Shown here: positions 1-64,000 of the stretch, piece by piece
Layout: the number at the start of each line of letters is the position of its first letter
Numbering within the stretch: position 1 is the first letter of the stretch
Origin: Chitinophagaceae bacterium
GTDB taxonomy: Bacteria > Bacteroidota > Bacteroidia > Chitinophagales > Chitinophagaceae
Assembly: GCA_035626515.1 (NCBI GenBank)
Contig: DASPNM010000017.1
Coordinates: forward strand, 77,399 to 141,398
Direction of reading: 5' to 3'
DNA: 64,000 nucleotides
Position numbers and translations under genes: made by a program
The notes under the pieces: model-generated
What the model was told of the DNA's origin: nothing
Database searches by the model: none
Seen by the model: only the letters and a program-made list of their open reading frames with translations

Positions 1-937
1 CTCCGCTGATAATACACACTATGTTTTTTCCCCTGATGACATCTGAAAATTCGTCAAGCGCCGATAGGGCCATCGCCCCGGCGGGCTCCGTTACGATAGC
101 GTCGTCGTTATACAGTTTTAATATCGTTGAACAAATTTTTCCGTCCGGGATGATACACATCTCGTCAACCACATCCCTGCAAATGGAATAAGTAAGCTCT
201 CCCACTGTTTTAACTGCCGCACCATCCACAAAGGTTTCAAATTTGTCCAAAATCACCGGCCTTCCTTTCTTGAATGCCTGGTACATGGCGGGAGCCCCTT
301 CCGGGTTCACCCCGATAATTTTCGTTTTCGGGGAATACAGTTTGCAATACGATCCCACTCCTGCAGCAAGTCCGCCCCCGCCAACGGGTACAAAAACAAA
401 ATCAGGATTTGGGTGTTCATCCAGGATCTCCATTCCAACTGTTCCCTGTCCTTCAATAATAAGCGGGTCATTGAAAGCCGGAATTTCTGTCATTCCATGG
501 TTATCGCCATACCTTTTCGCAGCGGCGGCGCATTCGTCATAATTATCACCCGTAAGTCTGATTTCCACAAATGAGCCTCCAAACAGACGGGTCTGGTTAA
601 TTTTCTGCGCAGGCGTGATGAGTGGCATAAAAACAATCCCTCGTGCGTTCAGCTTCTTACAGCTGTAGGCAAAACCCTGTGCATGGTTGCCGGCGCTCGC
701 GCAAATGACCCCCCGGTCCAGCTCCGCCCGGGTCAACGAGCTCATCATATTATAGGCGCCGCGCAATTTGTAGGACCGAACAACCTGCAAATCTTCCCTT
801 TTCAGGTACACATTGCACTCATGTTTTTCGGAAAGACCTGCATGGTGTTCCAATGGGGTTTTCCTTGCAATACTTTCAAGTCGCCTGGCTGCACGCCGAA
901 AATCCAGGATCACAATGTCTTCATTCAACTTCTTCAT
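1..937 (-). CDS. ilvA: Threonine ammonia-lyase (threonine dehydratase), 5' portion; gene continues past the left window edge
   Basis: Not in the ORF track because it is open at the window edge. My translation of the minus strand from ATG at 937 gives MKKLNEDIVILDFRRAARRLESIARKTPLEHHAGLSEKHECNVYLKREDLQVVRSYKLRGAYNMMSSLTRAE...ICASAGNHAQGF. This contains the PLP-lysine motif SYKLRGA and the GNHAQG motif typical of PLP-dependent Thr/Ser dehydratases. It overlaps the ilvC stop by 17 nt, so it is the last gene of the ilv operon. Confidence 0.85.
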   Translation of the reverse strand, partial: MKKLNEDIVILDFRRAARRLESIARKTPLEHHAGLSEKHECNVYLKREDLQVVRSYKLRGAYNMMSSLTRAELDRGVICASAGNHAQGFAYSCKKLNARGIVFMPLITPAQKINQTRLFGGSFVEIRLTGDNYDECAAAAKRYGDNHGMTEIPAFNDPLIIEGQGTVGMEILDEHPNPDFVFVPVGGGGLAAGVGSYCKLYSPKTKIIGVNPEGAPAMYQAFKKGRPVILDKFETFVDGAAVKTVGELTYSICRDVVDEMCIIPDGKICSTILKLYNDDAIVTEPAGAMALSALDEFSDVIRGKNIVCIISG

Positions 938-1988
938 ACATATTATTTTTCTCGGGTCTTAACTTTCTCACAGTCTCTCCTGCTCTCCAGAGCTCGCTTT
1001 GTCTCAGCTCCTTCAGTTCAGAGTCCAGTTTTTCCCGGTAATCGGGCTCGCTATTGGCTTTGATCACCTTTGCAGTCTCTTTTCCACTCGCCACGCTCTC
1101 ATAGAGTTCATAGAATACAGGCAGGGTCGCGTCCCTGAACTTCTTCCACCAGTCGAGAGCGCCGCGCTGCGCCGTCGTCGAACAATTCGAATACATCCAG
1201 TCCATGCCATTTTCTGCTACCAGGGGCATGAGCGATTGCGTAAGCTCTTCAACTGTTTCGTTAAAAGCTTCCGATGGAGAATGGCCTTTTGATCGCAATA
1301 CCTGGAATTGCGCGGCAAATATCCCCTGCACCGCTCCCATTAGAGTCCCTCTTTCCCCGACCAGATCACTAAAAACTTCTCTCCTGAAATCAGTTTCAAA
1401 CAGATAACCGCTGCCGATCGCGATTCCGAGTGCAATTACTCTTTCAAAAGCTTTGCCGGTCGCATCCTGGTAAATGGCGTAGGAACTGTTCAACCCCCGT
1501 CCCTGCAGAAATAGTCTTCTGAGCGAAGTGCCCGAACCTTTAGGAGCCACCATAAAAACGTCCACATCTTTTGGAGCAATGATCCCCGTTTGATCGTTGA
1601 ACGTTATTCCGAAACCGTGGGAAAAATATAATGCCTTACCCGGCGTCAAATATTTTTTGACCGTTGGCCAAAGTTTGATTTGCGCGGCATCTGATAAGAG
1701 ATAACAAATAACTGTCGCGCGCTGCAACGCACCTTCAATGTCAAATAAGGTGTCTCCGGGAACAAACCCGTCCCTGACTGCCTTGTCCCAGGATTTCGAT
1801 TTCGGACGCTGCCCGACGATCACATTAATTCCATTATCCCGCAGGTTCATTGCCTGCCCCGGTCCCTGCACGCCATAGCCGATAATCGCCACCGTCTCAT
1901 CTTTCAAAATCTCCCTGGACTTGTCCAGCGGAAATTCATCACGTGTGACGACATTTTCCGGCGTGTCTCCAAAGTTCAGTGTTGCCAT
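921..1988 (-). CDS. ilvC: Ketol-acid reductoisomerase (class I)
   Basis: 355 aa ORF. N-terminal Rossmann motif IIGYGVQGPGQAMNLRDNG and overall KARI-like sequence. ATG confirmed at 1988. Confidence 0.95.
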   Translation of the reverse strand: MATLNFGDTPENVVTRDEFPLDKSREILKDETVAIIGYGVQGPGQAMNLRDNGINVIVGQRPKSKSWDKAVRDGFVPGDTLFDIEGALQRATVICYLLSDAAQIKLWPTVKKYLTPGKALYFSHGFGITFNDQTGIIAPKDVDVFMVAPKGSGTSLRRLFLQGRGLNSSYAIYQDATGKAFERVIALGIAIGSGYLFETDFRREVFSDLVGERGTLMGAVQGIFAAQFQVLRSKGHSPSEAFNETVEELTQSLMPLVAENGMDWMYSNCSTTAQRGALDWWKKFRDATLPVFYELYESVASGKETAKVIKANSEPDYREKLDSELKELRQSELWRAGETVRKLRPEKNNMYEEVE

Positions 1989-2008
1989 AAAATTTGTATT
2001 GTTTTATT

Positions 2009-2257
2009 TTATTGTGTTTGGATAAACAAGCTTACGTCCATTACGTCCACCTGTTTTTCTATCTGCTTTGACAATTTCTGAATCGTATCTATGTTTTCTC
2101 TGACCGTGATCAGGAACCGCTGTCGTTTATCTGGTGAAATACTGATGGCCTGCAGGCTGTCGATCGGGATCCTTCTGCGGGTGAACAGGGAAGCCAGCCT
2201 GTTCAGCGTAGTAGGATCACTTCCTGCATTGATCTGTATGATAAATTGCTCTTTCAT
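2009..2257 (-). CDS. ilvN: Acetolactate synthase small (regulatory) subunit, short ACT-domain-only form
   Basis: 82 aa ORF immediately downstream of ilvB (6 nt gap). ACT-like sequence (LNRLASLFTRRRIPIDSL). Position is typical of the AHAS regulatory subunit. Confidence 0.7.
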   Translation of the reverse strand: MKEQFIIQINAGSDPTTLNRLASLFTRRRIPIDSLQAISISPDKRQRFLITVRENIDTIQKLSKQIEKQVDVMDVSLFIQTQ

Positions 2258-2263
2258 ATAAGT

Positions 2264-3985
2264 TTACTTAAGTCTCACTTCGTTTACGGCACAGCCCTGG
2301 GGTATCATGGGAAAAACATTTTCTTCCTGTTTCACCGGCACTTCGAGCAAAAAGGATCCTTTATGGTGAATCATTTGTTTGAGCGCTGCTTTTAATACGG
2401 AGCGGTCCGAAACTTTCGCACCTGCGATCCCGTACGCTAACGCAACTTTCACATAGTCGGGGCTCGAAATATCTACGCAGGAATACCTTTTTTGATGAAA
2501 TAATTCCTGCCACTGCCTTACCATGCCCAAGAACCCGTTGTTCAGGATCACAATCTTAATATCCACGCCACATTGCATGATCGTACCCAATTCCTGTATT
2601 GTCATTTGAAACCCGCCATCCCCGATGATGGCGATCACCGTCCTGCGGGGCGCGCCGTATTTCGCGCCTATGGCAGCAGGCAATGCGAAGCCCATCGTGC
2701 CCAACCCGCCGGAAGTAATATTACTTTTTGAATAATTATATTTTGCATAGCGACAGGTCACCATCTGGTGCTGGCCTACGTCGGTGACAATGATCGCTTC
2801 GCCCCGAACCAGTTCATTCAGTGTTTTGATCACCTCTCCCATAGTTAGTTCCGGATGAACCGGATTCTGTTCCGGCTGAATACAGATTTCCTCTTCCTCC
2901 ATCCTGAGCTCATGAAACCTGCCGAGCCACGCTGCATGCTCCTTTCTTTCAATTAATTCCGTAAGCAGGGGGAGACTTTCCTTACAATCCCCGCAAACCG
3001 CAACCGTCGTCTTTACATTTTTATCGATTTCGGCCGCATCGATATCCAGGTGAATAATCTTAGCCTGCTTCGCATATTTTTCCAGTTTGCCTGTTACCCG
3101 GTCATCAAAGCGCATTCCGATTGCGATCAATACATCACATTCATTGGTCAGAACATTGGGTGCATAGTTGCCGTGCATACCCAGCATACCCGCCGCCAGT
3201 GGATGGTCGGTTCTGATAGCGCTCATTCCCATAATGGTCCATGCCGCGGGAATACCGCCTTTTTCGATAAACCGATGGAATTCACGTTCAGCATTTCCCA
3301 GGATCACACCCTGGCCAAAAACGACGAATGGTTTTTTAGCAGCGTTGATTATCCGGGCGGCCTCTCTTATTTTTTCGCGGTCGATTTCCGGTTTAGGGTC
3401 ATAACTATCCAGGAATTCGCATTTTTCATAGCCGTTGAATTCAAACTTTTGGAGCTGTGCGTTTTTCGTGATATCGATGAGCACAGGTCCGGGTCTGCCG
3501 CTGCGTGCGATATAAAATGCCTTAGCCAGCACAGCGGGGATTTCAGCTGCATCAACAATTTGGTAATTCCATTTGGTAACGGGGGCGGTAATATTAATAA
3601 TGTCAGTTTCCTGGAACGCGTCCGATCCAAGCAGATGGGCATACACCTGGCCGGTGATACAAACCACAGGCGTACTGTCAATAATCGCGTCTCCGAGCCC
3701 GGTCACCAGGTTGGTGCCGCCCGGCCCGCTGGTTGCAATGACTACGCCTGTTTTTCCCGACGACCGGGCAAATCCCTGTGCAGCATGAATGGCCCCCTGC
3801 TCATGTCTCACCAGGATATGGTTGATCTGGTGATGAAAATCATACAGAGCATCATAGACGGGCATAATGGCCCCGCCTGGATACCCGAATATGGTGTCTA
3901 CCCCCTCATGGATCAAAGCCTCAAGAAGGGAAACCGATCCTGACACCACTCTAGTATTCATCCGTAACGCATCCGTGGCTCGCAT
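2264..3985 (-). CDS. ilvB: Acetolactate synthase large (catalytic) subunit, ThDP-dependent
   Basis: 573 aa. ThDP-enzyme motifs ([30 protein letters not shown]). The true start may be the internal Met at 3961 (MNTRVVSG), which would remove the 35 nt overlap with ilvD. Confidence 0.95.
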
Positions 3986-5633
3986 CTTTGACAGATTTTA
4001 GATATTTTAACAACACACCTTTCCTTACGCCTGGTTCCGGTTGTTTCCACCTGCTTCGCCGTGCTGCAATTGTCGTTGAATCGACTTTTAGGGTGATCGA
4101 ATTCTTTAAGACATCAATTTCAATCAGGTCATCATTTTCAACGAGGGCAATTAATCCTCCTTCGTATGCTTCAGGACTGATATGCCCCACTACAAACCCA
4201 TGCGTACCACCGCTGAACCTTCCGTCTGTAATCAGGGCAACCGAATTCCCCAGGCCCGCACCGATGATGACCGATGTCGGTTTCAGCATTTCAGGCATCC
4301 CGGGGCCGCCCTTCGGACCTGCATATCGAATAACCACCACATCCCCTTGCCTTATTTTCCCTGAATGAACGCCGTCTACCAATTCAGATTCTGCGTCAAA
4401 CACCCTGGCCGGCCCTTCGAATCTTTCTCCTTCTTTTCCGGAAATCTTCGCAACACTTCCTTTCTCTGCAAGATTTCCATAAAGGATCTGTATATGTCCT
4501 GTTTTCTTGATCGGGTGTTCGATTGGGTAGATCACTTTCTGTTTGCTGAAATCCAGCGCAGGAATATCTGCCAGGTTTTCTTCAACGGTTCTGCCGGTCA
4601 CCGTAAGGCAGTCTCCATGCAACAATCCCTGACTCAATAAGTATTTCATCAGTGCGGGAAGCCCACCGGCAAGGTGCAGGTCATGCATTAAATAGTTTCC
4701 GCTGGGCTTGAAATCCGCAAGCACGGGTGTGTGATTGCTGATAACCTGAAAGTCGTCGAGTGAAAAATCTACCCCCACCGACCTAGCAATCCCGATTAAA
4801 TGAAGCACTGCATTGGTGCTCCCGCCTATGACCATGATCAGACGTGCCGCATTTTCAAAAGCTTTTCTGGTCATGATATCGGACGGCTTGATATCAAGTT
4901 CGATCAGATGCAGGATGGCTTTGCCGGCGGCTTTGCATTCAGCCCGTTTACTTTCGCTTTGCGCGGGATTGGAAGAAGAAAAAGGCAGGCTCATGCCCAG
5001 CGCTTCAATCGCAGCAGCCATCGTATTCGCAGTATACATACCTCCACAGGCTCCCGCCCCCGGGCAACTGTTTCTGATAATGCCCTTGAATTCTTCTTCA
5101 TTGATGGTGCCGGCCATTTTTTTACCGAGGGCCTCAAATGCAGAAATGATATCGAGCTTTTTTCCGTTAAAATGTCCCGCCTCTATGGTTCCGCCATAAA
5201 CCATCAGTGCCGGCCTGTTTAACCGGGCCATGGCCATGACGCTGCCCGGCATGTTTTTGTCGCAACCCGGCACGGCAATCAGGGCGTCGTAAAACTGCGC
5301 TCCGCAAACCGCTTCAATGCTATCGGCAATGAGATCCCTGCTCAGCAGTGAATACCGCATGCCGCTCGTTCCATTGCTCATACCGTCACTGACGCCAATG
5401 GTATGGAAAACCAAACCCACCATCTCGTTTTCCCAAACGCTTTGCTTTATTAAAGCTGCCAGGCTGTTGAGATGCATGTTGCAGGTATTTCCATCGTACC
5501 CCATACTCGCAATCCCGACCTGGGGCTTCTTAAAATCGTCGTCGGTTAACCCGATCCCATAAAGCATGGCCTGCGCTGCCGGCTGCGACGGATCCTGCGT
5601 AAGATGCTTTGAATATTTATTCAACTCCTTCAT
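3951..5633 (-). CDS. ilvD: Dihydroxy-acid dehydratase
   Basis: 560 aa. IlvD/Edd family signatures ([19 protein letters not shown]-like [14 protein letters not shown]). ATG confirmed at 5633. Confidence 0.95.
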
Positions 5634-6504
5634 TTATCTTTTTTTCCAATACTAGGTTTTGGTATTGTTTCTGGATTCTCGAACTAACCGAATCTTCCCA
5701 GTTTAATTTGAAACAAACTCCATCGAGAGATGCGAGCTGGACGATCTCGGCTGCAGTTCCGCAAAAAAACCCCGCGTCGGCTCCCTTCATTTGTTCGGGT
5801 GTAAAAAAGATTTCTTTAACGGGTATGCCCATTTCATTACAGAGTTCCATTACTGTGGCCCGCGTGATACCAGGGAGAATATTTCCCCGGGGGGGAGTAA
5901 ACAATACGCCGTCCAGCTCATAGAAAATATTCACACCTGGTCCTTCAGCGACAAAACCGTCCTGGTCAAGCAGCAAGGCCTCATCGAAACCTTTATCTTT
6001 TGCATCCTGGCAGGCAAGGATCGAGTTCACATAGTGTCCCGACACTTTTGCCTCCACATGAAATCCATTAGGATTGGGTCGCCTGAATGGGGAGGTCATT
6101 ACCCTCAGTTTGTTGGGCAAGTAGCCATTGGTCCAGTCCCACGCCTGGATAACAAGGATGCTCTCCCTGCCTTTTGATAATGACATGTTGGGGGAACAGA
6201 CAACCAAAGGCCTCAGGTATGCTTCCGTGAGGTGATTTTTTGCGAGGAGCTCGTAGCTTAGGTTTGTCAGTTCCTGTACCGTATAGTCAAACGGTATTTG
6301 CATCATTGCGGCCGAGTATGTCAACCTCTCAAAATGTTCTTTTGCCTTAAAGATCTTTGGGTCATCCCCTATGCTGTATGACCGAATTCCCTCAAATACG
6401 GCATACCCATAGTGAAGCGATTGGCTGTATAAGTCCAACCGGCCATCTGAAGCGTTGATGAAACTATTATCGAAATAGATAATCGTGTCGTTGGTGTAAT
6501 ACAT
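5617..6504 (-). CDS. ilvE: Branched-chain amino acid aminotransferase (fold type IV PLP enzyme)
   Basis: 295 aa. Class IV aminotransferase-like sequence (EGIRSY, LRPLV, GITR). First gene of the ilv operon. ATG confirmed at 6504. Confidence 0.9.
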
Positions 6505-6542
6505 ATAGCTTCTTTAACTGCTTGTCTCCCCAAGGATATAAG

Positions 6543-6570
6543 AAAAAAAAACCCGCCCTGGGAGGCGGGT
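6543..6570 (-). terminator. Intrinsic terminator (attenuator) between the leader ORF and ilvE
   Basis: Minus strand reads ACCCGCC-TCCCA-GGGCGGGT followed by TTTTTTTTT (a 9-T run). It lies 38 nt upstream of the ilvE ATG and 25 nt downstream of the leader ORF stop. Confidence 0.7.
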
Positions 6571-6595
6571 CGCGGATAATTTTTTTAGTTTATTA

Positions 6596-6691
6596 TCATG
6601 CACCCCCTCCGGCCGTAGGAATAATGATCACGAATCCCACAATAATCGACGCGGTCAGAGCAATAACACTATGTAGCTTGTTTCTTAACAT
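6596..6691 (-). CDS. Putative ilv operon leader peptide (31 aa, Ile/Val/Leu-rich)
   Basis: My translation is MLRNKLHSVIALTASIIVGFVIIIPTAGGGA*. It has 6 Ile, 3 Val, 3 Leu and 2 Thr, including a VIII run. It is followed by the terminator above. The 3' end of the ORF (GGAGGGGGT, plus coords 6602-6610) is complementary to the terminator 5' arm. Confidence 0.55.
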   Translation of the reverse strand: MLRNKLHSVIALTASIIVGFVIIIPTAGGGA

Positions 6692-7014
6692 GGAGTGAGT
6701 GTTGAATAAAAGTAAACGAATTTTTTAAACAAATGAAGCACTGGGGGCAATAATAAGTTTCCATAGTGATTACAAAAAATAACTTCAATGATGAAAAAAA
6801 GTTAAGTACGTGAAGCGCACCGTGTTGTGTTATTATTGACTAACAAATGATCGTCTGATTTTACCGCGACCTTGTTTTATTTTCTATACCTTGAACCATT
6901 CCGCCGTTTACCCTTCTGCCGTTATTCCCTCTGAATTCACTTCATCCGGATAAGGAAACATCAAACGTTGATGAACGGAATCATTTATTTTTTAACCACC
7001 AAATAACCGATTTT

Positions 7015-7494
7015 ATGAGCAGCAAACTTCAACTGACCTTACTGGCGGTCATCGCCCTGATTATCTCCGCCTGCAACACCAAAAATGCAGACACCAAAAT
7101 CGACATGGACAAAACGAGGGCAGAAATCCAGGCTATGGAAGATGCCTATGCCGCTGGAGAAAAAGCAAAGGATGCCGACAAGGTTGTGGCATATTACAGT
7201 GATGACGCTGTCAGCTATAACCGCAACGAGGAACCGACGTCAGGGAAAAAAGCGATCCGGGACCGCACAGCAAAACGCTTGAATGAAGACACCTCCGGCA
7301 ACTACAATGTTTACAAAGTGGTTGATCTGTTTGGAAACGACAAAATGTTGGTAGAGATCGGCTCGTGGTCAGAAAAGACTTCTTCCGGTGCGGAAAAAGA
7401 CCACGGCTACTACATGTCCTATTTTGAAAAGCGGAATGGAAAATGGGTTTGTGTTCGCGACATGAATGTCAGTTCGACGCCGGCCGCAAAATAG
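7015..7494 (+). CDS. Lipoprotein with NTF2-like (SnoaL/DUF4440-type) domain
   Basis: 159 aa. Signal peptide with lipobox (LIISAC). The pattern of the mature part resembles NTF2-fold DUF4440 proteins (YYSDDAV ... KWVCVRDM). Confidence 0.6.
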   Translation: MSSKLQLTLLAVIALIISACNTKNADTKIDMDKTRAEIQAMEDAYAAGEKAKDADKVVAYYSDDAVSYNRNEEPTSGKKAIRDRTAKRLNEDTSGNYNVYKVVDLFGNDKMLVEIGSWSEKTSSGAEKDHGYYMSYFEKRNGKWVCVRDMNVSSTPAAK

Positions 7495-7518
7495 GGGTTT
7501 TCCTGTCTTATCAATTTG

Positions 7519-7553
7519 AAGTCCCGAAACCTTAGGATTGCGGGACTTTTTGT
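7519..7553 (+). terminator. Intrinsic terminator after the 7015-7494 gene
   Basis: AAGTCCCG (7519-7526) pairs with CGGGACTT (7541-7548), with a 14 nt loop, followed by TTTTGTT. Confidence 0.6.
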
Positions 7554-7639
7554 TGGTGACCTTCTGGAAAAGTCGATAGTCGTTATTCGCGAGTTCGGAA
7601 TTCGGAGGTTGTAATCCCGCCGGCATCCATGCGTCCGGA

Positions 7640-8173
7640 TCAAAAAAGCCGATAATGGAAGGCCGCACGAAGTCCCACCGACTGCACACTCTTATTCGCT
7701 CCGGCGAGAGCCGTTTCGTACTTCAAACCGAAAATAAAATTGTTGCCGCGCTGACCTACCTCCAGCGAGTAGCCGGCGATCAGCGCCAGCGCAAGCCCTT
7801 TTCCCGGACTTCCGTCGGGGTCTTCGTTCGCAGGTCCAATCGCGGTTAGGGCGAAGCCCGCCTGGGGCTCGAGAAAAAATCCTGTTTTGGAGTCTTCGCT
7901 GAAAATATAACGGTAGCCGGCCTTGAACGTAAAGAACCCACCTCCTTCGTGCAGGTCCGATGAGCTGCTCACGGGAAAGTATTCGATATTAATCAGCTCC
8001 AAAACGACACTCTGGCTCCCGTATTCATTTGTCGGAAAATCGAGCGCCCAATACGCCCCGTAGCCGACCTGGTAGTCTTTGGAGTACTTGCCGATGATTT
8101 TGGAAACGGCTAATTGTGAAAATGCCGTGCCGGCGGCAAAAATGGCGAGCAGCAGCAGGATAGATTTTCTCAT
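7640..8173 (-). CDS. Small outer-membrane beta-barrel (porin-family/OmpW-like) protein
   Basis: Signal peptide MRKSILLLLAIFAAGTAFSQ (ATG confirmed at 8173; the track ORF starts 36 nt further upstream). Alternating hydrophobic pattern. C-terminal ...AAFHYRLF with terminal Phe, typical of OM barrels. Confidence 0.6.
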   Translation of the reverse strand: MRKSILLLLAIFAAGTAFSQLAVSKIIGKYSKDYQVGYGAYWALDFPTNEYGSQSVVLELINIEYFPVSSSSDLHEGGGFFTFKAGYRYIFSEDSKTGFFLEPQAGFALTAIGPANEDPDGSPGKGLALALIAGYSLEVGQRGNNFIFGLKYETALAGANKSVQSVGLRAAFHYRLF

Positions 8174-8669
8174 GGTGGTTTGCTTTTGGTGGCGGGCCGG
8201 CGCGGGCAACGGCTTGGCTGGAGAAATTTAAGTCGGGAAACTGATGTTTTCAAAAAAAAGAATGATTTTGCCTGCCGGCGCTTTTCGCGGGCGTTCGGAA
8301 CCGGAAGGAGCTAACCGGCAGCTTCCGCCGACTGCGTCAATAAAGCAGCCCTCCGCACCGGTTCCAAACAAAAAGTATTTGCCCTTCAGTCTTAGTGTTC
8401 CAAAAAATTGAGCTGCAATCGGGTACAAAAATGCTTATAACATTCATGGCAATCTGTTGAGCCTGTAAACTTATTGAATCAGTGAAACTACTTTCATCCT
8501 CTTTTCATGGATGGCCTGGAAATTGTATGAAAAAATTCACCCACAATCTGCCAGGTAAGACAATTTACCTCACAGCAATTGTTCCCGGTAAACCATTTTA
8601 CCGCTAAGCTCCATTATCGTCTGCCTGGGCGGAACGATAAACACAATTGTTCATCTTAATCTGGTTTTT

Positions 8670-9821
8670 ATGAATAGGATCTTTGTTTCTGTTCTTGCAG
8701 GCATGATTTTGCTTTCCTGCAAGAAGAATGATCTTCCGGTTGCCCAAAGTGAGGAACAAGCGCTTGCATCAAAACCCGCGAATACCGGGAATATTAAGAC
8801 CCGGATACTAAACAATTCGCTCCATTTCCCGTGGGAGATTCTTTGGGGACCGGATAATTACATCTGGTTCACAGAGAAAGACGGGCATGTCAAGCGCATG
8901 AATCCCCAGACAGGCGCGGTGATCCACGTCGCAACCATTCCGGATGCGGTTGCGACCACCCGATTTAGCGGTCTACTGGGAATGGTACTCGATCCGAATT
9001 GGAGCAGTAACCCGTTTGTGTATGTAGTCTATAATTACTTTGATAGTGAGGGTGACTATATGCAAAAGATCGTCCGGTTTAGGTACAACGGTACTACACT
9101 TGTTGAGCCGCTGATCCTTGTAGATGGGATCGTAGGCAAGGATGGGGGTGATTTTATTCATAATGGCAGCCGGCTCGCGATCGGACCCGATGGTAAATTA
9201 TATGCTACTACCGGAGACGCCAACCTCCGATTTGAGTTACCCCAAAACCCGACTAAACTTAATGGAAAGGTATTACGGGTGAACCTGAACGGAAGTATAC
9301 CGGCGGATAATCCATATGGAAATCCTGTTTGGGCGATTGGTTTTCGAAATTCACAAGGACTGGTTTACGCCATGGGTAGATGGTATAGTTCGGAGCATGG
9401 GGAAACCACTGATGACGAAATAAACATCATCGAAAGAAACCGGAACTATGGCTGGCCGTTCGTGGAAGGTTTTTGTGACCGGCCCGATGAACAAAGTTTT
9501 TGTTCTGCAAATAATGTCAAAGAGCCCATTTTTGCCTGGACCCCCACAGTGGCACCCAGCGGTATGGATTTTTACGACAAGAACGAGATACCGCAATGGA
9601 GACGATCTTTACTCGTTACTTTTTTAAAGAATAGAAGATTGAGGCAAATGAAATTGAATGGAGACGGTACCGCGATTGAGGAAGTACATGAATTTTTTAT
9701 CAATCAATTTGGCAGGCTGCGGGACGTAGCCATTTCACCAGATGGTAAAGTTTATATCTGCACGGACAATGGGAATAACCAGGATATGATCATAGAAGTA
9801 TCGAGGGGGAGCGGAATGTGA
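8670..9821 (+). CDS. PQQ-dependent sugar (glucose/sorbosone) dehydrogenase family beta-propeller protein, exported
   Basis: 383 aa. Signal peptide. Motifs HNGSRLAIGPDGKLYATTGD and NYGWP are characteristic of the soluble aldose dehydrogenase family. Confidence 0.8.
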   Translation: MNRIFVSVLAGMILLSCKKNDLPVAQSEEQALASKPANTGNIKTRILNNSLHFPWEILWGPDNYIWFTEKDGHVKRMNPQTGAVIHVATIPDAVATTRFSGLLGMVLDPNWSSNPFVYVVYNYFDSEGDYMQKIVRFRYNGTTLVEPLILVDGIVGKDGGDFIHNGSRLAIGPDGKLYATTGDANLRFELPQNPTKLNGKVLRVNLNGSIPADNPYGNPVWAIGFRNSQGLVYAMGRWYSSEHGETTDDEINIIERNRNYGWPFVEGFCDRPDEQSFCSANNVKEPIFAWTPTVAPSGMDFYDKNEIPQWRRSLLVTFLKNRRLRQMKLNGDGTAIEEVHEFFINQFGRLRDVAISPDGKVYICTDNGNNQDMIIEVSRGSGM

Positions 9822-9884
9822 GTCTGGTTTTTAGGTCACTCTATGCAAAGTAGTGAGCTTTTGTTGTTTGGTTGCTGATAGGGG

Positions 9885-11261
9885 TTACTTACCTATACAA
9901 AACCTCGAAAAAATATAACCCAGCATCTCTTCATTACTTACCTCACCCGTGATCTCGCCGAGATAATGGAGGCAACGGCGCACGTCGAGCGCTAACAGGT
10001 CGCCGGGGAGTTTGCGATCGAGACCGGCCCGGATATCGCGCAGCGAAGCCTGCACCTCCTGCAACGCCTGGTAATGCCGTGCATTGGTGACGACAATATC
10101 TTCCGTACGCGTGGTACCGGCCAGCACCCGGTCTACCATAGCATGCTTCAGTTCGGAAATTCCTTCTCGGGCGTGGGCGGAAATGAAGACCACGTCAAGT
10201 CCCGCAAACTTTTGCCGCATCGCAACCGCGTCATGGCGGTCGAGCTTGTTCCCTACCAGTACGTAATTCAATCCCTGGGCATCCATCTCCTCTCTCCATT
10301 TCCGAACTTCCTCCCGCGAATCGTCCAGGTCGAACAGGAAGAGCACGAGACCCGCCTGCTGCATTTTCTCGCGGCTTCTTTCCATTCCCGCCGCTTCAAT
10401 GAGGTCGGACGTGTGCTCGCGAATCCCGGCGGTGTCAATAAGCCGGAACAGGATGCCGTCCATATTGATTACTTCTTCGATCGTGTCGCGCGTGGTTCCC
10501 GGCACCTCGCTCACGATCGCCCGGTCTTCATTGAGCAAAGCATTCAGTAGTGTGGACTTGCCCGCATTCGGACGCCCCACGATTGCCACGCTCACCCCAT
10601 TCCGGATGACGTTTCCAAGGCGAAATGAATCGACCAGCTTTGCTGTGATATCTTCCAGTTCTGAAACCAGGTTATAGAACTGTGCACGGTCGGCAAACTG
10701 CACGTCTTCCTGCGAAAAATCCAGCTCCAGCTCCAGCAAGGCCGAAAACCGCATCAGCCGCTCGCGCAATTCGCGGAGCTGCACGGAAAACCCGCCGCGG
10801 ATCGAATGAAGTGCCGTGCGCATCGCCGCTTCGGTGTTGCTCGCGATCAGGTCCGCGACCGCTTCCGCCTGCGTCAGATCAAGCTTCCCATTTAAAAATG
10901 CCCGTTGGGTGAATTCGCCCGGCCGGGCCAGGCGTGCGCCCTGGCGAATGCAGGCATCCACAATCTGCTGCTGCACAAACGGCGAACCATGGCAGCTGAT
11001 CTCCACCACATGCTCGCCGGTGTAAGAGCGCGGCGCGCGAAATACCGAAATCACCACTTCATCCAGCATTTGCCCCTCTTCCTTTAGGAAACCAACGTGC
11101 AGGGTATGGGAATCGACAGCGCCCAGATCTTTCGCAGGGAACAGGCGGTCTGCGATCGCGATTGCGTCAGCCCCGCTGAGGCGGATCACCGCTATAGCGG
11201 CGATCCCCGGCGCGGTGGCCGGTGCTACAATCGTATCATCCCATCCAAGGAGCTTGTTCAT
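9885..11261 (-). CDS. mnmE: tRNA uridine-5-carboxymethylaminomethyl modification GTPase MnmE
   Basis: G-domain motifs (GRPNAGKSTLLN, DTAGIR, NKLD) and the C-terminal CIGK motif. The track start at 11279 is a TTG; ATG at 11261 (MNKLLGWDDTIVAPAT) is more likely. Confidence 0.93.
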   Translation of the reverse strand: MNKLLGWDDTIVAPATAPGIAAIAVIRLSGADAIAIADRLFPAKDLGAVDSHTLHVGFLKEEGQMLDEVVISVFRAPRSYTGEHVVEISCHGSPFVQQQIVDACIRQGARLARPGEFTQRAFLNGKLDLTQAEAVADLIASNTEAAMRTALHSIRGGFSVQLRELRERLMRFSALLELELDFSQEDVQFADRAQFYNLVSELEDITAKLVDSFRLGNVIRNGVSVAIVGRPNAGKSTLLNALLNEDRAIVSEVPGTTRDTIEEVINMDGILFRLIDTAGIREHTSDLIEAAGMERSREKMQQAGLVLFLFDLDDSREEVRKWREEMDAQGLNYVLVGNKLDRHDAVAMRQKFAGLDVVFISAHAREGISELKHAMVDRVLAGTTRTEDIVVTNARHYQALQEVQASLRDIRAGLDRKLPGDLLALDVRRCLHYLGEITGEVSNEEMLGYIFSRFCIGK

Positions 11262-11311
11262 GATTTTCAAATGTAACAATTACGCCGTGCGCCTGCCGAA
11301 GCAAGCCGCGC

Positions 11312-11344
11312 AAAAAAAATCCCTCCGCGCGAATGCGGAGGGAT
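11312..11344 (-). terminator. Intrinsic terminator after tonB
   Basis: Minus strand reads ATCCCTCCGC-ATTCGC-GCGGAGGGAT followed by TTTTTTTT. It lies between the tonB stop (11372) and the mnmE start. Confidence 0.7.
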
Positions 11345-11371
11345 CCGATCTAAAAACCAAATAAGTTACGT

Positions 11372-12199
11372 TTATTCACTGGTCACGACGAACGTGATCG
11401 GCTGACGGCGATAGGCTTTTACATGCCGGCCGTTCTGAATCGCCGGAGTCCACCTGGGCCCCTTGCGGATCACGCGCATTGCTTCTTCTTCCATCCCATA
11501 GCCGTGGTTGGTGAGCGCGCGGACATCGCTGATGGCGCCTTCCTTGTCCACCACAAACTGAACCATTACCGTATAAGTTCCTTCGGAAGCTCCGTTATCG
11601 GCCGGCACCGAAGCGTTCAGGTTGCGCTCAAGGAACCTTCTCCATGCGCCGTCACCACCGGGGAAGGCAGCATCAATCTCAACCTTATCGAAGATCTTGT
11701 TCTCATCTTCTTCCTTTTTCTCTTCTACAATTTGCTTACCCTCGTCAATCTGCGTGGGGGTCGCGATGCCCTCGTCCTTAATACCTTCCTGGTCCACCAC
11801 GTCGATCTTCGCTTCCTTCAGCTCTTCCTGCGGTGGAGGCGGTTTCTCCACTTCCTCATCCTTCTTGATCACGGGCGGGGTAAACTGTTTCATTTCCACC
11901 TTAGGCGGCTCCTGCTTGGGAGGAGGTGGCGGTGGAGGAGGAATTTCCTTTTTCTCTTCCTGCTTTATATCCTGCAGAGTGATCTCCTGTTGCTTGAACT
12001 TTCGATCCTTGCTTTTCTTAAGCTCGCTCGCGAGCAGGGATCCGCCAATCAGCAACACGGCGATCCCGACCGTGATGCCCAGCGCACGGCTGATGCGGCG
12101 ATTGTAGGTCTTTCGGAGCTCATAGGCACCGTATGCCTTATTCCTGTCTTCGAAAAGCAGGTCCAGGAAATCAGAGGTTAATATTTTGTTAGGCTCCAT
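11372..12199 (-). CDS. tonB: Energy transducer TonB
   Basis: 275 aa. N-terminal TM anchor, Pro/Lys/Glu-rich spacer (PPPPPPPPKQEPPK), C-terminal TonB domain (AFPGG...W..FL...L). Last gene of the exbB-exbD-exbD-tonB cluster. Confidence 0.85.
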   Translation of the reverse strand: MEPNKILTSDFLDLLFEDRNKAYGAYELRKTYNRRISRALGITVGIAVLLIGGSLLASELKKSKDRKFKQQEITLQDIKQEEKKEIPPPPPPPPKQEPPKVEMKQFTPPVIKKDEEVEKPPPPQEELKEAKIDVVDQEGIKDEGIATPTQIDEGKQIVEEKKEEDENKIFDKVEIDAAFPGGDGAWRRFLERNLNASVPADNGASEGTYTVMVQFVVDKEGAISDVRALTNHGYGMEEEAMRVIRKGPRWTPAIQNGRHVKAYRRQPITFVVTSE

Positions 12200-12257
12200 G
12201 TAGTTCGCTTTTGGGTTAGATGCTATATAGGTTCCTATTCCATAAATCCTGCCGGAT

Positions 12258-12881
12258 TTAGCGGATATTGTTTGCTTCTTCGGTCTTCCTGATCAGCTCG
12301 TACTCCTGGTCCAGGATCTTAACCATCGCGTAACGCTTCACCTGGTTGATCGTCATTTCATCTAATATGTCCACGGTGTTCTTATAGGTGGCGTCCTGGC
12401 TCGGCTTGATGATGACCACAAAATCCTGTTCCTTACAGTCGCTTACCGGCTTACCTTCTTTCTGCGCCTTGGCCTCGCAGTCGGGATCGCCGCGGTAGTT
12501 CTCGATCACACGTTTCTTCTTGTCGATGATCACATTCCGGATATCCTTGAAGCTTGAGGTCTTGAAATTGTTTTCGGCGGCGTCGACTTTCAGTTGCCCT
12601 TCGTAGTAATAAACCTGGTTGCCCTTTCCCAGCAAAATAGTCAGCGCTCCCGACTCCTTGGCTTCCGTCTGGTCTTCGGGCTTTTTAATATCCTTCGGCA
12701 TGTTCAGGTCGAGAGCCGTGGGGCTGCTCATAGTCGTGGTAAAGACGAAAAACGTGATCAGCAAAAAACCCAGGTCCACCATCGGCGTCATGTCTACGCG
12801 CGTGGAAAGCTTCTTGGCTTTTTTTACGCCCGGACCTTTCTTGTGACTCACTTCGCCGCCACCGGTATCAATGCTTGCCAT
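12258..12881 (-). CDS. exbD: Biopolymer transport protein ExbD/TolR family
   Basis: 207 aa. N-terminal basic segment plus single TM (VDMTPMVDLGFLLITFF). ExbD-like periplasmic domain. Confidence 0.85.
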   Translation of the reverse strand: MASIDTGGGEVSHKKGPGVKKAKKLSTRVDMTPMVDLGFLLITFFVFTTTMSSPTALDLNMPKDIKKPEDQTEAKESGALTILLGKGNQVYYYEGQLKVDAAENNFKTSSFKDIRNVIIDKKKRVIENYRGDPDCEAKAQKEGKPVSDCKEQDFVVIIKPSQDATYKNTVDILDEMTINQVKRYAMVKILDQEYELIRKTEEANNIR

Positions 12882-12898
12882 AACGACTGGTTTAAAAG

Positions 12899-13555
12899 TT
12901 ATTTACTTTTCTGGTTCAGCGACTTCTCGTATTCGCTTCCTTTCGGAACGTCCTCGAGTGCCGTCACCAGGTTATACTTGAACTCTTCATTCCTTTTGAG
13001 CGCGTCGATCACCGCCCCGAAAGTCGGGTACAGCGATTGCGCATCGCCTTTAATTAAAAACTTGAGCGGCTTTCCTGCAAACGCATCCTTGGCGGCCGAG
13101 ATCCACCAGACCAGCTCATTATTGGCAGAATCGGCAACCGGGATACCCGGCTGATGCACCTTCTTCGCCTGTTCGGCAGGCATTCCCAGAATGCTCTTCA
13201 ACCCGCTGAACGGAACGCCGATCCCATAGATGTTCCTGAAGTTCGACATTTCCTGCGGCGTCAGGTTCAGCGAGCGGCTGCTGTTCAGGTTCTGGATCAC
13301 GGCATCAATGATCGCCGGCTCCTTTTCCGAAAGCACGGTGAAGAAGACGCGGTTTGCCGAGTCGAATGAGATCATCACCGCATTGCTCTCAGGCAGCGTC
13401 TGGGTCAGCACAGATCCGGGCGTCGTGATGGGCACGGGCTCCTGAGGCTTGAACTTGGTCGCCATGATGAAAAACGACAAAATCAGGAAAGCTACATCCA
13501 CGAACGGGGTCATGTCCGTATCGGTGCTCTTCCTGGGTATCTTGACGCTTGGCAT
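12899..13555 (-). CDS. exbD: Biopolymer transport protein ExbD/TolR family
   Basis: 218 aa. TDMTPFVDVAFLILSFF motif with the conserved Asp-containing TM. Confidence 0.85.
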   Translation of the reverse strand: MPSVKIPRKSTDTDMTPFVDVAFLILSFFIMATKFKPQEPVPITTPGSVLTQTLPESNAVMISFDSANRVFFTVLSEKEPAIIDAVIQNLNSSRSLNLTPQEMSNFRNIYGIGVPFSGLKSILGMPAEQAKKVHQPGIPVADSANNELVWWISAAKDAFAGKPLKFLIKGDAQSLYPTFGAVIDALKRNEEFKYNLVTALEDVPKGSEYEKSLNQKSK

Positions 13556-13614
13556 GCTCTAATTGTTTATAAATGAGATGAATCAGTTGTCATTTTTCCA
13601 CAAAAAACCCAGCC

Positions 13615-14472
13615 TTATTTATACAAGGAGGCAAAGCTCTGGGTCAGGGTGAAACCTGATTCATCAATACCATATGTAATGTTATCGATCCGAGTGGTAA
13701 ATACGTTATACATGATCAGGGCCAGGGCCGAGGTGCCGATACCGAGAGCGGTATTGTATAGGGCCTCGGAGATACCTACCGCCAACTCCGTGGCAGCGCC
13801 GGCACCGCCTTCTTCACCGAGGGCGGAGAAGGAACGAATCATTCCCAATACCGTTCCGAGCAGGGCGATCAGCGTACCGACTGAAGTGATGGTGGAGAGA
13901 AACACCAGGTTCTTCTGAAGCATCGGGAGTTCCAGGGCCGTGGCTTCCTCCACTTCCTTCTGGATTGCCAGCACTTTCTGATCGGTGTTCATCCCCTGTT
14001 CGTTGATCATTTCCTTGTAGCGGCGGAGTCCGGCTTTCATCACGTTGGCAACCGAACCACGCTGCTTGTCGCACTCCGTCAGCGCGGCATCCACGTTGCG
14101 GTTGGCGAGGTGGTACTGCACCTTGCGAATGAAATCAGAAATGGAACCGCTGCCGAGTGCTTTCCGGATCGTCAGCCATCTTTCGATCGAAAATGTGATC
14201 ACCATCAAAAGCATTCCGATCAGCAGGGGAACGATGATGCCACCTTCATAGATTCTGTGCAGGGCATTGATGGGTTTTAAGTGCTTGGGCCAGAACCAGC
14301 CTTCGCCTTTTACCTCAAATCCTTTGGGGTCGCCCAGGATGAAACGCCAGATCACGTAACCGGCGATGATACAAAAGAGCGGGGCGATCCACGAAATTGC
14401 GTTGCTGGTCTTTTTTGCCTGTACAGATGTGGCCTTAACCGAAGCGGGTGCAGCTGGTCTAGTCTCTGCCAT
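13615..14472 (-). CDS. exbB: MotA/TolQ/ExbB proton-channel protein
   Basis: 285 aa. Three TM segments. C-terminal conserved region GTVLGMIRSF...ISEALYNTALGI typical of ExbB/TolQ. Confidence 0.88.
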   Translation of the reverse strand: MAETRPAAPASVKATSVQAKKTSNAISWIAPLFCIIAGYVIWRFILGDPKGFEVKGEGWFWPKHLKPINALHRIYEGGIIVPLLIGMLLMVITFSIERWLTIRKALGSGSISDFIRKVQYHLANRNVDAALTECDKQRGSVANVMKAGLRRYKEMINEQGMNTDQKVLAIQKEVEEATALELPMLQKNLVFLSTITSVGTLIALLGTVLGMIRSFSALGEEGGAGAATELAVGISEALYNTALGIGTSALALIMYNVFTTRIDNITYGIDESGFTLTQSFASLYK

Positions 14473-14544
14473 GTTCTTAGTTTTTAGTTTTTTAAATTTT
14501 AGAATTTAAAAGTTAAATCCCGGATCAAAAGATGCAATGGTAAG

Positions 14545-14654
14545 AAAAAACTTCCTAAAAAACCTTCCACCGGGCATATTTCTGACCGGTCAAGATAAGG
14601 GATTTTCGGTCCGGAAACGACCGCCTCGGGGAGTGATTTTCCGCCGCCCGGTGG
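14545..14654 (-). terminator. Complex hairpin with trailing T-runs after the ABC permease gene (putative terminator/insulator)
   Basis: A perfect 9-bp inverted repeat, CCACCGGGC (14567-14575) and GCCCGGTGG (14646-14654), encloses 70 nt that contain a CGGTC..GACCG sub-hairpin. On the minus strand the structure is followed by AAGG-TTTTTT-AGGAAG-TTTTTT. Confidence 0.4.
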
Positions 14655-14661
14655 CTCCAAA

Positions 14662-15939
14662 TCACTCATACCGGAGCGCTTCAATAGGATTGAGCCGGGC
14701 CGCCTTCAGTGCAGGATAAAGACCCGCGGCGAGACCCACCAGGGTACACAGCACGATACCGTAAAGCACCCAGTTCCAGGGTACCACAAAACCTGTCTTC
14801 AGCACAATTGAAAACAGGTTTCCAACGAGCACGCCCAGGCCAATGCCGAACAATGCTCCGAGCACGCTGATGATCACCGATTCCATCAAAAACTGGCGGC
14901 TGACCATCCTCCGCTTGCCCCCTATCGCTTTCACGAGACCCACCTCCCGGGTGCGCTCCGACACTGAGACCAGCATGATATTCATCAGCCCGATGGCTGC
15001 GCCGATCAGCGTAATCATTCCGATCACGGTAGCCGATATGGTAAGAAACCGAAGACTGTTCATTGCCTTCTCGGCAATGCTGTCGCTCCGGTCCAGGACG
15101 AAATTGTTTTCCTCGGTAGTGTTGAGTTTGCGGATGGCGCGAAACAAACCTTCTGCTTCTCCCATGGCTTCTTCCACCTGTCGAATCTCGGCAGTCATAA
15201 CAGCCACCACAAAAGAGAAACGCGAAGAAAAGTTCCGGTCCACATTCGTATAGGGGGCAATTACCAGGTTATCGCGGCTGAATCCGAATGTCGATCCACG
15301 GCTTTCCAAAACACCCAGAACACGGTAAGGAACATTGTTGATGCGCACCACGGAATTCACCGCCTTTTGTTCATTTCTGCGAAAGAGCTTCGCAGCTATA
15401 TCGTGGCCAAGCAGGCAAACGTTACGGCCGGTCTGCACGTCCATCCTGTTCAGATTGCGACCGTATTTGAGGTTGAAGCCGTTCAGTAAAAGATAATTGT
15501 CGTCGCCGCCGAAGACCATCACATTGGGACTGGTCTTGCGCGTTTCGAAAGAAACCAGGTTTTCCCGCCCGCCAAATTTGGAAATGCTTTTTACCGAAGG
15601 AAACTGAAAATGCTCCGCGAACAGCTCGGCCTCCTCCTTTCGAATGAGTTTTCCGAGGCTGGACTTCTTTTCTTTCCGTTTTCCTTTTTTTGAAAGCTTG
15701 ACTTCGGAATTGCTGTCGCCACCGAAGCGGATGTTCCGCTCTTTGTACCGGATGGTAAACGCGTTCGCGCCCATCGTGGAAAAGCTTTCTTTGAGCTTTT
15801 GATTCATTGCCTTGATGGCCGTGATAATGCCCACAAGGGCCATAATGCCAAAGGCAATAATAGCCACGGTGAGACCGGTCCGAAGCATGTTGCTCCGCAC
15901 CGAGCGGAAGGCCAGAGAGAAAATATCCCGGATGTGCAT
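14662..15939 (-). CDS. ABC transporter permease, MacB/LolE-like (MacB periplasmic core + FtsX domain)
   Basis: 425 aa. N-terminal TM, large periplasmic domain, C-terminal FtsX-type 3-TM bundle (ERTREVGLVKAIGGKRR). No ATPase gene is adjacent. Confidence 0.85.
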   Translation of the reverse strand: MHIRDIFSLAFRSVRSNMLRTGLTVAIIAFGIMALVGIITAIKAMNQKLKESFSTMGANAFTIRYKERNIRFGGDSNSEVKLSKKGKRKEKKSSLGKLIRKEEAELFAEHFQFPSVKSISKFGGRENLVSFETRKTSPNVMVFGGDDNYLLLNGFNLKYGRNLNRMDVQTGRNVCLLGHDIAAKLFRRNEQKAVNSVVRINNVPYRVLGVLESRGSTFGFSRDNLVIAPYTNVDRNFSSRFSFVVAVMTAEIRQVEEAMGEAEGLFRAIRKLNTTEENNFVLDRSDSIAEKAMNSLRFLTISATVIGMITLIGAAIGLMNIMLVSVSERTREVGLVKAIGGKRRMVSRQFLMESVIISVLGALFGIGLGVLVGNLFSIVLKTGFVVPWNWVLYGIVLCTLVGLAAGLYPALKAARLNPIEALRYE

Positions 15940-15982
15940 AGAAGCCCCTTAAAGTTACGGGGCTTTACCGGCACAGCAGTGC

Positions 15983-17350
15983 TTAGAAATAATACCAGTT
16001 CAGCAGCAGGTTCGGGAAAATCCCCAGCGCGATAACAAGCGCCGCCAGCAAGATCAGCGTGAACCGGAAAACGGGAGTCACCGCGAGTGCTTGCGATTCT
16101 CCCTGTCGGAAATACATAGCCTGTATAAGCCGGAAATAATAATAGACGCTGACTGCCGCCATCAGCACGGCGAAGATCACCAGCCACAAGTACTGCCCGG
16201 TAGCGAGAGCCGCCTTCAACATGTAGAATTTCGAAAGAAAGCCCGCCGTGAGGGGAATTCCTGCGAGCGAAAGCAGGAAGATCGTGAGGAGGGCCGCGAG
16301 CAGCGGTTCCTGGCGCGCAAAGCCGTTGAATCCTTCAAAGCTGTAATCGTTCATTTTGATGAGTACTGCAAAGATCCCGATCGTGGCGAGGCTGTACGCT
16401 GCTGCGTAAAGCAGCAGACCTTCCTTCGCATCGCTGTTCATTGCGTAGAGTGCGAGAAGCATAAAGCCGGCCTGTGCAATGCTCGAATACGCAAGCATCC
16501 GTTTCACGCTCTGCTGGAAAACCGCCGTGATGTTCCCGATCAGCAACGTGAGCACAGTGATGATTGCAATCAGCAGCTTCCATTCGCCGGCAAGATTTCC
16601 AAATGCCTCGTCAAATAGGCGGATGAAGCCAATGAAGAGCGCGGCCTTCACAATCGTGGCCATGAAAGAAGTGAATACGGTGGGCGCGCCATCATACACG
16701 TCGGGCGTCCAGAAATGAAACGGCGCTGCGGAAACCTTGAACGACATCGAAAAAAGGAGCAGCACGATTCCCGCCACCATCAACACGGAAGGTGCGCTGA
16801 CCAGGATGCGGCCGGTGTCGAAGCTGCCCGTCGCACCAAAAATCAGCGCGATGCCCATCAGCATCAGCCCTGTTGAAAATGCACCCAGCAAGAAATATTT
16901 CAGCGCAGCTTCGTTGCTTTTCAAATTCCGCTTGTCGCTGCCGGTAAGGATGTAAAGGGGAATTGAAATGATCTCGATCCCCAGGAAGAGGATAAGCAGG
17001 GAACGGAACGAAACCGTGAGGCAGATGCCGCAAAGTATGAAGAACAGCAGCGCAAAAAACTCCCCGTAATGCTGGCTGACCCGCTCCATGTCGCGCGCCG
17101 AAAGCACGAGATAGAGAAAAGTGGAAGCAAAGACGATGGAATTGAAGAGCAGGGCAAACCGGTCGAATTCCAGCATGCCCCGGGTATTCACGCGGAAGAA
17201 CTCGAACCCCATCATTTCCGCAACGTTCAAGCCCAGCAGCAACAATAGCCCGCCGGTCGCGATGGCCCGCACCCGGCTCTTCTGCCGGATAAACACCGCG
17301 GCAAACATCATCAGCACGCCCAGGATTGCGGATAATAAGAGTGCATTCAT
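15983..17350 (-). CDS. nuoN: NADH-quinone oxidoreductase subunit N
   Basis: 455 aa polytopic antiporter-like subunit. Last gene of the nuo operon. ATG confirmed at 17350. Confidence 0.93.
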   Translation of the reverse strand: MNALLLSAILGVLMMFAAVFIRQKSRVRAIATGGLLLLLGLNVAEMMGFEFFRVNTRGMLEFDRFALLFNSIVFASTFLYLVLSARDMERVSQHYGEFFALLFFILCGICLTVSFRSLLILFLGIEIISIPLYILTGSDKRNLKSNEAALKYFLLGAFSTGLMLMGIALIFGATGSFDTGRILVSAPSVLMVAGIVLLLFSMSFKVSAAPFHFWTPDVYDGAPTVFTSFMATIVKAALFIGFIRLFDEAFGNLAGEWKLLIAIITVLTLLIGNITAVFQQSVKRMLAYSSIAQAGFMLLALYAMNSDAKEGLLLYAAAYSLATIGIFAVLIKMNDYSFEGFNGFARQEPLLAALLTIFLLSLAGIPLTAGFLSKFYMLKAALATGQYLWLVIFAVLMAAVSVYYYFRLIQAMYFRQGESQALAVTPVFRFTLILLAALVIALGIFPNLLLNWYYF

Positions 17351-17374
17351 ACAACGAGCCCTGCGGGGCGAAAT

Positions 17375-18847
17375 TTATTTTTTTAATAGAGGCAGCACAT
17401 TGGCCTTGTTCCAGATAAATTCGGAAATCTCATTCGTTACGTTGAGCAGCGCTTGCGGATAAACTCCCGCGGCAAGCACAAACGCGACCACGACCCACAG
17501 CGCCGCCTTTTCGTTTCGGCTGATATCAACCGCTGCTTCCGTGCGCGGGGTCGTGTCGCCGTAAAAAACTTTGCGGATCATGTTCAGCGTATAAACCGCA
17601 GCCAGCACGATGCCCGAGGCCGCGAATACGGTGAACCAGATCCTGTATTGCGTGGCTTCCGAATTCAGGAGGCCGTTGATCATCAGGAATTCCCCGGGGA
17701 ATCCACTCGTCAGGGGGAGCGCGATGTTCGCGAGCGCAATGATTACCAAAAGTGTTGCCAGCACCGGCGCCCTGCGCGCAAGCCCTCCCAGCTCGGAAAT
17801 TTTCCGGGTTCCATATCTCCGCTCAACCATTTCCACCACCATCCAGAGGCCGATTATGTTGATGCCGTGGTTGAACATCTGGATCATCACCCCCTGCATT
17901 CCCGAACGATTCTCCGCGAAAATGGCTGCAGCCATCAGGCCCACGTGAGCGATGGACGAATACGCGACAAACCGTTTGAGATCATCCTGCCGGATCGCTA
18001 TCAGGGAAGCATAGACAATTCCTACGACCGCCAGCGACATTACCACATCGCCCCATTGGTAAGAAGCAACGGGAAGCACGGGCAGCAACCAGCGGAGGAT
18101 GCCGAACACCCCCATTTTCACCATCACCGCGCTCAGGATCATTGTAGCTGCAGTGGGTGATTGCTCGTATGTATCGGGCTGCCAGGTGTGAAAGGGAAAC
18201 ACCGGCATCTTGATAGCGAACGCGAGAAAGAAGAGCCAAAAATGCCAGCCCTGCTCGCGGCTGCCGATCACAATGCGATAAAATGATTCGAGGTCAAAGG
18301 AACGGTCGGGCGTTTTTGCGTACAGGGAAAGGATTGCAATCAGCATCAGCACCGATCCCACGAAGGTGTAGATGAAAAATTTGAAAGTGACGGCAATTCT
18401 TCTTTCGCCGCCCCACTGTGAACAGATGAAATACATCGGGATCAGCGCCAGCTCCCAAAAAAAATAAAAGAGCAGCGCATCCGCCGCGAGGAAAACTCCC
18501 ATGAGCCCGGCCTGCGCCAGCAGCATCAGTGCAAAAAAATTGTTCGCCTTCGTATAGTCAGCCCTCCATGTGGAGATAAATGCCAGTGGAAAAGCCAGTG
18601 CAGTAAGCAGGCAGAGGAGCTGCCCCATTCCATCGAGCCGAAGCGAAAAACTGCTGCCGAGACCGGGCATCCATTCGGTACGGTAGCTGATGAGCTCTGG
18701 CTGATTCATCGTCATGCCCGCCGCGAGCGCGACCAATGTAAGCAACGCAGAAAACAGGGAGGTCCTTCTGGCCGTCCCCCCGTCTTTAACAACAAAGAGA
18801 ACAAGTCCGCTGAGCAGGGGTATCGATATGAGCAGGAGTGATATCAT
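17375..18847 (-). CDS. nuoM: NADH-quinone oxidoreductase subunit M
   Basis: 490 aa antiporter-like subunit (FHTWQPDTY motif). Abuts the nuoL stop. Confidence 0.93.
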   Translation of the reverse strand: MISLLLISIPLLSGLVLFVVKDGGTARRTSLFSALLTLVALAAGMTMNQPELISYRTEWMPGLGSSFSLRLDGMGQLLCLLTALAFPLAFISTWRADYTKANNFFALMLLAQAGLMGVFLAADALLFYFFWELALIPMYFICSQWGGERRIAVTFKFFIYTFVGSVLMLIAILSLYAKTPDRSFDLESFYRIVIGSREQGWHFWLFFLAFAIKMPVFPFHTWQPDTYEQSPTAATMILSAVMVKMGVFGILRWLLPVLPVASYQWGDVVMSLAVVGIVYASLIAIRQDDLKRFVAYSSIAHVGLMAAAIFAENRSGMQGVMIQMFNHGINIIGLWMVVEMVERRYGTRKISELGGLARRAPVLATLLVIIALANIALPLTSGFPGEFLMINGLLNSEATQYRIWFTVFAASGIVLAAVYTLNMIRKVFYGDTTPRTEAAVDISRNEKAALWVVVAFVLAAGVYPQALLNVTNEISEFIWNKANVLPLLKK

Positions 18848-20734
18848 TTATTTTCTCAGAAAAAACTGCAGCACGAAAATCGCAAGCATGCTGATCACCA
18901 TTAACAATACATAATTCGCCACCTGTCCGCTCTGGAGGAGTCGCAGCTGGCGGCCGCCGTAATTGACGGCTCTTCCCACGCCGTTCACCAACGCGTCAAT
19001 CACCGGTTTTTCAACGGAAGTTTGCAGGAATCCGCCGAAACGGTGCACCGGGCGCACTATAATATTTTCATACAGTTCATCGACATACCATTTGTTCGCC
19101 AGCAGCTTTCCCAATCCCTGCGGCTCCGGAAACCGCTCGCGGCGGACCTGCAGCCAGGCGATGAGTATGGCAATAAGCACCAGCGCCGTGGAAAGTCCCA
19201 TCAGCATCCACTCGGTGGAATGCGGAATGTGGGGAGGCTCCCCGGCACGGATTACCGGCGACAGAAAAGCGGACAGGTATTCGGCGCCCGCCGCAAATAC
19301 CGACGGAACATTCACGAACCCCCCGGCGAACGATAGCAGGGCCAGGATCACCAGCGGTATGGTCATCGGCGCGGGACTTTCATGAACATGAGTCGCCTGT
19401 TCCTGGGTTCCGCGAAAGCTTCCGCTGAAGGTGAGAAAGTAGAGCCGGAACATGTAATAAGCAGTGAGCATTGCCCCCAAAAGGGCAACGGCGTACAGCA
19501 TTTTGTTTTCTACAAACACGCTCAGCAGTATCGCGTCTTTTGAGAAGAAGCCGGAAAACGGCGGGATGCCGGCGATTGCCACGCAGCCGATCAGGAATGT
19601 GGCTGCGGTCAGCCGAAGCTTGCGTCCAAGTCCGCCCATGTTGCGCAGGTCCTGCTCCCCTCCCAGCGCATGGATCACACTGCCGGCCGCGAGGAAAAGT
19701 AGCGCTTTGAAGAAAGCATGCGTCATGACGTGGAATACTCCCGCCGTAAACGCTCCGACTCCCAGCGCCAGGAACATGTATCCCAGCTGGCTCACCGTGG
19801 AGTACGCCAGCACTTTCTTGATATCGTTTTGCCTCATGGCAATGCTCGCCGCAACCAGCGCGGTAGCCAGGCCGATGATGGCAACAACGTACATCGAAAC
19901 GGGGGCCAGAGCGTAGAGCACATTGCTGCGTGCTACCATATAAATACCTGCAGTGACCATCGTGGCGGCATGGATCAGCGCGGAAACGGGTGTCGGTCCG
20001 GCCATCGCGTCGGGGAGCCATGTATACAGGGGGATCTGCGCGCTCTTTCCGGCGGCACCGACAAAGAGCAGCAGCGTGATGATGGTCACATCCGTCGTGC
20101 TAAGGCGCGAGGCACCTGAAAAAATGTCCGCGAAGTTCAGGGTGCCGGTTGTCCCGATCAGCCAGAACAGCGCGAGCAGGAAACCCAGGTCGCCGATGCG
20201 GTTCATGATGAAAGCTTTGTTGGCGGCACGGTTGTATTCGTGGTTGCGGAACCAGAACCCGATGAGCAGGTAGGAGCAGAGTCCCACCCCCTCCCAGCCA
20301 ATGAACATGACCAGGTAATTGCCACCCATCACGAGCACAAGCATGAAAAACACGAACAGGTTCAGATAGGAAAAATACCTTGCGTAGTGAGGTGCGCTTT
20401 CCTCGTGCATGTATGCTGCCGAGTAGATGTGGATCAGTAATCCCACACCGGTAATGATCAGGAGGAACAGCGTCGACAGCGCGTCAATTTGAAAAGAAAA
20501 TGGGATACTGAGCTTATCCACCCGGATAAAGCTGAAATATTCGGTCGCCAGTTGCGCGCCGCCGCGCACTTCAACAAAAACCGCACAGCTCAGCGCGAAG
20601 GCAAGCAGCACTACTCCGCAGCCAATGAAGCTCACCGCGCGTTTGGAAAGAATAGTACGCGCCAGCCCGTTCACGACAAACCCGAGCAGCGGGAGGAGTG
20701 GGACCAGGTAAACGATATCGAGAGCTGTTTTCAT
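18848..20734 (-). CDS. nuoL: NADH-quinone oxidoreductase subunit L
   Basis: 628 aa antiporter-like subunit with C-terminal lateral-helix extension (LYTWLPDAMAGPTPVSALIHAATMV). Confidence 0.93.
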   Translation of the reverse strand: MKTALDIVYLVPLLPLLGFVVNGLARTILSKRAVSFIGCGVVLLAFALSCAVFVEVRGGAQLATEYFSFIRVDKLSIPFSFQIDALSTLFLLIITGVGLLIHIYSAAYMHEESAPHYARYFSYLNLFVFFMLVLVMGGNYLVMFIGWEGVGLCSYLLIGFWFRNHEYNRAANKAFIMNRIGDLGFLLALFWLIGTTGTLNFADIFSGASRLSTTDVTIITLLLFVGAAGKSAQIPLYTWLPDAMAGPTPVSALIHAATMVTAGIYMVARSNVLYALAPVSMYVVAIIGLATALVAASIAMRQNDIKKVLAYSTVSQLGYMFLALGVGAFTAGVFHVMTHAFFKALLFLAAGSVIHALGGEQDLRNMGGLGRKLRLTAATFLIGCVAIAGIPPFSGFFSKDAILLSVFVENKMLYAVALLGAMLTAYYMFRLYFLTFSGSFRGTQEQATHVHESPAPMTIPLVILALLSFAGGFVNVPSVFAAGAEYLSAFLSPVIRAGEPPHIPHSTEWMLMGLSTALVLIAILIAWLQVRRERFPEPQGLGKLLANKWYVDELYENIIVRPVHRFGGFLQTSVEKPVIDALVNGVGRAVNYGGRQLRLLQSGQVANYVLLMVISMLAIFVLQFFLRK

Positions 20735-21063
20735 TAGTGGCGCAGCCGGTTTAAGAAATTTACATCCACGGAATGTATGTTTCGGTACATCATCACGATG
20801 ATCGCCAGTCCTACGCTGACCTCAGCCGCCGCCACTACCATGATAAAAAACACGAGTATTTGACCTTCGCTTCCAGCGGCTGCGTTGGTCGCGACTCCTT
20901 TCAGGTGGTGCATCTTGGAAAATGCCACGAGCATCAGGTTCACCGCGTTCAGCATAAGCTCGATGCACATGAAGATGATGATCGCGTTCCGCCGCGTGAG
21001 CACCCCCACGATGCCGATGCAGAAGAGGGCGATCGAAAGGAATATGTAATAGTTGATCGGCAT
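20734..21063 (-). CDS. nuoK: NADH-quinone oxidoreductase subunit K
   Basis: About 109 aa, 3 TM helices. ATG at 21063 (MPINYYIF) is preferred over the track start at 21084, which would overlap nuoJ. Its stop overlaps the nuoL ATG by 1 nt. Confidence 0.9.
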
Positions 21064-21067
21064 GTCT

Positions 21068-21568
21068 TTAATCTTTTTTCCCAATCATCACTGCTCCCAC
21101 CATGGCACTCAGGAAGAGCACACTGCTGATCTCGAAAGGAACGACGTAGGTAGTAAACAGCTCCTTCCCAAGATTCCGGATCAGCCCGATTTCCCCCGTT
21201 TTTACCTGCGCCACGTCGTTCTTGATGTCAATATCGCGAAGCGCAGCCACCAGCACCAGCAGCAAGCAGCCTCCCGCAATCGCTCCCGCCAGCCGGATCC
21301 AGCGGTTCTTCATCGGCTCCGTGGTCTTTCTCAGATCCATCAGCATGAACACGTAAAGGAACAACACCATGATGGCGCCGGCATAGACGATGATGTTGAC
21401 GATAGCGAGAAACTGCGCGTTCAGGAGAAAATAGTGACCGGAGATCGCGAAGAATACCATGATCAGCCAAAGGACGCTGTAGACCGGGTTCTTGCTCGTG
21501 ATCACCATCAGCGCGCTGAACAGGGCCATCACCGACAGGAACCAGAATAATATTTGCGTGATGCTCAT
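21068..21568 (-). CDS. nuoJ: NADH-quinone oxidoreductase subunit J
   Basis: 166 aa membrane subunit. ATGA overlap with the nuoI stop. Confidence 0.9.
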
Positions 21569-22125
21569 TCTTTCTGCCTGGTCTGGTTTGAATTCATGCC
21601 ACGTTCCCCAAGCGCCTTCTGGTATGCTTCAGGTTCGGTGATGGGGTTCGGAATCAGCAGGTCCTCTTTCTTATAAATAAATCCCTTCCTGGAATAATTC
21701 GAGGGAGCGATAGTTTTTGAAAGGTAAACCGCATCCTTGGGGCAGGCTTCCTCGCAAAGCCCGCAGAAAATACAGCGCAGCATGTTCACCTCATATTTCG
21801 CTGCATATTTCTCTTCCCGGTAAAGATGTTCCTCGCCGGGTTGCCGTTCCGCCGCTTCCATCGTGATCGCTTCCGCGGGACAGGCCAGGGCGCAAAGCCC
21901 GCAGGCAGTGCAGCGTTCACGACCCTGCTCGTCGCGGTTCAGCACGTGAAGTCCCCGAAAGACCGCGGGGAGCGGTCGCGTTTCTTCGGGATATTTTATA
22001 GTTGCCTTTCTCCTGAATAAATGCGAGAAGGTGATCGCCATCCCTTTCAGGATGTTCCACAGGTAGAGCTTTTCCACCCAGTTCATCGGCCTTCTGTCTA
22101 CCGGTTGCGCCCGCTGCGTCAGCAT
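21565..22125 (-). CDS. nuoI: NADH-quinone oxidoreductase subunit I (2x[4Fe-4S] ferredoxin)
   Basis: Two CxxCxxCxxxCP motifs (CTACGLCALACP, CIFCGLCEEACP). Confidence 0.93.
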   Translation of the reverse strand: MLTQRAQPVDRRPMNWVEKLYLWNILKGMAITFSHLFRRKATIKYPEETRPLPAVFRGLHVLNRDEQGRERCTACGLCALACPAEAITMEAAERQPGEEHLYREEKYAAKYEVNMLRCIFCGLCEEACPKDAVYLSKTIAPSNYSRKGFIYKKEDLLIPNPITEPEAYQKALGERGMNSNQTRQKE

Positions 22126-22167
22126 CTTTCTTCTCCTGTTTTTAAAAGTTGTGCAAATATATTTCCC

Positions 22168-23217
22168 TTATTTATTCAGCAACAGTATCACCACCGCCGT
22201 GACGATCATGTTTAGGATCGCAAGCGGTATCAATTTCTTCCAGCCAAGGTTCATCAACTGATCATACCGGAACCGGGGGATGGTCCACCGGATCCAGATG
22301 AACACGAACACGAAGAAGAACGATTTTGCCAGCAGCACCACGAACCCAATTACGGAGAGCCAGTTCGGATGCAGCCCCCAGCCTGCCTCTTCCACGAACG
22401 GAATATCATATCCTCCGAAGAACAGAGTCGCCATCACTACCCCGCTGATGAACATGTTGATGTATTCGGCAAAAAGATAGAAGCCCAGCTTCATCGAGGA
22501 ATACTCCTGGTGGTAACCGAAATTCAGTTCATTCTCCGCCTCGGGCAGGTCGAAGGGTGTTCGGTTGCATTCGGCCAGGGCGCAGATGAAGAACAGCAGG
22601 AATCCGAGGGGCTGGTAGATCACGTGCCACCCATTTTCGATCTGGTTCTGCACGATCACGCTCATCTTGAGCGACCCGGTCATAAACAGCAGCGCGATCA
22701 GCGCAAGTCCCATTGCGAGCTCATAGGAGATCATCTGGGAAGCCCCGCGTATCGAAGCGATCAGTGAAAATTTATTGTTAGAGGCCCAGCCGCCAATCAT
22801 GATGCCGTAAACGCCGAGACTGACGATCCCAAAAATGTAAAGAATACCGATGTCTATATCGGCCACCTGCATGTGGACCTCCCTCCCGAACAAATAAAGG
22901 GGTGTGCTCCAGGGAATCACCGCGCTGGTAAGTGTGGCCGTGATCATTGCGAGCGCCGGCCCCAGGATGAATAAGAACCTGGAAGAAGCGAGGGGAATGA
23001 TCTCTTCCTTGAAAAATAATTTGCCCCCGTCGGCAAGCGGCTGCAAAATGCCCCAGGGGCCGGCGCGATTCGGCCCAATGCGGTCCTGCATGAACGCCGC
23101 AATCTTTCGCTCGGCGTAGGTGCTGTACATCGCCACGAAAAGGCAAAGCGTAACCACTGCCCCTACCAGGATGAATTTTTCCAGGATCAGCCACCAGTCT
23201 ATTGCCAGCAAATACAT
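22168..23217 (-). CDS. nuoH: NADH-quinone oxidoreductase subunit H
   Basis: 349 aa. ND1/NuoH signature (AERKIAAFMQDRIGPNR, ECNRTPFDLPEAE). Confidence 0.93.
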   Translation of the reverse strand: MYLLAIDWWLILEKFILVGAVVTLCLFVAMYSTYAERKIAAFMQDRIGPNRAGPWGILQPLADGGKLFFKEEIIPLASSRFLFILGPALAMITATLTSAVIPWSTPLYLFGREVHMQVADIDIGILYIFGIVSLGVYGIMIGGWASNNKFSLIASIRGASQMISYELAMGLALIALLFMTGSLKMSVIVQNQIENGWHVIYQPLGFLLFFICALAECNRTPFDLPEAENELNFGYHQEYSSMKLGFYLFAEYINMFISGVVMATLFFGGYDIPFVEEAGWGLHPNWLSVIGFVVLLAKSFFFVFVFIWIRWTIPRFRYDQLMNLGWKKLIPLAILNMIVTAVVILLLNK

Positions 23218-23228
23218 CGTTCAGTTGT

Positions 23229-24410
23229 TTATGGATTCGAGTTGGTCGTGTCGGTGCCTTCCTTATTCGATCCCGTCCCTATCTTTCGGTCCGTTACGTT
23301 TACTCCCACGGCTTTTGGATTCCCGGAATAAGTCTCTCCGGTGGCAGGACCCGGCAGCTCGGCGAGGTCCACTTTGTTCACGTCGCTCACCGCGTGGATG
23401 TCCATCATCAACTTTGGATGACGTCCCATCAGCTCCGGAAGGAATTCCGCGGGCTTCACCACCCCTTCGTAATGTCCCTGCGCGATCACCGAATTGCGCC
23501 TGACCTGTGTCGGACCCTCGATCACCCAGTCGCTGAGGTGTTTTTTTTCAAAGCGGCAGGTATTACAGATCCAGCCGGGCTTGCCGTCGTAACTCTGCAC
23601 TTCGTTCCATTCGTCCTTTCGTGCCGTGACCCGCAGCACTTCGTCGCCGCGGCTCCAGAGGATCACTTTCCCGCAGCATTTCTCGCAGTTGCGGTGCGCA
23701 TTAACCGGCTTGGCGAACCAGACCCGGTTCTTGAAGCGGAAGGTGCGGTCTGTAAGAGCCCCGACCGGGCAGACGTCAATCATATTTCCGCTGAAATCGT
23801 TGTCGATCGCTTTCGAAATGTAGGTTGATATCTCAGAGTGCTCGCCGCGGTCCAGTATTCCGTGCACCCGCTGGTCGGTGAGTTGATCCGCCACGTACGT
23901 GCACCGGTAACAGAGAATGCAGCGTGTCATGTGAAGCTGGATGTAAGGCCCGATGTCCTCCCGCTCGAAGGTTCTTCTCGGAAATTCATAACGCGTGCCT
24001 TCTTTTCCATGGCTGTACGAAAGGTCCTGCAGGTCGCATTCTCCCGCCTGGTCACAAACGGGACAGTCCAGGGGGTGATTGATCAACAAAAACTCGACGA
24101 CGCCATTACGCGCGTCGATTACTTTTTCGCTGGTAATGTTCTTCACCACCATTCCGTCCATCACTGACGTTCTGCAGGAGGCCACGAGTTTTGGCATAGG
24201 CCGGGGATCCGTCGCGGAACCGGCGGCCACTTCCACCAGGCAGGTGCGGCATTTCCCGCCACTTCCCTTCAGTTTGCTGTAATAGCACATCGCCGGAGGC
24301 GCCACGTCGCCGCCGATACGCCGCGCGGCGTTCAGGATCGTTGTGCCCGGCTCCACCTCGATGGTGATATTATCAATGGTTACTTTCAAAAGTTTTTGCG
24401 CGTCTGCCAT
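23229..24410 (-). CDS. nuoG: NADH-quinone oxidoreductase subunit G, short form (Fe-S N-terminal part only)
   Basis: 393 aa. 2Fe-2S and 4Fe-4S cysteine clusters (CYYSKL..CRTC, HPLDCPVCDQAGEC, CILCYRC). It lacks the long molybdopterin-like domain, as I recall is usual in Bacteroidota (from memory, not checked). Confidence 0.88.
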   Translation of the reverse strand: MADAQKLLKVTIDNITIEVEPGTTILNAARRIGGDVAPPAMCYYSKLKGSGGKCRTCLVEVAAGSATDPRPMPKLVASCRTSVMDGMVVKNITSEKVIDARNGVVEFLLINHPLDCPVCDQAGECDLQDLSYSHGKEGTRYEFPRRTFEREDIGPYIQLHMTRCILCYRCTYVADQLTDQRVHGILDRGEHSEISTYISKAIDNDFSGNMIDVCPVGALTDRTFRFKNRVWFAKPVNAHRNCEKCCGKVILWSRGDEVLRVTARKDEWNEVQSYDGKPGWICNTCRFEKKHLSDWVIEGPTQVRRNSVIAQGHYEGVVKPAEFLPELMGRHPKLMMDIHAVSDVNKVDLAELPGPATGETYSGNPKAVGVNVTDRKIGTGSNKEGTDTTNSNP

Positions 24411-24419
24411 CGCTCTGTT

Positions 24420-25226
24420 TCAGTTGTTCTTTTTAGATCTCAAAGAAAAATTCACCCCAATGATCCATTCCATTTCCGAGAACAGGAACGACTGGCTGGC
24501 CTTTCCTGCCGACTCCAGTTCATGCACCTGTATCGAGGGCATATGAATGTATCCAAACTTGTTCTCGATTTTCCCGTACACATGCCGGAAAACCGTCAGC
24601 TGCGCAGCAGCTTTCAGCGCAACACCAAACCCGGCAACATGGTACAAATTGCTGTTCGGGTAGTCCAGAAGGTGTACGTCGGTTCTGGGATACAGGACTC
24701 CGCCTCCACCTCCCAACATGCCGCTCACCATGAGGTTTTGATTACGCGAATGGTACCACGAATAGTATTTTTCCAGCTCCAGGTTGATGTAGTTAAGCCC
24801 ATCGGTATGCTCGAATCGAAGGAAGTCCGGAGTGATGGTCTTGTCGCCATCATAGTTCCCAGAGTGCGGACCTCCGCGCATGATGGAACCTTTCATCCGA
24901 ACAATTTGATATTGCTCCAACACGTATTTCATGTGATCGACCGAAAACCGCATCGCCCAGTTATCGCGGAAAAAATAACCCAGGCCGTAATTATTCTGCG
25001 GCTCGCGGAACGGCCGCCGCGGCAGATCCTGCCCACGGACCTGGTACAACGTAAAATCGTAGTCTTCGCCCCGAAAATGGAGGTTGCTTCGGCCGTACGC
25101 AGTCGTGTTCCAGCCCCAGAATAAATAGATAGTTCCTTTCCGGTGATTCTGCGGCACGTTGCGCTGCTGCGAAAAAGCCGTCAGCATCGGCAACACACAG
25201 ATCGCTATGACCGCAATTCTTTTCAT
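24420..25226 (-). CDS. Exported protein of unknown function (beta-rich, possibly OM barrel) embedded in the nuo operon
   Basis: Signal peptide MKRIAVIAICVLPMLTAFSQ (ATG confirmed at 25226). Aromatic-rich alternating pattern (IYLFWGWNTTAYGRSNLHF). It lies 9 nt upstream of nuoG and 34 nt downstream of the nuoF stop. No family recognised. Confidence 0.55.
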   Translation of the reverse strand: MKRIAVIAICVLPMLTAFSQQRNVPQNHRKGTIYLFWGWNTTAYGRSNLHFRGEDYDFTLYQVRGQDLPRRPFREPQNNYGLGYFFRDNWAMRFSVDHMKYVLEQYQIVRMKGSIMRGGPHSGNYDGDKTITPDFLRFEHTDGLNYINLELEKYYSWYHSRNQNLMVSGMLGGGGGVLYPRTDVHLLDYPNSNLYHVAGFGVALKAAAQLTVFRHVYGKIENKFGYIHMPSIQVHELESAGKASQSFLFSEMEWIIGVNFSLRSKKNN

Positions 25227-25260
25227 TTCAACATAGATGACCAACCCTTTTCCTCCTACA

Positions 25261-26598
25261 TTAAACGGCAGCCAGTTCGGGGATGCCGTAATTTCTTCGC
25301 TGCGCCTCTTCGGGTTCCTTTACATGCCACTCGAACTCGTCGCGGAAATGACGGATAGCAGAAGCCACCGGCCAGGCCGCCGCGTCGCCGAGTGGACAGA
25401 TCGTATTTCCTTCGATCTTTCGCTGAATGTCCCACAAAAGATCGATATCGCTAAGTTTTCCTTTCCCGTATTCAATGTTGTGCAGGATTTTCTCCATCCA
25501 GCCGGTGCCTTCGCGACAAGGCGAACACTGGCCGCAGCTTTCGTGCCGGTAGAACCGGGTTAGCGAGAGCGTGTGGCGTACCACGCACTGATCTTCGTCG
25601 AGCACGATGAAGCCGCCGGAGCCCATCATCGATCCTGATTGAAATCCGCCGTCGGCCAGGCTCTCATAAGTCATCATCCTCGTTGCGCCCGAGGCCGTTT
25701 TCAGCAGCAGGTTTGCGGGAAGAATCGGTACCGAAGATCCGCCGGGAATACAGGCCTTCAGTCTTTTCCCGTTGGCGATGCCGCCGCAGTACTCATCGCT
25801 GTACAGGAATTCTTCCACGGAAATGGACATTTCGATCTCGTAGACGCCCGGCCGCGTCACGTTGCCGCACGCGGAAACGAGTTTTGTGCCGGTAGATTTT
25901 CCGATGCCGATCTGCGCGTAAGCCGCGGCTCCTTCATTGATGATCGGTACAACTGCTGCAATAGTTTCCACGTTGTTCACAACCGTCGGGCAATCCCAGA
26001 GGCCTTTTACCGCCGGGAATGGCGGCTTGATGCGCGGGTTACCGCGCTTGCCTTCAAGCGATTCCAACAGGGCTGTTTCTTCGCCGCAGATGTAAGCACC
26101 CGCGCCCCGGTGCACGTAGATCTCGCAGTCGAACCCGCTCCCCAGGATGTTCTTGCCAAGCCACCCGTTATGATGCGCCTCCGCGATCGCCTTTTCCAGA
26201 ATGTCGACGATCCACGCGAATTCGCCGCGGATGTAGATGTAGCTCCGGTTGCTCCCGATCGCGAAGGATGAGACAATCATCCCTTCGATCAGAAGATGCG
26301 GAATAAACTCCATCAGGTAACGATCCTTGAAGGTTCCCGGCTCGCTCTCGTCAGCATTCACCACCAGGTAACGTGGGACTCCCTCGGGCTTCGCGAGAAA
26401 ACTCCATTTCAACCCCGTGGGGAATCCTGCGCCACCGCGTCCACGCAGGCCGCTCACCTTCACCTCTTCCGTGATTTGCTCAGGACTCATCTGCTTCAGT
26501 GCTTTTTCCACTGAAGCGTAGCCCCCGTTCCTGCGGTATGCGTCGTATTGGCGAATGCCTTCCACGCCGATTTTGTCCAGTAGTAGCTTCCTTCCCAC
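25261..26598 (-). CDS. nuoF: NADH-quinone oxidoreductase subunit F (NADH/FMN-binding)
   Basis: 445 aa. GLRGRGGAGFPTGLKW, GAGAYICGEETALLESLEG and the 4Fe-4S motif ESCGQCSPCREG. The start codon at 26598 is GTG. Confidence 0.93.
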   Translation of the reverse strand: MGRKLLLDKIGVEGIRQYDAYRRNGGYASVEKALKQMSPEQITEEVKVSGLRGRGGAGFPTGLKWSFLAKPEGVPRYLVVNADESEPGTFKDRYLMEFIPHLLIEGMIVSSFAIGSNRSYIYIRGEFAWIVDILEKAIAEAHHNGWLGKNILGSGFDCEIYVHRGAGAYICGEETALLESLEGKRGNPRIKPPFPAVKGLWDCPTVVNNVETIAAVVPIINEGAAAYAQIGIGKSTGTKLVSACGNVTRPGVYEIEMSISVEEFLYSDEYCGGIANGKRLKACIPGGSSVPILPANLLLKTASGATRMMTYESLADGGFQSGSMMGSGGFIVLDEDQCVVRHTLSLTRFYRHESCGQCSPCREGTGWMEKILHNIEYGKGKLSDIDLLWDIQRKIEGNTICPLGDAAAWPVASAIRHFRDEFEWHVKEPEEAQRRNYGIPELAAV

Positions 26599-26602
26599 TT
26601 TT

Positions 26603-27025
26603 TTATTTCTTTAAGCTTGCACTTTGTCTTGCGAACAGTAACCATCGCCTGCCCTGTTTCACCCAAACCTCCAGCACCGTCAGGTAATAATCTGCATTCT
26701 TTCCATCCAGCGTTGCGTTGATGTCGCCAATGAATCGAACATGTGCCACCTTTCCTCCTTCGGCGAAGCGGATGCTGTCGGCTCTAAAGCGGGTGTAGCT
26801 GATATAGCCATTTTCCAGGTTCTTCAGCATTTCCGCCCGCGTTTCGATCCACCCGTTGCTGTGGCCATAGCTGAGCGACAAATGCGACAGCCTGCGGAGC
26901 GCGCCGAGGTCCTTCCGGACCAGTGCGCGGTGAAATTCTTCAACAGAGGCTCGCAACCGTACATCAGCCTGCGCGAGCCCGGTGAGCTGCGTGATCAAAA
27001 AGCCTGTCAGGAGCAGAATGCGCAT
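26603..27025 (-). CDS. Exported NTF2-like (DUF4440-type) protein embedded in the nuo operon
   Basis: 140 aa. Signal peptide MRILLLTGFLITQLTGLAQA. The pattern F..AL..KD...L..L....LSYGHSNG..E.......L...VW.K....W.L..RQ is typical of DUF4440/SnoaL-like proteins. Confidence 0.6.
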   Translation of the reverse strand: MRILLLTGFLITQLTGLAQADVRLRASVEEFHRALVRKDLGALRRLSHLSLSYGHSNGWIETRAEMLKNLENGYISYTRFRADSIRFAEGGKVAHVRFIGDINATLDGKNADYYLTVLEVWVKQGRRWLLFARQSASLKK

Positions 27026-27026
27026 T

Positions 27027-27461
27027 TCAGTTCACTTTTAAGGTTTCAAGCCTCAGCAATTTCACGTCCTTTTTCTGTTTCGTCCAGACCATTACGAGGT
27101 TCACCGTATAAAGTCCGGAAGTGCCGTCTGGTTTCGATTCCGTACCACGGTAGAAGTACCGCACCGTCGTTGAATCTTTTCCCGGCGTAACGCCGTATCC
27201 CACGCGCATATTGGCCTGCGCGAATTTCGACGGGTGGTGCACAATGTTTCGGATCGCCTCTTCGCGATTTTCAATTTTCCCAGCGAATGTCGTATGCGTC
27301 ATCCCCGGGGCAAAAAGCGATTCCAGCGTCGCGCTGTCGCGGGTCTCGAACATGGTCTTTACCAACAGACGCGAACCCGCGAGAAACTTAGCGGTTTTCG
27401 GCGACTGCGCCCCGGCCGCAACGGCCATGAGCATCAGCGACAGCAACAGCAGTTTTTTCAT
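27027..27461 (-). CDS. Exported NTF2-like protein (tandem paralogue) embedded in the nuo operon
   Basis: 144 aa. Signal peptide MKKLLLLSLMLMAVAAGAQ. Same length class and motif spacing as the neighbouring 26603-27025 product. 1 nt gaps to nuoE and to the paralogue. Confidence 0.55.
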   Translation of the reverse strand: MKKLLLLSLMLMAVAAGAQSPKTAKFLAGSRLLVKTMFETRDSATLESLFAPGMTHTTFAGKIENREEAIRNIVHHPSKFAQANMRVGYGVTPGKDSTTVRYFYRGTESKPDGTSGLYTVNLVMVWTKQKKDVKLLRLETLKVN

Positions 27462-27462
27462 T

Positions 27463-27963
27463 TCAGTTGTTTTGGCTCTGCCGGTTTCGACACTCGTCGA
27501 TAATAGCGTCTACCCGCTCCGGCGTCAGGTGTTCGCGGAAATTCTTTCCAAGTTGCATCATCGGGGCGTACCCGCAGGCACCGAGGCATTCTACAGTCTT
27601 CAGGGTGAACATTCCGTCTGCCGTCGTTTCACCGGGACGGATTCCGAGGCGCTGCCCGATGTAGCGAATGATCTCATCGCTGCCCTTCAGCATGCAGGGA
27701 CCTGTCTGGCAGACCTCGAACATATGACGGCCGACCGGTTTCAGGTTATACATGCTGTAAAACGTTGCCACCTCGTACACCTCGATCGGCTGGATCTTCA
27801 GCAGGGAAGCCACGTAATCCATGGTTTCCACGCTGAGCCATCCTCCGAATTCCTGCTGTGCCAGGTGCAGCACGGGCAGAACCGCGCTCTGTTGCCTTCC
27901 CTCGGGATACCGGGCGATGATCTCATCGACTTCCTTGAGCTTATCGTCTGAAAATTTCACCAT
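27463..27963 (-). CDS. nuoE: NADH-quinone oxidoreductase subunit E (2Fe-2S)
   Basis: 166 aa. Cys ligand pattern C..GPC ... CLGACGYAP. Confidence 0.92.
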   Translation of the reverse strand: MVKFSDDKLKEVDEIIARYPEGRQQSAVLPVLHLAQQEFGGWLSVETMDYVASLLKIQPIEVYEVATFYSMYNLKPVGRHMFEVCQTGPCMLKGSDEIIRYIGQRLGIRPGETTADGMFTLKTVECLGACGYAPMMQLGKNFREHLTPERVDAIIDECRNRQSQNN

Positions 27964-27968
27964 TTCTT

Positions 27969-29192
27969 TCAGCTATCCATCTCCCCCGCGATCAGGTTCA
28001 GGCTGCTCAGCGTAATGATGGCGTCGCTGAGCATACTTCCTTTCACGAGTTCTTCAAATGCCTGGTAATAAATAAAACAGGGGCGGCGGAAATGCAGCCG
28101 GTAAGGGGTGCGACCGCCATCACTGATCAGGTAAAAGCCCAGCTCGCCGTTTCCGCCCTCCACCGAATGATAGACTTCGCCCACGGGCATGTTAATCTCT
28201 CCCATGATGATTTTGAAATGCCAGATCAGCGCCTCCATTTTCGTGTATACATCTTCCTTGGGCGGAAGATAATACTCCGGAACATCCGCGTGGTACACGT
28301 CCGCCTCCGCACCTTTAAAATCCTGCACCTTGCGGTAGGCCTGCTTGATAATGCTCAGGCTTTGCCACATCTCCTGTTCGCGCACCATCCATCGGTCGTA
28401 GTTATCGCCCGTTGTACCGACCGGGATAATAAACTCAAAATCTTCGTAGCTGCAGTAGGGACTGTGCACGCGCACGTCGTAGTCCACGCCCGCCGCGCGC
28501 AGGTTGGGGCCCGTGAACCCGTAATTCAGCGCGCGTTCAGCGCTGATGGTGCCGGTTCCTTGTAATCGCTCCATGAAAATGCGATTGCGCTGGAACAGGT
28601 TTTCAAATTCCCGGAGCGCCTGTGGGTATTCCTCCAGGAATTTCTCAAGCTTTTGAAAAGCGATGTCGTTAAAATTTCTTTCGAAGCCTCCGATGCGGCC
28701 AATGTTGGTGGTCAGGCGCGAGCCGCAGACTTCTTCCCAGATCTCGTAGATGAGCTCGCGGTACTGCATCAGGTACAAAAATCCCGTGTAAGCCCCGGTG
28801 TCTACGCCCACGATGGAATTACAGATGAGATGGTCTGCGATCCGGGCGAGCTCCATGATGATCACCCGCAGGTAGTCTACCCGCTTCGGAGTCGATATTT
28901 TCAGGAGCTTCTCGCAGGTAGTGTGCCAGCCCATGTTGTTGATGGGCGACGAGCAGTAATTGAGCCGGTCGGTGAGGGGCGTGATCTGGTAAAGCGGTCG
29001 CCGTTCCGCTATTTTTTCGAAAGCACGATGAATGTAGCCGATGGTTTGTTCTGCGGACACAATGCGCTCGCCGTCGAGCTCCAGGATATTTTGAAAAACG
29101 CCGTGCGTCGCCGGGTGGGTCGGCCCCAGGTTCAGCGTCGTGGTGGTCTTTTCAATGCTGCCTTCCGGCAGCTTTATATGGTGCTCAGGCAT
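27969..29192 (-). CDS. nuoD: NADH-quinone oxidoreductase subunit D
   Basis: 407 aa. NLGPTHPATHGV and the C-terminal RRPCF...L....M.SD motifs. Confidence 0.95.
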   Translation of the reverse strand: MPEHHIKLPEGSIEKTTTTLNLGPTHPATHGVFQNILELDGERIVSAEQTIGYIHRAFEKIAERRPLYQITPLTDRLNYCSSPINNMGWHTTCEKLLKISTPKRVDYLRVIIMELARIADHLICNSIVGVDTGAYTGFLYLMQYRELIYEIWEEVCGSRLTTNIGRIGGFERNFNDIAFQKLEKFLEEYPQALREFENLFQRNRIFMERLQGTGTISAERALNYGFTGPNLRAAGVDYDVRVHSPYCSYEDFEFIIPVGTTGDNYDRWMVREQEMWQSLSIIKQAYRKVQDFKGAEADVYHADVPEYYLPPKEDVYTKMEALIWHFKIIMGEINMPVGEVYHSVEGGNGELGFYLISDGGRTPYRLHFRRPCFIYYQAFEELVKGSMLSDAIITLSSLNLIAGEMDS

Positions 29193-29213
29193 GCCTGTTT
29201 CCCGGTTTCATGT

Positions 29214-29825
29214 TTAAACGATTTCCCTTCCTTCCGTTCCCGGCTTGTCCGCCTCCGCGAGCGTAGACTGGCCGTGATCGGTTCGCTCCGTGCCGAAGCC
29301 CAGCATTCCGCCGCGACCGAACATCTCGTCGTCTTTGTCGATGCGCGTCTGGTCTTCCAGCGGGTATTCCTTCCGCATCGGGAAATAATCCATTTCATCC
29401 ACGTTCAAAATGCGCTTCAGGTTCGGATGCCCGACGAAGTTGATGCCGTAAAAATCATAAGTCTCCCGCTCCAGCCAGTTGGCAGCGGAAAAAAGCCCGG
29501 TGGCGGTGTACACGTCGGGCTGGTTGACATCTGTAAAAATCTTTAACCGGATGCGCACGTTGTCAACAAGATTGTGCAGATGATACACCACCGCGAGTTC
29601 GCGCCCTTTGCTGTGCGGATAATGCACGCCTGCCAGCGTGGTAAGAAAGCGGAATTTCAACTCCTCGTCGTCATAGAGAAAATTCAGCACTTTCAGGTTC
29701 AGGTCCTTGGGCACTTCGAATGTGAGCATGCCGTAAGGCTCTGAAAAATTGCCGACCTGGTCGCCAAACTTTTCAATCAAACGTTGTTTTATGTAGTCGT
29801 TTGTCAGTGCCAAAGTCAATCCCAA
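29214..29825 (-). CDS. nuoC: NADH-quinone oxidoreductase subunit C
   Basis: About 203 aa. ERETYDFYGI..GHP motif. The codon at 29825 is TTG, so the exact start is uncertain. Confidence 0.88.
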   Translation of the reverse strand: MGLTLALTNDYIKQRLIEKFGDQVGNFSEPYGMLTFEVPKDLNLKVLNFLYDDEELKFRFLTTLAGVHYPHSKGRELAVVYHLHNLVDNVRIRLKIFTDVNQPDVYTATGLFSAANWLERETYDFYGINFVGHPNLKRILNVDEMDYFPMRKEYPLEDQTRIDKDDEMFGRGGMLGFGTERTDHGQSTLAEADKPGTEGREIV

Positions 29826-29840
29826 GTATGTTGACCAGAA

Positions 29841-30425
29841 TTACTGGATACCGTAGCTCTCGAGCAGGGCTTTGTATTGCTCACTGTTTCGCCGCCGCAC
29901 GCTTTCTTTACCAACGAGTTCCTGCACGAGCAGGATACCGTCGATGATCGCCTCCGGCCGGGGCGGACAACCGGGAACATAGACGTCAACCGGAACCACC
30001 TGGTCAATTCCCTGCAGCACGCTGTAGGTATCGAAGATCCCTCCGCTGCAGGCGCAGGCTCCGACTGCCATTACCCATCTTGGCTCCGCCATTTGCAGGT
30101 AGACCTGCTTTACCACCGGCCCCATCTTCTTCGCGATGGTTCCCATAACCATCAGCAAATCGCATTGCCTTGGCGAAAATCCCACGCGCTCCGAACCAAA
30201 CCTCGCGAGATCGTAGTGCGAACCCATCGTCGCCATGAATTCGATCCCGCAGCAGGAAGTTGCAAAAGGAAGGGGCCAGATCGAGTTTTTGCGCGCGAGC
30301 CCGACAACCTTATCGAGCGTAGTCGCAAAAAAGCCTTCCCCCATGCTGCCTTCCGGCATTTCCGCGATGCTGATGTCCGGTTCAAGCGGCTTTTTGATCA
30401 GGTTGTATGCAACTGGACGAGCCAT
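29841..30425 (-). CDS. nuoB: NADH-quinone oxidoreductase subunit B
   Basis: 194 aa. N2 cluster ligands (SCCGIEF, GACACSGG, VPGCPP). Confidence 0.95.
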   Translation of the reverse strand: MARPVAYNLIKKPLEPDISIAEMPEGSMGEGFFATTLDKVVGLARKNSIWPLPFATSCCGIEFMATMGSHYDLARFGSERVGFSPRQCDLLMVMGTIAKKMGPVVKQVYLQMAEPRWVMAVGACACSGGIFDTYSVLQGIDQVVPVDVYVPGCPPRPEAIIDGILLVQELVGKESVRRRNSEQYKALLESYGIQ

Positions 30426-30444
30426 TGTTTGTTTTTTGCAGCAG

Positions 30445-30837
30445 TCAGTCTTCCCATTTCAATGCGCCTTTTTTCACTATATAAAAAAAACCGCACAGAA
30501 AAAACCCGACGAACATCATTACGGCCCAAAAACCATTCCACCCCAGTCCCTTGAAGTTCACGGCGTAAGGATAAAAGAAAATAACCTCCACGTCGAAGAG
30601 CACAAAAAGGATAGCCGTCAGAAAATACTTGATGGCCATGGGCTGGCGGGCGTCTCCGTGCGACTCAATGCCGCTCGCGAAATTCTGCAGCTTGTCTGCG
30701 GTTCTCCGTTTTGGCCCCAGCAGGTGCGTCACCAGCAAAAGCAGGCTCACCAGACCGGCGGCGAACAGCACCTGGATGAGCACGGGCACGTAACTCGCGG
30801 CGTCATCGGAAAGGCTGGTCTGCAGAAGCTGGAACAT
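30445..30837 (-). CDS. nuoA: NADH-quinone oxidoreductase subunit A
   Basis: 130 aa, 3 TM helices. FDVEVIFFYP motif. First gene of the operon. Confidence 0.9.
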   Translation of the reverse strand: MFQLLQTSLSDDAASYVPVLIQVLFAAGLVSLLLLVTHLLGPKRRTADKLQNFASGIESHGDARQPMAIKYFLTAILFVLFDVEVIFFYPYAVNFKGLGWNGFWAVMMFVGFFLCGFFYIVKKGALKWED

Positions 30838-30988
30838 CCTTTTTGTTTCGGCCGCAAAAATAAGACGGGCACCCCAAATTACCTGATGAAATGCGGCGTT
30901 ATACGCTGATTTTGATTAGTCTTTTGCTAAAAACAACGATCCCCGCCTTGCGGCAGGGACCATTCCGAGTAAAAGAAGAAAACCGAGC

Positions 30989-32725
30989 TTAATTTCTTAC
31001 GACCGTTTTTGTTCGAGGCGTCACCTTTGTCGACTTCGTCGAAGAGGTTTTGTTGCTCTTCGGCGGAGTGGAAGGCCGGGCCGGTTTTTCCATATCAGCA
31101 ATGTATTTCTTGATCGTTTCGTTGTTCGGGTCCATCGCGAGCATCTTTCTCAGGTACACCAGGGCATTCTCGCGGTCCTTCGCGATATTGGCATAGTACT
31201 GCGCCAGGTATCCCGCAGTGCTGATGATGTTCGTCCGGTATTTCACCGTATCGCGCTCGAGGAACTCCAGGTACTTTTTTGCCGGCTCCACTGCGAGGCC
31301 TTTTTCCATCGTGCTGTCCTGAGCACGGTAGTTGTTGAATATCCACTGGTGGCCGAATACTTCTTCGGGCCATTTCTCTGCATAAGTCCGGAATATCTGG
31401 AGCGAACGCTCATAGTTTTTACCCTGGTAATATGCCAGGCCTGCGTCGAAATGATCCCGCTGGCCGGGGTTCGGCTTGATCTTGAGGATCTCGGTACGCA
31501 GATCACCTTCCAGGTTACGGCTCACGCTGTCGCCCAGCGTCTTGAAGAACTCAGCTCCCTCTTTGAGGAAATCAAGTTTTCCGGTAAGCGTCGTGTCCAG
31601 CGCCACGCCCTGGATGTAGGTCTGGTAAACTTCGCGCGGCTGACCGCCCGTCTTGGCAAGGACGCTTGCCTTCAGCTTGTAATCGAATGCGATCAGGTCC
31701 TCAGGCTTCTCTTTTGCGAAATAGAGATCGACGTAACGTTTCGCGCTGCTGTAATCGCCTTTCTCGAAGCTGGCGTCCGCCAGAAGTTTATACACCCTCG
31801 GCTTCGTTTGATCCCCCTTGGCGCGTATTACGGCCTCACCCTTCGCGATCGCGCAGTCAAAGTCTTTCTTCACCCAGCAAAGCTGGCCGTAAAGAAACTC
31901 ATCCTGAATATCCGTCTCCGGCAGCTTGCTTTCGATGTATTTCTTGAGGTAATCTTCCGCCTCCGGGTATTTCTGGCGGAAGAAATTATAATAAAAAAGC
32001 TCGTAGTACCCGAGGGTAAATTTCGGATCGCGTGAAACCGCTTCATTTAAATACTTCAGCACTTCTTCCGAGTTGCGCTGCGACTGGAAGATCTTGGCCA
32101 GCCTTACGGCGGCGACGGCAAATGCCGGATTTACCTCGAGTGCCCTTTTATACGTCGCGAAAGCATCGCTTCCTCCCTCACCGGGACGAGCCTTGCGGTA
32201 CGCGTTTCCAAGCTGGAGCAGCGTTTCCGTGTTACGCGGATCTTTTTCAGCCGCAATCTTGAGTTTGTCAACCGCATACTGCGGATCACCCGCTTTCGCG
32301 TCCACGTTGGCGCGACCAATGGCGGTAAGCACTACCGGATCATCTCCTTTTTTTCCGCGGCTCGCGGTGATCGCCTGCTCAAACTTCATGCGGGCATCGG
32401 CCGGCTTGTTGTCCAGCAGATCCGCATGCCCGAGGCCCACCAGCAGAAGCGGGGCATTTCCGTTCGTCTGCAGGGATTTTTCATACAGCTGCCGGGCAGC
32501 GGCGTTGTTGTCCATGTCAAAATAGACCTGTCCCAGCCAGTAGATCGCTTCGATGTTGTTAGGATTCGTCGCGAGTATCTTCTGGAATACGGACTCGGCG
32601 GTCTTAAACCTGTCTGCATACAGGTGGTTCATTCCTTCCTGTATGGTTTGTGCTTTCAATCCGGAAACGAAAAGCATCCCGGACAAGAAAAGACTTATGG
32701 TGGTTTTCTTCATTTTACTTCTCAT
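30989..32725 (-). CDS. Exported tetratricopeptide-repeat (TPR) protein
   Basis: 578 aa. Signal peptide. Multiple TPR-like A..Y..AL...P repeats. The start may be at 32713 (MKKTT). Confidence 0.75.
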   Translation of the reverse strand: MRSKMKKTTISLFLSGMLFVSGLKAQTIQEGMNHLYADRFKTAESVFQKILATNPNNIEAIYWLGQVYFDMDNNAAARQLYEKSLQTNGNAPLLLVGLGHADLLDNKPADARMKFEQAITASRGKKGDDPVVLTAIGRANVDAKAGDPQYAVDKLKIAAEKDPRNTETLLQLGNAYRKARPGEGGSDAFATYKRALEVNPAFAVAAVRLAKIFQSQRNSEEVLKYLNEAVSRDPKFTLGYYELFYYNFFRQKYPEAEDYLKKYIESKLPETDIQDEFLYGQLCWVKKDFDCAIAKGEAVIRAKGDQTKPRVYKLLADASFEKGDYSSAKRYVDLYFAKEKPEDLIAFDYKLKASVLAKTGGQPREVYQTYIQGVALDTTLTGKLDFLKEGAEFFKTLGDSVSRNLEGDLRTEILKIKPNPGQRDHFDAGLAYYQGKNYERSLQIFRTYAEKWPEEVFGHQWIFNNYRAQDSTMEKGLAVEPAKKYLEFLERDTVKYRTNIISTAGYLAQYYANIAKDRENALVYLRKMLAMDPNNETIKKYIADMEKPARPSTPPKSNKTSSTKSTKVTPRTKTVVRN

Positions 32726-32751
32726 ATTAGGGATTGTAAATATAAAATTGT

Positions 32752-33678
32752 TTACTCTTTCAGCCGAACCCGCCGGATCTCGAATGTCATGAATACCGGG
32801 GCCAGGTAGGCACGCCTGAATATCAATTGTCCGATTTCGCCGCTCATAAAATCTGCAAAGCCATGTCCCAGTCCTTCGTGGTTTTCCTTAAGGGTATAAA
32901 CCAAATCCCGTACCATGGGGTAGCGCTTTGTGTGAATGTTTCGTTGCGTTCCGTTAACAAAAAATCCCGCCGAATCCGTGCTTTCCAAGGGTACCATTTT
33001 TACTGTTCTCAAAAACCGAAGCTGCATGCTGTCTTCGGGGTTGCCGATCCAGCTGATCCCGATGAACCCTATATAACCCCGGTTCTTCGAGACAAAATCG
33101 ATTACTCCTTCGCTGCTGCGTGCCGCTACCGCCTGTGGAGTCAGCCGCTCGCCGCGTAACACTGAATCGATGACAAAGCGAACCGTACTGGTTGCTTTGA
33201 CCCCATCAAAGACGGGAATTAAATTTTTATTAAAACTGCCTTTTAGTATTCCTTTAATATCGCTCATTGTCAACTCGTCAATTTCTTCGGCGGGATTAAC
33301 CACTACTGCGATCGCATCCCGCGCCACCGCCATGCTTGACGGAGAAATGCCCAGCGAATCGAGCATCAAATCGCGCTCGTCTTCGCTGTGCCGCCGCGTA
33401 CTGATGATCATCCGGATGCTGTCTACCAGGAAATCGCGGAAACATTCCGCCTCCGGTTTGTAGCTAACCCGGATGCGGGTGGCCGGATGATGCGACTGGT
33501 AAACTTTAACCAGCTCTTCCACGACGGGCTTGAACGATTCGTCCGCGCTCACGTAGATCAGTCCGCGTTCGCGCGTATCCGGAAGCCCTTCCTTTTGCTT
33601 GCGGAATGACCGGCAGCCAGCTAAAAGAACAGAGCAAAGAATCAGCAGTGATAAGAATTTCCCGGTGCACCCGCTCAT
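32752..33678 (-). CDS. PstS-like periplasmic substrate-binding (PBP type 2) domain lipoprotein
   Basis: 308 aa. Lipobox LLAGC. PBP-like phosphate-binding-family pattern. This gene class commonly follows tonB in Bacteroidota. Confidence 0.7.
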   Translation of the reverse strand: MSGCTGKFLSLLILCSVLLAGCRSFRKQKEGLPDTRERGLIYVSADESFKPVVEELVKVYQSHHPATRIRVSYKPEAECFRDFLVDSIRMIISTRRHSEDERDLMLDSLGISPSSMAVARDAIAVVVNPAEEIDELTMSDIKGILKGSFNKNLIPVFDGVKATSTVRFVIDSVLRGERLTPQAVAARSSEGVIDFVSKNRGYIGFIGISWIGNPEDSMQLRFLRTVKMVPLESTDSAGFFVNGTQRNIHTKRYPMVRDLVYTLKENHEGLGHGFADFMSGEIGQLIFRRAYLAPVFMTFEIRRVRLKE

Positions 33679-33679
33679 G

Positions 33680-33907
33680 TCATCCAGTTTTCCTGTAACC
33701 GCGGTACAGCCGGAATGCGCCGTACAAAATCGCCGCGATGCCGAAGATCAGCTTGAGGGTTGGGTCCAGGTCCAGCTCAAATCCGAATTTTTCATGCCAG
33801 ACGAATACGATGCCGAGTCCAAGCCAAAGAGCTCCCATTACGTAATCATAGACGGAACGCAGTGCGCTGTTGGTTCTACGCCTTCTTTCTTCCGGATCTG
33901 CCCGCAT
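33680..33907 (-). CDS. Small two-TM membrane protein (hypothetical)
   Basis: ATG at 33907 (MRADPEERRRR...) gives 75 aa with two hydrophobic helices. It sits between tonB2 and the PstS-like gene. The track ORF start at 33982 would overlap tonB2. Confidence 0.4.
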   Translation of the reverse strand: MRADPEERRRRTNSALRSVYDYVMGALWLGLGIVFVWHEKFGFELDLDPTLKLIFGIAAILYGAFRLYRGYRKTG

Positions 33908-33962
33908 GTGTCTGGTTTCAGGGGCCACCAAATTACTGAATCCCCGAGAAGCCGCAAGCCGG

Positions 33963-34760
33963 TTATTCCTCCACGCCCACAAACGTAACCGGTAATATAT
34001 AGCTCACCGCCAATGGCATCCCGTTCTGCAGCGCCGGTTGCCAGCGCGGCATACGGCGGCAGACCCGCAACACTTCGCGATCGAAAGCAGGACCTCCGGA
34101 CTGCATTACTTCGATTTGAGACACCAAACCGTCGGTGCCGACCCAAAACCGAACCAGCACGCTTTTCTTTTCACCGGTCTGCAAACCGTCGGGGGTGATG
34201 AGGTGGTTCTTCAGAAAACGCATCAATGCTTCCTCACCTCCCGGAAACTCCGGTTTTTGTTCCTGCGGACGGAAATCAGTGTTGCCAGGTGATCCCGTTA
34301 TATTGTTGTTATCAGGCAGCGAATTGCTCACCGACTGATCCACGGGACCCGTTGCGGACCTGCCGATGTCTGAAACCGGACCCGTGTCATGCGAGCTGTT
34401 CGCGAGATCCGGAAACCGGTTGCGCACCTGATCATCCGGGCGTATTTGGATCTGCGGAGTAATGATTCCCGCGGTTGGCCTGCTGCGCACACTGATCTGC
34501 GGAGGCGGTTGCGGTGGCGGGATAAAATATTCTTTCAGGATATGGCCGCCGGGAGACGGACGGAACACCGTGGGGGATTCGACAGGCTTGTTCAACAACA
34601 GCGCGAAGACGAGCCCGCCGACAAGAAGAAAAACAATCAATACGGCCAGCCACAAACGTTGATTGTATTCCCTGCGCAGCACATAGGCCCCATACCCTTT
34701 ATTTCTTCCATCAAACAGAATGTCGAGCAGGTTGGCGCGGAGAATTTGATTTTTCTCCAT
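33963..34760 (-). CDS. tonB: Energy transducer TonB (second copy)
   Basis: The N-terminus from ATG 34760 (MEKNQILRANLLDILFDGRNKGYGAYVLRREYNQR) parallels the first TonB (MEPNKILTSDFLDLLFEDRNKAYGAYELRKTYNRR). Pro-rich spacer PPPQPPPQ. C-terminal TonB domain. Confidence 0.8.
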   Translation of the reverse strand: MEKNQILRANLLDILFDGRNKGYGAYVLRREYNQRLWLAVLIVFLLVGGLVFALLLNKPVESPTVFRPSPGGHILKEYFIPPPQPPPQISVRSRPTAGIITPQIQIRPDDQVRNRFPDLANSSHDTGPVSDIGRSATGPVDQSVSNSLPDNNNITGSPGNTDFRPQEQKPEFPGGEEALMRFLKNHLITPDGLQTGEKKSVLVRFWVGTDGLVSQIEVMQSGGPAFDREVLRVCRRMPRWQPALQNGMPLAVSYILPVTFVGVEE

Positions 34761-34858
34761 GATTGCGGTTTTCAACTGAGATGCGACATTCATCATTCTC
34801 CATAAGTCCTCGCCTGATTTTACGCCCGGCATCCGGCAGCGTGGACTATTTTTGAGGG

Positions 34859-35350
34859 ATGAAAATCCTGATGGTTTGCCTGGGAAATATCTGCCGCAGC
34901 CCGCTTGCCGAAGGTATCCTTCAGCACAAGGCTGCAAATGAAGGATTGAACTGGCAGGTGGACAGCGCGGGCACGGAAAGCTATCACGTCGGTCAGCCGC
35001 CGCACCATCTCTCGCAGAAAGTGGCGCAGTGTTACGGACTTGATATCAGCAACCAGCGGGCACGACGGTTTACCGCGGATGACTTTGCAAAATACGATCT
35101 CATCTATGCGCTTTCGAAAGACGTGCTGCAGGAGATGAAGCACATCGCGGGAAAGCGCTTTGACCGGCAAAAAGTGGAATTGCTTATGAACGAGCTTTAT
35201 CCGGGACGCGATATGGATGTTCCCGATCCCTGGTACGGACCCGAGCCGGGATACCACGAAGCCTTCCGGCTGATTGATGCTGCCTGCGACGCTATTTTGA
35301 AAAAATACGGCAGTCCGCGGCCCGCGGCGGAAACGAAGGAAAGGTCCTGA
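34859..35350 (+). CDS. Low-molecular-weight protein-tyrosine phosphatase
   Basis: 163 aa. Active-site P-loop CLGNICRSP near the N-terminus and the DPWYG motif. Confidence 0.9.
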   Translation: MKILMVCLGNICRSPLAEGILQHKAANEGLNWQVDSAGTESYHVGQPPHHLSQKVAQCYGLDISNQRARRFTADDFAKYDLIYALSKDVLQEMKHIAGKRFDRQKVELLMNELYPGRDMDVPDPWYGPEPGYHEAFRLIDAACDAILKKYGSPRPAAETKERS

Positions 35351-35414
35351 ACTACCGGTCTGATGTGGGCAGTAAAAAGATTCGATTGCTCATTTCCTGT
35401 TTACTTTTGGCGAA

Positions 35415-36824
35415 ATGAAACCTTCGCTTCCGCAGGGCACACGCGATTTTGCTCCGGACACGGTTCGAAAGAGAACGTTTATCCTGGATACCATTCGGCA
35501 TGTGTTTGAACTTTACGGTTACCAGCCGCTGGAAACTCCTGCGATGGAAAACCTGGAAACCCTGATCGGGAAATATGGCGAGGAAGGCGACCGGTTAATA
35601 TTCAAAATTCTGAACAATGGACTGGATCACGTTTCAAAAAAGGATCAGGCACGCAACGATTTCGAAAAGCTGCTGGAGGGAAAAAACGTAAAAGGCATCA
35701 CCGAGCGAGCATTGCGGTACGACCTCACGATCCCCTTCGCCCGCTACGTAGCGATGAACCACCGCGAGCTGGCATTCCCCTTCAAACGTTACCAGATCCA
35801 GCCGGTATGGCGGGCGGACCGTCCGCAGAAAGGTCGCTATCGCGAATTCTTCCAGTGCGATGCGGATGTGGTAGGCAGCGATTCCCTGCTGAATGAGGTC
35901 GAGCTCGCCCAGATCTACATCGAGGTGTTCGCCCGCCTGGGGCTCGTGCATTACGAGCTTCGATTGAATCATCGGCGCATCCTTACAGCCCTGGCCGAAC
36001 TGTGCGGCGGGCCGCAGCTCATGAATACGATCGCGGCTGCGATTGACAAGCTGGAAAAACAGGGGCCGGAAAAAGTAAAAGCGGAATTGCAACAAAAAGG
36101 GCTGAACAGGGAGCAACTGCGACTGGTGGACGACTACCTGGGCATCAGCGGTTCCAATGATGAAAAGCTCACCGCACTGAAAGATCTTTTCTCGGAATCC
36201 GACGCAGGCAACCGCGGCGTGGACGAACTGGATTATGTGTTGCGCTCCATTGCGCTCGCCAGCGTGGGGAACCCCACAGCAACCGGACCGGTAGTGGATC
36301 CGACGCTCGCGCGTGGTCTCGATTACTACACCGGGATCATTTTCGAGGCGAAGCCGCCGCCCACGGTGCAGCTCGGATCGATCGGCGGCGGCGGCCGCTA
36401 CGATGACCTCACCGGGCTCTTCGGAGTGCCGGGCATACCCGGGGTAGGTATTTCATTTGGGGTAGACCGGATCTACGACGCCATGGAAGAGTTGAAGCTT
36501 TTCCCCGAATCGTTGCACATCAGCACACAGGTGCTTTTTTTCAACCTCGGTGAAGCGGAATCACGCGCGGCATTCGGACTGATGCAGGAACTGCGCTCCG
36601 CTGACATTCGCTGCGAGCTTTTCCACGAAAACGCGAAGTTTGAAAAGCAGTTCCGTTACGCGGAAAAGAAGAACATTCCTTACGTGGTGATCATTGGCGA
36701 AAAAGAACTTTCCGCGGGAGAGGCGCAGGTGAAAGATTTGAGGAACGGAACGCAGGTGGGGGTGGGGTTTGACGAGTTGCGAAAGGTGGTAGCTGATCGG
36801 TTTATTAGTGGACTGGTTCATTAG
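35415..36824 (+). CDS. hisS: Histidine--tRNA ligase
   Basis: 469 aa. Class II aaRS motifs (RYREFFQCD, GGGGRYD) and a C-terminal anticodon-binding domain. Confidence 0.95.
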   Translation: MKPSLPQGTRDFAPDTVRKRTFILDTIRHVFELYGYQPLETPAMENLETLIGKYGEEGDRLIFKILNNGLDHVSKKDQARNDFEKLLEGKNVKGITERALRYDLTIPFARYVAMNHRELAFPFKRYQIQPVWRADRPQKGRYREFFQCDADVVGSDSLLNEVELAQIYIEVFARLGLVHYELRLNHRRILTALAELCGGPQLMNTIAAAIDKLEKQGPEKVKAELQQKGLNREQLRLVDDYLGISGSNDEKLTALKDLFSESDAGNRGVDELDYVLRSIALASVGNPTATGPVVDPTLARGLDYYTGIIFEAKPPPTVQLGSIGGGGRYDDLTGLFGVPGIPGVGISFGVDRIYDAMEELKLFPESLHISTQVLFFNLGEAESRAAFGLMQELRSADIRCELFHENAKFEKQFRYAEKKNIPYVVIIGEKELSAGEAQVKDLRNGTQVGVGFDELRKVVADRFISGLVH

Positions 36825-36943
36825 TGGATTCGTTGGTTCATTCCTGGTTCGTGGGGACACAACCAGGGGATTACCGCTGTTCACTTCCACATTTACTATT
36901 TAAGATTTGATATTTACCCTCATGTCTACTATCGACTACCGAC
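36822..36943. repeat. Degenerate copy of the heptad inverted-repeat element in the hisS/thiolase convergent spacer
   Basis: The left end TAGTGGA starts with the hisS stop codon. The central hairpin pairs CCTGGTT with AACCAGG. The right end TCTACTA-TCGACTA-CCGAC has reverse complement GTCGG-TAGTCGA-TAGTAGA and contains the thiolase stop codon. Confidence 0.4.
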
Positions 36944-38137
36944 CACCAGCTCAAAAACTACCGTAGCTCCCTGCCCCACTCCCACGCACATTGTTGCCAA
37001 CCCATACCTGGTATTCCTTCTTTTCATTTCATGCAGCAGGGTTGTAGTAATGCGCACTCCGCTGCAACCGAGTGGGTGTCCGATGGCGATCGCTCCTCCA
37101 TTTACATTCACGTTATTGATGTCAAGATTAAGGTCCCGGATACAGGCGATCGATTGAGACGCAAAGGCTTCATTCAATTCGATCAAACCAATATCGTCAA
37201 CACTCAGATTCGCGCGCTGCAGGGCTTTTTTTGTCGCAGGCACTGGTCCGATGCCCATGATCGAAGGATCCACGCCCGCCACTGCCATGGATACGATGCG
37301 GGCGAGCGGTTTCAGTCCGTATTTGTTGACGGCCTCTTCGCTCGCAATGAGCATTGCAGCTGCACCGTCATTGATGCCCGAAGAATTTCCCGCGGTGACC
37401 GTACCCTCCTTCGCGAAGGCCGGTTTCAATGAAGCCAGCTTTTCCAGGGTGGTCTGCCGGGGGTGTTCGTCGTTTTCCACGAGTACAGCTTCTCCTTTAG
37501 TGTTTTCGGCGGCCACCGGCACAAGCTCATCCTTCCATTTCCCGGCAGCCAGGGCTTCGAAATATTTTCGCTGTGAAGAAAGCGCGAACACATCCTGTTC
37601 TTCGCGGGTGATTTTCCATTGACGCGCCACGTTCTCACCGGTTTCCCCCATGTTGTAGGGATAATGTAATTCAACCAGGCGGTTATTCCGAAATCGCCAG
37701 CCCAGCGTGGTGTCGAATATTTCAGCTTGCCTCTGGAAGGCCTGCGTCGCTTTGGCCATCACGAACGGGGCTCGCGTCATGCTTTCCACGCCGCAGGCAA
37801 TGATCAGTTCTGCATCTCCGCAAATTACCTGGCGCGCAGCATCCATCACGGCCTGCAGGCCGGACGCGCACAGGCGGTTGACGGTGTTCCCGGCTACGCT
37901 TACAGGCAGTCCGGCGAGCAACGCCGCCATCCTTGCCACATTTCGATTGTCTTCACCTGCCTGGTTTGCAGCTCCTGCGATCACGTCCTCGATCGCTTCC
38001 GGATCCACGGAACCGTTTCTTTTCAGCAATTCGCGGATCACGAGCGCGAGCAGATCATCGGGTCGAACCGTTGCGAGAACGCCGCCATATTTTCCAACCG
38101 GTGTGCGCACCGCGTCCACCACGAATGCACTTTTCAT
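36929..38137 (-). CDS. Acetyl-CoA C-acyltransferase (thiolase)
   Basis: 402 aa. Active-site Cys context [12 protein letters not shown]-terminal [17 protein letters not shown] and [12 protein letters not shown] motifs. Confidence 0.92.
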
Positions 38138-38212
38138 AAACTATGCTTAAAAGCCCGCAAGTTAGTTATTATTATAGCCGCCTTCGGCGGATGAGGTCTA
38201 ACTTTGCCCGTT

Positions 38213-39271
38213 ATGCCGAAAACGGAGAAAAAGAACATACGGCACCTGAGTCTGCAGGACCTGGAGCATTATTTCGAGACACTGGGCGAGAAAAAATTTC
38301 GCGCGAGGCAGGTCTATGAATGGCTTTGGCAAAAACCCGTTCAAAGCTTTGCTGCCATGACCAATCTCTCTCTCGAGCTGCGGCAGAAGCTCACGGAACA
38401 GTTCGCGCTACCGGCACTTTCCATTGATACGGTGCAGCGCTCCTCGGACGGCACCGTAAAGACGCGCTTCCGCACCTGGGACGGCCATCTTGTCGAAGGT
38501 GTGCTGATTCCTACCGAAGCCCGCTACACCGCCTGTGTTTCCTCTCAGGTCGGCTGTTCCCTGAGCTGCAAGTTTTGCGCGACCGGCTATATGGATCGCA
38601 AAAGAAATTTGGAATTCGACGAGATCTATGACCAGGTAGCGATCATCAATAAGCAGTGTGAAGAACAGTATGGACAGCGACTGACCAATATCGTTTTCAT
38701 GGGCATGGGTGAACCCCTGCTCAATTACAAAAACGTTTTGAAAGGGATCGGACGGATAACCGCGCAGGACGGGATGGCCATGAGTCCACGGCGTATCACC
38801 GTCTCAACTGCAGGCGTAGCCAAACAGATCAGGCAGCTGGGCGACGATAAGGTGCGCTTCAAGCTCGCGCTTTCGCTCCATGCAGCGAACGACAAAAAGC
38901 GGCAGGAGATTATGCCGATCAACGATTCGAACAACATCCGCTCGCTCGTCGACGCCCTCAATTACTTCTACCGGCAGACCAAAAACGAGATCACCTTCGA
39001 GTACATCCTGTTCCGCAACTTCAATGATTCGCTTAAGGATGCTGACGAGCTGATCCGGCTCTACCGCCAGGTGCCGGTGGACCTTGTCAATATAATCGAA
39101 TACAACCCGATCGACTTTGCCTCGTTCGAAAAACCTGACGAAGCTGCCACCGAAACATTCATGAAATACCTGGAAAAGAACCGGGTAAATGCTCGCCTTC
39201 GCCGCAGCCGGGGGAAGGACATTGACGCCGCCTGCGGACAGCTTGCCAATAAAGGGGCCGCCGAAAACTAA
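38213..39271 (+). CDS. rlmN: 23S rRNA/tRNA (adenine-C2)-methyltransferase RlmN (radical SAM)
   Basis: Radical SAM CSLSCKFCATG motif. RlmN-like N-terminus (FRARQVYEWLW). ATG at 38213 is preferred over TTG at 38204. Confidence 0.93.
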   Translation: MPKTEKKNIRHLSLQDLEHYFETLGEKKFRARQVYEWLWQKPVQSFAAMTNLSLELRQKLTEQFALPALSIDTVQRSSDGTVKTRFRTWDGHLVEGVLIPTEARYTACVSSQVGCSLSCKFCATGYMDRKRNLEFDEIYDQVAIINKQCEEQYGQRLTNIVFMGMGEPLLNYKNVLKGIGRITAQDGMAMSPRRITVSTAGVAKQIRQLGDDKVRFKLALSLHAANDKKRQEIMPINDSNNIRSLVDALNYFYRQTKNEITFEYILFRNFNDSLKDADELIRLYRQVPVDLVNIIEYNPIDFASFEKPDEAATETFMKYLEKNRVNARLRRSRGKDIDAACGQLANKGAAEN

Positions 39272-39422
39272 AGTGTACCGGCCTGAGCGTCGCCGTACTA
39301 CGAAAATTTTCCTACATCTATTAAACGCTGCTCCCGTTTCCCGGTCTGTATACGGCATTTGTTAACAAGTTATTTCAGCAGGTCGCACGCACCGCCTGCG
39401 TCTAACCTTTAAATAAGCAGTT

Positions 39423-40052
39423 ATGAAAAAAATAGTTTTTTCTCTCTTTTTCCTTTCCCTGTTCGCCGTTGCAGGCGCGCAGGAAGACAGGATGCCGCAG
39501 CATCACAAGAAAATGCGACATCATCGCGGCATCATGATGCAAAAGCTAAACCTCAGCGAAGCTCAAAAGACGCAAATCAAGGCCCTCCACGAAGATTTCA
39601 AAAAACAAATGGATGAACTTCGGAAAAGTGAAAACACCATCACGGTAGCCGAATGGAAAAAGCGTCGCCAGGAGATCGCAGCCCGCCACAAGGCGAAAAT
39701 CCAGGGTCTGCTCACCGCGGAGCAAAAAGCCCAGGTCGAAAAAATCAAGGCCGAGCGCAAAGCGGCCCACGAAAAACACGCCGCTGCGCGTCTTGAGAGG
39801 ATGAAAACGCATCTCGGCCTCACGGAATCGCAGGTAACCCGGATCCGTAAGAACCGCGAAGAGCTGCAGCAAAAGATTAAAACCATCCGTGAAAACAAAT
39901 CGCTGGATGAAGCGGCCGAAAGAGAGCAGATGAAAGAGCTTCTCAAGGCCCATAAGGAAAACATGAAGTCCATCCTCACCGACGAGCAACTGAAGAAAAT
40001 GCAGGAAATGAAGCAGCGGCGCGGCCGCCACGGGAAGCAGAAGTCCGCATAA
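39423..40052 (+). CDS. Periplasmic Spy/CpxP-like (LTXXQ-motif) protein
   Basis: 209 aa. Signal peptide. Four L[ST]xxQ motifs (LSEAQ, LTAEQ, LTESQ, LTDEQ) in a highly charged helical sequence. His-rich N-terminus (QHHKKMRHHRG). Confidence 0.65.
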   Translation: MKKIVFSLFFLSLFAVAGAQEDRMPQHHKKMRHHRGIMMQKLNLSEAQKTQIKALHEDFKKQMDELRKSENTITVAEWKKRRQEIAARHKAKIQGLLTAEQKAQVEKIKAERKAAHEKHAAARLERMKTHLGLTESQVTRIRKNREELQQKIKTIRENKSLDEAAEREQMKELLKAHKENMKSILTDEQLKKMQEMKQRRGRHGKQKSA

Positions 40053-40079
40053 CATATAAAAGAAGAAAACCAGCATTGC

Positions 40080-40107
40080 GCCCCGGTCTGTTGCCGGGGC
40101 TTTTTTT
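40080..40107 (+). terminator. Intrinsic terminator after the Spy-like gene
   Basis: GCCCCGG (40080-40086) pairs with CCGGGGC (40094-40100), with a 7 nt loop, followed by TTTTTTT. Confidence 0.75.
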
Positions 40108-40149
40108 ATCCCCGCCCGGCAGCGCGAAGCATTAACTTTGTTCGCGCAG

Positions 40150-41052
40150 ATGAAAAAAAAACCGAGCGGCTTCGAAAAATTTACCGGGAAATCCAAAAGC
40201 TCAGCGCGGAGGGAAGAGTTCCGCCGTGAAAAAAGGGAGTGGAAAAAAGAGCGGGAGCAGGTTATTAAAAAACGGGATCAACCTCCGTCACCCCGACCCC
40301 AGCCGGGGACGGCAGCCGGCAGCGCTCCGATGCCCCTCAACAAATTCATTGCGCATTCCGGGATTTGTGCCCGGCGGGATGCTGCCGAGCTGGTGAAGCT
40401 GGGAAAGGTGAGCGTAAACGGTGAAATAGTTCGCGAACCCGGGTTCCGCGTTTCCCAGAGAGACGAAGTGCGGGTGAACGGCAAGCCCGTTCGGCCGATA
40501 GGTCGCCAGGTTTACATTCTGCTGAACAAGCCGAAAGATTACATCACCACCACCGACGATCCGCAGAAACGAAAGACGGTGTTGGATCTTGTTCGCAGCG
40601 CCATTGGCGAACGGGTATTTCCTGTCGGCCGCCTCGACCGGAACACTTCGGGCGTGCTGCTGCTGACAAACGACGGCGAGCTTGCGCAGCAGCTGACTCA
40701 TCCGCGCAACGAGGTAAAAAAAATATATGCGGTCACGCTCGACAAACCTCTCCTAAAACAAGATTTCGACCAGATCCTGAAAGGCGTGCCACTTTCCGAC
40801 GGCGTTGCCACGGTGGATGCGCTGGCATACGCGGACACGCGCGACAAAAAGCAGTTAGGACTTGAACTGCACAGCGGGCGCAACCGGATCGTACGCCGCA
40901 TCTTCGAACACTTCGGCTATGATGTGAAACAGCTCGACCGGGTCATGTTCGCCGGGCTGACGAAAAAAAACCTCAACCGTGGAAAATGGCGTTTTCTTAC
41001 GGAAAAGGAAGTCCGCGACCTGAAATATTTTGGCAAAGGCAGGTCTTCATGA
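40150..41052 (+). CDS. rluB: Pseudouridine synthase, RsuA/RluB family, with S4 domain and basic N-terminal extension
   Basis: S4-like region (LNKFIAHSGICARRDAAELVKLGKVSVNG). Catalytic motif PVGRLDRNTSGVLLLTNDG. ATG at 40150. Confidence 0.85.
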   Translation: MKKKPSGFEKFTGKSKSSARREEFRREKREWKKEREQVIKKRDQPPSPRPQPGTAAGSAPMPLNKFIAHSGICARRDAAELVKLGKVSVNGEIVREPGFRVSQRDEVRVNGKPVRPIGRQVYILLNKPKDYITTTDDPQKRKTVLDLVRSAIGERVFPVGRLDRNTSGVLLLTNDGELAQQLTHPRNEVKKIYAVTLDKPLLKQDFDQILKGVPLSDGVATVDALAYADTRDKKQLGLELHSGRNRIVRRIFEHFGYDVKQLDRVMFAGLTKKNLNRGKWRFLTEKEVRDLKYFGKGRSS

Positions 41053-41783
41053 AACGTTACTATGCGCTGGTGTACGAAGATGACGAGCTCGTGGCGGTGA
41101 ACAAAGCGCCCGGCCTGCTTTCCATTCCCGACCGTGAAGGCAAGGAGATCTCGCTAAAAAAGCTGCTTGAAGACCGGTTTGGAACTATTTTCACCGTCCA
41201 CCGCCTCGACAAAGAAACGAGCGGGCTGATCGTTTTCGCCCGCAGCGAGGCCAGCCACCGCCGTCTTTCGCTGCAATTCGAACACCGCGAGGCCGAAAAA
41301 ATCTACCAGGGTCTGGTGCTCGGCTCCCTGGCCGAACCGGCAGGAACGGTTGACGCGCCCATTGCAGAACACCCGGCACAGAAAGGAATGATGATCGTCA
41401 AGCCGGGGGGAAAACCTTCGCGCACCGATTACCGGGTGCTGGAGGATTTTGGGAAATATTCCTGGATGCAGTTCCGGCTTCACACGGGCAGAACGCACCA
41501 GATCCGCGTGCACATGAAACACCTCGGGCACCCCGTGGCCTGCGACCATCTTTATGGCGATGGTCGGGGAATCTTCCTTTCCGGGATCAAACATTCCTAC
41601 CGGCTTTCGAAGCTGGAGCTCGAAGAGCGACCCTTGCTCGACCGCCTCGGCCTGCACGCGGCCTCCCTCCGCCTCGGTTCCCCGGATGGAAAGCAACTGT
41701 TGCTGGAAGCGGAGTTGCCAAAAGACCTGCGCGCTGTATTGCGACAGCTGGCGATAAATAAAAAAGGCAGTCGCCGGAGCTGA
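41049..41783 (+). CDS. Pseudouridine synthase, RluA family
   Basis: Catalytic motif HRLDKETSGLIVFA and HQIRVH. ATG at 41049 overlaps the preceding stop (ATGA). The track ORF start at 40986 is upstream and in a different frame from rluB. Confidence 0.85.
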   Translation: MKRYYALVYEDDELVAVNKAPGLLSIPDREGKEISLKKLLEDRFGTIFTVHRLDKETSGLIVFARSEASHRRLSLQFEHREAEKIYQGLVLGSLAEPAGTVDAPIAEHPAQKGMMIVKPGGKPSRTDYRVLEDFGKYSWMQFRLHTGRTHQIRVHMKHLGHPVACDHLYGDGRGIFLSGIKHSYRLSKLELEERPLLDRLGLHAASLRLGSPDGKQLLLEAELPKDLRAVLRQLAINKKGSRRS

Positions 41784-41900
41784 CTGCCTTCGTCAGGGAA
41801 GTTTTCAATAACATCGAATCAGGACCTCGGGTTATATGCAATACAATAATGCCTGTTGGATGTTCCATGACCTTCGCTTCCCTAACTTTGATTCAGCACT

Positions 41901-42536
41901 TCAAAGATTCGGCTGTGGGGTGTAGCGCAGGTAAGGCTTAACGATCTTGACCCCCTTTTGAAATCTTTTCTGCGCGTCTTCGGTTGACACCGACAGCGCC
42001 ACAATCACATCTTCTCCATGTTTCCAGTCGGCGGGCGTGGCCACGCTGTATCCGGCGGTAAGCTGAAGCGAATCGATCACGCGCAGCACTTCGGTAAAAT
42101 TGCGTCCCGTCGTCTGCGGATAAGTAATTGTAAGCTTGATCTTCTTATCCGGTCCCACGACGAAAAGCGATCGAACCGTCACCGTTTCGGAAACGTTCGG
42201 GTGGATCATGTCGTAGAGCGTGGAAACCTGACGGTCCTCGTCGGCGATGATGGGAAAATCCACCGTACAGTCCTGAGTCTCGTTGATGTCGTTGCGCCAG
42301 CCCAGGTGCTTTTCCAGAGGGTCAACACTTACGGCAAGAACTTTGGTGTTTCGTTTGGCAAACTCGTCCTTCAGCAACGCAGTTTTGCCCAGTTCGGTGG
42401 TGCACACAGGTGTGTAATCCGCGGGGTGAGAAAAAAGAATACCCCAGCCGTTGCCCAGGTATTCGTGGAAATCGATCTCACCTTCCGTCGTCTTAGCTTT
42501 AAAGTTGGGAGCCATGTCCCCTAATCGCAGTGACAT
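41901..42536 (-). CDS. Peroxiredoxin (1-Cys Prx6-type)
   Basis: From ATG 42536: MSLRLGDMAPNFKAKTTEGEIDFHEYLGNGWGILFSHPADYTPVCTTELG, with the PVCTTE peroxidatic Cys motif. The 63-codon upstream extension in the track ORF looks non-coding. Confidence 0.9.
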   Translation of the reverse strand: MSLRLGDMAPNFKAKTTEGEIDFHEYLGNGWGILFSHPADYTPVCTTELGKTALLKDEFAKRNTKVLAVSVDPLEKHLGWRNDINETQDCTVDFPIIADEDRQVSTLYDMIHPNVSETVTVRSLFVVGPDKKIKLTITYPQTTGRNFTEVLRVIDSLQLTAGYSVATPADWKHGEDVIVALSVSTEDAQKRFQKGVKIVKPYLRYTPQPNL

Positions 42537-42546
42537 AAACGTGGTT

Positions 42547-42963
42547 TTAGGACGACGAAAGTAACGATTTTCCGCCGACCATGAGGCGGTAGCTGATCGC
42601 GCAATTTTTCCGCAGCATGGTGGCCACTCCGCAGTATTTGTCGAGCGAAAGTCGGATTGCTTTGTGAATGCGCTCTTCACTTTTGGGATCAGCGTCGATG
42701 CGAAAAACCAGCTCGATGTGCTCAAAGATTTTTGGAATGGTCGTAGTCATCCGCGCCTGGGCGTCGATCTCCAGGCTTTCGAAAGGCACCCGCATTTTCC
42801 GCAGGATCTCGACCACATCAATGCCGGAGCAGGCCGCGAGAGCGGATAAAAGAACGGCCTTGGGACTGACACCGTGCTTTCCGCTTCCGTCCAGTCGGAC
42901 AGGGTGATGATCCTGCCGGCTTTCGAACTCCTCGCCGTGGATCCATTTCGTCGTGGTGCGCAT
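42547..42963 (-). CDS. OsmC/Ohr family peroxiredoxin-like protein
   Basis: 138 aa. Two conserved Cys contexts (LAACSGIDV, DKYCGV) typical of the OsmC family. Confidence 0.85.
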   Translation of the reverse strand: MRTTTKWIHGEEFESRQDHHPVRLDGSGKHGVSPKAVLLSALAACSGIDVVEILRKMRVPFESLEIDAQARMTTTIPKIFEHIELVFRIDADPKSEERIHKAIRLSLDKYCGVATMLRKNCAISYRLMVGGKSLLSSS

Positions 42964-42974
42964 AGCTGATAAAA

Positions 42975-43997
42975 TTAAGTTCCGTGCTTTTTATTGGTCG
43001 AAGCATTCTCCAGCGTCCATTGGATTCGCTCCCGGAATGGATGTTGCCTCACTGGGCAATCATCCTTGAAGCAAATGGGGCACTGGCTGTAGAGACAACC
43101 ATCGGTATGTACAAAAAGTTCGAGCGATTCTCCAAAATCGCGGCGAATGATCCCCGCAAGCGCATCAATTTCGGCGTGCGCTTCATTCACATTGAAGTAC
43201 CAGGGCACGGTGAGGTGGCAGTCTACATGGAGCACCGATCCATATTTGATCACACGAAGATTGTGAAGGTCTACCCAGTTGCGCACCCGGGTTGAGTTGA
43301 GTACTGCTACCATGCGCGCCAGGAGTTTGAGGTCTGCTTCATCCATGATTCCCGCCACCGAGCGCCGGAAAATGCGGTAGCCGGTTACCATGATAAACAC
43401 TGCAAACAACAGCGCCACGACGCTGTCAATCCAGTTACGCCCCGTCAAAAGTATGAGCAGAACACCGATCAGGATCGCCAGCGTGGAATAAGTGTCGCTC
43501 TGCAAGTGCCGGCCGCTTGCCACCAGGGCAGGCGAGCCGCTTCGGTGTCCGGCGCGAATGCAAAGAAGCCCGAGCGTGAAATTCACAACAGCCGTGCCGC
43601 CGATCAGCCACATCCCGAGGTCGAGGCTTCGGAGCGCTACCGGGGAAACGAGGTTCATGACCGCTTTGTATAGAATCACGGCTCCCGCGAAGACGATCAT
43701 GCCACCTTCTACCGCGGCCGAGAGGAATTCGATCTTCCCATGCCCGTACGGATGATCTGTGTCGCGTGGCTTGGCGGCAACATAAAGACTGTAAAGTCCG
43801 ATAAAACCGGCGGCAACGTTGACAATACTTTCCAGTGCATCGGTGAGAATGGCCACAGAACCCGTATACCAATACGCCAGAAATTTGGCTGCAAGCAGCA
43901 ATACGGATACCAGGGCGACCCATTTCTGCAGTTTGAGGTTCTTTCTTGCGGAGGAAGTAATTATCATTTCAATGCACCGGCGACAAATTTCAACCAT
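42975..43997 (-). CDS. Cation diffusion facilitator (CDF) family metal efflux transporter with Cys-rich C-terminal tail
   Basis: CDF signatures (SVAILTDALESIVNV, DHPYGHGKIE). The alternative ATG at 43967 would avoid the 8 nt overlap with the upstream gene. The tail contains C-x4-C-x2-C-x4-C. Confidence 0.88.
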   Translation of the reverse strand: MVEICRRCIEMIITSSARKNLKLQKWVALVSVLLLAAKFLAYWYTGSVAILTDALESIVNVAAGFIGLYSLYVAAKPRDTDHPYGHGKIEFLSAAVEGGMIVFAGAVILYKAVMNLVSPVALRSLDLGMWLIGGTAVVNFTLGLLCIRAGHRSGSPALVASGRHLQSDTYSTLAILIGVLLILLTGRNWIDSVVALLFAVFIMVTGYRIFRRSVAGIMDEADLKLLARMVAVLNSTRVRNWVDLHNLRVIKYGSVLHVDCHLTVPWYFNVNEAHAEIDALAGIIRRDFGESLELFVHTDGCLYSQCPICFKDDCPVRQHPFRERIQWTLENASTNKKHGT

Positions 43998-45438
43998 TGC
44001 GGGCTGAAAGCGGCGAATCAGGCGGATTCTTTCCGGTACGAATGCGCCGCACGCGCCTCATCAGGCGGTAATAGAATTCTCGGCTGAGCAGCTGAGAGTC
44101 ATTCATCGCCTTGATGGTGAGAAAAATGCCGACAGGCAGCAAAATGAAAGTGGAGAGGAACATGCCTTCGAAGGGAGTCAGCGTGCGCGCCTTTGCAAGC
44201 TTCTCCCCCGCGGTGGTGGAAAAGTAAAATACCATGAAAAACACGATCGCAAGAATCAGCGGCGTTCCGATCCCGCCTTTTCGAATGATTGACCCAAGCG
44301 GCGCACCAATAAGAAAAAGCACCAGGCAGGCGAGCGAAAGGGCGATTTTCCGGTTCCACTCGATCTGGAACCGGCCGAGATTGCGAAGCTTTTCTTTTTT
44401 GTTCATCTCGAACGACTCGAGACCTACCCGCAGGGTTGCCACCACCCCCCGGGCTTTCACATCGATATCGCTCCGCAGCGAATCCATTAATAGCCGCTCC
44501 TTTTCAGAAAGTGGGAACGCGTTCGCGCTCGCGGCGGCCGTAGTGTCGAGATAGTTCAAAAATCCCAGCGTCCGGTAAATTTCCTGCTCCATTTGCGGAA
44601 TGCTGCGGCGGTTCTCAATTTTCAGCGAATCAATGATCGTTTCAAGCTGTCGCATGCTGAGCATCTTATCATTGTTCCGGTTTACGCTGTCCGCAGTACG
44701 GTTGAATTGAAAAGAGCTCAGGTCAAACTGTTTCCGGTATTCGCGAAACCCGATCCGGATGAACTCGCTGTTTCCCTCATTGTTGCCCCGCTCCTGGTAG
44801 CGCCATCCATCCCGGAGGTTGAATTCGAGAAAGCGCTTGTCCGGGGTTACCGTCATTGTGCCGCTGCGCGCGATCAGGAAATTGTCCTGCAGCGGATTGT
44901 TCTGTTCGAAGATGATGACGTCGCGGATAATGCTGTCGCTTTCTTTCTTCCCAATCTTGATCGCGAAGCCGTTGATCTTGTCATAAAAAACGCCTTCCTT
45001 CAGATCGAAAGCAGGCTTGGCATAAACGATATCGGCCAGCAGGGTGCGCGATTTGAGATTTGCTACGGGAATGATGTAGTTGGAAAAAAGGAAGGCAACG
45101 CCGCAGATCAGCAGCGTAAAAAGGAAAAGAGGCCTCATGAACCGCAGTAGTGAAATTCCTGCGGAGCGGATGGCCACCAGCTCGAAGCTTTCGCCCAGCT
45201 TGCCAAAAGTCATGATCGAGGACAGCAGGATCGAAAGCGGAAGCGCCAGCGGTACCAGGACGGCGCTCTGGTACCAGATGAATTCCAGGATAAGCTGCGT
45301 GTCGAGTCCCTTGCCCACAAACTCGTCGATATACAACCAGAAGAATTGCATCACCAGCACCAGCAGGGTGATGAAAAAGGTGGCGACAAAAGGACCGATA
45401 AATGAGCGAAAGACGAGCCGGTCGAGTTTCCTGAACAC
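43990..45438 (-). CDS. LptF/LptG family LPS export permease (YjgP/YjgQ)
   Basis: 482 aa. N-terminal LDRLVFRSFIGPFVATFFITLLVL pattern. 6 TM helices with a central periplasmic domain. The start codon at 45438 is GTG. Confidence 0.85.
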   Translation of the reverse strand: MFRKLDRLVFRSFIGPFVATFFITLLVLVMQFFWLYIDEFVGKGLDTQLILEFIWYQSAVLVPLALPLSILLSSIMTFGKLGESFELVAIRSAGISLLRFMRPLFLFTLLICGVAFLFSNYIIPVANLKSRTLLADIVYAKPAFDLKEGVFYDKINGFAIKIGKKESDSIIRDVIIFEQNNPLQDNFLIARSGTMTVTPDKRFLEFNLRDGWRYQERGNNEGNSEFIRIGFREYRKQFDLSSFQFNRTADSVNRNNDKMLSMRQLETIIDSLKIENRRSIPQMEQEIYRTLGFLNYLDTTAAASANAFPLSEKERLLMDSLRSDIDVKARGVVATLRVGLESFEMNKKEKLRNLGRFQIEWNRKIALSLACLVLFLIGAPLGSIIRKGGIGTPLILAIVFFMVFYFSTTAGEKLAKARTLTPFEGMFLSTFILLPVGIFLTIKAMNDSQLLSREFYYRLMRRVRRIRTGKNPPDSPLSARNG

Positions 45439-45452
45439 TTAGCTTTACGGTT

Positions 45453-46070
45453 ATGGAGGAAACAAAAATACGCCTTTCGCCACAGGAGCTCCGGCTGGTG
45501 ACCGACGCAGATTGGATTTTAACAAAGAACGAGATCATGCGGAAAGTAAAGCGTCTTTTCGAAACGCTGCAAAACCGGCAGCGTGAGTGGATCATGCACC
45601 ATTCGAATCAACTTCCCGGGCCAGCGATATCCATCCCACCCAAGATTTCGAGAGGAGAAAATTATCGGGGGCTTCCCTACATGATGCTCGACCATCCGCG
45701 CGTGTTTGAAAAAGAACACATCCTGGCGCTGCGGACCTTGTTCTGGTGGGGGAATTTCTTCAGCATTACGCTGCATCTTTCGGGGCGTTACAAAAAAGAT
45801 TTCGGGGAGCAGGTTTTGCAAAATGCGCGGGACCGTGATAACGACCCGCTCTTTGCCTGCATCCACGATGAGCAATGGGAGCATCATTTTGAGCCGGGCA
45901 ATTACAGGCGCTGCCGCGATCTCGATTCCGGCGACGTAGAGCATATTCGTTCCCGCCACTTCATGAAGCTCGCGCGCAAAATGCCTCTTACAGACTGGGA
46001 CCGTGCTTCGGAAAAGTTATTTGGTGACTTTGTAGAGCTGCTCGGCTTAATTCAGTTGCCGAGCCGGTGA
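45453..46070 (+). CDS. Hypothetical protein (no domain recognised)
   Basis: 205 aa ORF with ordinary, non-repetitive composition. ATG confirmed at 45453. Its 3' end overlaps the convergent SRPBCC gene by 19 nt. Confidence 0.5.
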   Translation: MEETKIRLSPQELRLVTDADWILTKNEIMRKVKRLFETLQNRQREWIMHHSNQLPGPAISIPPKISRGENYRGLPYMMLDHPRVFEKEHILALRTLFWWGNFFSITLHLSGRYKKDFGEQVLQNARDRDNDPLFACIHDEQWEHHFEPGNYRRCRDLDSGDVEHIRSRHFMKLARKMPLTDWDRASEKLFGDFVELLGLIQLPSR

Positions 46071-46429
46071 AAGAGTTCCTTTACCTGGTAATCCCAGAGC
46101 ATGCTCTGGTCCTTGATGTCCTTTTTCTCAGCGAAATCCTTTATCACAAGAATGGTCTGGTTCGTGATCTCCGACTTTTCGATCCGGAACTCAAAATATT
46201 CATCTTTGGGCGCCGAAAGCCAGTGGAAGCGAATGTACTTCTCGGGCTCGCTTTCCACTACCTCCGCCTTGTCGAAAGAGCCGTTCCAGCCAAAATAAAA
46301 TATGTTGTCCCGCTCATCAACCTTGTCGGCAAACCATTCTCCCAGTCCCGCAGGCGTGGATAAGAATTCATAGAGAATTGAGGGCGAACAACGAACCGGA
46401 TATTCAAGTGTATATAACTGCTTAGCCAT
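46052..46429 (-). CDS. SRPBCC/START-like (AHSA1-type) small protein
   Basis: From ATG 46429: MAKQLYTLEYPVRCSPSILYEFLSTPAGLGEWFADKV..., 125 aa, resembling Aha1/START-fold proteins. The 90-codon upstream extension in the track is rejected. Confidence 0.6.
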   Translation of the reverse strand: MAKQLYTLEYPVRCSPSILYEFLSTPAGLGEWFADKVDERDNIFYFGWNGSFDKAEVVESEPEKYIRFHWLSAPKDEYFEFRIEKSEITNQTILVIKDFAEKKDIKDQSMLWDYQVKELFHRLGN

Positions 46430-46729
46430 CAAAAATCCCCCACTGTGTGAACGCTGCAATAATAGAAAAATAATGAGTGCCGCGATATTTTTTCTTGGTT
46501 TTTTAAACCCCTCGTTCCGGCGGTGTTTTCGGAGGGAAAAATAAAAGACAGGGGGCCGCGTTAAATAATGATAGATTTTTTTGGCATATATCGGGTATTT
46601 AGGTAAATTGCTTTGAAGTTCAATACTTTCTGTGCGAAACCAGACATTGCGGTGAGTATTTAGAGAGGATTCGGAGCCAAAACCTGAAATTCTCAACACC
46701 CTTTAAATACACCCGTCAAAACCATACCT

Positions 46730-47605
46730 ATGAGCATGAGACAACTCAAGATCACGAAGTCGATTACGAATCGTGAATCTCAAAGCCTCGAAAAGTACCT
46801 CCAGGAGATCGGCAAAGTCGAACTCATTACCCCTGAAGAAGAAGTCAGGCTCGCGGCCCGCATCAAGCAGGGCGACCAGCGCGCCCTCGACCGCCTCACC
46901 AAGGCCAATCTCCGGTTCGTCGTTTCCGTGGCAAAGCAGTATCAAAACCAGGGACTTTCGCTCCCCGACCTGATCAACGAGGGCAACCTTGGACTGATCA
47001 AGGCCGCGCAGCGTTTCGACGAAACGCGCGGTTTCAAATTCATTTCTTATGCAGTGTGGTGGATACGACAATCCATTCTGCAGGCGCTTGCCGAGCAGTC
47101 GCGGATCGTCCGGCTCCCGCTCAACAAAGTGGGACTCACCAACCGCATCCAGAAAGCCTACTCGCAGCTGGAACAGCAGTATGAGCGCGAGCCTTCTGCT
47201 GAAGAACTGGCAGAAAACCTGCAAATGGACCTTGAAGAAGTTTCCGCAACGCTCGGAATCGCCAACCGCCACGTGAGCGTCGACACACCACTGGCAGAAG
47301 GCGAGGAAAACACACTGCTCGACGTGCTGGAAAACCCCAATGCCGAAAAAACCGACGGCGAGCTGGAACACAATCAATCCCTCAAAACCGAGATCGACCG
47401 GTCGCTGAAGACGCTTACCGAGCGGCAAAAGGAAGTCATCTGCTATTTTTTCGGGATCGGCGTGGACCACCCGATGAGCCTGGAAGACATCGGTGAAAAA
47501 TTTAACCTGACCCGCGAGCGGGTTCGGCAGATCAAGGACAAGGCAATCACCAAGCTCAGGGCGACAAACCGGTGCAAACTTTTAAGAACTTATCTGGGAG
47601 CCTGA
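46730..47605 (+). CDS. rpoD: RNA polymerase primary sigma factor (sigma-70, short Bacteroidota type)
   Basis: 291 aa. Region 2 ([43 protein letters not shown]) and region 4 ([14 protein letters not shown]). Confidence 0.95.
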
Positions 47606-47650
47606 ATGAAATAAAACTAGACTCTGTAACTATCTTTGCGAACTGTGTTA

Positions 47651-47686
47651 AAGTGAACATTCATTATGTTCACTTTTCTTTTTTTC
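47651..47686 (+). terminator. Intrinsic terminator after rpoD
   Basis: AAGTGAACAT (47651-47660) pairs with ATGTTCACTT (47666-47675), with a 5 nt loop, followed by TTCTTTTTTTC. Confidence 0.8.
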
Positions 47687-47720
47687 ACTGGCCGCACCGC
47701 GGCAATGAGGATGAAGCGAT

Positions 47721-49055
47721 ATGTTCAACAACCTGCAGGAAAAGCTCGAAGCGGCGTTTAAGAACCTCAAAGGCCAGGCCCGCGTAACCGAGCTCAACGT
47801 GGCCGCGACGATCAAGGAAATCCGGCGCGCCCTGGTGGACGCCGATGTGAATTACCGGATCGCGAAGGAATTTACCGACAAGGTGAAAGAAAAAGCGATC
47901 GGGGAAAAGGTGATCCAGTCTATTTCTCCGGGGCAGCTCATGGTGAAGATCGTCAAGGATGAGTTGGTGGAGCTCATGGGCGGAACAGAGGCTCCGCTCC
48001 AGGTAAAAGGCAGTCCTGCCGTGATCCTGATAGCAGGCCTTCAGGGAAGCGGTAAGACCACTTTCAGCGGCAAGCTGGCCTATTTTCTGAAAAACAAAAA
48101 AGGATTATCTCCGATGTTGGTTGCGGCTGACGTTTACCGGCCCGCCGCGATCGAGCAATTGCGCATCCTGGGCAGCCAGATCGGGGCGGAAGTGTACGCG
48201 GAGGAAAAAACCGAGGAGGGTCCCGTGCCCGATCCGGTGTCGATCGCAAAAAACGCTGTCCGCGAAGCCCGCTCGCGCAACAAAAACGTGGTGATCATCG
48301 ACACCGCTGGACGACTTGCGGTAGACGAAGCGATGATGACCGAAGTGGCGAATATCCGCGATGCCGTGCAGCCGCAGGAAATCCTGTTTGTAGTGGACAG
48401 CATGACCGGCCAGGATGCAGTGAATACGGCAAAGGCGTTCAACGACCGGCTGGATTTTACAGGGGTGGTGCTCACGAAGCTCGACGGTGACACCCGCGGA
48501 GGGGCTGCCCTGTCGATCAAGTACACCGTGAACAAGCCTGTCAAGTTTACCAGCAGCGGGGAAAAAATGGACACGCTGGATGTCTTTTACCCCGAGCGAA
48601 TGGCACAGCGGATCCTGGGGATGGGCGACATTACCTCGCTTGTCGAAAAGGCGCAGGAGCAGTTCGATGAAGAGCAGGCCCGGAAGCTGGAGGCCAAGAT
48701 CCGCAAGAACAAATTCGATTTTTCCGATTTCAAGCAGCAACTCGAGCAGCTCCGGAAAATGGGAAACATGAAAGACCTGCTTTCGATGATCCCTGGTGTG
48801 GGGCGGCAGCTTAAGGATCTCGACGTGAACGAGGACGCGCTTCGCGGCATAGAGGCAATGATCAATTCGATGACGCCGGAGGAGCGAAGCGATCCCGACC
48901 TGATCGATCCGAGCCGGCGCCGCCGTATTGCGCGCGGCAGTGGAAAGGACATTTCGGAAGTGAACAACTTCATGAAGCAATTCGAACAGATGCGCACCAT
49001 GATGAAGACGATGAACAAGATGCCGTTTGGGAGGATGATGCCGTTCAAGGGATAG
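47721..49055 (+). CDS. ffh: Signal recognition particle protein Ffh
   Basis: 444 aa. NG-domain GTPase motifs (GLQGSGKTT, DTAGR, TKLDG) and a Met-rich M domain. Confidence 0.96.
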   Translation: MFNNLQEKLEAAFKNLKGQARVTELNVAATIKEIRRALVDADVNYRIAKEFTDKVKEKAIGEKVIQSISPGQLMVKIVKDELVELMGGTEAPLQVKGSPAVILIAGLQGSGKTTFSGKLAYFLKNKKGLSPMLVAADVYRPAAIEQLRILGSQIGAEVYAEEKTEEGPVPDPVSIAKNAVREARSRNKNVVIIDTAGRLAVDEAMMTEVANIRDAVQPQEILFVVDSMTGQDAVNTAKAFNDRLDFTGVVLTKLDGDTRGGAALSIKYTVNKPVKFTSSGEKMDTLDVFYPERMAQRILGMGDITSLVEKAQEQFDEEQARKLEAKIRKNKFDFSDFKQQLEQLRKMGNMKDLLSMIPGVGRQLKDLDVNEDALRGIEAMINSMTPEERSDPDLIDPSRRRRIARGSGKDISEVNNFMKQFEQMRTMMKTMNKMPFGRMMPFKG

Positions 49056-49211
49056 TCGTTAGTCGATAGTCTGGCTATCTGTTGAGGCCCGGGGGGGATC
49101 CAGACTTTGCATCGTTCCACTACATTCCACCATACTCCACCACCCTCCCCAAATACAAGGAAACCAGTCCTTTGCGCGACTCCAGACTGTCGATTATCGA
49201 CTCCCGACTAA
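49053..49211. repeat. Heptad inverted-repeat intergenic element (copy E1)
   Basis: The left arm TAGTCGT-TAGTCGA-TAGTCTG (49053-49073) begins with the ffh stop codon. The right arm AGACTGT-CGATTAT-CGACTCC-CGACTAA (49184-49211) is its imperfect reverse complement. It shares TCTGG..GTTGAGG and TCCTATCTTCGC with copy E2. Confidence 0.6.
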
Positions 49212-49306
49212 TTCCAAAAACTCCTATCTTCGCCGTCCGGTTGCATGGGACCATTCCAATGTCCGGGAGAAAACAATTTTGATAAGCCTTTAAATGTCTA
49301 TTTAAA

Positions 49307-49747
49307 ATGGCAGCTAAAATCCGTCTTCAAAGACACGGGTCCAAGAAGCGACCCTTCTATTTCATCGTCGTGGCTGATTCCCGCAGCCCCAGAGACGGGA
49401 AATTCATTCAGAAATTAGGAACGTACAATCCGCTTACGGTGCCCGCTACCATCCAGCTGGACCGGCAGCGTGCTCTGGACTGGCTCAACAAAGGGGCCAC
49501 TCCCACCGATACTGTTCGCCGCATTCTCAGCTTCAAGGGGGTTTTGTACCTCAAGCACCTGCTGAGAGGCGTAAAGCTCGGCCTGTTTGACGAAGCGACG
49601 GCTATGGAGAAGTTCACCAAATGGAGCGCCGAGCACGATGCCCAGGTAAAAAAACGACAGGAAGAGGCCGCTCGCGCAAAGCGGGCCCGCCGTTCGACCG
49701 GCCGCAGACCCGAGAAAAAGTCAGAAGGCGAAGCGGGCGCGTCCTGA
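49307..49747 (+). CDS. rpsP: 30S ribosomal protein S16 (with basic C-terminal extension)
   Basis: N-terminus [42 protein letters not shown] is canonical S16. Confidence 0.95.
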
Positions 49748-49768
49748 TTGCCACATTCTACTGAACTG

Positions 49769-49797
49769 AATCCGCTCCCCGCGAGCGGATTTTTTTT
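49769..49797 (+). terminator. Intrinsic terminator/attenuating hairpin between rpsP and rimM
   Basis: TCCGCTC (49771-49777) pairs with GAGCGGA (49783-49789), followed by TTTTTTTT. It lies 12 nt before the rimM start. Confidence 0.8.
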
Positions 49798-49809
49798 GAT
49801 TATTCAGCA

Positions 49810-50325
49810 GTGCCCGAATATTTCAAAATAGGAAAACTGGTCGCCACATTTGGGTTTCGCGGAGAGCTCGTGCTGAAGCATTCGCTTCGCAAGCGCACCT
49901 CGCTGAAAGGGATCCGCCATATTTTCATCGAGGAAAAAAAAGACAGTTTCATTCCCTGGTTCGTGGAGCAGGTTCGGATCAAAGACGAAGATGAAGTAAT
50001 CCTGAAGATCGAGGGCCTCGACACCCGCGAAACCGCTGCGAAGCTGAAGACGAAAGAAGTGTGGCTCACGGCTGAGGACATGCAAAAATTCACCGCGCGG
50101 ACCGCTCCCCTCAAAATGCTCGGCTACCTCGTTATCGATAGCGGGAAAACGCTCGGCGCCATCCGGGAGATTGTGGAACAGGTCCACCAGCTGCTGTGCA
50201 AGGTGGACATTGAAGGAAAAGAAGCGCTGATACCGTTGAACGAGCACACCCTCCTGAAAATCGACCATCGGAAAAAACAGGTGCACGTGCAACTGCCGGA
50301 AGGCCTTTTGGATATCTACCGCTGA
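49810..50325 (+). CDS. rimM: 16S rRNA processing protein RimM
   Basis: 171 aa. N-terminal IGKLVATFGFRGELVLK motif and a PRC-barrel C-terminal half. GTG start at 49810. Confidence 0.88.
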   Translation: MPEYFKIGKLVATFGFRGELVLKHSLRKRTSLKGIRHIFIEEKKDSFIPWFVEQVRIKDEDEVILKIEGLDTRETAAKLKTKEVWLTAEDMQKFTARTAPLKMLGYLVIDSGKTLGAIREIVEQVHQLLCKVDIEGKEALIPLNEHTLLKIDHRKKQVHVQLPEGLLDIYR

Positions 50326-50348
50326 CGCAGGATGGATACCTTTGAACC

Positions 50349-51494
50349 ATGACGGGAGCACTCCGGCATATTGCCCACTTCGACCTCGATTCGTTTTTCG
50401 TTTCAGTAGAGATCCTTCGCGATCCCAACCTGAAAGGAAAGCCGGTCCTGGTGGGGGGACAGGAACGCGGAGTTGTGGCAGCCTGCAGCTACGAGGCGAG
50501 GAAATTCGGGATCCACTCGGCCATGCCCATGAAAACCGCCATGAAACTTTGCCCCGAAGCAGTGGTGATCAGCGGCAGCCGGGGGGAATACAGCAGGTAT
50601 TCCCGCTGGGTGACCGAGATCATCGCTTCCCGCGTGCCACTGTTTGAAAAAGCTTCAATTGACGAATTTTACATTGACCTCAGTGGAATGGATAAGTTTT
50701 TCGGCGTAAGCCGATACGCCCGCGAGCTCCGCGACCAGATCATTCGCGAGACCGGTCTTCCTATTTCGGGCGGACTTTCCTGCGCGAAATTCATCAGCAA
50801 GATGGCCACCAACGAGGCCAAGCCCAATGGCTTTCTCGAAATCCCACACGGCCGGGAAACCGAGTTTCTCTGGCCGCTTGAAATCGGAAAAATTAATGGA
50901 GTCGGCAAACAAACCGAAGCGCTTCTTAAGAGCTACGGCATTTACACCATTGCGGATATTGCCCGGCTTTCCGAAGAGCAAATGCAGCGGATCGCAGGAA
51001 AGTGGGGCGAGGCCCTCTGGCACAAGGCGCACGGGCGCGGCACAGCGGATGTCGACGCCGACTGGGAACAAAAGAGCATGAGTCACGAAAACACGTTCGA
51101 TACCGATCACAATGACGTGGAGTTTCTGCACGGCGAACTGGTGCGGCTCACGGAAAAAACAGCCCATATGCTGCGTTCCGAAGACAAACAAACCGGCTGC
51201 GTTACGGTAAAAATCCGTTACTCTGACTTCGAGACCACCTCCCGGCAGGAAACCATTGACTATACCTCCATTGATGACGAGCTGATCGCGAAGGTGAAGG
51301 ACCTTTTTAACCGCTCGTGGCAAAAAGGGCGGCCGGTCCGCCTGCTGGGCGTCCGTTTCAGCCACTTCATTCCTTTCACCATGCAGATGAGCCTATTTGA
51401 CAACCGCACCGAAAAGCTGAACCTGTACCGCGCGGTGGACGAGCTGCGCGACCAGTTTGGGGCAGATGTTCTTACGCGAGGAAGCAATTTGTAG
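50349..51494 (+). CDS. dinB: DNA polymerase IV (Y-family)
   Basis: 381 aa. HFDLDSFFVSVE catalytic motif and SIDEFYIDLS. Confidence 0.94.
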   Translation: MTGALRHIAHFDLDSFFVSVEILRDPNLKGKPVLVGGQERGVVAACSYEARKFGIHSAMPMKTAMKLCPEAVVISGSRGEYSRYSRWVTEIIASRVPLFEKASIDEFYIDLSGMDKFFGVSRYARELRDQIIRETGLPISGGLSCAKFISKMATNEAKPNGFLEIPHGRETEFLWPLEIGKINGVGKQTEALLKSYGIYTIADIARLSEEQMQRIAGKWGEALWHKAHGRGTADVDADWEQKSMSHENTFDTDHNDVEFLHGELVRLTEKTAHMLRSEDKQTGCVTVKIRYSDFETTSRQETIDYTSIDDELIAKVKDLFNRSWQKGRPVRLLGVRFSHFIPFTMQMSLFDNRTEKLNLYRAVDELRDQFGADVLTRGSNL

Positions 51495-51608
51495 TCGATA
51501 GTCGATAGTCTATAGTCTATAGTCAAAAAAAGGGGTTGCTTATTGTCTGGAGTTGAGGGTTGAGCGAGCACCGACGCCACAGACTATCGACTATCGACTA
51601 TCGACTAT
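51492..51608. repeat. Heptad inverted-repeat intergenic element (copy E2, best preserved)
   Basis: The left arm (TAGTCGA)2(TAGTCTA)2TAGTC spans 51492-51524, and its first TAG is the dinB stop. The right arm AGACTAT(CGACTAT)3 spans 51581-51608. The spacer is about 56 nt. The element is followed by (CCCTC)3 at 51609-51624. Confidence 0.75.
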
Positions 51609-51655
51609 CCCTCCCCTCCCCTCCATTTCCTATCTTCGCAGCAATCCCAAAGCAT

Positions 51656-53023
51656 ATGTCAAACGCCTGGAAACAGTATCAGGAAAAGCACAAGGATCGC
51701 TTCCTTTCCGAGATGCTGGAACTGCTCCGCATTCCCTCGGTAAGTGCGAAAAGTGAACACAAATCCGATATGGAGCGCTGCGCCGAAGCAGTGCGCAGCA
51801 GCCTGCTTGCAGCGGGTTGCGACCGCGCGGAAGTGATGCCCACTGCAGGTCACCCTGTAGTTTACGGTGAAAAAATCGTGGACCCGAAACGTCCCACTGT
51901 TCTCGTATATGGACATTACGACGTGCAGCCCCCCGAACCGCTGGAGCTTTGGCACAGCGGGCCTTTCGAGCCGGTGATAAAGGATGGAAAAGTTTTCGCG
52001 CGCGGGTCGGCGGATGACAAGGGGCAGTTCTACATGCACGTAAAGGCACTGGAAACCATGGCAAAGACCGACAGTCTCGTTACCAACGTGAAATTCCTGA
52101 TCGAAGGGGAAGAAGAGGTAGGCTCGCCCAACCTCGGGGCTTTTGTGGCTGCGAACAGGGAAATGCTCAAGGCCGACGTCATCCTGATCAGCGACAGCTC
52201 AATGCTCAGCTTGGAAACACCTTCTCTCGATACCGGTGTGCGCGGCCTTAGCTATATTGAAGTGGAGGTGACCGGTGCCAACCGCGACCTGCACAGCGGA
52301 ACTTATGGAGGAGCAGTGGCCAACCCGATCACCATTCTTGCGCGCATGATCGCGAGTTGTCATGATGAAAACAACCATATCACGATTCCCGGATTTTATG
52401 ACGACGTGGTGCAAGCGGGCCCGGCGGAGCGGGAACTCATTAACCGTGCCCCTTACAACGAGCAGGAATACAGGGACGACCTGGGAGTGAAGGAACTGTG
52501 GGGTGAAAAAGGATACACTACATACGAGCGCACCGGCATCCGCCCCACCATCGAAGTGAACGGCATTTGGGGAGGGTACACCGGCGAGGGCGCCAAGACG
52601 GTACTGCCTTCGAAGGCGACTGCAAAAATCTCCGCGCGCCTTGTGCCGAACCAGTCGTCGGCGAAGATGACCGAATTGCTGCTTGATTATTTCCGCTCCA
52701 TTGCACCTGCTTCAGTGACCGTGAAAGCGTTTGAACATCATGGTGGAGAGCCTTACATGACGCCGATCGACAGCAAGGGGTACAAGGCCGCGGCAAAAGC
52801 AGTGGAAACCACGTTCGGAAAAGCCCCGATCCCCGTTCGCGGCGGGGGAAGCATTCCCATTTGCTCCATTCTCGAAAGAGAGCTCGGGATCAAGATCGTG
52901 TTCATGGGATTCGGATTGGATAACGACAACCTGCATTCCCCCAACGAAAAATTCAACCTGGAGAACTACTACAAGGGAATTGAAACAATTCCATACTTCC
53001 ACAAGTACTTCGCCGAGGCATGA
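51656..53023 (+). CDS. M20 family dipeptidase/metallopeptidase
   Basis: From ATG 51656 (MSNAWKQYQEKHKDRFLSEMLELLRIPSVSA). Contains GHYDVQP and RGSADDKGQ metal-ligand motifs. The upstream 32 codons in the track ORF are a read-through of the heptad repeat. Confidence 0.9.
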   Translation: MSNAWKQYQEKHKDRFLSEMLELLRIPSVSAKSEHKSDMERCAEAVRSSLLAAGCDRAEVMPTAGHPVVYGEKIVDPKRPTVLVYGHYDVQPPEPLELWHSGPFEPVIKDGKVFARGSADDKGQFYMHVKALETMAKTDSLVTNVKFLIEGEEEVGSPNLGAFVAANREMLKADVILISDSSMLSLETPSLDTGVRGLSYIEVEVTGANRDLHSGTYGGAVANPITILARMIASCHDENNHITIPGFYDDVVQAGPAERELINRAPYNEQEYRDDLGVKELWGEKGYTTYERTGIRPTIEVNGIWGGYTGEGAKTVLPSKATAKISARLVPNQSSAKMTELLLDYFRSIAPASVTVKAFEHHGGEPYMTPIDSKGYKAAAKAVETTFGKAPIPVRGGGSIPICSILERELGIKIVFMGFGLDNDNLHSPNEKFNLENYYKGIETIPYFHKYFAEA

Positions 53024-53406
53024 CGGCGAAAGAGAAGTTGCGGCTGGATAAATATCTCTGGGCCATCCGGCTTTTCAAGACGCGCACCCAGGCCGCGGCG
53101 GCCTGCGATCTCGGGAAAGTGAAATTCAACGGTGCAGCGGTAAAAGCGTCAAGGCAAGTGGCTGTTGGCGATGAGTACGAAGTAAAAACCGAATCGAAAC
53201 GGTGGCGTATTAAAGTTATCGGGCTGCTGTACAATCGCGGGGGCTACGAGGAAGCCATCAGGCATTACCTTGACATCACGCCCGCCGAAGAACTCAAACG
53301 CGTACAGTACCAGGCCGCCAGTTTCCACACCGGAAAAAGACCCAGCAAGATCGGGCGCCCGACAAAAAAGGAGCGGAGGAATCTTGACAATTTATTCGGC
53401 GACTGA
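53020..53406 (+). CDS. hslR: Ribosome-associated heat-shock protein Hsp15 (S4 RNA-binding domain)
   Basis: 128 aa. [31 protein letters not shown] is an S4 domain. ATGA overlap with the peptidase stop. Confidence 0.85.
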
Positions 53407-53426
53407 GCGCTACGTTATCTTTGGGC

Positions 53427-54104
53427 ATGCGGATCCACATTCTCACCGTGCTCCCGGAGCTCCTCGAAAGCCCCTTCCGGCACAGCATCCTGAAACGTGC
53501 GCAGGAAAAAGGATCGCTCGAGGTGCAGGTGCATCAGCTTCGGAAATGGTCGGTCAATGAATATGGACAGGTAGACGACTACCAGTACGGCGGAGGTGCC
53601 GGCATGGTGATGATGTGCGAGCCGATAGTCAAGGCGATCGAGGAGCTTTCGGCAAGCCAGCCTTTTGACGAAATCATTTACCTCACGCCGGACGGCGACC
53701 GTTTCACCCAGAAAATGGCCAACCAGCTTTCTCTGAAACAAAATCTGCTTTTTATCTGCGGACATTACAAGGGGATTGATGAACGCATTCGGGAACACTT
53801 CGTTACAAAAGAAATTTCAATCGGCGACTACGTCCTGAGCGGAGGCGAGCTCGCCGCCGCAGTAGTGGTAGATGCAATCGGGCGACTCATCCCCGGCGTT
53901 CTCAACGACGAAACTTCGGCTTTGTTTGATTCTTTCCAGGACAACCTTCTCGCGCCGCCGGTCTATACCCGGCCTGAAGATTTTCGGGGATGGAAAGTGC
54001 CTTCCGTCCTCCTCAGCGGCGATCACAGTAAAATCGACGAATGGCGGTATGAACAGGCTGTCGAGCGGACCAGGGAGCGGCGGCCGGATCTGCTGAATGA
54101 TTGA
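53427..54104 (+). CDS. trmD: tRNA (guanine37-N1)-methyltransferase
   Basis: [17 protein letters not shown] start. SPOUT-knot motifs ([26 protein letters not shown]). ATG at 53427 is preferred over TTG at 53421. Confidence 0.94.
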
Positions 54105-54264
54105 AAGTTTTTATCCCTATTTACTACGCTCACAATTGTTAGCAGCGCAATAAAAAAGAATATGATTTATATGCTGAAAACATTATTTTTATGGGTCCCC
54201 AACGAACTCTTCCGGAAACTCTAAGAGGCCTTGTTCCACCCTGAAAACATGTAACAATACAGTA

Positions 54265-55329
54265 ATGAAGGCGCTTACAACCATCACGGACCCCGTTTAT
54301 TTACCCAAAGACAAATTCAGCTGGTATGAGCGGTTCTGGCTCCGGCACCTGAACGACAAACGCGACCTCCCCTTCATTCACCTGCTCACCGCCATCCATA
54401 TACTGGTGCTCCCGGTGGCTATCCTGCTGTATACGCCGGTACTCACGGGCTGGTACTGGTGGGTTGCCTATGTTCCGTATTTCTATTTATCGCAGTTGTA
54501 TTTCAAGGGACGCTTTGGATTAATGCTCCACTGCATTGTGCACCGCAAACTTTTCAAAAAAGCCTACAGCTGGATCTATCACTACATCATTTGGTTCGTT
54601 TGCCCTTTCTTCGGCCATACCCCCGAGACGTACTTCGTGCACCATATGGCCATGCACCATGTGGAAAACAATATGCCGGAAGATGCCAGCAGCACCCTTC
54701 CTTACCAGCGCGATAAATTTTCGCATTTTTTGCTCTATTACCTGAACTTTTTCTTCCTGGGTTTCAAGCAGACCTTCATGTACCTTGTCGGCAACAAGAA
54801 GCGGAAAATGTATACACGCCTAACGTACGGGGAATTTTCCTTCCTGCTGTTCGCAGGCGCCATGTGCTTTGTAAATCTTCAGGCGACGATCTTCATTTTC
54901 ATAATTCCCTTTGTCTTCGCAAGGATTGTGATGATGGTCGGTAACTGGGCTCAGCATGCATTCGTAGACGTGAACGACCCAGAGGAAAATACGATCAATT
55001 GCATCAACACCCCTTACAACCACAGCTGCTGGAACGATGGATATCACGCGGTACACCACCTCCGGCCCGCACTTCACTACTCCGAACTTCCTGGCGAGTT
55101 CCTGAAAAACCTGGACAAATTCGCTGAGAAGAAAACCCTCGTTTTCGACGGTATTCATTACCTGCACATCTTTCTCTGGCTCATGCTGAAACGATACGAT
55201 AAGCTGGCCGACCACGTCGTGAACGTAAAAAACATGTTCTCAAGCCGCGAAGAAGCCATCGCGGTAATGAAGGAACGCACACGCCGTTTCCCGCGCGGGG
55301 TGCTTCAGCAGTTGCAGCCGGCGATGTAA
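54265..55329 (+). CDS. Membrane fatty acid desaturase family protein
   Basis: 354 aa. Three His boxes (HCIVHRK, HHMAMHH, HAVHHLRP) and hydrophobic segments. Confidence 0.85.
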   Translation: MKALTTITDPVYLPKDKFSWYERFWLRHLNDKRDLPFIHLLTAIHILVLPVAILLYTPVLTGWYWWVAYVPYFYLSQLYFKGRFGLMLHCIVHRKLFKKAYSWIYHYIIWFVCPFFGHTPETYFVHHMAMHHVENNMPEDASSTLPYQRDKFSHFLLYYLNFFFLGFKQTFMYLVGNKKRKMYTRLTYGEFSFLLFAGAMCFVNLQATIFIFIIPFVFARIVMMVGNWAQHAFVDVNDPEENTINCINTPYNHSCWNDGYHAVHHLRPALHYSELPGEFLKNLDKFAEKKTLVFDGIHYLHIFLWLMLKRYDKLADHVVNVKNMFSSREEAIAVMKERTRRFPRGVLQQLQPAM

Positions 55330-55336
55330 GAAGTCT

Positions 55337-56050
55337 TTACTCCGCTTTATATAATTTCTCCGACAGCTTCGGGTTCACCTCGATCTTTTCAAACGTCATG
55401 GTGCCGCCAAAGCCGCCGCTTGTGCTCTGGGTGAACGGGAAAATGTATCCATCCGTGGTCTTGTCGTAGTTGGCGTAAGTAATGACCACTTCTGTCTCTT
55501 CGGTGCCGCCGCGTGTCCTTCCCCTGAAGCTCAATCGATTAATATAATGCGTTCCCGCATCGATGAAGTAGGTCAGCTCCCTTCCGTCGCGGGTAGTCAC
55601 TTTCAGTTTCCAGTTTTCCTTTGCGTCTACCGTTTCCCTGCCCATCAGCTCTACCTTGTGTCCTTTCTCGGCGTAATTGAAAAATGGAGGCGTCGTTTCC
55701 ATTTCATGCCGCTGATTCTTCAACATTTGTTCGGCCATGGACTCGAAAGCTCCGCCCGACCTCATATTCGTCTGCCAGCCGCCGTCAGGCGTGATTAGAA
55801 TTTTCATCGAACTCATTCCAAAAGCCGTTTCGCGGCGAAAAAGCTTGTTGTTTTCCTTCCAAATCTCGGTGGTGACTTCGTTGCCGTTTGGCATCGTGGA
55901 AATCCCCACCAGGTGAAGGGTTTGAATAGAGCTGAGCTTCTCCTTGCCACCCATCGCTTCTGCGTACCGGGCAATTACCTCGTCCGCCGTTTGCGCCTGC
56001 GTCCCAATGGTCCCAACCAGCAGGCAAACTGAAAATAAAATACCTTTCAT
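55337..56050 (-). CDS. Exported LolA-fold/outer-membrane lipoprotein-sorting-like protein
   Basis: 237 aa. Signal peptide. The pattern ([18 protein letters not shown] ... W.LKVT..DG....YFID..T) resembles the LolA-like lipoprotein-sorting family. Family assignment is tentative. Confidence 0.55.
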
Positions 56051-56125
56051 GGGCTTTTGTTTGGTTTACGGAAATTAGACGTAGTACCGGTTTTTTCCCT
56101 GTCCGGAATGAAAAAAATACCTGGC

Positions 56126-57766
56126 ATGCACAGCATTACCCTTACCGGCAACCTGGCGGATCTGCATTCGGAGCGAATCCGCCCCGCCAGGGTTCGCGTT
56201 GAACAAGGCAGGATCAGCGCCATCGAAATGCTTGGGGATCACCTGATGACCGGCGAGCCTTACATACTGCCGGGTTTTATAGACAGCCATGTGCACATCG
56301 AAAGCTCTATGCTCGTGCCCTCCGAATTTGCCCGGCTCGCAGTGGTTCACGGTACGGTGGCGACCGTCAGCGATCCGCACGAGATCGCAAATGTCTGTGG
56401 CATGGAGGGCGTGGAGTTCATGATCCGAAACGGGAGCACAGTGCCATTCAAATTTTACTTCGGAGCACCCAGCTGTGTGCCGGCGACCGGCTTTGAGACC
56501 GCGGGTGCCTACCTCGATGCTGCGAAAGTGCGTACCCTGTTGCAGCGTGCCGATATCCGCTACCTGAGCGAAATGATGAATTTTCCCGGTGTGCTCAACC
56601 ACGATTCCGAGGTGATGAAAAAGATCCAGGCAGCCCAAGAACTCGGAAAACCTGTGGACGGTCACGCTCCAGGTCTGCGCGGGGAAGCCGCGCGCGCGTA
56701 TGCGGCGGCAGGGATCAGCACCGATCATGAATGCGTAAGCATTGACGAAGCAACAGAAAAGATCGACGCCGGAATGAAGATCATTATTCGCGAAGGGAGC
56801 GCAGCGAAAAATTTCGAAGCACTGGTTCCGCTGCTCCACGACTATCCGGACCGGATTATGTTCTGCAGTGACGATAAACACCCGGACAGCCTGGTGATGG
56901 GACACATCAACCAGCTCTGTGCCCGGAGCGTGGCTAAGGGCATTGACCTTTTCAAGGTACTGAAGGCTGCCTGTCTCAATCCGGTGCTTCACTACGGACT
57001 TGATGTGGGCCTGCTACGCCCGGGAGATCCAGCGGATTTCATCCTGGTGAGTGATCTCAAAGACTTCCGGGTACTCAAAACATTTATCAACGGCGAGCCG
57101 GTCGCTGAGAATGGAAGCACGCGGATCAAGGCCACCGCGCCGGATCCCATCAACCAGTTTTCCTGCAACAAAAAAAACATTCAGGATTTTGCCTTGCCTG
57201 CGAACGCGCCCGTTGGGACACGGATACCGGTGATCGAGGCACTGGACGGGCAACTGATCACGAACCGGCTGCTGTATGAACCGAAAGTCATTAACGGAAT
57301 GCTCGAAAGCGATATCGAAGACGACATCTTGAAAATAGTCGTGGTGAACCGGTACCGCGACGCACCGGTGGCAAAAGCATTTATCCGCAATTTCAAACTG
57401 CTGCGAGGGGCTATCGCATCGTCGGTGGCGCACGACAGTCACAACATCGTGGCTGTGGGCGTGGACGACGAAAGCATTTGCCGGGCTGTAAATGCAATCA
57501 TTGACAGCAGGGGCGGAATCAGCTGTTGCGCCGGCAGTACCACGAAACTGCTGCCGCTTCCCGTAGCAGGACTGATGAGCGCCGAAGATGGTTACGAAGT
57601 GGCCGAACAATACACGCGCATAGACAGAATGGTAAAAGACGAACTTCGGTCGGGGCTTTCGGCACCGTTCATGACGCTTTCATTTATGGCGCTCCTGGTG
57701 ATCCCCCATTTAAAGCTGAGCGACCAGGGCCTCTTTGACGGCGACCGGTTCAGCTTTGTCGGCTGA
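56126..57766 (+). CDS. ade: Adenine deaminase
   Basis: Amidohydrolase metal motif [15 protein letters not shown] and overall Ade-like length. The start is ATG 56126 (MHSITL) or ATG 56108 (MKKIPG). The track start at 56057 is unlikely. Confidence 0.9.
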
Positions 57767-57948
57767 GCCCGGCCTTATCCCTTTGTTAAAAAAGTGCAAC
57801 TCAACGACCTGCGCGCCGTAGCAGGGGCGCATTTCACATTTCCTTGCTAAGCATTTCACGCTTTTTTGAATCTAATATTTCAGAAAAAGGGTTACAAAAG
57901 CCCGGTGGTGTTGATATAGTAACGAGGACAATCTGAAAAACATTCGAT

Positions 57949-58254
57949 ATGAAAAATTCTTTACACATCAGCGCTTCGTTCGACAAACCTGATTTCGTCG
58001 AACAACTGGTTGAACAACTGGCACAGCGCAGAATCGATCATGGGTATGGAAAAGAACAGGTTCCATGCGGACTAAAAGCCGTCGATAGCTCCTCGACCGA
58101 GGCTTACGTCAGCGGCGACCTTGCCGTCACTTACCTCGACGACGCGGGCAGGGTAGATCGCATTAACATGCCCTTTATCACCTGTTTTCTCTTCACCTGC
58201 GTGAAGCCCAATCAGGGAGCATATGGGCTCGCATGGGGTGTTTCCCTATCATGA
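57949..58254 (+). CDS. Hypothetical small protein (weak call)
   Basis: 101 aa ORF with an ATG start. The first ~75 residues look protein-like. The last 43 nt overlap the convergent CHAT gene. No recognisable family. Confidence 0.3.
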   Translation: MKNSLHISASFDKPDFVEQLVEQLAQRRIDHGYGKEQVPCGLKAVDSSSTEAYVSGDLAVTYLDDAGRVDRINMPFITCFLFTCVKPNQGAYGLAWGVSLS

Positions 58255-60953
58255 GGGCGCCTTCGCAATTTCCAGAATACAAAAACAGTTACCAGGATGA
58301 TCAACCCCATCCCGGCGATCAAAAAGCCCCTCAGTTTGGGATCTGTCGCCGTCACGACAATTTTTTCTCCGTTGCCTGCATATACCAGTCCGGCCCAGAA
58401 ATAAGGCAGCTTTCGAAAACCTTCATGTTGTTTTGTTTCCAGCCATTCCAGCTTTGCTTCCCGCAGGGCCGCGACGGGATTTCCGTGCTGTGCGAGCCGG
58501 CGATAAAAAGATTGAATCAGGGCGGCCGCGGCTTCATCATTCAGGTTCCAGAGTCCCGCAATGATCCCTCCGGCGCCGGCTGCGGTAAAACCTCGCGCCA
58601 GGCTGATAATGCCTTCACCTTCGGCGATGATCCCATGCCCGGTGCGACAGGCACTTAGCACAACAAGCTGCGGACGAAAACTTTTTCCATGCAGCTCGAA
58701 AAGAAAAAAACGGCTGTCCCAAAGCTGAAGCGCGGGCACCGCCTGCTCTCCCTGCAAATAAGAATGGGTGCTGATATGAAGCAGCTTCACGCGCGGCAGT
58801 TCCCGCCGAAACTCATCCAGGGAAGCCTGCTCATCCCTCAGAAATCTGCCCTTTAGTTCTTTCCGCAGTGCGCGGTACTCCCGCGTTACCGCGGGGATCG
58901 CAGAATTTTTTTCTTTACCTGAGGCAATGAAGAAGCCGGCGACATCGTGCTTCTCCCGCGGAATTTTCTTTTGCTGTTGCCAGGTTTGCAGCGAGTAACC
59001 ATAAAACATATTGCGCTCACGCAACAAAAACGGCCAGTCGGCCGGATTGCTGCGGTAGACGGAATCGGTCACAAGCGCCTCGAATGGAATAAACCCGATC
59101 ATGCCATCAGGAATGATCAATACCTGGGCATAGTGATTTGCGGCCTCAGGCCACAGCTGCCGATAGAAAAAATAAGATTCCCGGAAATACGCCTGCGGCT
59201 GGTTTACCATTGCGGCGGCACCCTGCTGGAAATAACGGCTGGAAAAATCACGGATCTGGCGCACCAGCGCATTCGCCTGGGTTATTTGTTGAACGCCACG
59301 AATACCGCTTCGGTCCAGGGTGAGAACATAAAGGTTGCTGTCGCCCACGAAAAACTCAACGACACCCACTCCCGGCGGGATTTGTGCAAGCATCGGGTCA
59401 AGCCGGGGAAGATCCTCACTGGCTGCCAGCACCGGATAGCGCTCCCGCAGGTCCTTGCTAAGCAGGGAAAGCTCGAATTCCAGCTGTTGCTTCCGCTGTT
59501 GCGTGGCCGCTGCCGCCGGATCGGCGGATTGAACAGACATCAGATCTTTTTCATAATAAGAGATGGCCTGTAAAAGTCGCTCCCGTTTGAAGAGCAGGCT
59601 GTCGTCCTGCTTCAGGCTGCTGTAACGGAGGTTCGTCGCCAGCTCCTCGTGCAGGAGCTGGGACTTGCTGAGCTCAGCGATCAGCAGAAGTGGCGCGGCG
59701 TCGCCGTCGCGCTTCCACAGGCGAAATGCGGCATCCATGGCGGAGCCGGTCCAGGCCCGGTCTTCCTTTTGCCGTTGTTTCCTCGCTTCCAGTCCAAAGA
59801 ATTCGCCGCGGAGTTCCCGGCCAACATCGAACATCAGTAGCGAAACGGCCACTGCTGCTTTGTCATTACCCGCGGCGACGAAACATTTCATTTTTCCGTG
59901 CAGGGCGTCTAAAATTGTATTTTCTCCATAAAGCAAATTTGCCGACGGAAGCTTATCTCGTTCCCAGGAGGGTAGCAGTAACCGTAGCGATCGGTCGAAC
60001 TCAAGCGCAGCAAAGGCGCTTTTCTTTTGCAACAACAGAACTTCTCCCATGGCAACATGCAGTTTGGCACGCTCCCGGCTTCTTTGGCCGGGATAATTCT
60101 GTTCAACAATGCGGAGCGCACGCGAGTAAGAATTTAGCGCCTCTTCGTATTGCTTTTTCCGTTTCAGGATATCCCCCAGGCCCTGCCACGCCCCACGCAG
60201 CCAGTAAGCGGCAGAAGGTTCCGCCTTGTTGCGAACGTGCGGAGTAAGGATGCCGATAGCTTCCCTGCAAACCAATTGGGCGGAATCTGTTTTGTTCTGC
60301 AGGAACAAAATTTCAGCTAAAGTAGACAGCAACAGACCGTGGATCGCAGAACCGGGCTGGCTGAAGCCGATCCCGATCGCACAGTATCTCTTTGCATCAT
60401 CGACGTCTCCCCGCCATCGCGAGGTGGTGGCAATGTTGTGATATCCCGACGCCAGGGTTGCTGAGTCTTTTGCAAGCGCGATCAGTCGCTGCTGGATGAA
60501 GAGAGCGCGGTCGTAGTCACCAAGCCGTGTGTAATTGTTGCCGAGCGGCTTCAGCACGTATTCTATGAGCTCGGCGTCCGGAATTCTTTTGTCGACCGAA
60601 AACCGGTAAGCCTCCTCGTATGCATCGATAGACCTCAGGATATCCCCTTTCACAATCGAATAATAACCTTCGCCGGTCAGCAGGTTGAAAAATGCCAGGC
60701 ACTCATCCGGATCGCGACAATCACGCCAGGCATTTCGCCGCGCTTCTGCCAGCAACGCAAAGCGGTTCACGGGATCTTCATAGACATAATCACCGTGGGC
60801 GTAAAGCCATTCCAACAGATTGTTTGCGCCTCGAAGAGAGTCGAGTCGCTGCTGCAGGGAGGGCGGCAATTGCAGCGTGCTGTCCGGGCGCTCCTGTGCC
60901 AGAGCAAAAAAAAGCGCGAACGCTGCCAGCAAGGCGAACAGACGGCGGATCAT
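58212..60953 (-). CDS. Exported TPR-CHAT domain protein (caspase-fold Cys/His peptidase-like) with C-terminal membrane anchor
   Basis: 913 aa. Signal peptide MIRRLFALLAAFALFFALAQ. TPR-like N-terminal half. CHAT domain about residues 610-860 (VLIIPDGMIGFIPFEAL; LLHISTHS with His730, codon 58764-58766; VVLSACRTG with Cys769, codon 58647-58649; GLWNLNDEAAAALIQSFY; PYFWAGLVYAG). C-terminal TM helix GFLIAGMGLIILVTVFVFW. Confidence 0.88.
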   Translation of the reverse strand: MIRRLFALLAAFALFFALAQERPDSTLQLPPSLQQRLDSLRGANNLLEWLYAHGDYVYEDPVNRFALLAEARRNAWRDCRDPDECLAFFNLLTGEGYYSIVKGDILRSIDAYEEAYRFSVDKRIPDAELIEYVLKPLGNNYTRLGDYDRALFIQQRLIALAKDSATLASGYHNIATTSRWRGDVDDAKRYCAIGIGFSQPGSAIHGLLLSTLAEILFLQNKTDSAQLVCREAIGILTPHVRNKAEPSAAYWLRGAWQGLGDILKRKKQYEEALNSYSRALRIVEQNYPGQRSRERAKLHVAMGEVLLLQKKSAFAALEFDRSLRLLLPSWERDKLPSANLLYGENTILDALHGKMKCFVAAGNDKAAVAVSLLMFDVGRELRGEFFGLEARKQRQKEDRAWTGSAMDAAFRLWKRDGDAAPLLLIAELSKSQLLHEELATNLRYSSLKQDDSLLFKRERLLQAISYYEKDLMSVQSADPAAAATQQRKQQLEFELSLLSKDLRERYPVLAASEDLPRLDPMLAQIPPGVGVVEFFVGDSNLYVLTLDRSGIRGVQQITQANALVRQIRDFSSRYFQQGAAAMVNQPQAYFRESYFFYRQLWPEAANHYAQVLIIPDGMIGFIPFEALVTDSVYRSNPADWPFLLRERNMFYGYSLQTWQQQKKIPREKHDVAGFFIASGKEKNSAIPAVTREYRALRKELKGRFLRDEQASLDEFRRELPRVKLLHISTHSYLQGEQAVPALQLWDSRFFLFELHGKSFRPQLVVLSACRTGHGIIAEGEGIISLARGFTAAGAGGIIAGLWNLNDEAAAALIQSFYRRLAQHGNPVAALREAKLEWLETKQHEGFRKLPYFWAGLVYAGNGEKIVVTATDPKLRGFLIAGMGLIILVTVFVFWKLRRRPHDRETPHASPYAP

Positions 60954-60977
60954 GGAGCAGGAATTCTTTAAAATTAA

Positions 60978-62954
60978 TCATAAACGCCAGCCGGCGTAAA
61001 TGAAGAGGCGATTATGCGGAAAACGGAAGAAATGAAGGAATCGAACACCTACTACAGGGCCTACGCGAACCCTGCCTAGCTGCACGTCTCCAAAAAGCGA
61101 ATAATCCACACGGCGGAACCATTGACCCTGCGAGTAGGTCTTTTCGATCGTGAAGGGGTTGGGATTGGGGGGCTGAACAATGCGAATCACTTCCCGGTAT
61201 TGAACCCGCGTGTAGGCATCCATGCTGATCTGGGTCCCCGCCCCGACTCCGAGCCAGTCCATGATGTTGTAACGCAGCTGTAGCGGTACGAGCTCGAGCT
61301 TAATAATGGCGGGACGGCCATAAATGTCGCGGCCGCGGATAAGAGCGTCGCTCCCGTTCACTACGGTGTCCTTGTTTTCATTGGTAGTGCCTTCGAATCT
61401 TTCCCGAAGACGCCGGTAACCGAGAAATGCTTCCACCTGCAGGTATTTCCTGTGCGGGGCATAAGGCGCCCATCCCGCGCCCGCAAGGAAATAATGCTCC
61501 TCCTTGTTGTTCTTTGCCTGCTCGCCCAGCAACCTGCTGTATCCAACCATCAGCGAAGGAGAATTTCCCGGCATGAAATGACCGCGCGCCGAATTGGTTC
61601 GGACGGGCTCGTTGCGGTCGAATGTGATCTGAGCGCCGCTCTCAAAAGGGATTTTTTTCAACTCGCGGTTGAACTGGAGCCGGTAACGGATGAATCCCTG
61701 CGTAGAATCTATATCGGAGAACCCATCCTGCCGCAACCCGGGGAGGTAAATATTCCTGAAGATAAAATAGATGCTGTCGCTCGTGAACACCGTATCCAAA
61801 CAACTTTGTCCCGGTCGCGCAGCTGAACAGGGAATCGTCCTCGGGTAAAACTCGAGTATGTCCAAGCTGCGCGGATTTAGCATCGGGGGTACGCTCACTG
61901 CCACGGTTATGTTGCTTGCCGGTCCGCGCCCGGTATTCTGGAAGCGCACCTTGTAGGTCATTTCCCGTTTCTTGTCCGTGAACCTGTAGTTCAGCCGCTG
62001 GTTGCGCAGCATCATCCGGTTCGGGTCGTGTGAGGCGACGATCTGCAGCTCGAGGTCCACCTGCTCCAGTTCCGCGTTCGGATCGTCGGGTACGAACATA
62101 CCGGTGATCAGCACCACAGCGTTCGTGTCGCGGATCATTTCCGGGGTCGTGTGCAACGTAATGAAGAAAAATTTTTCTTCTCCCTTATCCAAACCCGAAA
62201 ACCGCCACGCAGCACTTTCACGGAACAGCTTTTGCCTGGAGGTGATTAGTTCCGAAAATCTCCCCGCGAATCCAGGATTGAGTTCACGGTCTTCCGTGCC
62301 CGACGGACCCGAGATTACGGGCTGTCGGGTTGTTTCGAGCAGCTCGTTCGCGGGAGCCCGTGCGATCACTGCAGACAGCGTCGTGCGGGATTCATTGTTG
62401 TAAACTCTATCTTCTCCGAAATCGAAATTGTCTTTCCGGAATTGCCTTTCGTTGTAGAAAAGAAGCAGCGACCCACTTGCTGCTGTGCCCGCTTCATTCC
62501 TGTATCCCATGATCAGCACCAGGTCTTCATCCGGTCGCGGCATCCGGTTCACCTTCATTGCCAGGCTGCCGGGCTCCTTGAAAAACCCGGAAGGTCGTGG
62601 TTGAACGTTGACGCTTTTGTTGGATACATATACTGCCTTAGGCCGCTTTATTGGCGGAGGCTTGCCGTCGTCATAATTGTTCGTGGCGAAAAGGCGGATT
62701 TCGTACGCCCCGGTATCGCGAAATACGTGTCGGGGTTTCTCTTCAAAGCTAAAGCTGCCGTCACCGAACTCCCAGTAATAGGAATAAAAGGCGGCGGGCG
62801 CGCCGGCAATCTGGCGCAGGGGCCGCAGCACGGAGTTGAAGCTGGCCTGGTTATCCTTTAACTGCACGCTAATGACGGCGGTATCCGGCTGCGCTACCGC
62901 GCCGGGCATGGCGCCGATCAGGACGATGAAAGCGGCAAAAACTCGGGGCCGCAT
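60978..62954 (-). CDS. Exported multidomain protein: N-terminal PKD domain, central HDPN/DUF11-like Ig-fold region, C-terminal beta-barrel-like region
   Basis: 658 aa. Signal peptide. PKD signature YWEFGDGSFSFEEKPRHVFRDTGAYEIRLFATN (about nt 62670-62882). SHDPNRM followed by YKVRFQNTGRGPASNITVAVSVP and ITFDRNEPVRTNS. The last ~200 aa have an alternating aromatic/hydrophobic pattern. The CHAT gene follows after 24 nt. Confidence 0.7.
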   Translation of the reverse strand: MRPRVFAAFIVLIGAMPGAVAQPDTAVISVQLKDNQASFNSVLRPLRQIAGAPAAFYSYYWEFGDGSFSFEEKPRHVFRDTGAYEIRLFATNNYDDGKPPPIKRPKAVYVSNKSVNVQPRPSGFFKEPGSLAMKVNRMPRPDEDLVLIMGYRNEAGTAASGSLLLFYNERQFRKDNFDFGEDRVYNNESRTTLSAVIARAPANELLETTRQPVISGPSGTEDRELNPGFAGRFSELITSRQKLFRESAAWRFSGLDKGEEKFFFITLHTTPEMIRDTNAVVLITGMFVPDDPNAELEQVDLELQIVASHDPNRMMLRNQRLNYRFTDKKREMTYKVRFQNTGRGPASNITVAVSVPPMLNPRSLDILEFYPRTIPCSAARPGQSCLDTVFTSDSIYFIFRNIYLPGLRQDGFSDIDSTQGFIRYRLQFNRELKKIPFESGAQITFDRNEPVRTNSARGHFMPGNSPSLMVGYSRLLGEQAKNNKEEHYFLAGAGWAPYAPHRKYLQVEAFLGYRRLRERFEGTTNENKDTVVNGSDALIRGRDIYGRPAIIKLELVPLQLRYNIMDWLGVGAGTQISMDAYTRVQYREVIRIVQPPNPNPFTIEKTYSQGQWFRRVDYSLFGDVQLGRVRVGPVVGVRFLHFFRFPHNRLFIYAGWRL

Positions 62955-63004
62955 GGCAGGAGGTTTAGGTACTTAAATTTAGATTTATTCCTGAATAGTT
63001 GGTT

Positions 63005-63029
63005 GGTTAACCGGTTACTGGTCGACCAG
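63005..63029. promoter_or_regulatory. Cluster of overlapping palindromes in the divergent promoter region (candidate operator)
   Basis: GGTTAACC (63005-63012), AACCGGTT (63009-63016) and the perfect 12-mer CTGGTCGACCAG (63018-63029). They lie 51-75 nt upstream of the PKD-gene ATG and about 150 nt upstream of the sigma gene. Confidence 0.3.
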
Positions 63030-63176
63030 GACATTCAACTCCATGCCCAAAGCAGGTAAACCATTACCGAAACCATGAAACAGATCTTCGCCTTCATACA
63101 ATTGCCTTTACCCTAGATCAGCGGGCTCGTGGCTTGTTACCCTTTTTGATTATATTTATTTGGAAAGCCAGAACAA

Positions 63177-63755
63177 ATGGCCGAGCCTGCGCGCATCATC
63201 CATTCCGACCAGCGGTTTCTGAACGGTCTGCTGCAGAACGATGCCGCCGTTGTAAAAGAGATCTACGACCGGTTTTCCGCCCGGGTCCGCGCTTACGTTA
63301 CGCAAAACAACGGATCGGAGGACGACGCTGCGGACATTTTCCAGGAGGCACTTATTGATATTTACCAACAAGCCCGCGACAAAGGGCTGCAGCTCACCTG
63401 CCCGTTCGAGGCATTCCTGCTTCTTGTATGTAAACGTAAATGGCTGAACGAGTTGAAAAAAAGAGGCCAGCGACGGGTAACATCCGATCCCGAAACCTTA
63501 TCTATAGCGGGGGAGGATGCAGAGCAGCTCGCGGAACAGCTGCACCTCGAACAGAAAAGAGCCGATCTTTTCCTGCGGATGTTCCGGAAGCTCGGGAAAA
63601 AATGCCAGCAGATCATCGGTGTTTGCCTCAGCAGGCGACCGCAGGAGGAAGTGGCTGCGGAGCTGGGCCTGAGCTACGCTTACCTGCGGAAGAAAAAATC
63701 GGAATGCATGGCAACGCTGATTCAATCCATCCAGGCCGAACAAAACAACTCATGA
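63177..63755 (+). CDS. ECF-type (group 4-like) sigma-70 family RNA polymerase sigma factor
   Basis: 192 aa. Region 2 (DDAADIFQEALIDIY...FEAFLLLVCKRKWLNELKK) and region 4 HTH (PQEEVAAELGLSYAYLRKKKSEC). Confidence 0.85.
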   Translation: MAEPARIIHSDQRFLNGLLQNDAAVVKEIYDRFSARVRAYVTQNNGSEDDAADIFQEALIDIYQQARDKGLQLTCPFEAFLLLVCKRKWLNELKKRGQRRVTSDPETLSIAGEDAEQLAEQLHLEQKRADLFLRMFRKLGKKCQQIIGVCLSRRPQEEVAAELGLSYAYLRKKKSECMATLIQSIQAEQNNS

Positions 63756-64000
63756 AGGAATTCGACTACGATATTATCTCCCGCTATGTGGATGAAGAAA
63801 TGAGTCCGGCTGAACGAATGGACTTCGAACAGCAAATGCAACGTGAACCAGAGCTGAGAAAACAGGTTGAGCTCTATTTCGAAGTCACCAAGTCGTTGCA
63901 ACGCCGGCTGCACCCGGCAAAAGAGGAAGCGGAGCTTCGCCGGACTCTTGAGCAGCTTCGTCCCCAATATTTCCAAACCCGTTCACGGGTGGTTCCGATG
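63752..64000 (+). CDS. Putative anti-sigma factor, N-terminal part (runs off the right window edge)
   Basis: Not in the ORF track. ATG at 63752 overlaps the sigma stop (ATGA). My translation is MKEFDYDIISRYVDEEMSPAERMDFEQQMQREPELRKQVELYFEVTKSLQRRL..., which has the usual N-terminal anti-sigma helix pattern. Confidence 0.6.
   Translation, partial: MKEFDYDIISRYVDEEMSPAERMDFEQQMQREPELRKQVELYFEVTKSLQRRLHPAKEEAELRRTLEQLRPQYFQTRSRVVPM

Follow-up and report, generated by a model that had tools for sequence, protein, structure and literature searches.

A predicted Ile/Val leader-peptide transcription attenuator preceding the ilvEDBNCA operon of a Chitinophagaceae bacterium

The region in front of ilvE in this Chitinophagaceae genome very probably contains a classical ribosome-mediated leader-peptide transcription attenuator, which would sense charged Ile- and Val-tRNA and gate the ilvEDBNCA operon. 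In the window (the whole stretch of 64,000 nucleotides that was analysed) a short ORF rich in branched-chain codons is followed by an intrinsic terminator, the 5' arm of which can alternatively pair with the end of the ORF. Attenuation had been proposed in an earlier note; it is supported at the sequence level by the coding marks of the ORF, the two helices, the gene position and ribosome-mask folding. The features, in the order of transcription, are:

6707..6738, minus strand: putative Bacteroidota-type promoter, with a -33-like element CTTCATTTG (6738-6730) and a -7-like element TACTTTTA (6714-6707)
6596..6691, minus strand: leader ORF, 31 codons and TGA, encoding MLRNKLHSVIALTASIIVGFVIIIPTAGGGA (sequence reading and ORF table)
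6620..6646, minus strand: proposed ribosome stall zone of regulatory Ile/Val codons (aligned with the run in relatives)
6600..6610, minus strand: antiterminator 5' strand GGAGGGGGTGC, codons 28-31, Gly-Gly-Gly-Ala (folding and family pairing)
6575..6597, minus strand: small inner hairpin GATAAT / ATTATC, which closes the antiterminator in the fold predicted for the window (minimum-free-energy folds)
6561..6573, minus strand: antiterminator 3' strand GCGACCCGCCTCC (folding and family pairing)
6543..6570, minus strand: intrinsic terminator ACCCGCCT / CCCA / GGGCGGGT plus T9 (terminator scan and folding)
5617..6504, minus strand: ilvE, the first structural gene (NCBIfam and ORF table)
3951-5633, minus strand: ilvD (NCBIfam and ORF table)
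2264-3985, minus strand: ilvB (NCBIfam and ORF table)
2009-2257, minus strand: short ilvN (NCBIfam and ORF table)
921-1988, minus strand: ilvC (NCBIfam and ORF table)
2-937, minus strand: ilvA, cut by the end of the window (NCBIfam and ORF table)

The 31-codon minus-strand ORF reported earlier (6691->6596, with 12 branched-chain residues and 2 Thr) was confirmed to the base. Its product, MLRNKLHSVIALTASIIVGFVIIIPTAGGGA, contains 6 Ile, 3 Val and 3 Leu, and its stop codon is the TGA at 6598-6596; a cluster of end-product codons (9 Ile/Val and 3 Leu) is thus present in a short 5' ORF. The stall zone comprises ATT ATT GTG (codons 16-18, 6646-6638), GGA TTC, and GTG ATC ATT ATT (codons 21-24, 6631-6620), a block which aligns to the nearly invariant (I)IIVVV(V)III run of the relatives. 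Among 39 family copies examined the Ile/Val run of the window leader, interrupted by Gly-Phe, is the weakest, its longest run being 4 and its Ile/Val total 9 against family medians of 9 and 13 (median Leu, 2). The exact peptide has already been called by gene finders in public metagenomes with no name attached; when five family peptides were searched by exact sequence in a public protein collection, only that of the window was present, again unnamed.

The terminator, previously given as an ACCCGCC/GGCGGGT stem with T9 placed 25 nt past the leader stop and ending 38 nt before ilvE, is found in the sequence as described. Its 5' arm is ACCCGCC(T) (6570-6563), its loop CCCA, its 3' arm (G)GGCGGGT (6558-6551) and its T-run 6551-6543; 25 nt separate the stop codon from the stem, and 38 nt the T-run from the ilvE ATG (6504), so that an intrinsic terminator follows the leader ORF and precedes the first structural gene. 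The 8-bp GC-rich stem has a computed energy of -14.5 kcal/mol for the hairpin alone, and the hairpin (6543..6570) ranks top among the terminator-like sites in the first 9 kb of the window. The 3' end of the attenuated transcript is expected near 6543-6548. Since the upstream gene (7015-7494) is divergent, no other gene needs this terminator.

The antiterminator 3' strand consists of the terminator 5' arm and the start of the loop, and is common to both structures. The 5' strand ends 1 nt short of the stop codon and would therefore be covered by a ribosome at the stop; the antiterminator thus shares the terminator 5' arm, and its other strand is predicted to be masked by the ribosome only at that point. 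The complementarity noted earlier between the last leader codons, GGAGGGGGT (6610-6602), and the terminator arm with its loop, ACCCGCCTCC (6570-6561), was verified and beats shuffled sequences: the duplex of the ORF end with the terminator 5' arm has an energy of -19.6 kcal/mol in the window, against -13.3 +/- 3.0 kcal/mol in shuffles. The inner hairpin at 6575..6597 is not kept in the relatives, where the linker varies in both sequence and length.

A competing antiterminator had been thought possible, and a comparison of folding energies had been suggested as a check. The minimum-free-energy fold of the window leader is the proposed antiterminator, the pairing is conserved in relatives and some compensatory change accompanies it. 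Folding with a ribosome mask gave the window terminator a probability of 0.97 with the ribosome at the stop, 0.02 with its A site on Ile24 and 0.03 with no ribosome. For the 216-nt region taken as a whole, the fold energy is ordinary (z = -0.44).

The distribution of the element was studied with a covariance model, R1, of 115 positions spanning the ORF end and the terminator, with the terminator as its structure. R1 was built from an alignment (A2) of the window and two relatives. One full-length match was obtained in 146 of 301 Chitinophagaceae genomes, representing 80 of 151 genera, and a second match was seen in one genome only. The window scores 107.3 bits, as one of the three training sequences; copies outside the training set score 64-113 bits. 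The window leader shows the marks of the R1 family, namely a full-length match, an ORF that has an Ile/Val run and Gly codons at its end, and a place before ilvE or ilvD. In the 39 copies examined the leader ORF is intact throughout, with start and stop conserved and a length of 27-38 codons, and the peptide consensus is roughly MLKNxINNVISxxxAIIIVVVIIIPAxHGGGx. The gene that follows is ilvE in 34 copies, ilvD in four and another ORF in one. Homologues of the window peptide within the family include MLQSKLHSAITIINAIIIVVVVIIIPASHGGAS, MFKSGIINIISVVIAIIIVVVVIIIPGTHGGGA and MLQTRIHNVLNLLSVLLLLVVVIIVPANGGGV.

These relatives supply evidence that the ORF is translated. Two model-guided alignments, A3 and A4, were used alongside A2; MAFFT applied to five leaders misaligned the terminators. 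In A4 the first, second and third codon positions have column entropies of 0.45, 0.10 and 0.82, and the variation at position 1 is mostly an interchange of A and G, that is, of Ile and Val codons. All 87 gap runs in the ORF are multiples of three (length 3 or 6), whereas gaps in the linker from stop to terminator are of any length. As read from these alignments, the codon periodicity and the in-frame gaps are the pattern expected of selection on a reading frame and not of selection on RNA only. The ORF is, by this evidence, kept as a translated frame in the relatives (39 of 39 intact, with periodic variation). Inspection of the regions upstream of ilvE in relatives, which the earlier note had recommended, found the Ile/Val-rich ORF and terminator conserved, with codon-periodic drift.

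Both helices are maintained as well. In 95.8% of the cells of the family alignment the G-rich codons at the ORF end, GGAGGNGG, are paired with the terminator 5' arm; for the family consensus, GGAGGTGG with CCGCCTCC, this 95.8% compares with 51-76% when the partner is slid. The terminator helix is paired in 93.2% of cells, with compensatory change at five of its nine pairs. For the antiterminator (GGAGGU..GG with CCGCCUCC) two compensatory cells were found in the family, one of them in L144, where a G:C pair is replaced by U:A through a change which also makes the stop codon. Covariation is modest, because both helices are nearly invariant within the family.

A stronger argument than covariation within the family is, on the sequences compared, the existence of independent designs. 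The best public match of the window IlvE is in a Chitinophagaceae metagenome-assembled genome (70% identity), followed by about 70 Chryseobacterium species, Cytophagales and Chryseolinea; the ilvE upstream regions of several lineages were read, and leader ORFs and terminators are present in them. The layout is the same with unrelated peptides, ending in VVIIVVVIISHQYGG in genome G009, RIVIVLVIIILTPTGG in Cytophagales and LLIVVIILKPEGATVI in Chryseolinea, and being MYQLLSVIIIVIIIPLRL in Chryseobacterium. In all four of these and in three further families the ORF end is complementary to the terminator 5' arm of its own leader, although the sequences differ. For each of eight lineages, pairing of the final 18 nt of the ORF and the stop region with the lineage's own terminator 5' arm yields -13 to -20 kcal/mol and beats shuffles (p = 0.004-0.04); the designs that diverge most favour their own partner. 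Read by eye in the eight lineages, the antiterminator strand begins 9-12 nt beyond the final Ile/Val codon (9 nt beyond the last Ile codon in the window), roughly as far as a ribosome footprint extends on its 3' side. When R1 was run against 400 genomes sampled from the phylum, the matches outside the family were weak only; on inspection several of them proved to be genuine ilv leaders with other peptides, among them MNTFFNLIIVIIIIGSQ before ilvE, MNINTNIISNLIIVISKKRGGNRCV before ilvD and MATNKLYTRISSAIIIVVVLLIIPILPGVS before a gene resembling the acetolactate-synthase small subunit.

In most relatives, when complete leaders were folded, the terminator hairpin won at equilibrium in every ribosome state. 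Equilibrium folds are uninformative for a kinetic switch, and the nascent RNA was therefore folded up to the terminator loop instead. Across the eight lineages the probability that the 5' arm is sequestered was then 0.60-0.99 for a ribosome halted at the final Ile/Val codon, against 0.03-0.61 for one at the stop; it was 0.40-0.99 for a stall three codons earlier and 0.59-0.99 without a ribosome. The effect runs in one direction in all eight. As modelled, the switch in most relatives rests on a kinetic, co-transcriptional argument.

A classical protector or pause hairpin, plausible in many relatives but devoid of covariation and weak in the window, is not claimed. Among relatives, about 17-21 of 32 copies show complementarity between codons 8-12 (N-V/I-I-S-V, AAYRUCAUCUCUGU) and GGAGGUGGUG, and 75.9% of cells are paired as against 36-60% when slid; covariation in this helix does not exceed that of shuffles (209/500). 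In the window the best partner on the upstream side is the 5' UTR sequence CACUCACUCC at -13.7 kcal/mol, which is not better than shuffles (p = 0.36). Given this weakness in the window and the lack of covariation in the relatives, the predicted default of an untranslated leader would be read-through, unlike that of E. coli trp.

Bacteroidetes promoters have the consensus -33 TTTG / -7 TAnnTTTG. The -7-like element TACTTTTA matches TAnnTTTG at seven of eight positions, which would imply a transcription start near 6700 and a 5' UTR of roughly 8-12 nt. The relatives carry a conserved AGTTCTTT(G/T)..N..GGCGGGTGTATATT(C/T)(G/A) that ends some 15-20 nt before the leader ATG and may represent a promoter of the same -33/-7 type; the two elements of the window occupy matching positions. 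A sigma-70 promoter scan of the window was set aside, that model not being meaningful for Bacteroidota promoters.

Downstream, the NCBIfam assignments (ilvE, ilvD, ilvB, a short ilvN, ilvC and ilvA) agree with the ilvEDBNCA operon named in the earlier note. In most relatives the unit of promoter, leader and terminator lies directly 3' of leuB (TIGR00169), which would make it an internal control point within a leu-ilv gene string. The gene upstream of the window leader is instead divergent and unrelated, and neither leuB nor leuC was found above curated cut-offs in the genome of the window. A scan of this 2.8-Mb genome for a short ORF with enriched residues, a terminator and a gene gave the ilv-leader locus as the only one preceding branched-chain genes. 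A second leader, with Trp-Trp codons and a terminator, is located in front of trpE.

The following mechanism is proposed. Transcription would start a few nucleotides 5' of the leader AUG, and the 31 codons would be translated by a ribosome while RNA polymerase moves ahead. With ample Ile and Val the ribosome would reach the end of the ORF and cover the G-rich strand GGAGGGGGUGC (6610-6600); the C-rich strand (6573-6561) would then be free to enter the terminator hairpin (6570-6551), and a leader transcript of about 150 nt would be released at U9. With Ile or Val scarce, the ribosome would stall on codons 16-18 or 21-24, its footprint ending just short of the G-rich strand. That strand could capture the C-rich strand once the latter is made, forming the antiterminator, so that the terminator would be blocked and polymerase would enter ilvE. 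The promoter, the coupling of a lead ribosome to polymerase in Bacteroidota and the response to amino-acid supply are parts of this scheme that we infer. Bacteroidota initiate translation without Shine-Dalgarno pairing, and we know of no demonstration of close transcription-translation coupling in the phylum. The antiterminator strand opens with GGAGG, a perfect Shine-Dalgarno sequence placed in frame (Gly-Gly) three codons before the stop. It is conceivable, though in our judgement improbable, that this invariant GGAGG also engages the anti-Shine-Dalgarno tail of the finishing ribosome, which would keep that ribosome on strand 2 and sharpen the termination decision.

Several other readings of the locus were weighed against ribosome-mediated attenuation. 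The switch might be real but controlled by uncharged tRNA, a small RNA or an RNA-binding protein, in which case the ORF would be incidental. Two alternative helices would by themselves suffice for this, transcription-translation coupling is not known to have been documented in Bacteroidota, and the dominance of the terminator at equilibrium in the relatives means that some factor must stabilise the antiterminator. An incidental ORF should, however, hardly display the coding-type constraint described above (periodicity, in-frame indels, start and stop in 39 of 39 copies), a stop codon always within about one footprint of the antiterminator strand, or, in independent designs, a retained interval of 9-12 nt between that strand and the final Ile/Val codon; nor was there a match to the T-box or any other Rfam family, or a conserved structured domain beyond the two simple helices. 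We regard this reading as quite unlikely. That the ORF specifies a functional small hydrophobic membrane peptide, the hairpin merely ending its transcript and ilvE having a separate promoter, is very unlikely. The peptide does have the look of one transmembrane helix, the MLKNxINNVIS segment at its N-terminus shows moderate conservation across the family, and the peptide has been called by gene finders in metagenomes. Against this, the N-terminal conservation overlaps a possible RNA pairing segment, and the hydrophobic core consists of Ile and Val nearly throughout, Leu, Phe and Ala being very scarce, a composition better suited to regulatory codons. The 38 nt from the T-run to the ilvE ATG leave little room for a promoter, and relatives often have 15-50 nt between the point where the model match ends and the ATG downstream of it. 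Other lineages, moreover, have rebuilt the peptide fully and kept the Ile/Val run, the ilv position and the complementarity of ORF end and terminator.

A role chiefly in boosting or coupling ilvE translation, by ribosome delivery or re-initiation, in place of transcription control has been proposed for short leader ORFs near structural genes in several phyla including the Bacteroidetes (PMC4833913); the cases it addresses have stop and start codons about 10-14 nt apart, whereas the leader stop and the ilvE start are separated by 91 nt that include a strong intrinsic terminator, and we give such a role scarcely any credence. Least credible of all is a chance association of a short ORF with an orphan terminator. 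Short ORFs are abundant and the fold energy of the 216-nt region is ordinary, but a conserved copy exists in 146 of 301 genomes, 38 of the 39 examined stand before ilvE or ilvD, and the whole-genome scan gave only the ilv-leader locus before branched-chain genes; on these comparative sequence data chance is already refuted.

No Rfam, Pfam or NCBIfam model covers the window element. A search of Rfam at E <= 10 returned sub-threshold, terminator-driven matches only, the best being Trp_leader (20.4 bits; gathering 41), rnk_pseudo (21.3; 55) and Thr_leader (17.2; 55), and no gathering score was reached. No description of an ilv leader attenuator in the Chitinophagaceae was found in the literature searched, older comparative attenuator surveys lying outside that search. 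Its mechanism being textbook, the gain lies in annotation and distribution and not in concept: the leader would be an uncatalogued family-wide cis-regulatory element for Bacteroidota annotation, present in at least 80 genera and with its short ORFs mostly unannotated, for which an alignment and a covariance model are ready. It predicts that ilv expression follows charged Ile- and Val-tRNA in these soil and freshwater bacteria. If the reading is true, leader-peptide attenuators in about half of the Chitinophagaceae would point to tight ribosome-RNA polymerase coupling in Bacteroidota, and the element would offer a natural, compact test case for transcription-translation coupling in a phylum that initiates without Shine-Dalgarno pairing.

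In Proteobacteria, ribosome stalling at Ile, Val and Leu codons attenuates the ilv operons (ilvL, ivbL). The enterobacterial ilvGMEDA leader (ilvL; PF08046, NF007744) and the related leaders of ilvBN (ivbL) and leu (leuL) share with the window an ORF of about 30 codons rich in branched-chain residues. In ilvL-type leaders, as in the window, the end of the ORF supplies an alternative pairing strand for the terminator 5' arm, and ilvE, ilvD and ilvA of the ilvL operon are also among the genes found here. The peptides end alike in composition, E. coli IlvL in VVVIIIPPCGAALGRGKA and the window peptide in FVIIIPTAGGGA. The window peptide gave no match to PF08046 or NF007744; that of a relative stayed below the cut-offs of both IlvL models, with 18.3 bits against 25 and 16.7 bits against 59 (E = 0.0017 and 0.0038). 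Unlike ilvL, the present element belongs to another phylum, does not depend on Shine-Dalgarno-led initiation and has a run of Ile/Val only, not Ile/Val/Leu; an upstream protector or pause hairpin is not established for leaders of the window type.

Short uORFs rich in branched-chain codons are also known before ilv genes elsewhere, where they have been proposed or shown to attenuate. These include the ilvB-OMG, ilvB and ilvB-II uORF motifs of the Breaker laboratory (PMC10272879), which carry branched-chain (and Thr) codons and precede ilvB, and the Corynebacterium ilvBNC attenuator (PMC11857589). All of these differ from the window element in lineage (Corynebacterium, Leptospira and assorted phyla) and in their position in front of ilvB. 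Within the phylum, Bacteroid-trp (RF01692) is a predicted Bacteroidetes Trp leader (Weinberg et al. 2010, PMC2864571) and thus a leader-peptide attenuator class, for another amino acid and another operon; it matched neither the ilv leader nor any other place in the window's genome, in spite of the Trp-Trp leader there.

The closest precedent is in Flavobacterium psychrophilum, for which a leader-peptide attenuation element of the ilvE mRNA was predicted with transcriptome backing (Guérin 2021, ISME Commun, PMC9723704, text D9, Table S7), together with trp, phe and his leaders. The two have in common the phylum, the order of ilvE then ilvD, a structured 5' region that contains a short Ile-rich ORF, and the interpretation. 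They differ in class (Flavobacteriia as against Chitinophagia here) and in peptide sequence, and the 438-nt 5' region of F. psychrophilum comes from transcriptome mapping whereas the window element is known from sequence alone. On the sequence evidence, which supports the reading well, the element described here would be a textbook switch that senses amino acids, and others like it have been predicted before in Bacteroidota.

Base pairing between the G-rich end of the ilv leader ORF and the C-rich 5' arm of its terminator was examined in a related locus, L144 (genome G121), aligned to window positions 6610-6561. There UGAGG stands in place of GGAGG, which brings a stop codon within the antiterminator strand, and the partner strand carries CCUCA in place of CCUCC, a compensatory pair with UGAGG. 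In Chryseobacterium spp. (loci L002-L073), two complete units of leader ORF and terminator lie in tandem about 330 nt upstream of ilvE, and the UGA stop of the second falls within its own antiterminator strand:

Unit 1: leader MNFTNQKNIIVISIIAVVINNRKETAF, then stop; terminator AACCGTTTC...GAAACGGTTTTTTT
Unit 2: leader MYQLLSVIIIVIIIPLRL, then stop; terminator GAGCCCTCTCAC...GTGAGAGGGCTTTTTTT

In most relatives the ilv leader is directly preceded by leuB. At loci L111-L147 a block that resembles a promoter and is strongly conserved, AGTTCTTT(G/T)..N..GGCGGGTGTATATT(C/T)(G/A), is located between leuB and the leader, 20-60 nt ahead of every leader ATG. Its position implies that the ilv genes are served by a promoter of their own within the leu-ilv string. 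Upstream of the window's leader, beyond the interval 6692-7014, lies an unrelated divergent gene, not leuB, and the 2.8-Mb genome to which the window belongs (G000, estimated 100% complete) gave no leuB or leuC match above curated cut-offs. This genome appears to retain no more of the pathway than its Ile/Val part. The window's acetolactate synthase small subunit is short, and scores below the NCBIfam cut-offs:

2009-2257, minus strand: acetolactate synthase small-subunit gene, 82 amino acids only, with a single ACT-like domain

Outside the window, contig C20 of the same genome contains a candidate trp leader-peptide attenuator:

C20, 356-415, plus strand: short ORF MMQHSHTSWWQTSDTERGL (Trp-Trp), then terminator GAGCCCCGATGATTCGGGGTTTTTTT

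Seven nucleotides after this terminator starts a gene whose best NCBIfam match, obtained from partial sequence and scoring below the curated cut-off, is anthranilate synthase component I. The unit was not picked up by the Rfam model Bacteroid-trp (RF01692).

Short ORFs followed by terminators also precede other amino-acid genes in other genomes:

L154 (genome G442), about 1440-1580: Tyr/His-rich short ORF MLHSNAYYYHYYHATQARNGSRMF, then stop, with a strong terminator
L151 (genome G672): short ORF MKRIIHTGNWHHHYNYFSSAGMV, then stop, with a terminator; hisG (TIGR00070) directly downstream

The L154 unit lies 23 nt upstream of a phenylalanine 4-monooxygenase gene (match above the NCBIfam cut-off). 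The enzyme forms Tyr, and the unit may be its Tyr-sensing leader. The L151 unit is a candidate his leader, and comes from another class of the phylum.

What the first reader, a model, noticed from the sequence alone, without database searches (positions are those of the whole stretch)
58212..60953. Envelope-located TPR-CHAT (caspase-fold) protein with signal peptide and C-terminal membrane anchor
- Seen in sequence: a 913 aa product with a cleavable-looking signal peptide and about 400 aa of TPR-like helical repeats.
- It has a coiled region, then a complete CHAT domain. The His/Cys dyad contexts are intact (LLHISTH730S, VVLSAC769RTG).
- A single C-terminal TM helix (res ~876-894) and a short basic tail follow.
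- Established knowledge: CHAT domains are clan CD caspase-like peptidases.
- The characterised bacterial examples I know are cytoplasmic. These are TPR-CHAT Csx29 of type III-E CRISPR and CHAT proteases that activate bacterial gasdermins or other conflict-system effectors.
- Here there is no CRISPR, gasdermin-sized gene or nuclease nearby.
- The predicted topology puts the protease in the periplasm, tethered to the inner membrane.
- Inference: a proteolytic signalling or processing module acting in the cell envelope. It is plausibly linked to the co-oriented surface protein upstream and to the divergent ECF sigma/anti-sigma pair.
- This is the most system-like, uncharacterised part of the window.
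Basis: partly seen in the sequence, partly recalled or inferred. Interest (0 to 1): 0.7.

Follow-up and report, generated by a model that had tools for sequence, protein, structure and literature searches.

The report
Periplasmic caspase-like protease in sigma-factor module
This gene encodes a caspase-like (TPR-CHAT) protease predicted to sit in the periplasm tethered to the inner membrane, and it belongs to a conserved, uncharacterised Bacteroidota gene module with an outer-membrane partner and an ECF sigma/anti-sigma pair that appears to switch it on.

Summary
ORF 58212-60953(-) encodes a 913-aa protein: SPase-I-type signal peptide (ALA|Q), ~475 aa of TPR/helical repeats, a complete CHAT domain (PF12770, E=1e-47) and a C-terminal TM helix with a K/R tail. 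H730/C769 align with the DdvA dyad H862/C907 and are kept in 120/120 and 118/120 homologues.

The link to its neighbours is real. The PKD/DUF7619/DUF7849 gene lies directly upstream in 68/69 genome loci. Its C-terminus is predicted to be an OmpX/OmpA-like outer-membrane barrel. The divergent ECF sigma/anti-sigma pair is present in 57/61 loci.

New here: a bipartite ECF-type promoter (GGTAACA-N14/15-TGATAT) in 56/62 loci points at the partner-CHAT operon. Further copies sit before a small convergent ORF and inside the sigma gene, where synonymous sites are frozen.

Myxococcus DdvA (2024, cryo-EM) is an anti-sigma factor with a periplasmic TPR-CHAT, and it is the closest solved relative by sequence.

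This locus differs from DdvA: stand-alone protease, opposite membrane topology, separate TPR anti-sigma, outer-membrane partner, no defence genes. Verdict: an uncharacterised new variant of a known kind. Substrate and function remain inferred.

The parts
58212..60953 (-). TPR-CHAT protease gene (913 aa), with these sub-features in nucleotides: signal peptide residues 1-19 (60897-60953); helical/TPR array residues 31-505 (59439-60863); CHAT fold residues 529-861 (58371-59369); His730 codon 58764-58766; Cys769 codon 58647-58649; TM helix residues 874-896 (58266-58334); basic cytoplasmic tail residues 897-913 (58215-58265).
60978..62954 (-). Partner gene (658 aa), ending 24 nt before the CHAT start codon. 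Signal peptide with AVA|Q; PKD residues 57-94; DUF7619 beta-sandwich residues 310-456; DUF7849 residues 463-658, predicted as a small OmpX/Ail/OmpA-like outer-membrane beta-barrel.
   Evidence: directly upstream on the same strand in 68/69 loci
63115..63141 (-). ECF-type bipartite promoter motif GGTAACA-N14-TGATCT, oriented towards the partner/CHAT operon. It is the only perfect match in the 64-kb window.
   Evidence: TGTTACC core in 56/62 loci against about 1 expected; spacing 15 nt in 65/74 instances
63177..63755 (+). ECF sigma factor gene (192 aa), divergent from the operon.
   Evidence: Pfam Sigma70_r2; TIGR02937 sigma70-ECF 51.4 bits against cut-off 42.9; present and divergent in 57/61 loci
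63476..63503 (+). Intragenic copy of the promoter motif (GGTAACA-N15-TTATCT) in the sigma2-sigma4 linker codons, 277 nt upstream of the anti-sigma start. Probably a sigma-dependent internal promoter.
   Evidence: Val101 is GTA in 61/62 and Thr102 is ACA in 62/62, while control codons use all synonyms
63752..64000 (+). 5' part (first 83 codons) of the anti-sigma gene, cut by the window end. Full length is 244 aa on sister contig L001: N-terminal anti-sigma-domain-like helices, TM about 89-107, periplasmic TPR domain. Its start overlaps the sigma stop (ATGA).
   Evidence: (TPR_19 E=1.3e-10; zf-HC2 weak, E=0.009)
57890..57917 (+). Third promoter-motif copy (GGTTACA-N15-TGATAT), 31 nt upstream of the small ORF.
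   Evidence: the equivalent motif precedes the orthologous small ORF in L004-L008 and L038
57949..58254 (+). Small conserved ORF (101 aa; no signal peptide, no Pfam match), convergent with the CHAT gene and overlapping its 3' end by 43 nt. Putative clade-specific regulon member.
   Evidence: (44-53% identity over full length in 7 loci)

Best explanation
The gene encodes an active-site-intact TPR-CHAT cysteine protease. It is exported by a cleavable signal peptide and held on the periplasmic face of the inner membrane by a C-terminal TM helix, only about 12 residues after the CHAT domain.

It is co-transcribed and near-translationally coupled with an outer-membrane-anchored Ig/PKD protein that has a DUF7849 barrel. 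The operon promoter (GGTAACA-N14/15-TGATAT) is of ECF type and sits next to a divergent ECF sigma / single-pass TPR anti-sigma pair.

Proposed mechanism:
1. An envelope signal sensed by the anti-sigma TPR ectodomain frees sigma.
2. Sigma switches on the partner-CHAT operon, which includes a lipoprotein in most relatives, plus a small accessory ORF.
3. Through an intragenic promoter, sigma also re-supplies anti-sigma (negative feedback).
4. The protease then acts as a gated, single-substrate 'switch' protease, as every characterised TPR-CHAT does, on a protein encoded in its own module.
5. The most likely target is the periplasm-facing portion of its outer-membrane partner, captured by the highly conserved TPR surface (KPLGNNYTRLGDY).

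Shown: domain content, dyad, conserved topology signals, synteny, promoter motif and its orientation.
Inferred: that this sigma uses that promoter, that the partner faces the periplasm, the substrate identity, and the physiological output.
For: - Protease identity and intact dyad.
- Periplasmic, inner-membrane-anchored topology, conserved family-wide.
- Partner gene upstream in 68/69 loci, with intergenic gaps that are mostly under 150 nt and sometimes overlaps. The gap is 24 nt in the window.
- Partner C-terminus resembles OmpX/Ail/OmpA-TM barrels (TM-score normalised to target 0.46-0.58). Its signal peptide fits the Q-rule in 89/93.
- Sigma/anti-sigma present in 57/61 loci.
- Promoter motif in 56/62 loci, fixed 15-nt spacing in 65/74, oriented towards the operon, and still present in L019 where sigma is not adjacent.
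- Extra motif copies in front of accessory envelope genes and inside sigma, the latter with synonymous-site constraint.
- Within the 64-kb window the only good motif copies belong to this module, so the visible regulon is the module itself.
- In the characterised bacterial TPR-CHAT systems read here, the substrate or proposed substrate is encoded in the same locus (Csx30; DdvA's own linker, proposed but not demonstrated).
- The periplasmic parts of CHAT and partner covary after controlling for sigma (partial r 0.60-0.67).
Against: - No experiment exists on any member, and no cleavage site can be read from sequence.
- The partner's orientation (periplasmic or surface) is not established. Its model is only moderate (pLDDT 74.5, pTM 0.43).
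- The motif-sigma assignment rests on adjacency and ECF-like form (an AAC-containing -35 element), not on data.
- The mirror-tree signal does not clearly favour the partner over the anti-sigma ectodomain (0.63-0.67 against 0.52-0.57).
- The two best-studied CHAT-sigma precedents point to the sigma inhibitor, not an outer-membrane protein, as the target.
Confidence: 0.45

Rival explanations
1. Split-DdvA model. The TPR-CHAT is the signal-gated site-1 protease of this ECF pathway. On a cue, possibly relayed by the outer-membrane partner, it cuts the anti-sigma's periplasmic juxtamembrane linker or TPR ectodomain. That exposes the remnant to RseP-type intramembrane cleavage and frees sigma. Sigma then makes more sensor and protease (feed-forward) and more anti-sigma (reset).
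For: - Rosetta-stone logic: in DdvA an anti-sigma domain, a TM helix and a periplasmic TPR-CHAT form one polypeptide next to its ECF sigma, and DdvA is the only PDB sequence the CHAT-only profile detects (E=7e-6).
- Csx29 cleaves Csx30, an inhibitor of an ECF-type sigma. ECF54 sigmas also have CHAT proteins in their conserved context.
- The CHAT domain is only about 12 residues from its TM helix, which places the active site at the membrane surface where the anti-sigma linker lies.
- The anti-sigma family has a conserved juxtamembrane segment, PWxxDLYxxY...ERG.
- The anti-sigma periplasmic domain covaries with CHAT (partial r 0.52-0.57), whereas its cytoplasmic domain does not (0.17-0.20).
Against: - The protease gene sits behind the sigma-type promoter, so it would depend on basal expression to start the loop.
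- The partner-CHAT pair persists without an adjacent sigma/anti-sigma pair in 3 loci (L019, L031, L081).
- The CHAT-partner linkage (68/69) is tighter than the CHAT-anti-sigma linkage (57/61).
- Proteolysis by DdvA's own CHAT domain has not been demonstrated.
Confidence: 0.3
2. General envelope quality-control protease. Like DegP in the sigma-E regulon, the protease is simply a stress-induced periplasmic degradative enzyme with broad specificity, and the outer-membrane partner and lipoprotein are unrelated co-induced envelope proteins.
For: - It lies behind an ECF-type promoter, alongside other exported proteins.
- It is widespread and apparently vertically inherited in Chitinophagia and Sphingobacteriia, with no defence-island context.
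Against: - Characterised TPR-CHAT/separase-type proteases are allosterically gated and substrate-specific.
- The near-obligate, tightly spaced pairing with one particular outer-membrane protein (68/69) and the highly conserved TPR patch argue for a dedicated partner.
Confidence: 0.1
3. Envelope-level anti-phage sensor. As proposed for DdvA, the periplasmic TPR-CHAT and the Ig/PKD outer-membrane protein detect a phage protein crossing the envelope and trigger a sigma-dependent defence programme.
For: - The DdvA precedent.
- A weak PADLOC match of the CHAT core to BovA (E=5.8e-6).
- Ig/PKD domains are common in phage-host interfaces (from general knowledge).
Against: - No CBASS, CRISPR, nuclease, gasdermin or other defence gene lies in the +/-10 kb flanks or the 64-kb window.
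- The flanks are housekeeping genes.
- The module is syntenic across two classes of Bacteroidota, as a core gene set would be, not patchy like defence islands.
- All visible promoter copies drive envelope proteins of the module itself.
Confidence: 0.07
4. Catalytically silent scaffold. The CHAT domain is a pseudo-protease, and the protein only bridges inner- and outer-membrane components through its TPRs.
For: - DdvA's CHAT domain has an incomplete active site and is captured in a resting state.
- The loop after Cys769 (residues 770-780) is modelled with low confidence.
Against: - His730 is kept in 120/120 and Cys769 in 118/120. The surrounding residues T771, G774, G779, E780 and G781 are each kept in 118/120.
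- The match covers the full Pfam CHAT profile.
- This degree of conservation indicates selection on catalysis.
Confidence: 0.04

Closest known systems
DdvA (Myxococcus xanthus transmembrane anti-sigma factor with a periplasmic TPR-CHAT; PDB 8ROT/8RW5; PMC11506125)
   Same: - Periplasmic TPR-CHAT attached to the inner membrane and encoded next to an ECF sigma factor.
- The His/Cys dyad aligns: H730 with H862 and C769 with C907.
- It is the only PDB chain detectable by sequence with the CHAT-only profile (E=7e-6), and it is also a Foldseek hit (E about 1e-11).
   Different: - DdvA is itself the anti-sigma: N-terminal zinc anti-sigma domain, TM helix, long linker, then TPR-CHAT, with the C-terminus free.
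- Here the protease has a cleavable signal peptide and a C-terminal TM anchor, with no anti-sigma domain. A separate 244-aa TPR anti-sigma exists.
- Here there is an obligatory outer-membrane partner (DUF7849).
- DdvA's regulon is a CBASS/CRISPR defence island, and none is present here.
- DdvA-like proteins were reported only in Myxococcota and one Comamonas species.
- Whether this protein has the three-helix motif DdvA lacks was not tested.
Csx29 / craspase TPR-CHAT of type III-E CRISPR (PDB 8EEY, 7Y83; PMC10028731)
   Same: - Best overall structural matches (Foldseek E=8e-16).
- Same order, TPR array then CHAT.
- The protease acts on a locus-encoded regulator of an ECF-type sigma (Csx30 / CASP-sigma).
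   Different: - Cytoplasmic, bound to Cas7-11 and gated by target RNA.
- No signal peptide or TM helix.
- Not detectable by sequence with the CHAT profile.
- No CRISPR or cas genes here.
Separase (eukaryotic clan CD protease; e.g. PDB 5U1S, 7NJ1)
   Same: - Helical-repeat region followed by a caspase-fold domain with a His/Cys dyad.
- Foldseek E about 1e-10.
   Different: - Eukaryotic and nuclear/cytoplasmic, securin-regulated, much larger.
- No membrane anchoring.
HetF (Anabaena CHAT protease, divisome component; PMC8406250)
   Same: - Founding CHAT-family member.
- Membrane-anchored by a single TM segment, and it also carries TPRs.
   Different: - Reverse order: N-terminal CHAT (aa 1-555) without a signal peptide, then TM, then TPR.
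- That layout implies a cytoplasmic CHAT domain.
- It functions with FtsI in cell division and heterocyst differentiation, and has no sigma/anti-sigma context.
ECF54 sigma group genomic context (CHAT, subtilase and carboxypeptidase proteins; PMC8999054, PMC7826278)
   Same: - Conserved co-location of an ECF sigma with a CHAT-domain protein.
- Proteolytic control of sigma has been proposed.
   Different: - ECF54 is actinobacterial and lacks an anti-sigma factor.
- This locus is from Bacteroidota and has a clear single-pass anti-sigma.
DegS/RseA/sigma-E and FecA/FecR/FecI trans-envelope signalling (functional analogues only)
   Same: - Logic of an inner-membrane-anchored periplasmic protease or outer-membrane sensor controlling a single-pass anti-sigma.
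- A sigma-dependent promoter in front of the adjacent envelope operon.
   Different: - Unrelated protein families: serine protease with PDZ domain, TonB-dependent transducer, FecR domain. None of these was detected here.

Membership tests
CHAT domain family (Pfam PF12770; clan CD caspase-hemoglobinase fold) | Significant full-length match to the CHAT profile | tested here: met
   163.5 bits against gathering cut-off 24, E=9.9e-48, profile positions 11-289 of 289
CHAT domain family (Pfam PF12770; clan CD caspase-hemoglobinase fold) | Catalytic His and Cys at the canonical positions following consecutive beta-strands | tested here: met
   H730 follows strand 722-728 and C769 follows strand 763-768 in the model. 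They align with DdvA H862/C907. Conserved in 120/120 and 118/120 homologues.
CHAT domain family (Pfam PF12770; clan CD caspase-hemoglobinase fold) | Peptidase activity | not testable with these tools
   Requires biochemistry: an activity-based probe, or substrate cleavage with a C769A control.
TPR-CHAT (separase/craspase-type) architecture | N-terminal helical/TPR array followed by a C-terminal CHAT domain in one chain, with overall fold similarity | tested here: met
   AlphaFold2 model pLDDT 87. Foldseek top hits are Csx29 (E=8e-16), craspase TPR-CHAT, DdvA and separases.
DdvA-like TPR-CHAT anti-sigma factors | N-terminal cytoplasmic (zinc) anti-sigma domain on the same polypeptide | tested here: not met
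   The N-terminus is a signal peptide followed directly by TPRs. There is no ASD or zf-HC2 match in the 913-aa protein. The anti-sigma domain is on a separate 244-aa protein.
DdvA-like TPR-CHAT anti-sigma factors | TM helix N-terminal to a periplasmic TPR-CHAT | tested here: not met
   The single TM helix is C-terminal (residues 874-896), and this is conserved across the family.
DdvA-like TPR-CHAT anti-sigma factors | Encoded next to its cognate ECF sigma | tested here: met
   The sigma gene is divergent, about 2.2 kb away, in 57/61 loci.
DdvA-like TPR-CHAT anti-sigma factors | [quoted passage not shown] | not tested
   The position of the motif could not be mapped without the figures or coordinates. 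Only the C-terminal half of the CHAT domain aligns by sequence.
Type III-E craspase (Csx29) | Genomic and physical association with Cas7-11/gRAMP, a CRISPR array and Csx30/Csx31 | tested here: not met
   No repeat array in the window. No cas-like genes in +/-10 kb. No PADLOC hit for the neighbours.
Gasdermin-activating CHAT/caspase-like proteases | Adjacent bacterial gasdermin gene | tested here: not met
   The neighbours are a PKD/DUF7849 protein, sigma, anti-sigma, adenine deaminase and a 101-aa ORF. The protease is also predicted to be extracytoplasmic.
HetF-type CHAT proteins | N-terminal cytoplasmic CHAT, then TM, then TPR | tested here: not met
   The domain order here is signal peptide, TPR, CHAT, TM, against the HetF organisation in PMC8406250.
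ECF sigma / class-I-like single-pass anti-sigma pair (the regulators of the module) | Sigma with sigma2 and sigma4 regions matching ECF models | tested here: met
   TIGR02937 51.4 bits against cut-off 42.9, covering residues 27-183. Sigma70_r2 also matches.
ECF sigma / class-I-like single-pass anti-sigma pair (the regulators of the module) | Downstream co-transcribed protein with an N-terminal anti-sigma domain, one TM helix and an extracytoplasmic sensor domain | tested here: inconclusive
   The gene overlaps the sigma stop codon, has a TM helix at about 89-107 and a periplasmic TPR_19 match (E=1.3e-10). However, the ASD match is sub-threshold (zf-HC2 E=0.009, 16.5 bits against 22.2). Sigma binding is untested.
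ECF54 CHAT-associated sigma group | Actinobacterial sigma without an anti-sigma factor | tested here: not met
   The source is a Chitinophagaceae MAG and an anti-sigma is present. The sigma was not placed in the ECF tree.
Small 8-stranded outer-membrane beta-barrels (OmpX/Ail/OmpA-TM-like), for the partner's DUF7849 domain | C-terminal all-beta antiparallel barrel with structural similarity to known outer-membrane barrels | tested here: inconclusive
   The DUF7849 region is modelled at pLDDT about 80-95 as long antiparallel strands. Foldseek hits are OmpX 1qj9, Ail 3qrc and OmpA 1qjp, with TM-score normalised to target 0.46-0.58. Strand number and membrane insertion were not verified.

The most novel reading that the evidence does not exclude
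The module is a new type of trans-envelope signalling device.
- An outer-membrane barrel protein with periplasmic Ig/PKD domains reports outer-membrane or cell-surface status.
- It passes that signal to an inner-membrane-tethered caspase-like protease.
- The protease then performs the site-1 cut of a separate TPR anti-sigma factor.

This would be the first caspase-fold site-1 protease in regulated intramembrane proteolysis. It would be a 'split' and complete-active-site counterpart of DdvA, with self-amplification through the operon promoter and reset through the intragenic anti-sigma promoter. It is conserved as a core system across Chitinophagia and Sphingobacteriia.
Probability: 0.25. Interest if true: 0.8.

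Novelty: new variant of a known kind. Interest (0 to 1): 0.55.

Why it matters
Caspase-fold CHAT proteases are known as intracellular switches (separase, craspase, gasdermin activators). The single periplasmic example, DdvA, has an incomplete active site, an unknown trigger and no demonstrated cleavage.

This family offers a complete, invariant active site in a stand-alone periplasmic protein. It comes with a defined outer-membrane partner, a defined sigma/anti-sigma pair and a predicted promoter. It is present in hundreds of species, including cultivable Chitinophaga, Pedobacter, Niastella and Mucilaginibacter.

That makes one question directly testable: can a caspase-like protease work in the bacterial envelope, either as the site-1 protease of an ECF pathway or as a dedicated processor of an outer-membrane protein? 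It would also assign a first context to two domains of unknown function (DUF7619 and DUF7849).

Tried and rejected
- Single-sequence phmmer against the PDB found only TPR proteins. A CHAT-only profile was needed to reach DdvA.
- NCBIfam and PADLOC gave no specific family for the protease or the partner. The weak BovA hit covers only the CHAT core.
- The ECF classification paper does not mention CHAT in its main text, and its supplements are not held. The sigma could therefore not be assigned to a numbered ECF group. ECF54 was rejected on taxonomy and on the presence of an anti-sigma here.
- Five literature queries found no description of this Bacteroidota cluster.
- The sigma has no PDB sequence relative at E<=0.01.
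- Lipoprotein X has no Pfam family and no meaningful PDB match. The small ORF has no Pfam family.
- A sortase- or exosortase-type C-terminal sorting signal was considered for the TM-plus-basic-tail. It was rejected because no conserved motif precedes the TM helix and that region is the least conserved part of the protein.
- I first read the conserved TTGTTACCCC word as a sigma-gene promoter. Re-orientation showed the bipartite element points the other way, towards the CHAT operon.
- The mirror-tree rate-covariation test, meant to choose between partner and anti-sigma as the protease's counterpart, did not discriminate.
- The generic sigma-70 promoter/terminator scan was uninformative, with counts at the shuffle expectation.
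- The window-only motif count is not significant by itself (3 matches against 1.2 expected; 11 of 100 shuffles reach 3). The evidence for the motif is its cross-locus conservation. The 2-mismatch site at 38988 lies inside an opposite-strand ORF and was dismissed.
- The first MAFFT run on 120 sequences timed out and was repeated with faster settings.

Full report
**1. The observation**

- Pfam gives a full-length CHAT match: PF12770, E=9.9e-48, 163.5 bits against a cut-off of 24, residues 600-861 covering profile positions 11-289 of 289. Several TPR families match between residues 96 and 325.
- An AlphaFold2 model built on 30 homologues is confident (mean pLDDT 87, pTM 0.82). It shows helical repeats from residue 31 to about 505, an alpha/beta domain at 529-860 and a terminal helix at 872-898.
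- The quoted dyad contexts are present.
- In an alignment of 120 homologues, H730 is kept in 120/120 and C769 in 118/120. T771, G774, G779, E780 and G781 are each kept in 118/120.
- A CHAT-only profile searched against all PDB sequences finds one significant chain, DdvA (8rot_B, E=7e-6). In the printed alignment H730 pairs with DdvA H862 and C769 with DdvA C907. The DdvA paper names those two residues as the catalytic dyad (PMC11506125).
- Foldseek against the PDB returns Csx29/craspase TPR-CHAT (E=8e-16), DdvA (about 1e-11) and separases (about 1e-10).

The protease identity and an intact active site are therefore confirmed.

**2. Topology**

SignalP and TMHMM were not available, so I used sequence features and, more importantly, their conservation.

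- Residues 1-19 (MIRRLFALLAAFALFFALA) form an n-region plus h-region, followed by ALA|Q.
- Bacteroidota SPase I substrates typically start with Gln (the 'Q-rule', cited from memory). Of 105 homologues with an N-terminal hydrophobic region, 75 have a (-3)-x-small|Q site against 8% background. Most of the others have ordinary A-x-A-type sites.
- The only other TM-grade segment is residues 874-896 (Kyte-Doolittle 2.46 for the best 19-mer, 876-894), followed by KLRRRPHDRE.
- Across 117 full-length homologues the C-terminal anchor is present in 97 by a strict threshold. The tail has a median of 8 residues with 4 K/R, and no internal segment reaches TM hydrophobicity.
- No conserved motif precedes the TM helix, and this region is the least conserved part of the protein. 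It therefore looks like a plain anchor rather than a sortase- or exosortase-type sorting signal.

Inference: the roughly 850-residue TPR-CHAT body is periplasmic. It is tethered to the inner membrane by a C-terminal helix that begins only about 12 residues after the CHAT domain, so the active site lies close to the membrane surface.

**3. The neighbourhood is a conserved module**

The source is a Chitinophagaceae MAG. Sister contigs show what lies beyond position 64000. The sigma gene (63177-63755) is followed, with an ATGA overlap, by a 244-aa gene. That protein has:

- an anti-sigma-domain-like N-terminus (zf-HC2, weak, E=0.009);
- a TM helix at about residues 89-107;
- a periplasmic TPR domain (TPR_19, E=1.3e-10).

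The window holds its first 83 codons, identical to the sister contig.

A scan of one genome per GTDB species gave at least 585 confirmed relatives, and I fetched 78 loci. In these:

- the PKD/DUF7619/DUF7849 gene lies immediately upstream on the same strand in 68 of 69 loci with enough flank;
- the divergent sigma plus anti-sigma pair is present in 57 of 61 (L045 is counted as positive because the two genes overlap by 4 nt);
- partner-to-CHAT gaps are mostly under 150 nt and sometimes overlaps, and the gap is 24 nt in the window;
- about 45 of 61 loci carry an additional lipoprotein gene of roughly 320-360 aa as the first gene of the operon. It has no Pfam family and no PDB relative, and it is absent from this window and from 10 other loci.

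The module occurs in Chitinophagaceae, in Sphingobacteriaceae (Pedobacter, Mucilaginibacter) and, at 26% identity, in a Lutibacter genome. Its flanks are housekeeping genes. There is no CRISPR array, Rfam RNA or defence gene.

**4. The partner protein**

- It has a signal peptide with AVA|Q. The Q-rule holds in 89 of 93 homologues against 1.6% background.
- It contains a PKD domain, a DUF7619 beta-sandwich and a C-terminal DUF7849 domain.
- The model (pLDDT 74.5 overall, about 80-95 in DUF7849) shows long antiparallel strands at the C-terminus.
- Foldseek matches that part to OmpX, Ail and the OmpA TM domain (TM-score normalised to target 0.46-0.58). It matches the N-terminal part to Ig-like adhesin and integrin-leg arrays.

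In small even-stranded barrels both termini face the periplasm (established knowledge for OmpA and OmpX). By default, then, the roughly 440-residue Ig/PKD region hangs into the periplasm, where it could meet the inner-membrane-anchored protease.

**5. A promoter links sigma to the CHAT operon**

- K-mer enrichment in the divergent intergenic regions found TGTTACC in 56 of 62 loci, against about 1 expected.
- Read towards the operon, it is a bipartite element: GGGGTAACAaa, then N, then GtTGATaTa. The spacing between GGTAACA and TGAT is 15 nt in 65 of 74 instances. An AAC-containing -35 element with a fixed spacer is the ECF pattern (established knowledge).
- In the window the element is at 63115-63141(-), GGTAACA-N14-TGATCT. 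It is the only perfect match in 64 kb, and it is a conserved island in otherwise diverged intergenic DNA.
- It persists in L019, where sigma is not adjacent.

Further copies occur at these places:

a. A 101-aa ORF convergent with CHAT (window 57949-58254; motif at 57890-57917, one mismatch). This ORF is 44-53% identical in 7 loci of the window's subclade, and the motif was detected upstream of its orthologue in six of them.
b. Accessory exported proteins in other clades.
c. Inside the sigma gene at 63476-63503(+), 277 nt upstream of the anti-sigma start.

The intragenic copy is under DNA-level selection. Val101 is GTA in 61/62 sigma genes and Thr102 is ACA in 62/62, and codon 100 always ends in G although it encodes P, G, Q or R. 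Control codons Gly112 and Ala119 use all four synonyms.

The simplest reading is that sigma activates the partner-CHAT operon and, through an internal promoter, re-supplies anti-sigma. That this particular sigma recognises the motif is inferred from adjacency, not shown.

**6. Mechanism**

Every characterised TPR-CHAT protease is a gated, substrate-specific switch. In the bacterial cases read here, the substrate or proposed substrate is encoded in the same locus: Csx30 for Csx29, and DdvA's own linker, which is proposed but not demonstrated.

Applying that rule, the candidate substrates are the outer-membrane partner (linked in 68/69 loci) and the anti-sigma (57/61). The lipoprotein is dispensable, since the window lacks it, and the small ORF has no export signal.

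*Best explanation (confidence 0.45).* A sigma-induced, dedicated periplasmic protease-partner pair. Supporting points:

- the protease gene sits behind the sigma-type promoter;
- the visible regulon is the module itself;
- the CHAT-partner coupling is the tightest linkage.

*Main rival (0.30).* A 'split DdvA' model in which CHAT performs the site-1 cut of the anti-sigma. Supporting points:

- Rosetta-stone logic with DdvA;
- the Csx29-Csx30-CASP-sigma precedent and the ECF54 context;
- the membrane-proximal active site;
- a conserved anti-sigma juxtamembrane segment, PWxxDLYxxY...ERG.

The two are not mutually exclusive.

A mirror-tree test did not separate them. After controlling for sigma, all periplasmic parts covary (partial r 0.50-0.67). 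The values are 0.63-0.67 for CHAT with the partner's N-terminal region and 0.52-0.57 for CHAT with the anti-sigma ectodomain. The cytoplasmic anti-sigma domain does not covary (0.11-0.20).

Less likely readings are general quality control (0.10), phage sensing (0.07) and a silent scaffold (0.04), for the reasons given under the rival explanations.

**7. Comparison with known systems and novelty**

By membership, this is a CHAT-family, TPR-CHAT-architecture protease. All sequence and fold criteria are met, and activity is untestable here.

| Known type | Why this is not a member |
|---|---|
| DdvA-type anti-sigma | No anti-sigma domain; the TM helix is at the opposite end |
| Craspase (Csx29) | No CRISPR or cas genes |
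| HetF type | Reversed domain order; cytoplasmic CHAT implied |
| Gasdermin activator | No adjacent gasdermin gene |
| ECF54 context | Actinobacterial group without an anti-sigma |

It probably works most like DdvA or Csx29, as a TPR-CHAT switch wired to an ECF sigma circuit.

However, the stand-alone signal peptide-TPR-CHAT-TM protease, its DUF7849 outer-membrane partner, the separate TPR anti-sigma and the promoter architecture are not described in any paper I could find. The supplementary ECF group descriptions could not be checked.

I rate it a new variant of a known kind, with interest 0.55. It is widespread, self-contained and present in cultivable genera. It could settle whether caspase-fold proteases operate in the bacterial envelope and in sigma-factor signalling.

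Noticed in passing
window 63476-63503 (+), inside the sigma gene 63177-63755: ECF-type motif copy (GGTAACA-N15-TTATCT) in the sigma2-sigma4 linker codons, with frozen synonymous sites across 62 loci (Val101 GTA 61/62; Thr102 ACA 62/62). It suggests a sigma-dependent internal promoter driving the anti-sigma gene, and possibly a sigma4-only product from an in-frame Met seen in many relatives.
   Followed up: partly
window 57949-58254 (+), motif at 57890-57917: Conserved 101-aa ORF with no known domain or signal peptide. It is convergent with the CHAT gene, overlaps its 3' end by 43 nt, and has its own copy of the promoter motif. It is found only in the window's subclade (7 loci, 44-53% identity).
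   Followed up: partly
relatives, between the sigma gene and the DUF7849 gene (e.g. L012 6820-7773; L017 6817-7788): A lipoprotein of about 320-360 aa (lipobox 'ACKKD'; no Pfam family, no PDB sequence relative) is the first gene of the operon in about 45/61 loci. It is missing from this window and 10 other loci. In L005 and L015 a 281-285-aa lipoprotein with its own motif lies downstream of the CHAT gene instead.
   Followed up: partly
L021 4851-6677; L025 5882-7753; L028 5526-7580; L046 5696-7726; also L058, L064, L073, L074 and L076 downstream of the anti-sigma gene: Clade-specific accessory genes. The first group are 600-680-aa exported proteins whose C-terminal sequence looks OmpA-C-like; a motif copy was detected upstream only in L028, and a partial one in L046. 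The second group are 120-177-aa secreted proteins, each with its own copy of the GGTAACA-N15-TGATAT motif. The regulon appears to be made of envelope proteins.
   Followed up: no
window 51492-51524 and 51582-51609: Two short heptamer tandem arrays, (TAGTCGA)x4.7 and (GACTATC)x4, which are reverse complements of each other in register. They form a long potential hairpin between the DinB-like gene (50349-51494) and the M20 peptidase gene.
   Followed up: no
window 55337-56050 (-): 237-aa predicted secreted protein (signal peptide ending TQA|Q) with no Pfam match, located between the fatty-acid desaturase and adenine deaminase genes.
   Followed up: no
L001 1-6325 (beyond window position 64000): Beyond the anti-sigma gene the source contig carries a signalling cluster: a TPR histidine kinase, a 7TMR-DISM histidine kinase, a response regulator, a response regulator with a guanylate/adenylate cyclase domain, and an HD/YitT membrane protein. 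This cluster is not conserved next to the module in other genomes.
   Followed up: no
residues 101-150 of the CHAT protein (window about 60504-60653): The most conserved stretch of the TPR array is the invariant KPLGNNYTRLxDY motif. It is as conserved as the catalytic-Cys region and is a likely ligand-binding surface.
   Followed up: no
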